Of a stretch of 29,040 nucleotides of DNA, positions 1 through 29,040 are shown in pieces. The stretch covers positions 1-29,040 of the forward strand of contig JAQGDQ010001694.1 in NCBI GenBank assembly GCA_030141605.1, written 5' to 3'. Each line of letters starts with the position of its first letter. Position 1 is the stretch's first letter. Origin of the DNA: Tubiluchus corallicola. Lineage: Eukaryota > Animalia > Priapulida. A program made the position numbers and the translations under genes. Under the pieces are notes generated by a model. The model saw only the letters and a program-made list of their open reading frames with translations. It was not told where the DNA came from and made no database searches.

Positions 1-231
1 AAGGTAAAGTAGTTAGTATATAATTCAGGCAACTGTCGGTTATTATACTTATACATGAATTTAAATAATTCAAGATAATAAATATCATCTATTTTCAATA
101 AACTAAGGTGTATGTATGATGGTGTTGCATGGTCTCTGTAATTGGCAAAAGTCATGTATTTCACTATTTTATTCTGAACTGTTATTAGTGGTTGTAATAA
201 GTATTTTTTTGTTTGCCACCATGACTTAAAA

Positions 232-720
232 CAGTAAATCAAGGGAAGAAAATGCAATGTTAAGTTATGACCCAAAGAATTTTCCGTGCATATCTATATT
301 ACTTAGCATTTTCACTTACCTGCTGGAAACACTTATGTAACTAACAATTTCAAATCTTTGTGCCCTTTGGTAATAATGTTGCTGACTCACCCTCCAGGGT
401 GCGCCACTCACTAACCAAAAACGTATTTTTAATCTTAGTGACAAAGTACAGTAATTTTAAATTTTACTTAATTAGCAAAATGTATACTACGAATGCTCTG
501 ATTATTTCTTCAAACTTTACCTAATGTTATCTAAACTTGTTTCAAACAGCCTACGATTAAAATGGTTGCGCCTAACTGTCATCGCGGGAGTTTAAATTTA
601 CATGTTTTATACAGCGTTACTGCCGACGCAAGCCATGCATACAAAAAGGTAGTATGTAAGTGGTATAAAATTTCGAAGCGAATTTTTTAAGCCTTATGTA
701 AGTGGAGGGTTTTCTTGTGC
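232..720. repeat. Dispersed repeat family A, copy 1 (non-autonomous element, class unknown)
   Basis: Shares tattacttagcatttt...gaaa.acttatgtaacta...cgaatgctc...tcaaacttta...gagtttaaatttaca with 1068-1975 and 22120-22330. Confidence 0.85.
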
Positions 721-1067
721 TTTAACATTGTAGCTCCACTATTTTGAAAAGCTGATTGTCTACAATTCTTTAACGTCCATTGTCTAAATACATAATTTTC
801 TTATGTAAATCTTACTAAATATTAATAAATTTAGAGTTGTAACAATTCTCCATCTTAGTGTGATGAATACTGACATCTTGTAAATGAAAAGGAAAGAGTT
901 AAGAAATTACGAAATACTCATTTTCAATTTACATTCAACTACAATCTCATTTAATCGTCCTACACTTTATTACACTATCTCAACACATAAAGGACAAGGA
1001 AAGTGGCAGGTGAAATAAATTTCAGAAAAATCGCCTTAAAAAATTCCATTACTTTTGAACAATTTTA

Positions 1068-1975
1068 CGATATATCGTACTCGTGTTGAAAGGATTTTTT
1101 GTTTGTCTTCATTTTAAATCGCCCGCAATAATTGCTCAGACCGCGCCATCACATGACGTCACGTACAACATAAATCAGGGGAACAAAAGGAAATGTTAAA
1201 TTATGTCCCAAAAAACTTTCCATGCAAAGTTATATTACTTAGCATTTTGCTTATATGTTTGAAAGACTTATGTAACTAGAAAGGAAAATATGAATTACTG
1301 TTTTCACCAATTGGTAAAATGTCGTTGACTTACCTCCAGAATGCGAGGTAAGTTACATTATTAAGTAAGTCACATAATGTAAAATACATTATTTTTGTTA
1401 TTGACAAAATAAGGTAATTTGAAGTTTTTATTAGTTAGCGAGAGTGTGCTGCGAATGCTCGGGTTATTTTTCAAACTTTACGCAATGTCTTTTAAACCCA
1501 TTTCAAATGACTTACCATTAAAATGGTCATACCGGGAGTTTAAATTTACAAAAAACTTTCCATACAAAGTTTTATAACTTAGCATTTCACTTAGGTGCTG
1601 GAAAGACATAGATCTATAGAAATAAAATTATTAATTATTTAAAATGTTTTCATCAATTGGTGAAATGTCATTGATGCGCCTCCAGTAAGCACCACTCTCT
1701 AACCAAAAAAAAAATGCATTTTTAGTCTTACTGACAACATATAGTAATTTAAAATTTTACTTAGTTAGTAATGTGTGTGCTACGAATGTTCTGATTATTT
1801 TCTCAAACTTTACACAATGTTACCATCAAAATGGCTGCATCTAACAGTCATCGCGGAAGTTTAAATACACATATTTTATACTGCGTTGCTGCCATCGCAA
1901 GCCCTGTATGCAAAAAGGCAGCATATAAGTAGTATAAAATTTCGAGACAAATTTTCAAAGCTTTATATAAGTCGT
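1068..1975. repeat. Repeat family A, copies 2 (1068-1549) and 3 (1550-1975), joined head to tail
   Basis: aaaaaactttcca.. recurs at ~1210 and ~1550. Copy 2 is cut off after gggagtttaaatttaca. Confidence 0.85.
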
Positions 1976-2529
1976 AGTTGTGCTTTATATAAGTTTTGCT
2001 TCAACTCATTTTTGTGAAATGCTCATTTTTAGAATCTATTATTAATCTATGAACTTACAAATAATTATATATATTTATATACACTTACAAATAAAAAATA
2101 TATACTTCCAAAATACATATATAAATTTGATAGACATTTTCCGCACATGGTGAGTGCCACACTACCTACTTTTCTAACCTCTTTTACAAATCGCAATCTC
2201 GCATAATTTTCAAACACTTAATTTCACCATCTCAACCCTAAAATTCATTTCACTTCCACTCCTGTTTTACTTTCAACTTTTTCGTAATTCTCTTCACGCT
2301 TTTCAACTTCCATAATTCTAACAGCTGGACCATTAACTACATTATACAGCTGTGCTACTGATTATCATGCAGGCAACAATTAATGTACAAATATAATATA
2401 CTCATAATTAAACTAACAGACGGGGATTAATTATGCCATTTCACGAATGTCCAGCAATTCATAGGAGTTCTTGAGAATAACTGTTCAACAAAGATTAACC
2501 TTTACAACCCAACTAGAACAGAAGAACAG

Positions 2530-3000
2530 AAAAGCAATGCTGATCATAGGATCTCACACGAAACAACTCTCACAATCTTTGACACAAAATTTGAGGAAAT
2601 GGCGACATATTGGTTTGATGTCATTGCCCCGATGTTGAAACTGCATCATTTACAGGTCTTAGACAGATGCAAACCAGGTGCACATAGTTGCACATCATCA
2701 ACGCTGGCTTCGTTAATAATAAAACTCACTCACAGAGAGCATTAGAAAGAGATTTGCTTTTGTTCAAAATGTTTTTAGAAATTACGAAACCGAATGCAGC
2801 CAAAAGAAAAACGAGAGCATTGACAAGAGCAAGAGAAGTGATTTAGCCATCAGCACAACACACTGGAAACGGGAAACACAATGCATGGCTTCCACCATCT
2901 GTTATGCAATAATGGCACATACCTCGGCCATACGGATAGATGTTTTTGTAAGGTGTCACAACATAGTAAGTGATAGACTACATATTTTGTCCAACACAGA
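2530..3000 (+). mobile_element. Possible highly decayed non-LTR retrotransposon C-terminus (zinc knuckle + restriction-like endonuclease type)
   Basis: Translation TQNLRKW...PRC*NC...HIVAH followed by TSAIRIDVFV, resembling the NLxRW..CxxC..H and TxLRPDIV motifs; multiple stops. Confidence 0.3.
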
Positions 3001-3262
3001 TGATAGCACATCCCTACGTGACTTTGTTGGAGATAATAGTTCAGATAGAGAGAGACAGATTATCTGGTTCAGAAATCCAAACTATAAACTTACACATATT
3101 TTAAATTACTGTTCTAATTTTAGATGGTCTTGTTCATATCGTAAGTACTAATTGTATTTCTTTTTTCTTTTATAACGTTTCAATAATAATTTCTGTGTAC
3201 TAATTTTAAAATCATCTTTTAATTTTGTATGTATAGGTGGTCATCTACTTATGACCACAATA

Positions 3263-3643
3263 CAGTCAACCCTTGTTAAACCGGACTAATTGGAGGGGGG
3301 GGGGGTGATCCGGTTTAGCCGATTGTCCGATTTATCCAATATGCCTATATATGGTCTATATTATACAGGAATAATCATCTTAATAAGGCCTATATACATT
3401 GCACTATATACTATACTGTATATTACTTTAAAATAGTTAACCTGTGAGGATAAAGAAATTAGCGAGTGCTTTCCATGGGGTAAGCAAACTGAATTTTGGC
3501 GGGAATTTCATGGTGAGTTGGTAGGCCGTGTTGTGTTTAGCGCTCTGGCTCGGATGGTAATCAGTCAGTTTCCTTTACCACGGATGATGTCCATCTTATC
3601 CGATATCCGGGCTAACGGGGTCCAGCTTAACGAGGGTCGACTG
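3263..3643. mobile_element. Tc1/mariner-pogo-like MITE
   Basis: TIRs CAGTCAACCCTTGTTAAACCGGA and TCCAGCTTAACGAGGGTCGACTG match at 19/23. TA is present on the left and missing on the right. Subterminal ccgg/ccga repeats. Confidence 0.8.
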
Positions 3644-6144
3644 GTCGTAAGATGAATTGGATGCAACTCGGACCCATGTATTCAGTCAAACAGTTTGCCT
3701 GTAGACACAAGATGTTCTGTGTGAACTCACTCTAAGTATGGCGATGCCTATGATGACTTTATCGAAACAGTTAGCAATTTAAAGTTAATTTGTTTAAAAA
3801 AGTAGAATGAAATATGAGTTATAGTTATAGCTGTATTTTAAACACAATGTAGCAAACATCAGGCATAAACACACTGTATTACGAGATGACCCCCTGTCCT
3901 GCACGGAACGAAACCGCAAATAAATGAATGTCTAGCATTTTCTCCAATAGAAGAACTACAAAAAACGCAAAGACACATTTCTTCAAGTGCACACCGGACA
4001 GACACCCTCCCTGCAGAATCTCACAGCAGTCTCGCATTAGCAAATAAAGTTAAACGACAAATTATAAACAGAACAATTCGCTTGAATTTTTATCAAAAGC
4101 CATCTGACCTTTGAACTGAATTTTACAGAAATTATTCATTAGCACGTGTGCAAGAGCAAGAAAAGGTCTAGAAACCTTTGTATAAATATCATTTAGAACT
4201 GCAATTGTAAACAAGTTATGACAGAACTTCTCTGTCTAACATGAATTTAAATATATATATATATGCATTGTTTACAGACGGGACAATTTTTTTCATTAAC
4301 ATTACTACGATTGTGAGTAATTAAGCACAGGTATTATTCAACACCAGCTCTCCTTGATCTCTTGGTTCTACCTCTGCCCCTGGCACTAATTCAATTCTAA
4401 ATCTTGGCCCTGGTCTAACCCCATCCCTACGCCAATTCAGTAGTACAAGCATCTTATAATAAGTTAATTTTCATAATAGTCATATTGCACAGCATTGAAA
4501 GGTTTTAATAGAACCAAATTGGCACTACAGTTCATATTCTTTCAAAATTCAGAAGCAACTTTCAATTAACTTGGGTCACAAAGTGAAATTTGGCTTATAC
4601 TAGTATTACACTGTGAGACAGAAGATGCAAAATTTGGACCAGGCTACCACCAAGATTTCTGAGTGCCCACATTAAAGGACTGTTCTGATTAATTGTTTTC
4701 TCTTTACAACCGCATTTTTTAAGCTCAGTGAAAATGAACATAATAAAATAATGCTAACAAGCCATAGCAACCAATGTGGCAAAGCGCAAAAGATGGCAAC
4801 CTGGGTACACTCAACAAGTACAAAATGAATTCACTTCTTACTTTTGCAACTTCTTCTTCTACTCACCTCTAGTCTTTACCTTTCTTGAGGTTTAGGGCCA
4901 TTGGAGTTGAAACATTTTGAACACAAAGCTTGGTATTATTTTGCTCTTTTCTGCTCATCAGGTTTATCATCTATCTGCTCATATAAATCAACTCTATCTT
5001 CGGTTTTAGCAATGACCAGAGTTCTCTTAAGTAGGTATGTGAAGTCGAGTTAAATGTTTCGTCTTTTTGACATCGACAGCTCTTACTTTCAATGTTTCTT
5101 AGCTTTTAGGATTGAATTTTACATTCAAGAACAGGTTGTTACAAGTTACAGCCAGCTTTTAAAATCAACTTACCAGAATCCACAAAATACGAAACATACG
5201 CAACCAGTAAAAGAATAGATTCTCGCCCGAACATTTCTACACAAACATAATAACACGATTACATAAAACTAGTGCCACTAAATGATAAATAACTGTTAAA
5301 AGAAAGAGAGGATTGTACAATTATGTACAGTTCCGTCTCAGTCATTTCGTCAATTTAACTGCAAAATTTCAAATGTTGAAACTACGATTAGCAACTTTGC
5401 AGGTTACTGCAAGGGAAACGACAGCGCCGTTGTTGCCTACCAGCGGCGATGATTTTCAATGATAAATAATGACCTTAGACAGTTAGACTTGGCAGATAAG
5501 ATCCGCTTTGTGTGTTTATTTGGATATAAAAAATAAAGTAATATAATCTAATCTAGTCTAACTTGCTAAGTACAGAATCACTGAGTTTGTTTTGTTAGTA
5601 TAAAATTTCGCAATAATTAGAGGTATTACCAAAATAAAAAAATATCACGACTCTTTAATTTAGTTTAGTTTCGTTTATTATGTTCTACTTGCCAAAACAG
5701 CTATAATTATACAATGAAAATGATGAAATAATGTTTTGAAGCTCTGTCTCATCGCACAGTCTTATTGTAAAGAACACTGGACGAACATTTGTAACAATAA
5801 ACAAATTCAACATATCTGCGCAGGTTGTTATAATATATTAAAAACGGTATACACACTAAATTCACTTTGTTCTGGCACAGAATTCAGGTAATTTAAGAAC
5901 ATTTAAGTTGCATTAATTGTTAGGATCGTTTAATGATGAACTTGTAGCACTCAGACACTTAGGCTCAGTAAAGCAAACAGAAAAGAAAATGTGGAGGGGT
6001 AGAAAGACTAGAACAAACGGTGCAATTAAGGTTAAAGAAAAAATAGCACGTGAAAGAGTATGAAGGTGCAATACGAAAAATGAGATTAGTAGAAATTAGA
6101 TTCTCTTGACCAGAAAGTTTGATCAGACTGCCATTTTTACTAGA

Positions 6145-6410
6145 TAGTTAGTCTACTGGCAACGTACCACTTTCAATCTAGGAGCTAGGTCGTGATACAG
6201 TGGCTGGGTCATACCAAAGACTTTAAGAATGGTACCTGCTGTTGCCCTGCCTGGTGCATGGTATTTAGGGTAGACTGGGGTAATAATAGTCTCTGCGTTG
6301 TAATTGTAAGACTGTTATTTACAGTCGGCCAGTCTCAGACCTTATGTTAATAAAACTCAATGGACCTTATGTTAATTGTTCATCCAAAAAACCGACTTTA
6401 AATAAAGATT
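6145..6410 (+). mobile_element. Decayed tRNA-derived SINE with Meta-domain-like core
   Basis: gggtcataccaaagactttaagaatggtacctgctgttgccctgcctgg (6206-6254) matches the recalled MetaSINE core; aataaa followed by an AT tail near 6400. Confidence 0.6.
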
Positions 6411-6971
6411 ATTAGAATTCAAAAACTTAACGGAGGTTATGTCCGCCATAATGTTATAATTCACTGAAAGAATTTCACTAGTATATACTCAGGTTTGAGT
6501 CAGTAACAACTGGTAGAGAATTCTTGGCTTCAATCAAAGTCACATCCTCAGTCTTTCTGTATGGATCATACTCTTATGTAACCAAAAATATGTTTTAGCC
6601 ACTTCCGTTATCATATTATCTGCGCTCTTCTACCATACTTCCTTTATTTCTTCTTTTTATAAACTACAGTTTTAACTTTACATATTATATGTGAGGATTA
6701 TTGTTAAGCTGTTAAGCCTTTTTATGCTTAAAGAGATTTTACATGACAAGCTTTACTATTGTTATGTTTGCTTTACATGTTTCCTTTGTTATTGCATTGT
6801 TTTGATCATTTAATTTAAGTAATTAACAAAAATTGCATCCAGTGTCATCAATTTTTCTGTTATTACAACATTAATTTAAAAGGGGTGAGTGACTAGATGA
6901 CCAACGGTCTTTCCTCATCCCACCTCCACGGATAAAGTAAAGTTTCTTCTCATGAAATGGAGAAAATAAAC

Positions 6972-7027
6972 GTCTATGCCTATGCCTATGTCTGTGTCTA
7001 TGTCTATGTCTATGTCTTTGCCTATGC
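6972..7027. repeat. (GTCTAT/GCCTAT)n hexamer microsatellite
   Basis: Seen directly. Confidence 0.9.
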
Positions 7028-7299
7028 CAGTGTTTGTTCAAACCAGTTTTTTCGTCTACGGTGTGATATAGCTTTCGCTAGTGGAGCGTGAACGTAATGA
7101 GCACCGCATGTACTGATGAATCAATAGGGAATCCGTGATATGGATGCCAACTGCATCTCACACAACCGGAAGTCTTCAGAAGGATGATAGGAGCAGATGG
7201 AACTGAATTACAGAGTAAGATGATGCAATAATGTTACAATGTTTATCGGTGTTAAAAAGGCAAAGATTGTATTATGAGACATCAATGAATTGAAGTAAG

Positions 7300-9460
7300 A
7301 AACTCAATTTAATTCAGTTTCAATTTATTTATCTCTTTACAGTGTTACAATAAAACATGATTAATAAAAGAATCTCTAATAAGTTTTGAATGTATAGATA
7401 GAACTAGAGAAAGGATAGCGAAAAGGCTATAAAGTCACCTAGTCTGCTATCATTTACCAAATATAGACAAAAAGATTTTTTAAACACTGGTTATCAGTTT
7501 AATTTAGGAAACATTAGTAATTTTTAAAATTATGACATTTTCTATATAATCCAGAAAAAAGAATATACATGTAGTTTAATTAGCGGGCAACAAAATAAGG
7601 ACAATCTTGATTAAACTAAAAATTGCATTTAGTTTTTATGTGAAATACAGGTCAAAATTGTTATGAAATGATAAAAACACTTTGGATTAATAATGCTATT
7701 AATCAACAACAGGAGTTAAATACATTTTCATTTGAGTTCAACTTCATTAGGCTTATTGATTAAGAACAAATCTACTGACTTGGACAATAATACTAAATAA
7801 TATAAACATTAAAAACGTTTGCTTTATGTATACATAAAAATTTGGGAAATGTTTGTTTTTTTCTGTACATTAAAAACATTAGTTTTCATTAAATAATGGC
7901 GGAGAGTGACATATGAAAGCAGCAAAACTTTCAGCTCTAACTGGTTTCTCCTGACCTCAGGAAACTGTGAAAAGGCTTAATGATGCTGATGTTGTCACAT
8001 GTAAACATTAACATTGCTGAACTGTGTAAGAATGATAACTGAATCTGCAAAAATTGCATTAGGTATCAATGGGTGATACGAGTGAGATGGGTCAGTAGTT
8101 GTTCAACTCATTTGGATCACCTTTTTTATATATGAGGATAATTTTTGTTGGATTGTTCCCAGAGTTTATTGAAAATGACAGGTTTTCCTTTGGCAACTTT
8201 AAGAGCCATTTTGTGATGCTTTTATGCTTGGCTAAAAATGCAATTTTCAAGGAAGGTACAGAAATAACGGAATCTTTAGATTTTGTTTGGCGTGGATAGG
8301 AATAAAGTTTGTACTTGCATCCATCTTATGTACCATGGAGACTATTACGATTTTCTGTAACAATAGGGATTCTTCTGAAATAATAAAAAAAAACAAAGTT
8401 TACCAATTTAAAATTTAGAATTATTTGTTTCCAATATTTGATTTTTTGGGAATGAAAAGCACTTTTTAACTATTCTGGAATAAAAAAAAATCACATTTAA
8501 ATTTTTTAGACTTGACTTTGTCATCCGGTTTAATGTAGAACTCTTGGTTTTTAGACGATTTAAAAGAAATCTCCTATTCACGAGACACTTTCAAAAGTTA
8601 AAAATTAGCATAGCATTTGACCCTTGCGATCTATTAGTTACTTTTGCCAGGTAAAGTTAGTTAATTATAAATATTTAAACACAAATTGTTGTTTTTGCCA
8701 AGCAAGATGATTTATACCATTTATTTGCTGAAGTCAACTGACCCAGTGTCATTGGTCTTCTTCGTCCGTCTCCGTCTCCATCACCGTATCCGCATTTGTA
8801 TCTGTATCCACCTCCGTATTCTCCATAATTTCCTAAAGTATCAGCAAACATTGAAATATTAACATTAGGCAAGTCATAGCCAATGAAAGAATATAGTAAG
8901 AAAAAGGAACATCACTACTGTATGGGAAAGTTATAACAGAAACCACTATCATTATAATGTAAATATATATATATATGTAGGCATGAAAAGCATATATGTG
9001 TGGAGAGCATGTGCAATTTTCACACTTGCATCATTGAAAATCCGGATTGTCAATACGAATTCTTCACCAATTAACCCAAAAAATTAGAATTGCTGATCAG
9101 AATATGTTGTTGTAATTATTTTACAGGTTGAAAAGTCCATGGACGATTAGGTGATAATTTACCATCTTGATTTTAAGATTCCTGATTGATATGGAATAAA
9201 CTCACACTTCTTTCCTTTCAGTTAATTCAAGAAATCAATAACTGTGGGCTCACTTTACCATTTTTCATAACCCATTTGGGAAATACAATAATATAAATGA
9301 ATAATTACACAGAAGCAAAAAGAAAATAAACCCAACAATCAACATTTTGATTTTCCATAATGCACCTCTGGAGAACCCCGCCAGTATGTCATAACTGGAG
9401 CTAAGGCATTTTTTACGCTATTTGCGTGGATCTGTCCTTGCAAACTAGTTCTTGAATGTA
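7300..9460 (-). mobile_element. Possible heavily decayed L1/Tx1-like LINE 3' half
   Basis: Minus-strand remnants in the expected order: LSSSYDI../GGVLQRC (like RGVRQGC, ~9400-9362), RRPMTLGQL..NK..LAK (~8760), NFTWQK (~8650), and a tail aataaattgaaactgaattaaattg (~7330-7305). Many stops and frameshifts. Confidence 0.35.
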
Positions 9461-10004
9461 AAAGTGTAATGTTATATTTACATTGTAATTATTCAAGTCT
9501 ATGTAATTAGCTGATTTAGGCTTCTTTCATAGATCTATACATTTATGGTTAGCATTTTTTCTGTGCCAAAGTCATAGCTAGCCATGAGTCACAATCTCTA
9601 TGTTGCTACTTTGCTCATTATCGAGGATGACCACGAGTACAGTACAATAGGTATGTCTAAAGTCTTTTTGTGTTAGACTTGACATATACATTTAAAGTAA
9701 TCATGTTGTAATTTAGACATTATGTAATTTCGTTTCTATTAAAAAGTTAAAAATCTTCAAATAAATCGTTAAAATTAATATTGTTGCGGGCAAGCTTATT
9801 AAGGATTGGTTTTGCGCATGCCCACCATTTGCTATAAAAGAAGTGAGCACATAGACTTCTAAGTCTTTGTCGTGATCGTCACATCCACCATGTTGCTCTT
9901 TCCAGTGCCTAGGAATGGCTGTCATTTTCATAGGTATGTCATAGTTTGATCCTACTTAATAATCTTTTATCTTTCTTTCTTCTGCACTCCCACCTGCAGC
10001 ACGG

Positions 10005-10071
10005 TCATAAGAAGGCTGACTGCTCAGCCGTCTTCGCGTCCCTGAACCGCCTGGTGGCTCCCAGTGGAGGG
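10005..10071 (-). CDS. Candidate terminal exon (S)PPLGATRRFRDAKTAEQSAFL*
   Basis: GC-rich island; weak acceptor gtgaag|; phase 2 fits the preceding candidate exon. Plus-strand splice signals are also present here, so the call is ambiguous. Confidence 0.25.
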
Positions 10072-10440
10072 CTTCACAACAATAATTTCAAAGAATAAAA
10101 ATAGTTTCAACAGGTCAAAAACACAGTGGTTATTCTCAACAATAAAATGGCACTTCTTTATTGCTTAAGTTTCGATTACGTTATCGTTAACAGGCTCTTT
10201 TACAATATAGATAATACAGTAGCATTCACTGCTTTATAATCTAACGTATATTTCTAGATGACTTGTGAATGTGCACTGATGATGATGCAAGTCTTGAAAC
10301 GTAAGCAATAAAGAACTGTCATATTGTTATCATCAACAGCTGTTGTAATGGTTGAGTTACAGAAAACAGGCGTATAAACCTGATACTTATAACAGATTTC
10401 TGACATGTGATCTACATTTATAGTTACTGTTATTTCATAC

Positions 10441-10487
10441 CTTGTAAGGTCTTGAATTTCATCATTGTTGAGGTACTTCCACACTAC
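10441..10487 (-). CDS. Candidate downstream exon VVWKYLNNDEIQDLT(S)
   Basis: ttttgttttag| and AAG|GTATGA, 47 nt, phase 0-2. Confidence 0.45.
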
Positions 10488-10639
10488 CTAAAACAAAATT
10501 ATTCTTAACGAGCAGAATACAGATTGTGAAATGTAATAACAAAATGGCCAGCTTTACTTTTAGTAGTGCAGCTTGCAAAATGAATAAATAAAAAACAACC
10601 AAATATATAGCAACAAAACTAAATTGGCCAACAATTCTT

Positions 10640-10790
10640 TTGCATGAGAATTTATTACAAAACTCTTGCACAAACCTCATAACAAATCATGTACTACAGG
10701 TTCTACAAGTAACAAATCATGGAACCTGTTAAGGAAATGTAATAATACTTGCTCGTGACCGGAATCTAAGCATTGCCTTTAAATATACCT
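10640..10790 (-). pseudogene. Degenerate tandem duplicate of the 10853-10990 exon and its donor
   Basis: agattccggtcacgagcaa...ttacatttccttaacaggttccatgatttg...ag|gtttgtgcaagagtt versus agattccggtctcgagcaa...ttacatttgcttaaaaggctccatgagttg...ag|gtttgtataagagtt. The copy carries in-frame stops. Confidence 0.75.
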
Positions 10791-10852
10791 CAATATTGCT
10801 GGACAAATATTATTACAAAACTGAAAATTTACTATTAAACTCTTATACAAAC

Positions 10853-10990
10853 CTTGAATAAGAAGTCGCCGTCAATTAAATCTACAGGTGGCCCTGAAAG
10901 ACGCAACTCATGGAGCCTTTTAAGCAAATGTAACATTCTTTGCTCGAGACCGGAATCTTTCCATGCCTCATTATTCCACAACATATAATT
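10853..10990 (-). CDS. Candidate downstream exon NYMLWNNEAWKDSGLEQRMLHLLKRLHELRLSGPPVDLIDGDFLFK
   Basis: tttcag| and AAG|GTTTGT, 138 nt, phase 0-0, compatible with the phase-0 donor at 12163. Confidence 0.5.
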
Positions 10991-11601
10991 CTGAAATAAA
11001 ACTATTAAAATTGAAAACAACAATATATGACTTTGTAAAAGAGGACAATATTCTTTGTTCACAGAAAGATTTTAAACTAGACCTGACAGCTGACAGAATA
11101 GCAATTATTTCTGAAACGCAAGCATGTCAAACTGCCTAAAATTAAACATCTAAAACAACTTTTTAACACAGTAATTAAAGCTCTTGCTGCCAATCCCTCT
11201 CCATCATGTATGCGGCACAACGGCTTGGCAAAAAGACATTCTACTATGATCTTGATAAAAGTGTAAAAGTTGAAAGCAAAATTTACATTCATTTGTAACA
11301 CTTGGAAAAACAGACTATCTTTCATAGCAGCTGTTTTAGACAGTTTGAAAAATGTTCAAATAATTCATACAATATGTTTAATAAACAACAATTGTACAAC
11401 ACGAAGATATAAGGTATTTACAAATTGAATCTGTTTTTGACAATCGTCAAAATGGTGTTTTTTCGGCAAATCAGAGGTAATTTTAGTTTTTTTAGTTTAA
11501 TTTTCTCAAAAGCCATGCTATTATGTACATTGGTACATGAACTCAGTATGGAGTCTAACAATGGAGCGGAATTAAAAATGATTGGTTTTACTCTGTAAAG
11601 C

Positions 11602-11720
11602 TACGAGTACTTGTGCTCGTAATGTGTGATCCGTAATGTGTGATGCGTATTCAGACGATAGCCATTACATTCGGGTGAGTACATATCACGCACAACGCAT
11701 TACGAGCACATGAAGTCGTA
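11602..11720. mobile_element. Short palindromic MITE-like element
   Basis: tacga..tgtgctcgtaatg (core 11612-11624) versus cattacgagcaca..tcgta (core 11698-11710); TA at both ends; internal cgtaatgtgtgat duplication. Confidence 0.7.
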
Positions 11721-12066
11721 CATTTAGCCAAAAATATTAGCAATATAGGTCAAAATACATGATAACATGAAAATCTCTTCCACTGTGTGCAGGATGGTAA
11801 ATAACCTTTGCTAGTGTGGGGTACAAAGGCAAAGGTTAATAATGCAGAAGAACTCATTACAAAATATTGTTCAGGCAATTTCCATTCAATGCTGCTTTCA
11901 GTTGGGATTCTGTTTTGCACTACAAAGTATAATTTTTTGCACATAGAACAGCACAGATGTTATTCTAGTCTTTCAAAAATTAAACGAAAAACAATTTTAC
12001 AAATTTCCCGCATGTACCTTGTGTAGCAGAAGAGATTTACTGATAATAATCAATGAAGATTTTAAG

Positions 12067-13881
12067 TTATTTAAAACATGAAAAATGCAGAAATGTTAAC
12101 AATGCAAGCAAAAGTTTGAAATGCTCTAAAAACACTAATGTTGCTAATAATCTATAAAATACCTGCACAACTCTCAACCGTGCATGAGACCATTGATCAA
12201 GTTGCTCCCAGTTGAAATCCCCAAGGTTAGTTGGTACAGTGTTTTCTGTGACATGAGTACAAATGTTTTCTGCGCATATGATCATCAAATCCAGAACAGG
12301 CATTTTACCAATATGCTTCTTGGCATGTTCTTCAAGTACATTTACATCTTCAAGAAGGTGGTGACGCATGTACTTTTTTTTGCAGCAGTCAGAAATGTAG
12401 GTAAATATGCCTGAAACTCGATTCGAAACTTCGTCGTCTTCCCAGTCATAGTCATTTGGATAGCGGCTGGCTTCATGAATTGAAGCCGTTTTAAGTATGT
12501 AAGAATCTATAAGGAGGCCAGGATGGAATTTCAGCGAACAAATGGCGTGCAGTTGCTCACACTCGGAATTTTCTTGCTTAAACTTATCAATGGTTTCCTC
12601 AGAATGAAGGTCATCATTGAGCAAAGCTTTTGCCAGAATTATTCCTTCTTTCTTCTGTGCACTCATGTTTCCAAGAAGTTCACTTTCATACACAGCCATA
12701 GATATGGGGCAGTAATTCTGCCCTGCATCAGGACATGGCTTAAATACAAGGTGATAAGAAGTAGCTGAGCGAGTGTCATGTGATGTCAACATCCCTGCCG
12801 GTTTACCTGGTACTTCTACAGCAGGTGTCATGTCTATTGAGATAGGTAGTGGTGCATCGTAATAGCCTCGAGTTGGCATGTACGTCAGTTTGAAGCAAGT
12901 ACAAACCTTATTCCACTCTATCTTATCGAACTTAAAAGATCCCCTTATTTCCGAGTCTTCTAGGAAAACTGCATTCATAGCCCGGGACAAAAGAATAGTA
13001 AAATAGCTCTTTAAGTTGTCAATCGAAAACCTGTTATTCTTAACAAACTCGGGAAACATTTCCATTGCTTTGTCACCTAACGTAATGTTTACATATCCTG
13101 CTTTGTCGACTTCTTCGACATTCAGGCCCTCGCATAAGCTGTTAAAGATGATGAAAAAATCAAATTCATCCGGTAACCCAGCTTTGATTCCGCATGCACT
13201 GCTGCCCACGAGCTTGCAGAAAGAATCAAACCTTTCATCTATTTCTCCCAACTTAGTACATACTTTGACAGCTAAGGCTTCAATTTTTGTTCTGATAAAA
13301 TCATTTTCTTCAGTCAGTGGAAGACGTCCTATGCCAGTGAGCTCAAGTACTTCTTTCACCGATTTATGATCTAAGTCTTCCTTTCGCAACAAATTAATGC
13401 ATTTCGTTTTAAATGTAAACTGGTTATCATCCTCAGTCTTTTTATTGGCTGTTACATACAGAGATGTTAGCAGATAACCAATAGTCTCTCGTAGTTCTTT
13501 GTTTAGGGTTTTATTTGTTGCTCTATTAATGTACAACTTCATTGCAGTCTTGCCAGAATTGTCTTGTTTGTTAATATCAACGCCATGTTTCACTAATGAA
13601 GTCACCACTCCTGATTCCAAAGTTAGTTCTGCCTCAGCAGCAGAATGCAGTGCCGTCCAACCATCATTGTCAGTCAAGTTAGGATCTGCACCTGCTTCTA
13701 GTAGCAAACTAACAATGAGTTCATTATCTCTCCTGGCTGCATACATCAATGCTGTGCCTCCATCTTCATCTTTAACATTGACATCAGCACGATCTTGTAT
13801 AAGCCGTTTTACTTGCTCAGCATCATCAAACTTTACTGCTATGTGGAGTTTTGTCCAACCATATTGGTTTCTCTCGTTGAT
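12067..13881 (-). CDS. cGLR: Large exon: ankyrin repeats (~13881-13520) + Mab-21/cGAS-like receptor nucleotidyltransferase domain (~13320-12250)
   Basis: The 560 aa ORF extends upstream in frame to the acceptor ttcag|ATC at 13881. ANK motifs: YGWTKLHIAV, GGTALMYAA, DGWTALHSAA, SGKTAM. NTase motifs: GSSACGIKAGLPDEFDF (cGAS GSYYEHVKISAPNEFDV), SIDMTPAV (third acidic residue), ISMAVYESELL, KKEGIILAKAL, SYILKT, and DW...DCCKKKYMRHHLLEDVNVL. Probable donor CAG|GTATTT at 12163. Confidence 0.93.
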   Translation of the reverse strand: MNERNQYGWTKLHIAVKFDDAEQVKRLIQDRADVNVKDEDGGTALMYAARRDNELIVSLLLEAGADPNLTDNDGWTALHSAAEAELTLESGVVTSLVKHGVDINKQDNSGKTAMKLYINRATNKTLNKELRETIGYLLTSLYVTANKKTEDDNQFTFKTKCINLLRKEDLDHKSVKEVLELTGIGRLPLTEENDFIRTKIEALAVKVCTKLGEIDERFDSFCKLVGSSACGIKAGLPDEFDFFIIFNSLCEGLNVEEVDKAGYVNITLGDKAMEMFPEFVKNNRFSIDNLKSYFTILLSRAMNAVFLEDSEIRGSFKFDKIEWNKVCTCFKLTYMPTRGYYDAPLPISIDMTPAVEVPGKPAGMLTSHDTRSATSYHLVFKPCPDAGQNYCPISMAVYESELLGNMSAQKKEGIILAKALLNDDLHSEETIDKFKQENSECEQLHAICSLKFHPGLLIDSYILKTASIHEASRYPNDYDWEDDEVSNRVSGIFTYISDCCKKKYMRHHLLEDVNVLEEHAKKHIGKMPVLDLMIICAENICTHVTENTVPTNLGDFNWEQLDQWSHARLRVVQVFYRLLATLVFLEHFKLLLALLTFLHFSCFK

Positions 13882-16800
13882 CTGAAACCAGTTTAAAATC
13901 AGAGAAAATATTGAAACTAAGTTTTGACCTGAAATTTTTGCAAATCGTTAAATTTTTAGTGATCAGTCATTGTGACTTGAGTTTAAATCAAATAAGTTGA
14001 CAGTTTGACAAATCAAAGGTTTCTACCGTTTTGGTTTTGACTACTTTGACTACCTGGAGTGAAAAGCATTAATAAGATATTGAAATTTACACCGTCTCAA
14101 TCTGCATAGCCTGGCGAAGATTTGCACATGCCGATGACAAATAATGTGCAAACATTCTGCAAATTGTTTTATTTTGAGAAATTGCTGCAAAGCAGTATCT
14201 TCTTGATTTACCCGAATTTTTATTATGTCCATTTTGACCTTTTATACTTTTTTATTTTTGCCTCTCGTGGTGCTCATTTAGCTTTGAATGTGACCCGATC
14301 GCCACAGGCCAAAGCTGTGAAAGATGTCAAAGGTCACAGATGGGCAGGCGTTCCCGAGTTCCATTGGCTTTATCCTATTAGCTAAATACGTTGAACTCGG
14401 GTCACAGTTTCTGCGTATATTGCTATGTGGGGTCAACGCCTAGTGAGTGGCTGAATATAGGTCATGTGCATTTTCTCTAGGGCATAAAAACTAAAATGAA
14501 TGCTTCGTATTCATGCATAGCAGATATAATGGAGACGGTTTTTTACAGCTTGAGACCAACAGCTATCTGGTCAAAAAATGTCAACTTTCGATTTTATTAA
14601 ATTCAAAACACAGATACAAAATAACAAGGCATGGTAAGATCAATGGAAAAAGTATCTATACCCTCGGACACAATGACAGTAAATTATTTATGACCTTTTT
14701 CAGTCATTAATTGTGATACTTCATTCAGTCAAACTTCAAATGAACTTGAAAGAAAATTGTATAGTAAAAAAGTACGCATTATCCTGTATTCGAACCAGTA
14801 AACTTTGGATTATTAAAGTAATAGCATGAAAGTACAGAACTATCATGAAGCAAACCCCTTCTATCCTTTACGTCTCTTTTGTTTCATGTATAGTGTACAT
14901 GATGTGGAGTGGGTTGTTTTTTGTGAGTGGTGAGGCAAGTGTGGGTGGTGTGGTGGGTGTAGCATGGCACGGTTTGTGTGATGTGGTGTGGCAGGCTATG
15001 GGTGGTGTGATACGGATTGTGTGTTGTGGGTCGTGTCAGTGGAATTGTGTGATGTGGTGTGTTTTGCTGAGGGTGAAAAGTATGGATGGTCGTAATGTGT
15101 GATTTGTCCACGCCAAAATTTTTTACAGGGTTGGGCTGGTAAAAATTTATTGCTGTTAGGCCTAACAACAATGACATTGCATTCTCGAGACATGTATTTC
15201 AAGATTTAAGAACGTATTTTATTCATTATTAAGCAACAAGCACTGTCATTTAACTATAAAATTGACTTGACGAAAAGTTGCAAATCGGAAAAATCTGCTT
15301 AATGATACACTCACTCTCCAGCACTGCAAGAACAATTGCATTCCATTTCCAGCCAAAAACCGACGACAGTTTGAAGGCGTTTCACCTACAGCAACAAACA
15401 AGTTCTCATATTAACTGACTGAAGCAACATTCATACTCTACAGCATAACAATTAGATTAAACAAATTTCAATGCAAAACATGTTATACTAATATAATAAC
15501 ATTAAGTACAATAAACGCTTCATGGTAAATTAACCACATAAAACCATAACCATAACTAATTATGATCTCAAAAAGAGGAAATCTTTAAAACTTCAACAAT
15601 TTAAAGTCACACGGACAATCATCAAAGATTTTAATTTCAATTTTTCGGGCAGCATCAATTTTTACAAACATATTTTATTAGAACGCTGGGTATAACATCA
15701 ACTAACTGTAACTTTACCGAGCAAACATCATTTTCTATATGAACCTAACTTCTTTCTTTAGCAAAACTTAAGAGTTTTTGGCAATTGCATATTTTATGCA
15801 ATTACATTATTTGCTAAAACATTGCTGCTACACAAAAAATGGTCAGTTTACACGGCACAACTGGTGTAAAGTAATATAACATATGAATTAACATCATAAA
15901 GCTGGCAGTACTCAATACATACTTACCAGTAACATTAAACATTGTCAGCCAAGCAAGGTGCATCGCATCATCGCAAACTTGATTCTCTAGACATTTCGTT
16001 ATCACATCTAGCATTATCTACAATATAAGAATTGAATTTTATAACTTTATTGTTAATATTCCACCGGCAACAGTTTTATCATGTTTGTTTTTCTTCTTTT
16101 TCACATAGTCTGCTGTGATCTTCAACCAAGTTTAACGAAAAATTAAAAGGCAAGAAGAAATTGAAAAGAAACACACGGGATCAAACAGCAAAAAGTGTTT
16201 TCACTATTTTAATTTGTGAGACACATTATGAAAATTTAAAGAAAAATATTAAGAAAAGTAACTTTTATGATAGAATTAGAACAATCTGTGTAACTGTTTA
16301 AAATATGAGTAACATGGGCAAATCTTGGAATTATAATAATTAATGTTAAGTTTAGTAATTATCATGGCAAAATTAAAATTTTTTCATTAACACTGAATTT
16401 GGTCGGGAAGCTATAAGGGATGAACTTTGGACTACCTTGTTCACTAGTGAGTATGATAGCTTACTGGTCTAATGCATCTGCCTCCTAAGCAGAAAGTCTA
16501 TGGTTAAAATCCATGCTATATTCAAGCTTTTTTTTTACATTTCCTGCCTCACAAATTTGGTATTAAAATTTAATTAACTATGGGTTTATGCCAGCAAGAG
16601 AATAACTAATATGTTCCACACATTTAGATACATAGATTTAAGAAAGCACCATTTTACCTCTATAGCTCCCCTTTCACCGACTAGCTGCTTGTGCTCACCA
16701 TCTACTCTGCAAATGATGCGATGTAATAAGAGGATGCTGCCTCCTTGGATTAAGGGATCCTGAGACTGTCTTACTGTCCTGAGCAACACTTCAACCAACT

Positions 16801-19800
16801 TCTTATATGTAAATAACTAAACCAAATTTATCATTATTAGAGAAAAGCAATCAGTTATTCAGACAAAACCAGTAAAAACCATGAACAAAGTTAGTTTTTC
16901 ACTTTTCTGTTGTGAAAAAGGCCTGTGTAGGCACTCAAAGAAAAAGCTATATATTCCATTTAATTAAAACGGGGCTGCTTTCTAAGCACCACAACAAATT
17001 TTTCAAATTCATATTTGTCTTCAAATCTGTATTACTCTTTTAGGCAGAAGAGAAACAGCAAAGAAGGCCTGTCGGAAGCAGATAGTTTAGAAAAAGTTTG
17101 GAAGCCTCACCCAGTACAAGTCCAGCCTTTCGTTGTCAAGACGATTATAATCATCAGAAAAACTTAAGAAAATGGCATTAAAATACCTCTCAGGACAGTT
17201 AATTTATAATACAATTAATATTAAAAAAGAAAACAAATAATAATGCAAGTACCACATCGTGAGGCATGGAAAACTGGTAGAGAATTGCCACGCCGAATAC
17301 CATCATCTGAAAGAAGACAAAATGACAAATTAATTTGAAGCTGCTTAACTCAGCTTAGCAAACTACAGTAGAACCAACTGCACAACTACACATTTTGAAA
17401 ATTATATTTTTGAGAGATTTGCTAATGATAATTATTATTAATCTTATTACGAGGTAAAAAAAAAACTGATTTTAGCAGACATAACATGACACACAACAAC
17501 ATATCAAATCTTATAAGAAACAAATAAAATTAAAAAATAAATGAGCAGACAGTTACTCCTTTTAGAAAATGTGCTTCATCTCGAAGCGCAAGTAAAGCGA
17601 TAAATTCCAGCTACAGCAGGGGTGTGCAAACCGCAGCCCACCAAGAAATGTTGTGCGGCTCGTGAAGAGATTTGTCAAACTAATAAAAGTGCGACCCAGG
17701 CAATGCATTGAATCGCAAGTATCAGGAGGTTGTTTCTAGCTAAAGTCCACAATAAGAGGTCCAACCAGCCAATCTCCAGGCTTTTATTATAGGGCCCGTT
17801 GTGTCAGCCCAGTCGTCTTCTTGGTCATCGTAGGTAGATCATTTTCACTTGGCAATTTTATATTATATATTTTATTTATATAAAAACCAAGTCAAAATTA
17901 TCTACCTACTATGACCAAGAAAGTGACTGGGCCGATCAGTCTACAGGTAGCTTGCAAACTTAAAATGTGGTCACCTTTGATATAGGGGGATTCCCAGATT
18001 TTAGTTTTGGTTTAGGCTCGATCAGTAGTTGTTTCAGCATTTCATCAGGTGTAATGTTCTTATAGATCAGAATCAGAGCTAATGTGCATTGTAATAAGAT
18101 TATCCATATCTGACAAAAAAGTTGAATTCTATAGTTTTAACATTTAATAACTTCTAGAACAGTTTTCCTCAGTGTAGTAGTAATGATGAGTGTTGTAGAT
18201 CAGATGCCAAAGATCTCTATTAGGCCCTAATTTTCTTGGCTCCTTGACCAAACTGCATGCGGCCAACTAGAATTGTTGAAAAATTTTATGTGGACCAGCT
18301 AGTGAGATAATCTGCATACCCCTGAGCTACAGGATTAAGTAATCTCTGGAGTGAAAAATTATCCATCATCTTATCTTATCACAGTGCCGCAAACACAAAA
18401 TAGAAATGCAAAAAAATTGTAACTAGCTATAACATACCGTTGAATCCGTGTTGAACAAATCCATTCCATTTACTAAAGCAGTAATAATTTTCCTAAGAAA
18501 GAATTTCGTATTTATTGTTGGATTTTAAAATTTGCAAAACACCAATTACCTGTTTTCAATGTGACGTGCACAGTACTAGTTACTTAATTATATTGCATCA
18601 AAATATACATACAATAATTAACTTTCAAGAAGTGTTCCTAAAAAGCTTCATTTATGTTTAGAAAGAAAATTTACAAGTATTATATTTAGTATAGGCGACG
18701 TATGAAATGTATGTCATTGATTACATTTAGAAAAATTTCGTCATAGTTAAAGTAGTGCTGCAGGCCACCCTGTGCAAAATGTTTTAACACAATGATAGTG
18801 ATACCCAGGAAAAACACTGCTAAAAGTTCCAGGAAGCATACGAATTAGACTGCCTTTATCCAATCACATTCTGTGAAAATTTGACTAAATTAAATGAACT
18901 AAATCTGATTAACTCGATTTAATTAAAATCATAAAATCCAGTTACAGCAAATGCATATGAAAAAGACTAGCTAGCTTCAAAATCACTTTAACAGTTTATT
19001 CTAATATCTGAATAAACATGGGGCTTACTTCATACAAATATGCAATAAAAGGCACTGCATTCACTCACCTTCTTACTGTCAAAGTAAAAATTGGCTTCTC
19101 ATCACTCTTCATATTATAAAACAGACACCAACTAAATACAAAAAAATGGATTTTCAAATCTTGTTGCTAACTATAAACACAAAACAAACTTGCTTTGCTG
19201 AACTATCTAAGCATCTTATAAGATTTATCTCTAGCATTTTCACACTTAACACATATTTATGCTAAACCGCCACCTGATATTTAACTAACGCATGAGAATT
19301 ATAAACTGACATAGCTCTTACCTTCCGAGTATCTGCACTTGTTTGTTATAACGATGGTTTTCCATAGCGGTTATAATCAACTGAAAAATAAACGTTGTTT
19401 ACATTAGTGGCTCAAGAAAATGTTGTAAAAATGTTTTGAATTTGAATGTGTGGCGAAGTTTTTTCTCGTTACGTTCTAGATATCGATACAATATGGTTCA
19501 ATGTCACGTGTAATGAAAAATGCACTGGATAAAGTACATTTGTACTCTGCGTTTGGCATTCATAGAACATCTTTCAGAGTTTAACCAACTGACTTAAATG
19601 CTCATTAAACTCGTCAAAATTCTCCCTGCTTTGTTATGCAGCAAAGAACTAATCTTGCCCAGCAGATAAATAAATAACAGCCTTCACATAAGAAAACAAT
19701 ATGTACATAAACAATTCTCAAAAACCAATGAGACGTATGAAGTCATTGTTTTCTATAGGGTAGTATATTGGGACCCCTATTGTTTGTGTTATTGACGATT

Positions 19801-22800
19801 TCCTGAAGTTCTCGATCCTGTTACCTGTAAACTATAAACTGATGATTTGAAAATGTATCGACCATTTATTATTGCATTGTGCAATTGACCAATTAACAGA
19901 CTGGTCCTACAAATGGCAACTAAATATAGCTGCACCATGTTTCATTCAGCTTTTGGCAATCCTTATCTTCAGCATTTACTTTATGGCACTCCCCTTATGC
20001 GTAGTAACAAATGTAATGACATGGGTGTTACAGTATCGTCCAATTTGAAATTCTCGACACATTGTAAAACCATAGTTTCTAAGCCATTTTGTATGGTAAA
20101 TAGGATGTTTCGGTGTTTCTACACTAAAAACAGAACTGCACTGTTGACTGCTTATAGAGATTATGTGCGTCCCTTGTTGGAGTACTGCTCATTAGTGTGG
20201 TCCCCTCACAATATGCAAGATACTGACAGCATTGTAAAGGTTCAGGGACATTTTTCTTGTAGGCTGTTCCAACGATGCCACTTTAATTTGGTTTCTTATT
20301 TAGACAGACTGTCAGAACTGGAATTGCAGCCATTCGAATTGAGGTGCCTTGCGTCTGATCTTAAGATGGTGTACAGAAGTTGTCGTAATATACTGGGGTT
20401 AACTTTTGATGATTTTTTTCTAGCATGCTACAACCAACCACTTGCGTGGTGACAACTTTAAACTGTTTACGTCTTTCTCGAGATTGAAAGCAAAAAATTT
20501 TCATTTGCTGAAAAAGTTGTAAACATTTGTAATGCTCTGGATTCTCATGTAGTTCTCGCTACTAGTTTGTCAGTTTTCACTAAAAGATTAGCTAATGTTA
20601 ATTTACTGCCCTATTGCAACTTTATCCGAAACATGTAACATTGTCATTAGCGTAATCGGTTCTCTCCAAATTGTATTACTGTTCAGAACGTGTTGCATAT
20701 AGTATACAATTCATATTTACGTACATTTTATTGGAGTTTTTTGATGACAGATATTCAATTTTAGGGTCTTGTTTTTAGAAATTTCATTTTTGTGCATTTT
20801 TTGTGTCTGATAGAATCAGCATAAATACGCATGCGCCTGCTGATTCTTTCTTTTATACATTTTTCAAAATGACCTTAAAACTAACATGTTTTGCCCTATT
20901 AGCATAATTGTGAATTTACCCATATGTACCTCAAGTGCGCGTTGGCTATAACGCAGTTTCCCTCTCTTATATAGTTGAAGTAAGTGCTGCAATGACTTTA
21001 GTAGCTCTTCAACTCTGTCCATGTTGTGTTCCAGTGACGTTATAATCTGTTGTTCATCAGCATCTCCAGCAACCTGCATGAATCAAGTAACAGACTGACA
21101 TTACTATCCCATTAAATGACTAGAAATACAAGTACGTTGATTAAACACAACAGCTTGAATACAAACACACAAGTGAGTAGGGGCAATGGTCCCGGACTGT
21201 GTGATTTAGGGCCCCACCCCCTCATTTTTTAGGGCGGCTCTATTCCTAACCCAAACACCCTCCAAATAATGTCCAACCCTAACCCTAGCTATTTTTTGTT
21301 TCATGTAAAGTAAAATGAAATAAAGTAAAATTGTAAAGTAAAAAGAAGGTATTACACTGTATTTGAACCAGTAACCTTTGGATTATTAAAATAATAGCAC
21401 GAAAGTGCAGAGCAATCATTAGGCAAACCCTTTCTATCCTTTACATCTTTTTTGATTCATGTATGGTGTACATGATGTGTTGCAGGTTGTCGGTGGAATG
21501 GTGTGATGTTTTGTTGAAGGTGGGCAGTGGGGATGGTGGTATGGTGCGATTTGTTCACTCCAAAATTTTTTGCAGGGTTGACCGGTAAAAATTTATTGCT
21601 GTTAGGCCTAACAACAACGACACTGCATTCTCGGGACATGTGTTTCAAGGTTTAAGAACGTATTTTATTCATTCTTCTGTGTGCTCACGTTGGGTGCGTG
21701 ACTTTATTATTTTTTTATTTATGAGTAATTGTAGCTCAATTGGTGACCAAAAATTGTGAGACGAGGCATTGTTTGATTTGAAATAATACATTTACTAACC
21801 ATAAGTTGTAGATTGATATTTTGTATGCGGTAAAATCACAAAAATGCTTAGAATAATTTTACATTATAAAATAAATAATAATAATTATTGTATAATTTAT
21901 ATATTAATTTATATATAATTTATATATTAATAATTATTTATTTTATTATATAATTATTACATTATATAATAAATTTACATGATATTAATGTTAGCTGCAT
22001 AAACTGTTTGAGTGAGTATTTTCAAGGTGAATAGGATGCTTTGTGTACCCCTTGTGGTAACGCTGGTGGAACATTGTTAAATTGCATCTTATCCTGGCAC
22101 GAACATTTTAAATTTTTATTTTTAGTTACATAAGTCTTTCCAGTAGGTAAATGAAGTGGTAAGTAATACATATTTGCATAGAAAGTTACTTGGGTTATAA
22201 TTTAACATTGCATTTTCTTTCCCTGATTTACGTTTGTGTAGGTGACGTCACGTATTGGCACGGATGGAACAGTGTTGCAGGAGATTTATTATGAAAACAA
22301 AAAATTCCTTTTAACACGAGTACGATATACGCATTAAATTTGATTCAAACTAACATTGAACAAGCTATAGAGCCTGTACTAATAACTTGAGCAAAAATGT
22401 GAAAACGCAGCAAACACAATTAAGAGTTTCAAATAACAGCCGATTAATTGTTTAACAACCGCCAGTTTAACAACATTGTCAGTTAAGTGTCACTGAGCCT
22501 GTTCAGTACAAATATCTGTGGCCATCGTGTCCAACACTCACTCAATTCATTCACCTTACTGTACCTGGGTGTGTTTATTTTGTTGATGCATGATGTACTA
22601 ACATGATGACACATGATGTACTTCGAATGAGACAAAGACACCTCTGTTGGTTTAATGCCTCATCTTAGAAGAATAGCCTTGATAGTTTTTTAAACACATT
22701 TTTGGACGTAATGTAGCCTGTGGTTAGGACAGGATAGTTGATAACAACTGTCAGTGACAGGAGGTTCATTGACAGTTGTGAACAGGCATTAAGCAACACT

Positions 22801-23712
22801 TCTTAATAGTGTTACGGGACTCACTGAATGGATAATTTAATGCACTTACAGTAATACAATATGCACGGTGATTATCCAGAAAACACTTGATGTGCTCCAA
22901 ATGTGACAAAGACACCTCATTCAATGATTTTACTCTAAAATAAAAGCTCGACATCTGTGACCAAACCAACCCTCCCAGGACACCCTGTTTCAACTCCCTT
23001 GGTCATTGTAGAGTGATTGTCTTGTGCCGGGAAATCTGATTATTGGTAAGAAGGGTGTGTCATTCTCTAGTTGTTTGTCACCTGCACTGGCATCAAATTT
23101 CGAGAAGAGTTGATTTATTACAAGATTTCGTTGTTGCCTTAATTAGTGTTTTTAAATATTTCTAGTAACAACTATAATGAATAATGATCTATACTAAGGA
23201 TGTTAATGTCTATTTCAAAATCACTGCAATTAGTTCATTGCATCTAAATCTAAGATAAACTCACAATAAACGTGCGGATACTAAAACTCCTTTTAATGAA
23301 TTTTAATACACGTACTGCAATATTTCGTACAATACACCTATGTATTGGTGTGTTTCAGTACCAGACGACATTACCTGACTCATCCGGGTATTTGTCATTC
23401 TGTTAATTTGCAGTGGCAGATAATAAGGGAAAAACTCGCAGAAAAAAAGCAAATAGATCTAATCAGAAACCCAGACCTTAAGATATTGAACAAAAAGTGA
23501 TTTTTCACATCCATGATCTGCCTCATATATAACTAGATTTCTCAATATGCACAACGCATTTATCGCCATTTAACAACCATTTAAAATATTTTCTGTTTTG
23601 TTACTTTAATTATTTAGAATACTTAAATAAATTGTGAGTGATTTAAATAATTCTGTTTCTTTACCTGACTTTCTCTCCCTGCCGAAGTGACCTCCCACGT
23701 GTGATTAGCCAT
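12067..23712 (-). CDS. Predicted multi-exon chimeric gene: ZER1/ZYG11-like ARM fragment + ankyrin repeats + cGAS-like (Mab-21) nucleotidyltransferase. Model: join(23712-23665, 21073-20930, 19380-19322, 19131-19069, 18492-18438, 17306-17253, 16816-16658, 16017-15927, 15385-15315, 13881-12067, or 13881-12163 plus downstream exons)
   Basis: All junctions are GT-AG with consecutive phases 0,0,2,2,0,0,0,1,0 and give one open frame of about 852 aa if it ends at the 12067 stop. The first exon and the 15315-to-13881 splice are inferred, not proven. Confidence 0.6.
14753..15227. repeat. Dispersed repeat family B, copy 1 (internal TGGTG-type simple repeat, B-box-like GGTTCGAAT on the minus strand)
   Basis: Colinear, high similarity by eye to 21327-21673 at both ends; the central simple repeat is expanded in this copy. 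Confidence 0.9.
15315..15385 (-). CDS. ZER1: ZER1-like exon 8: (G)ETPSNCRRFLAGNGMQLFLQCWR
   Basis: ctgtag|, |gtgagt, 71 nt, phase 1-0. Matches ZER1 DETPDNCEMFLNFNGMKLFLDCLK. Confidence 0.93.
15927..16017 (-). CDS. ZER1: ZER1-like exon 7: IMLDVITKCLENQVCDDAMHLAWLTMFNVT(G)
   Basis: ttgtag|, |gtaagt, 91 nt, phase 0-1. Matches ZER1 TMLKLIQKKLLDKTCDQVMEFSWSALWNITD. Confidence 0.92.
16449..16524 (+). pseudogene. tRNA-Arg(CCT)-like pseudogene or tRNA-derived SINE head in an intron
   Basis: Acceptor stem GAGTATG/TATATTC (with G:T pairs); perfect anticodon arm TCTGC-CTCCTAA-GCAGA; T arm tatgg-ttaaaat-ccatg with a degenerate B box (GTTAAAA); T run 3 nt downstream. Confidence 0.65.
16658..16816 (-). 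CDS. ZER1: ZER1-like exon 6: LFTYKKLVEVLLRTVRQSQDPLIQGGSILLLHRIICRVDGEHKQLVGERGAIE
   Basis: gtttag|, |gtaaaa, 159 nt, phase 0-0. Matches ZER1 EFQYRRVNELLL...LVCQVDNDHKEAVGKMG. Confidence 0.92.
17253..17306 (-). CDS. ZER1: ZER1-like exon 5: MMVFGVAILYQFSMPHDV
   Basis: ctttcag|, |gtactt, 54 nt, phase 0-0. Positionally equivalent to ZER1 VQRNCCLTLCNFSIPEEL. Confidence 0.82.
17617..18324. mobile_element. Non-autonomous hAT DNA transposon (708 bp)
   Basis: TIRs CAGGGGTGTGCA and TGCATACCCCTG (11/12); perfect 8-bp TSD AGCTACAG at 17609-17616 and 18325-18332. Confidence 0.92.
17807..17932. mobile_element. Foldback/hairpin MITE nested in the hAT element
   Basis: 46-bp arms (17807-17852 and 17887-17932), 40/46 complementary, with a 34-bp AT spacer. 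Confidence 0.85.
18438..18492 (-). CDS. ZER1: ZER1-like exon 4: (R)KIITALVNGMDLFNTDST
   Basis: tcttag|, |gtatgt, 55 nt, phase 2-0. Matches ZER1 RQVIQVVLNGME. Confidence 0.88.
19069..19131 (-). CDS. ZER1: ZER1-like exon 3: (S)WCLFYNMKSDEKPIFTLTVR(R)
   Basis: atttag|, |gtgagt, 63 nt, phase 2-2. Matches ZER1 SAALFYLT...VKLRR. Confidence 0.88.
19322..19380 (-). CDS. ZER1: ZER1-like exon 2: LIITAMENHRYNKQVQILG(S)
   Basis: tttcag|, |gtaag, 59 nt, phase 0-2. Matches ZER1 LVITALKCHKYDRNIQVTGS. Confidence 0.9.
19757..20850 (+). mobile_element. 5'-truncated CR1/L2/Jockey-type LINE (RT C-terminus and 3' UTR), antisense in an intron
   Basis: GSILGPLLF, KL*TDDLKMY, DMGVTVSSNLKFSTHC, YVRPLLEYCSLVWSP, F..KVVNICNAL; frameshifted. 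A 10-bp stem AGAATCAGCA/TGCTGATTCT lies at 20812-20847. Confidence 0.9.
20930..21073 (-). CDS. ZER1: ZER1-like exon 1: VAGDADEQQIITSLEHNMDRVEELLKSLQHLLQLYKRGKLRYSQRALE
   Basis: tgcag| acceptor, |gtacat donor, 144 nt, phase 0-0. Aligns with recalled human ZER1 VSGDKNEEQVLNAIE...LRALK. Confidence 0.88.
21327..21673. repeat. Dispersed repeat family B, copy 2 (same orientation as copy 1)
   Basis: Shares gaaccagtaa.ctttggattattaaa... and ggtaaaaatttattgctgttaggcctaacaacaa...tttaagaacgtattttattcatt with copy 1. Confidence 0.9.
21865..21990. repeat. AT-rich low-complexity tract
   Basis: Almost pure A/T. Confidence 0.8.
22120..22330. repeat. Repeat family A, inverted fragment
   Basis: Reverse complement matches 1070-1280 (atcgtactcgtgtt, tgacgtcac, taaatcaggg, gacttatgtaacta). 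Confidence 0.85.
23665..23712 (-). CDS. Candidate first coding exon MANHTWEVTSAGRESQ (not ZER1-homologous)
   Basis: ATG at 23712 and strong donor CAG|GTAAAG in phase 0, in frame with the 21073 exon. An alternative 25-nt exon 23399-23375 (MTNTRMSQ, CAG|GTAATG) also fits. Confidence 0.4.
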
Positions 23713-24765
23713 GTCTGCAAGGTTTGAGATGATGTCTCCACCAAGCACGCATAAAACTTGAAATAAACTTAAAAAGAAACTGCAACGTTTATAGCATCTA
23801 CCAGTGGTAAACAAGTACAAAGTTCCTATTTGCTTTGATGACAGTTAGAACACGTGACTGAGGGCAAAGCTATAACTCAGTAGGAATTCGAATGAGGAAG
23901 AGGGAAACTTATGTTTATTAACTATAAATACAGTCAGAAAAGACATTACAAATGTAGCCTAGTGTCAAGCCAACAGTCTCTAACCCTCTCTTCTCCTCAG
24001 CTCAGAAGTGCGGCTGATATCGTTGACTCTATAGACGCGCCCCGGGTATCTGTGCATCAAATAAGGTCGCCCTTGTTTGAATATTTGGATCTATAATCTA
24101 TAATCTATAATCTCAGTTCTTGCCTAGCAACTGAAATCGGTTTTCCCCGACTAAGATGACGAACAAGAAATTTTCTAGGAACTATAAATTAATTAAACTT
24201 TCTCTTCACTATTAAACATTGTTAATATTTAGCTGACACATATTGGACTATACTTTGTTTTACATATGACATGACAAGCATAGAAACATGTAATGTATAT
24301 ATGTATATGTTAATGTATACAAGTATATTAATGCATATTGAAATGTATGTATTATAATGTATATTTCTTCCTGTACCTTAGTAACTAAGAATGCCACAAG
24401 ATTCAATTTCGTAGCAGGTTCTCATAATCTGCTTCCAGAATTGCAACTTTGAATTGCTCCAGGCCCAGATGTAGTATTATTTGTTCCAAAACATCGCTTT
24501 TTGGAAGTACCTAAATATTTATTAATATCTATCTATACCCACACCACAATAAAAACATTACGTTTTTTATGCAAATGCATGACATAATGTTTTTGTGCGC
24601 TAATGGTATTTGTAAAAAATTGTGTAAAATTTCATGCAGCAGCAAGCTGCAGCTTAGTTTGAACAATAAGTTGCCATGATATTTCTGACAAGCAACTTCT
24701 TATGTTCATTGTCCTGCTGTAGCTTCTAACATCACACTGCCGGAATGGGCATTGCTAAAGTTGGC

Positions 24766-24808
24766 GTTGCTATGGTGACTGAGCAGTTTTTTGTCTGCCA
24801 TCTAGGGG
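24766..24808. promoter_or_regulatory. RFX X-box-like (GTTGCTATGGTGAC, 24766-24779) and CTCF-like (CCCCTAGATGGCAG, minus strand, 24808-24795) motifs in a candidate promoter region
   Basis: Consensus matches only; located upstream of the candidate 5' exons of the minus-strand gene. Confidence 0.35.
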
Positions 24809-24908
24809 CGAGTTAAAAAATAATGCAAGTACGTAATTGCTCTACTTGCAGCCTATGCTTTTATGGAAACTCGTTGCCTAATCACTGCATGTAAGTAAGC
24901 AATCAAAC

Positions 24909-24980
24909 GCATTTCGGGGAAAACCGTTTATTGCATATCGGGGAAAACCGTATAATGTATATCGGGGAAAACCGTATAAC
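24909..24980. repeat. 24-bp tandem repeat x3 with core TCGGGGAAAACCGT
   Basis: Units at 24909-24932, 24933-24956 and 24957-24980. Confidence 0.92.
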
Positions 24981-25509
24981 CACCGTTTATTTGCATACGT
25001 CACCCGCGTCATGCTGTCAGGTGGTAGAATATTTAGATGATAAACTCCAACGATAAACAATTCCTTCAGTGTATTAGCAGACTTAGTGTATGCTGTGTAC
25101 ACACCATAAACGCATTCAAATATCTAAGCTTTACACGTACTCTTTATTATCTCTTTATTCTAAGTAAATAATATTTTCCTTCGATACGTTTGCTTTTCAG
25201 TACCATCGGTGTCAATTCACTGGCTTACGCACAACACTGTGATAGTGTAGAAATAATTTTCTACACTATTTTACTTACACACTTAGACAATGCATAATAT
25301 CCATTGTTTGTTTTATGTCACTATAATACTTTCACAGGCGTGTGTAATTAAATTGATTTTATTTCACTGCACTCTGTATTAAGTGCATAAACAGCTGATT
25401 CATCTTCAATAATTTAGTAATTTAACAATCACGTAAATCTATTATATCATTACGCCATATATCCCAATATATGCCAATAATTAATATGCTATTATAAGTA
25501 AAGAGAACC

Positions 25510-25874
25510 TGTTAAATTATGCTAAGATCAGTAGATTATGTTAAATGATTATGTTGATAGATGCTGGTATGATGAAGCCCGTTAAGGAGCGGTGTCACGT
25601 GATTACGTGATCCAAGAAACGAGCAGCGGCACAGCGGGCACGTATATAAGGCGTGCGAAGCCTTCAGCCCAGGAATTCAATCTCAGATTGAGTCTGGAAG
25701 CCGGAGCGTGCAGACCGTCAGATCAGGGGCCTTTGGCATTGCTATATATCATATTTATTGTGTTGATATTTATTAAACGTGTCATTTTATAAATAAACTC
25801 TTAATAGCTTTTTCATTCCTCAAGCATCAATAAGTAGCTACACACAGCTAATACAACGCACTATCCACTATACA
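25510..25874 (+). mobile_element. Probable solo LTR
   Basis: TGT...ACA ends, GC-rich interior, TATATAA at 25643, ATTAAA at 25772, AATAAA at 25792; flanks aacc/aaca give an imperfect 4-bp TSD. The right boundary is uncertain. Confidence 0.6.
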
Positions 25875-27490
25875 AACAAAATAAATTTTACTTTATGTTT
25901 TGCAAATAAGATCTTCATATATATATATATATTCAGGCACATCAGCATCGTGGTGTATTTCGGGCTGTTTCAAATATGGGTTAAAACGCACATACTGGGT
26001 ATATCTAGGGGATTGCTTATTTCTTACATAAATGCGAACTTGTTTGAAATCTTTGTTAAAAATTTAAATTGTCGTTTACTAATGAGGTATCAATATACCT
26101 TGACCAAGGTGTCCAAGCTTGACGACACAAACTGAATGCAAACCTAAATAGAGGATGTGAATTGGTCTTAGCAAATCATTTTTCTAAACATTTTTTATTC
26201 TAGCCCGACAGGATGGCATGTCCGCTTCAATACGACGCAACTCATTGAATGTTTGGGCATGAACTACTAGTAACAGTTTGACTACAGTCATGTACACAGG
26301 TGAAATTTCTCTATAATTGTCACACGGTCATTTCACAGAGAAGTAACATCCCCAGCCATTAATAAAATTAAGAGAAAAAGCGGAAGTTTATTATAATTGT
26401 TTTTTCCTCTTGAGATCAACCAAAACTGAACAAGATACTTCGAAATCGTCAACATAGCTCAAAAAGAACATCGCCTAGGGCGGATTGCTTTTGTCTAGTT
26501 CATGTTAATTGTGCATTGTATGGATTTTTATTTTCTTATGATCAAGTTTTTTAGACACTTTGTTCCATAATTGGGTTTAAATGATGAAAAAGAAACTGCA
26601 CAATTCTGTATTACTAGCAGTCATCATCGTCACATTAAAAATTTTGTTTTTATTACATAACCCTTCTGACATAAAAATTTACTTTCATTTAAAACTTATG
26701 CCTGTGGTTCCTTTCATGATGGATTTTTGTATTGAAACTACCAGTGTTGTGTGTCGTTAAACTTCTGTAGTAGCTTTCTTACATATTCTAAGATCTTTTT
26801 TTCAAATTGGATCCCGTTTTTTAAAGTAGATCTGCATAGTGTGATATCATTTTTTGTGCAATTAGATCCTAAATCATTGTGCTGTTACTTCACCCTAAAG
26901 TACCAGTGATTCTCAAACGACCCCTGTTCCCATAACCAGCTGAAACCAGAGCCAGTCGACGCGTGAAGGTGCCTTAACCAGTGCTGTACTATGCACTGAG
27001 GTCATAATTAAAAGTGTTAGCTTCAAAAACGGGAAAGTAAGAAACTATGACAAAAGACAGCACTTTTATTGGAAAATACAGAAATACAGACTTTTCATCA
27101 CTGACCGTCAAACCGCTAGATCAGTACGAAAGCAGCGCGAGCACTTCTCTTTTTGTAAACATATTTCTTTAAATTATCCATATTTGGCAACTTCATGTAA
27201 TTAAATCAAAATTGAATTGATTGCCAGTCCTGTTGCGAACAAACTGTTCATTATCAAGGCATCTAAAACAAAGAAATTTACAGGAATTTAGAAACAACAT
27301 TGAAATGTAATTCAGTAGTTAGATAGCCAAAAGATATATGGCTAATATCCCCAATAATATCTTTAACAGTAGGAATTTATGGCTTAAGTTGCTTTGGTAA
27401 AGAGTTAAATGAGCATTATCTTTCTTCTTATAGTGAATCACCTAATCTACCTGATTGCTATGTGTGCCAACTACATTAGTGTAACATAGC

Positions 27491-27550
27491 ATGATAACTC
27501 TTGTAATGATAACTCTCGTAATGATAACTCTCGTAATGGTAACTCTTATA
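27491..27550. repeat. 15-bp tandem repeat x4 (ATGATAACTCTYGTA)
   Basis: Seen directly. Confidence 0.92.
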
Positions 27551-27675
27551 TCACTCTTGTAACTCTTGTAGAATATTCTGTGTTTCGTGAGGCTGCCACG
27601 TCTGCAGCCTTACAGGTTTTTTGTGGCACATTGTATGCGCCATATTTTATGTTGAATATTGTTTAAATAAATTGT

Positions 27676-29040
<1,365 letters not shown>

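What the first reader, a model, noticed from the sequence alone, without database searches (positions are those of the whole stretch)
12250..13320. cGLR domain appears catalytically intact and lacks the cGAS zinc ribbon
Seen: GS-x11-EFD (13206-13159), a third Asp in SIDMTP (12834-12832), and SYILKT and K-x6-K motifs. After ISMAVYESELL only GNMSAQ precedes KKEG, so the H..CC..C zinc thumb of vertebrate cGAS is absent. An acidic insertion (NDDLHSEETIDKFKQENSECEQ...) sits between the LAKAL helix and SYILKT. Inference: an active synthase of a nucleotide second messenger whose ligand may not be dsDNA; the acidic loop and appended repeat domains suggest protein-mediated activation.
Basis: partly seen in the sequence, partly recalled or inferred. 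Interest (0 to 1): 0.7.

Follow-up and report, generated by a model that had tools for sequence, protein, structure and literature searches.

The report
Acidic ankyrin-fused cGAS-like enzyme
This invertebrate gene joins ankyrin repeats to an unusually acidic relative of the immune alarm enzyme cGAS with its catalytic residues intact; lacking the zinc thumb is normal outside vertebrates and close relatives are already catalogued, but it likely responds to something other than DNA or RNA and is predicted to make a messenger other than the usual 2'3'-cGAMP.

Summary
A 573-codon exon (13881-12163, minus strand) encodes 3-4 ankyrin repeats and a cGAS-like receptor (cGLR) domain. The model's best structural matches are Cv-cGLR1 (Z 27.6), Tc-cGLR, Sp-cGLR1 and cGAS. 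GS, E-x-D and the third Asp are at the stated coordinates and are conserved in the six relatives found (one has lost the Glu). The missing zinc ribbon is the published norm for non-vertebrate cGLRs, including dsRNA and dsDNA sensors, so it says nothing about the ligand. The insertion is real but adds only about 21 residues over cGAS, is modelled as helices, sits at cGAS's site-C loop and is not acidic in most relatives (net -6 here, -4 to +4 in them). The better argument is whole-domain acidity: pI 5.14 on the published scale, against above 8.5 for nucleic-acid sensors. A Priapulus member of this ankyrin-cGLR subfamily is already in Li et al. 2023 Table S1, unscreened. One addition: all 7 members lack the Arg that fixes GTP and the 2'-5' link in cGAS, predicting a different product. 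Activity, expression, ligand and product are untested.

The parts
12163..13881 (-). Main coding exon, 573 codons, phase 0-0 (acceptor TTTCAG before 13881, donor CAG|GTATTT after 12163); no start codon of its own at the 5' end
   Evidence: Sequence; homology to P0002 stops near the donor. Splice sites are inferred, no RNA seen.
13534..13881 (-). Ankyrin repeats: three full and a partial fourth
   Evidence: Pfam Ank 3 stretches, Ank_4 4 stretches; helix pairs with pLDDT mostly above 90
13456..13500 (-). Helix between the ankyrin stack and the enzyme, conserved across the subfamily
   Evidence: Alignment A1; helix 129-143 of the ankyrin-plus-domain model
12190..13371 (-). cGLR (Mab-21 family) nucleotidyltransferase domain, 394 aa, pI 5.14, net charge about -21
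   Evidence: Pfam; model pLDDT 82.5, pTM 0.84; fold searches; pI
13249..13317 (-). Spine helix (main ligand groove in cGAS), net charge 0
   Evidence: Helix 21-44 of the model; charge 0 here, -4 to +2 in relatives
13159..13206 (-). GS activation loop, conserved Lys and catalytic E-x-D
   Evidence: 23 of 23 residues around it identical to P0002
12832..12834 (-). Third catalytic Asp (model residue 180, in strand 175-188)
   Evidence: Asp in 7 of 7 aligned members; strand assignment
12706..12708 (-). Pro at the position of mouse cGAS Arg364 (GTP and 2'-5' determinant); no Arg or Lys in any of 7 members
   Evidence: Column reads P,A,V,S,S,L,L; other copies in the DNA runs read Ala; role of Arg364 from PMC11091121; equivalence inferred by counting from the conserved Glu
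12628..12687 (-). Conserved Glu to conserved Lys, 19 apart: short connector with no zinc ribbon; includes K-x6-K
   Evidence: Same length in 7 of 7 members; 19 in MB21D2 and Hv-cGLR, 31 in human cGAS (counted)
12505..12618 (-). Lengthened segment before SYILK (about 21 residues more than cGAS), modelled as two helices; net -6
   Evidence: 38-54 residues long in all 7 members, acidity not conserved
12490..12504 (-). SYxLK motif (Tyr and Lys that line the nucleotide pocket in cGAS)
   Evidence: Aligns to cGAS and Sp-cGLR1; Ser and Lys in 7 of 7, Tyr in 6 of 7
10853..10990 (-). Likely downstream exon, 46 codons, phase 0-0, matching the helical C-terminal tail of P0002
   Evidence: Score 70 against a shuffled maximum of 46; clean AG/GT ends
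10379..11113 (-). Further tail pieces: a partial exon-like copy at about 11110-11031, a broken copy at about 10790-10676, and a weak candidate exon from 10487
   Evidence: Scores 60, 37 and 35 (only the first beats the null); 71% DNA identity between 10822-10958 and 10645-10767. Exon structure unresolved.
8154..8351 (+). Isolated, frameshifted, inverted 200-bp scrap of a paralogous cGLR domain
   Evidence: 72% identity to 12856-13058, E 4e-23; one-base insertion

Best explanation
This is an ankyrin-fused animal cGAS-like receptor with an intact catalytic triad, likely able to make a cyclic dinucleotide, likely switched on by a non-nucleic-acid cue rather than DNA or RNA, and predicted to make something other than 2'3'-cGAMP. 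Shown: the ankyrin-plus-cGLR build, the cGLR fold of the model, GS, E-x-D and D, the pocket residues matching mouse K402, Y421, K424, H467 and S366, domain pI 5.14 and a neutral spine helix. Inferred, in order of falling confidence: the enzyme is competent (about 0.7); long dsDNA or dsRNA is not its activator, because the domain is acidic and two of three basic positions next to the former zinc ribbon are lost (about 0.65); ATP is still preferred at the donor site while the acceptor site has lost the Arg that selects GTP and the 2'-5' link, so the product is not 2'3'-cGAMP and may be 3'3'-linked (about 0.55); the ankyrin stack, held by a conserved linker helix, binds the trigger or a regulator and releases the enzyme (about 0.4); the product signals to STING. 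The missing zinc ribbon is the family default and the lengthened loop is a subfamily structural trait.
For: Fold: Cv-cGLR1 Z 27.6 (rmsd 3.0, 324 aligned), Tc-cGLR 24.8, Sp-cGLR1 24.4, mouse cGAS 24.2, best CD-NTase 18.3, OAS1 17.0; Foldseek cGAS E 2.6e-15. Constraint: 38 of 41 columns invariant in the six relatives are kept; activation loop 23 of 23 identical to P0002 against 61% overall. pI on the scale that reproduces Li's 7.46 for the P0125 domain: 5.14 here, 6.08-7.69 in relatives, against above 8.5 for nucleic-acid sensors and 5.0 for the ligand-unknown Pd-cGLR. Arg364 position non-basic in 7 of 7; R364A lowers GTP use and shifts mouse cGAS to 3'-5' links; of the 15 active enzymes listed, 13 have Arg, 1 Lys and 1 Cys by my count, and the Cys one (Sp-cGLR1) is the one reported to make 3'3'-cUA.
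Against: No activity or expression data. The 40 differences shown (of 176) against other copies in two runs are 12 silent and 28 replacement, equal to the neutral expectation of 11 silent, so recent constraint is not demonstrated. This copy has Pro at the Arg364 position inside a pocket strand where other copies have Ala. The 5' exon was not found and the tail exons include broken duplicates. The strict published motif is not met: Val stands before GS and the second-to-third acid spacing is 108, not 50-90. Extreme acidity is not shared by Priapulus members (up to 8.22). Surface electrostatics and triad distances were not computed. The 3'3' correlation rests on one natural enzyme. Li et al. report that many intact-looking cGLRs were silent in vitro.
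Confidence: 0.5

Rival explanations
1. An intact-looking but inactive or decaying copy in a fast-turnover gene family, or a non-enzymatic scaffold like MAB21L1.
For: Neutral-like ratio among the 40 shown differences; private Pro in the pocket strand; broken tail-exon duplicates and a paralogue scrap nearby; many diverged copies in the DNA run; one Priapulus relative has lost the first catalytic Glu; MB21D2 keeps a triad yet gave no product.
Against: 573 open codons with plausible splice sites; 38 of 41 invariant columns kept; no significant rate excess over P0002 (38 vs 31 derived changes, p 0.47), although the tree gave it the longer branch (0.55 vs 0.15).
Confidence: 0.25
2. An ordinary dsRNA or dsDNA sensor making 2'3'-cGAMP, with the ankyrins serving only for localisation.
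For: 9 of the 15 active enzymes in the Li screen sense nucleic acid and none shows a cGAS-type ribbon in my reading; the best structural match is the dsDNA sensor Cv-cGLR1; the Lys matching cGAS K407 is basic in 6 of 7 members; a Priapulus member has pI 8.22.
Against: Domain net charge -21 and pI 5.14; spine helix net 0; two neighbouring basic positions replaced by Ser and Ile; Arg364 equivalent lost.
Confidence: 0.15
3. One reading: the acidic inserted loop is itself the switch, binding a basic protein or being cut to activate the enzyme.
For: The segment is among the most acidic windows of the domain and is long in 7 of 7 members. Bacterial CD-NTases can be activated by cleavage of a surface loop (PMC12991175, abstract and outline).
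Against: Net charge ranges from -6 to +4 across members; identity to the five distant relatives is the lowest of seven regions compared (0.13-0.21); it is modelled as helices rather than an open loop; it aligns with the site-C KKH loop; other ankyrin-cGLRs also lengthen this segment (25, 27 and 33 vs 22).
Confidence: 0.1

Closest known systems
Priapulus caudatus ankyrin-cGLRs XP_014666123.1 and XP_014668761.1 in Li et al. 2023 Table S1 (PMC9980059)
   Same: Ankyrins, conserved linker helix and cGLR domain; VGS loop, WNKVCT strand (the only 2 rows of Table S1 that hold it), no zinc ribbon, long segment before SYxLK, no Arg364 equivalent. XP_014666123.1 is P0125.
   Different: About 30% identity; 3-4 ankyrins in this exon against longer stacks; domain pI 5.14 against 7.46 and 8.22; a longer helical tail shared with P0002. 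Neither accession is in the screened list.
Pd-cGLR (Pocillopora damicornis), acidic ligand-unknown cGLR
   Same: pI about 5, no zinc ribbon, second-to-third acid spacing over 90 (131 by my count), proposed non-nucleic-acid ligand.
   Different: No ankyrins in the screened sequence; keeps a Lys at the Arg364 position and makes 2'3'-cGAMP; activity shown.
Sp-cGLR1 (8GJY), Cv-cGLR1 (8GJW), Tc-cGLR (7LT2)
   Same: Same fold (Z 24.4-27.6), triad, no cGAS-type ribbon; Sp-cGLR1 also lacks the Arg364 equivalent and makes 3'3'-cUA.
   Different: They are activated by dsRNA or dsDNA, a group reported at pI above 8.5; 15-17% identity; short segment before SYxLK.
Vertebrate cGAS
   Same: Caged nucleotidyltransferase fold, GS loop, E-x-D and D, K-x6-K, SYxxK.
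   Different: No zinc ribbon (12 residues shorter there), 21 residues longer at the KKH loop, acidic, ankyrin N-terminus, no Arg364 equivalent.
MAB21L1 and MB21D2
   Same: Same family and fold (Z 20.7 and 23.6); MB21D2 has the same 19-residue connector.
   Different: MAB21L1 lacks the GS loop where aligned and is developmental; neither carries ankyrins.

Membership tests
Animal cGLRs (Li et al. 2023 criteria) | G[S/G] loop and [DE]h[DE] ... [DE] triad | tested here: met
   G56 S57, E69, D71, D180 in domain numbering
Animal cGLRs (Li et al. 2023 criteria) | Strict pattern h[QT]GS and 50-90 spacing | tested here: inconclusive
   Val before GS and spacing 108 miss the letter of the pattern, but XP_014666123.1 (Val, spacing 96) was accepted into Table S1 and the active Pd-cGLR also misses both
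Animal cGLRs (Li et al. 2023 criteria) | Homology over both the NTase core and the C-terminal helix bundle | tested here: met
   Mab-21_C 7 of 7 and Mab-21 6 of 7 members at E up to 0.1; profile hits cGAS in both lobes
Animal cGLRs (Li et al. 2023 criteria) | Predicted structure homologous to cGLR enzymes | tested here: met
   Top five VIA-align rows are cGLR, cGAS or MB21D2, Z 23.6-27.6 over 316-329 residues
Animal cGLRs (Li et al. 2023 criteria) | [quoted passage not shown] | not testable with these tools
   Needs an enzyme assay
Animal cGLRs (Li et al. 2023 criteria) | Triad converging in three dimensions | tested here: inconclusive
Vertebrate-type cGAS | Zinc ribbon H-x5-CC-x6-C | tested here: not met
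   No Cys or His in the connector, no such pattern in the exon; definition in PMC8783940
Nucleic-acid-sensing cGLRs | pI above 8.5 and a basic ligand groove | tested here: not met
   pI 5.14, spine net 0; surface potential itself not computed
Ankyrin-fused cGLRs, WNKVCT subfamily | N-terminal ankyrins, linker helix and WNKVCT strand | tested here: met
   The subfamily label is mine, not a published name.
MAB21L1/2/3 | High conservation with MAB21L and a degenerate GS loop | tested here: not met
   17% identity in the structural alignment; GS intact here
Bacterial CD-NTases and OAS | Closest fold or profile match | tested here: not met
   Best CD-NTase Z 18.3 and OAS1 17.0, well below cGLRs; 0 PADLOC families for 7 members

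The most novel reading that the evidence does not exclude
The WNKVCT ankyrin-cGLR subfamily is an animal cGAS branch in which ankyrin repeats, not a nucleic-acid groove, detect a protein trigger, and the enzyme writes a private, non-2'3' (probably 3'3'-linked) cyclic dinucleotide. It would be the first protein-gated animal cGLR with its own messenger chemistry.
Probability: 0.2. Interest if true: 0.75.

Novelty: new member of a known kind. Interest (0 to 1): 0.32.

Why it matters
What activates acidic and ankyrin-fused cGLRs is an open question named by Li et al. 2023. This gene is one more candidate, with a compact build (3-4 ankyrins and the enzyme in one exon) and a pI at the acidic end of the published examples. 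The subfamily-wide loss of the Arg364 equivalent gives a cheap, falsifiable prediction about the product.

Tried and rejected
No whole genome is held, so paralogue number and STING content were not checked. Searches with the ankyrin part included were swamped: of the best 120 and best 150 rows only P0002 covered the enzyme domain. The domain-only search gave 6 hits among 2,642 candidates; the profile search for 210-697 aa proteins gave 0 among 7,994, so the family range is undersampled. The metagenome scan gave 1 locus of 281 stretches (L001, a distant ankyrin-cGLR without WNKVCT). No RNA holder was listed; X6 (RNA is a guess) gave only scraps. Ankyrin-enzyme docking has no verdict; the single-chain pTM of 0.81 only hints at a defined arrangement. 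The Atlas look-up of the P0002 tail did not complete, and Pfam finds nothing there. Faster evolution of this copy was suggested by the tree but not supported by counts. Biopython pI values were replaced by a recalled DTASelect pKa set after it reproduced the published 7.46. NCBIfam ankyrin-effector hits are far below cut-off and reflect generic ankyrins. A 5' exon was looked for by tblastn with P0002 and not found. Literature: 10 searches listed no paper testing an ankyrin-fused or priapulid cGLR; most subscription journals are not covered, and PMC6575157 is not held. Earlier scan notes: none by place or by sequence.

Full report
Locus. The window is AT-rich DNA (31-40% GC outside a terminal triplet array) with few long open frames. 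The finding lies in a minus-strand frame, 13947-12070. Pfam finds three to four ankyrin stretches, Mab-21_C above its cut-off and Mab-21 just below. An acceptor before 13881 and a donor after 12163 bound a 573-codon, phase 0-0 exon. Similarity to the closest relative, P0002 (773 aa, unnamed, 56% overall), ends about there and resumes in small pieces downstream: 10990-10853 scores 70 and 11099-11031 scores 60 against a shuffled maximum of 46, while two other pieces (37, 35) do not beat the null. The 5' exon was not found. The organism is an animal by inference from the relatives and gene structure; I did not identify it.

Observation. There is no Cys or His between the conserved Glu and Lys and no ribbon pattern in the exon. 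The motif pattern alone is weak evidence (7.75% of 20,000 shuffles; 0.115% with SYxLK), but profile and fold evidence settle it.

Family. The domain model (7-sequence alignment; pLDDT 82.5, pTM 0.84) matches cGAS at E 2.6e-15. Against 48,161 chains the order is Cv-cGLR1 Z 27.6 (rmsd 3.0, 324 aligned), Tc-cGLR 24.8, Sp-cGLR1 24.4, mouse cGAS 24.2, MB21D2 23.6, MiD49 22.9, MAB21L1 20.7, then CD-NTases at 18.3 or less and OAS1 17.0. The Atlas features search gave Mab-21 clusters at 0.96. The domain search returned 6 proteins of 2,642 candidates: P0002 (61%), two unnamed proteins and three Priapulus caudatus proteins (28-29%), all with ankyrins. All share VGS, WNKVCT, a linker helix and a long segment before SYxLK. 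P0125 is XP_014666123.1, row 1480 of Li et al. 2023 Table S1; WNKVCT occurs in 2 rows of that table, both Priapulus. Neither is in the screened list, where 'ankyrin' and 'Priapul' have 0 hits, though that column holds descriptions rather than domain calls. The 29% identity is too low to call this animal a priapulid.

Zinc ribbon. PMC8410604 (passages) states that the ribbon is absent from Tc-cGLR, MB21D2 and insect cGLRs, which include dsRNA sensors. The Glu-to-Lys distance is 19 in 7 of 7 members here, 19 in MB21D2 and Hv-cGLR, 23 in the dsDNA-activated Cv-cGLR1 and 31 in human cGAS (my counts on sequences). The absence is the family default and does not predict the ligand.

Insertion. The Lys-to-Tyr distance is 43 here, 45-59 in the six relatives, 22 in human cGAS, 14 in Sp-cGLR1, 20 in Pd-cGLR, and 25, 27 and 33 in three other ankyrin-cGLRs (partly my counts). 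The excess over cGAS is about 21 residues, modelled as helices 259-267 and 272-282 with block pLDDT 59-85. In cGAS this stretch holds the KKH loop of site C (PMC8365253, passages). Net charge is -6 here and -3, +2, -4, +2, +4, +3 in relatives; it is the least conserved of seven regions against the distant relatives. It is a subfamily trait whose acidity is local to this copy.

Ligand. Li et al. (bioRxiv sections 5, 6, 7, 10, 25 and passages; supplement rows) report pI above 8.5 for nucleic-acid sensors and about 5.0 for Pd-cGLR, and already propose non-nucleic-acid ligands and protein-interaction roles for ankyrin fusions. A recalled DTASelect pKa set reproduces their 7.46 for the P0125 domain and gives 5.14 for this domain, 5.26 without the insertion, and 6.08-7.69 for relatives. 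The spine helix has net charge 0. Of three basic cGAS positions flanking the ribbon (their DNA-binding role is recalled), the K407 equivalent is kept and the K384 and K411 equivalents are Ser and Ile. This favours a non-nucleic-acid trigger for this copy; surface potential was not computed.

Product. PMC11091121 (passages) shows that mouse Arg364, Ser366 and Ile309 fix GTP at the acceptor site, that R364A cuts ATP/GTP activity 33-fold and shifts ATP/ATP products to 3'-5' links, and that Tyr421 and His467 shape the ATP site. Counting from the conserved Glu, the Arg364 column reads P, A, V, S, S, L, L; Ser366 is kept here; Tyr is kept in 6 of 7 and His in 7 of 7. Among the 15 active enzymes I count 13 Arg, 1 Lys and 1 Cys, and the Cys enzyme is the 3'3'-cUA maker. 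The prediction is a product other than 2'3'-cGAMP. It rests on sequence counting and one natural example, and the same loss could simply lower activity.

Is it alive? For: an open 573-codon exon, 38 of 41 invariant columns kept, activation loop identical to P0002. Against: the 40 differences shown of 176 against contigs of two runs are 12 silent and 28 replacement, as neutral change would give (p 0.43), a selected and unphased sample; the Pro is particular to this copy; broken tail duplicates and an inverted paralogue scrap lie nearby. None of the 40 shown differences hits a catalytic codon, but 136 were not shown. The runs hold many diverged copies, some with a 99-base step consistent with an extra ankyrin repeat, which suggests an expanded family.

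Verdict. It is a new member of a catalogued kind. Two earlier scan notes on ankyrin-cGLRs in other genomes reached a similar reading; they are not independent evidence. Other papers were seen only as search listings, except PMC8783940 (passages) and PMC12991175 (abstract and outline). Figures S1, S2 and S5 of Li et al. (tree position, surface charge) could not be viewed and may bear on the subfamily's placement.

Noticed in passing
window 8154-8351 (+): Inverted, frameshifted 200-bp scrap of a paralogous cGLR domain, 72% identical to 12856-13058 and closer in protein terms to P0002 than to this gene.
   Followed up: partly
window 11113-10676 (-): The roughly 46-codon helical tail exon seems to be present in about three tandem copies, one clean and two partial or broken; P0002 has one. 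The tail has no Pfam match.
   Followed up: partly
window 13655-13753: Contigs of two runs step back 99 bases here, consistent with paralogues that carry one more ankyrin repeat; P0002 also has an extra repeat.
   Followed up: no
window 16449-16524 (+): tRNA-Arg(CCT)-like sequence (Rfam 40.9 bits); a true gene or a tRNA-derived repeat, not resolved.
   Followed up: partly
window 19889-20452 (+) and 3-293 (-): Frames that resemble the C-terminal end of LINE reverse transcriptases (recalled likeness; Pfam found nothing for 19892-20452, and 3-293 was not scanned).
   Followed up: partly
window 27670-29040: Triplet array of over 400 copies (CTG consensus, starting as CTA/CTG) running off the window end.
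   Followed up: no
window 224-1972 and 22102-22349; 14738-15230 and 21313-21676: Two families of dispersed repeats, 69-84% identical.
   Followed up: no
L001 568-3330 (+): Intronless 921-aa ankyrin-cGLR with an intact triad and domain pI 5.8 on a metagenome contig; a different subfamily without WNKVCT.
   Followed up: partly
P0124 and P0126 (Priapulus XP_014670921.1, XP_014669145.1): Two further Priapulus ankyrin-cGLRs not found in the Li supplements; P0124 has a full triad, P0126 has Gly for the first Glu.
   Followed up: partly
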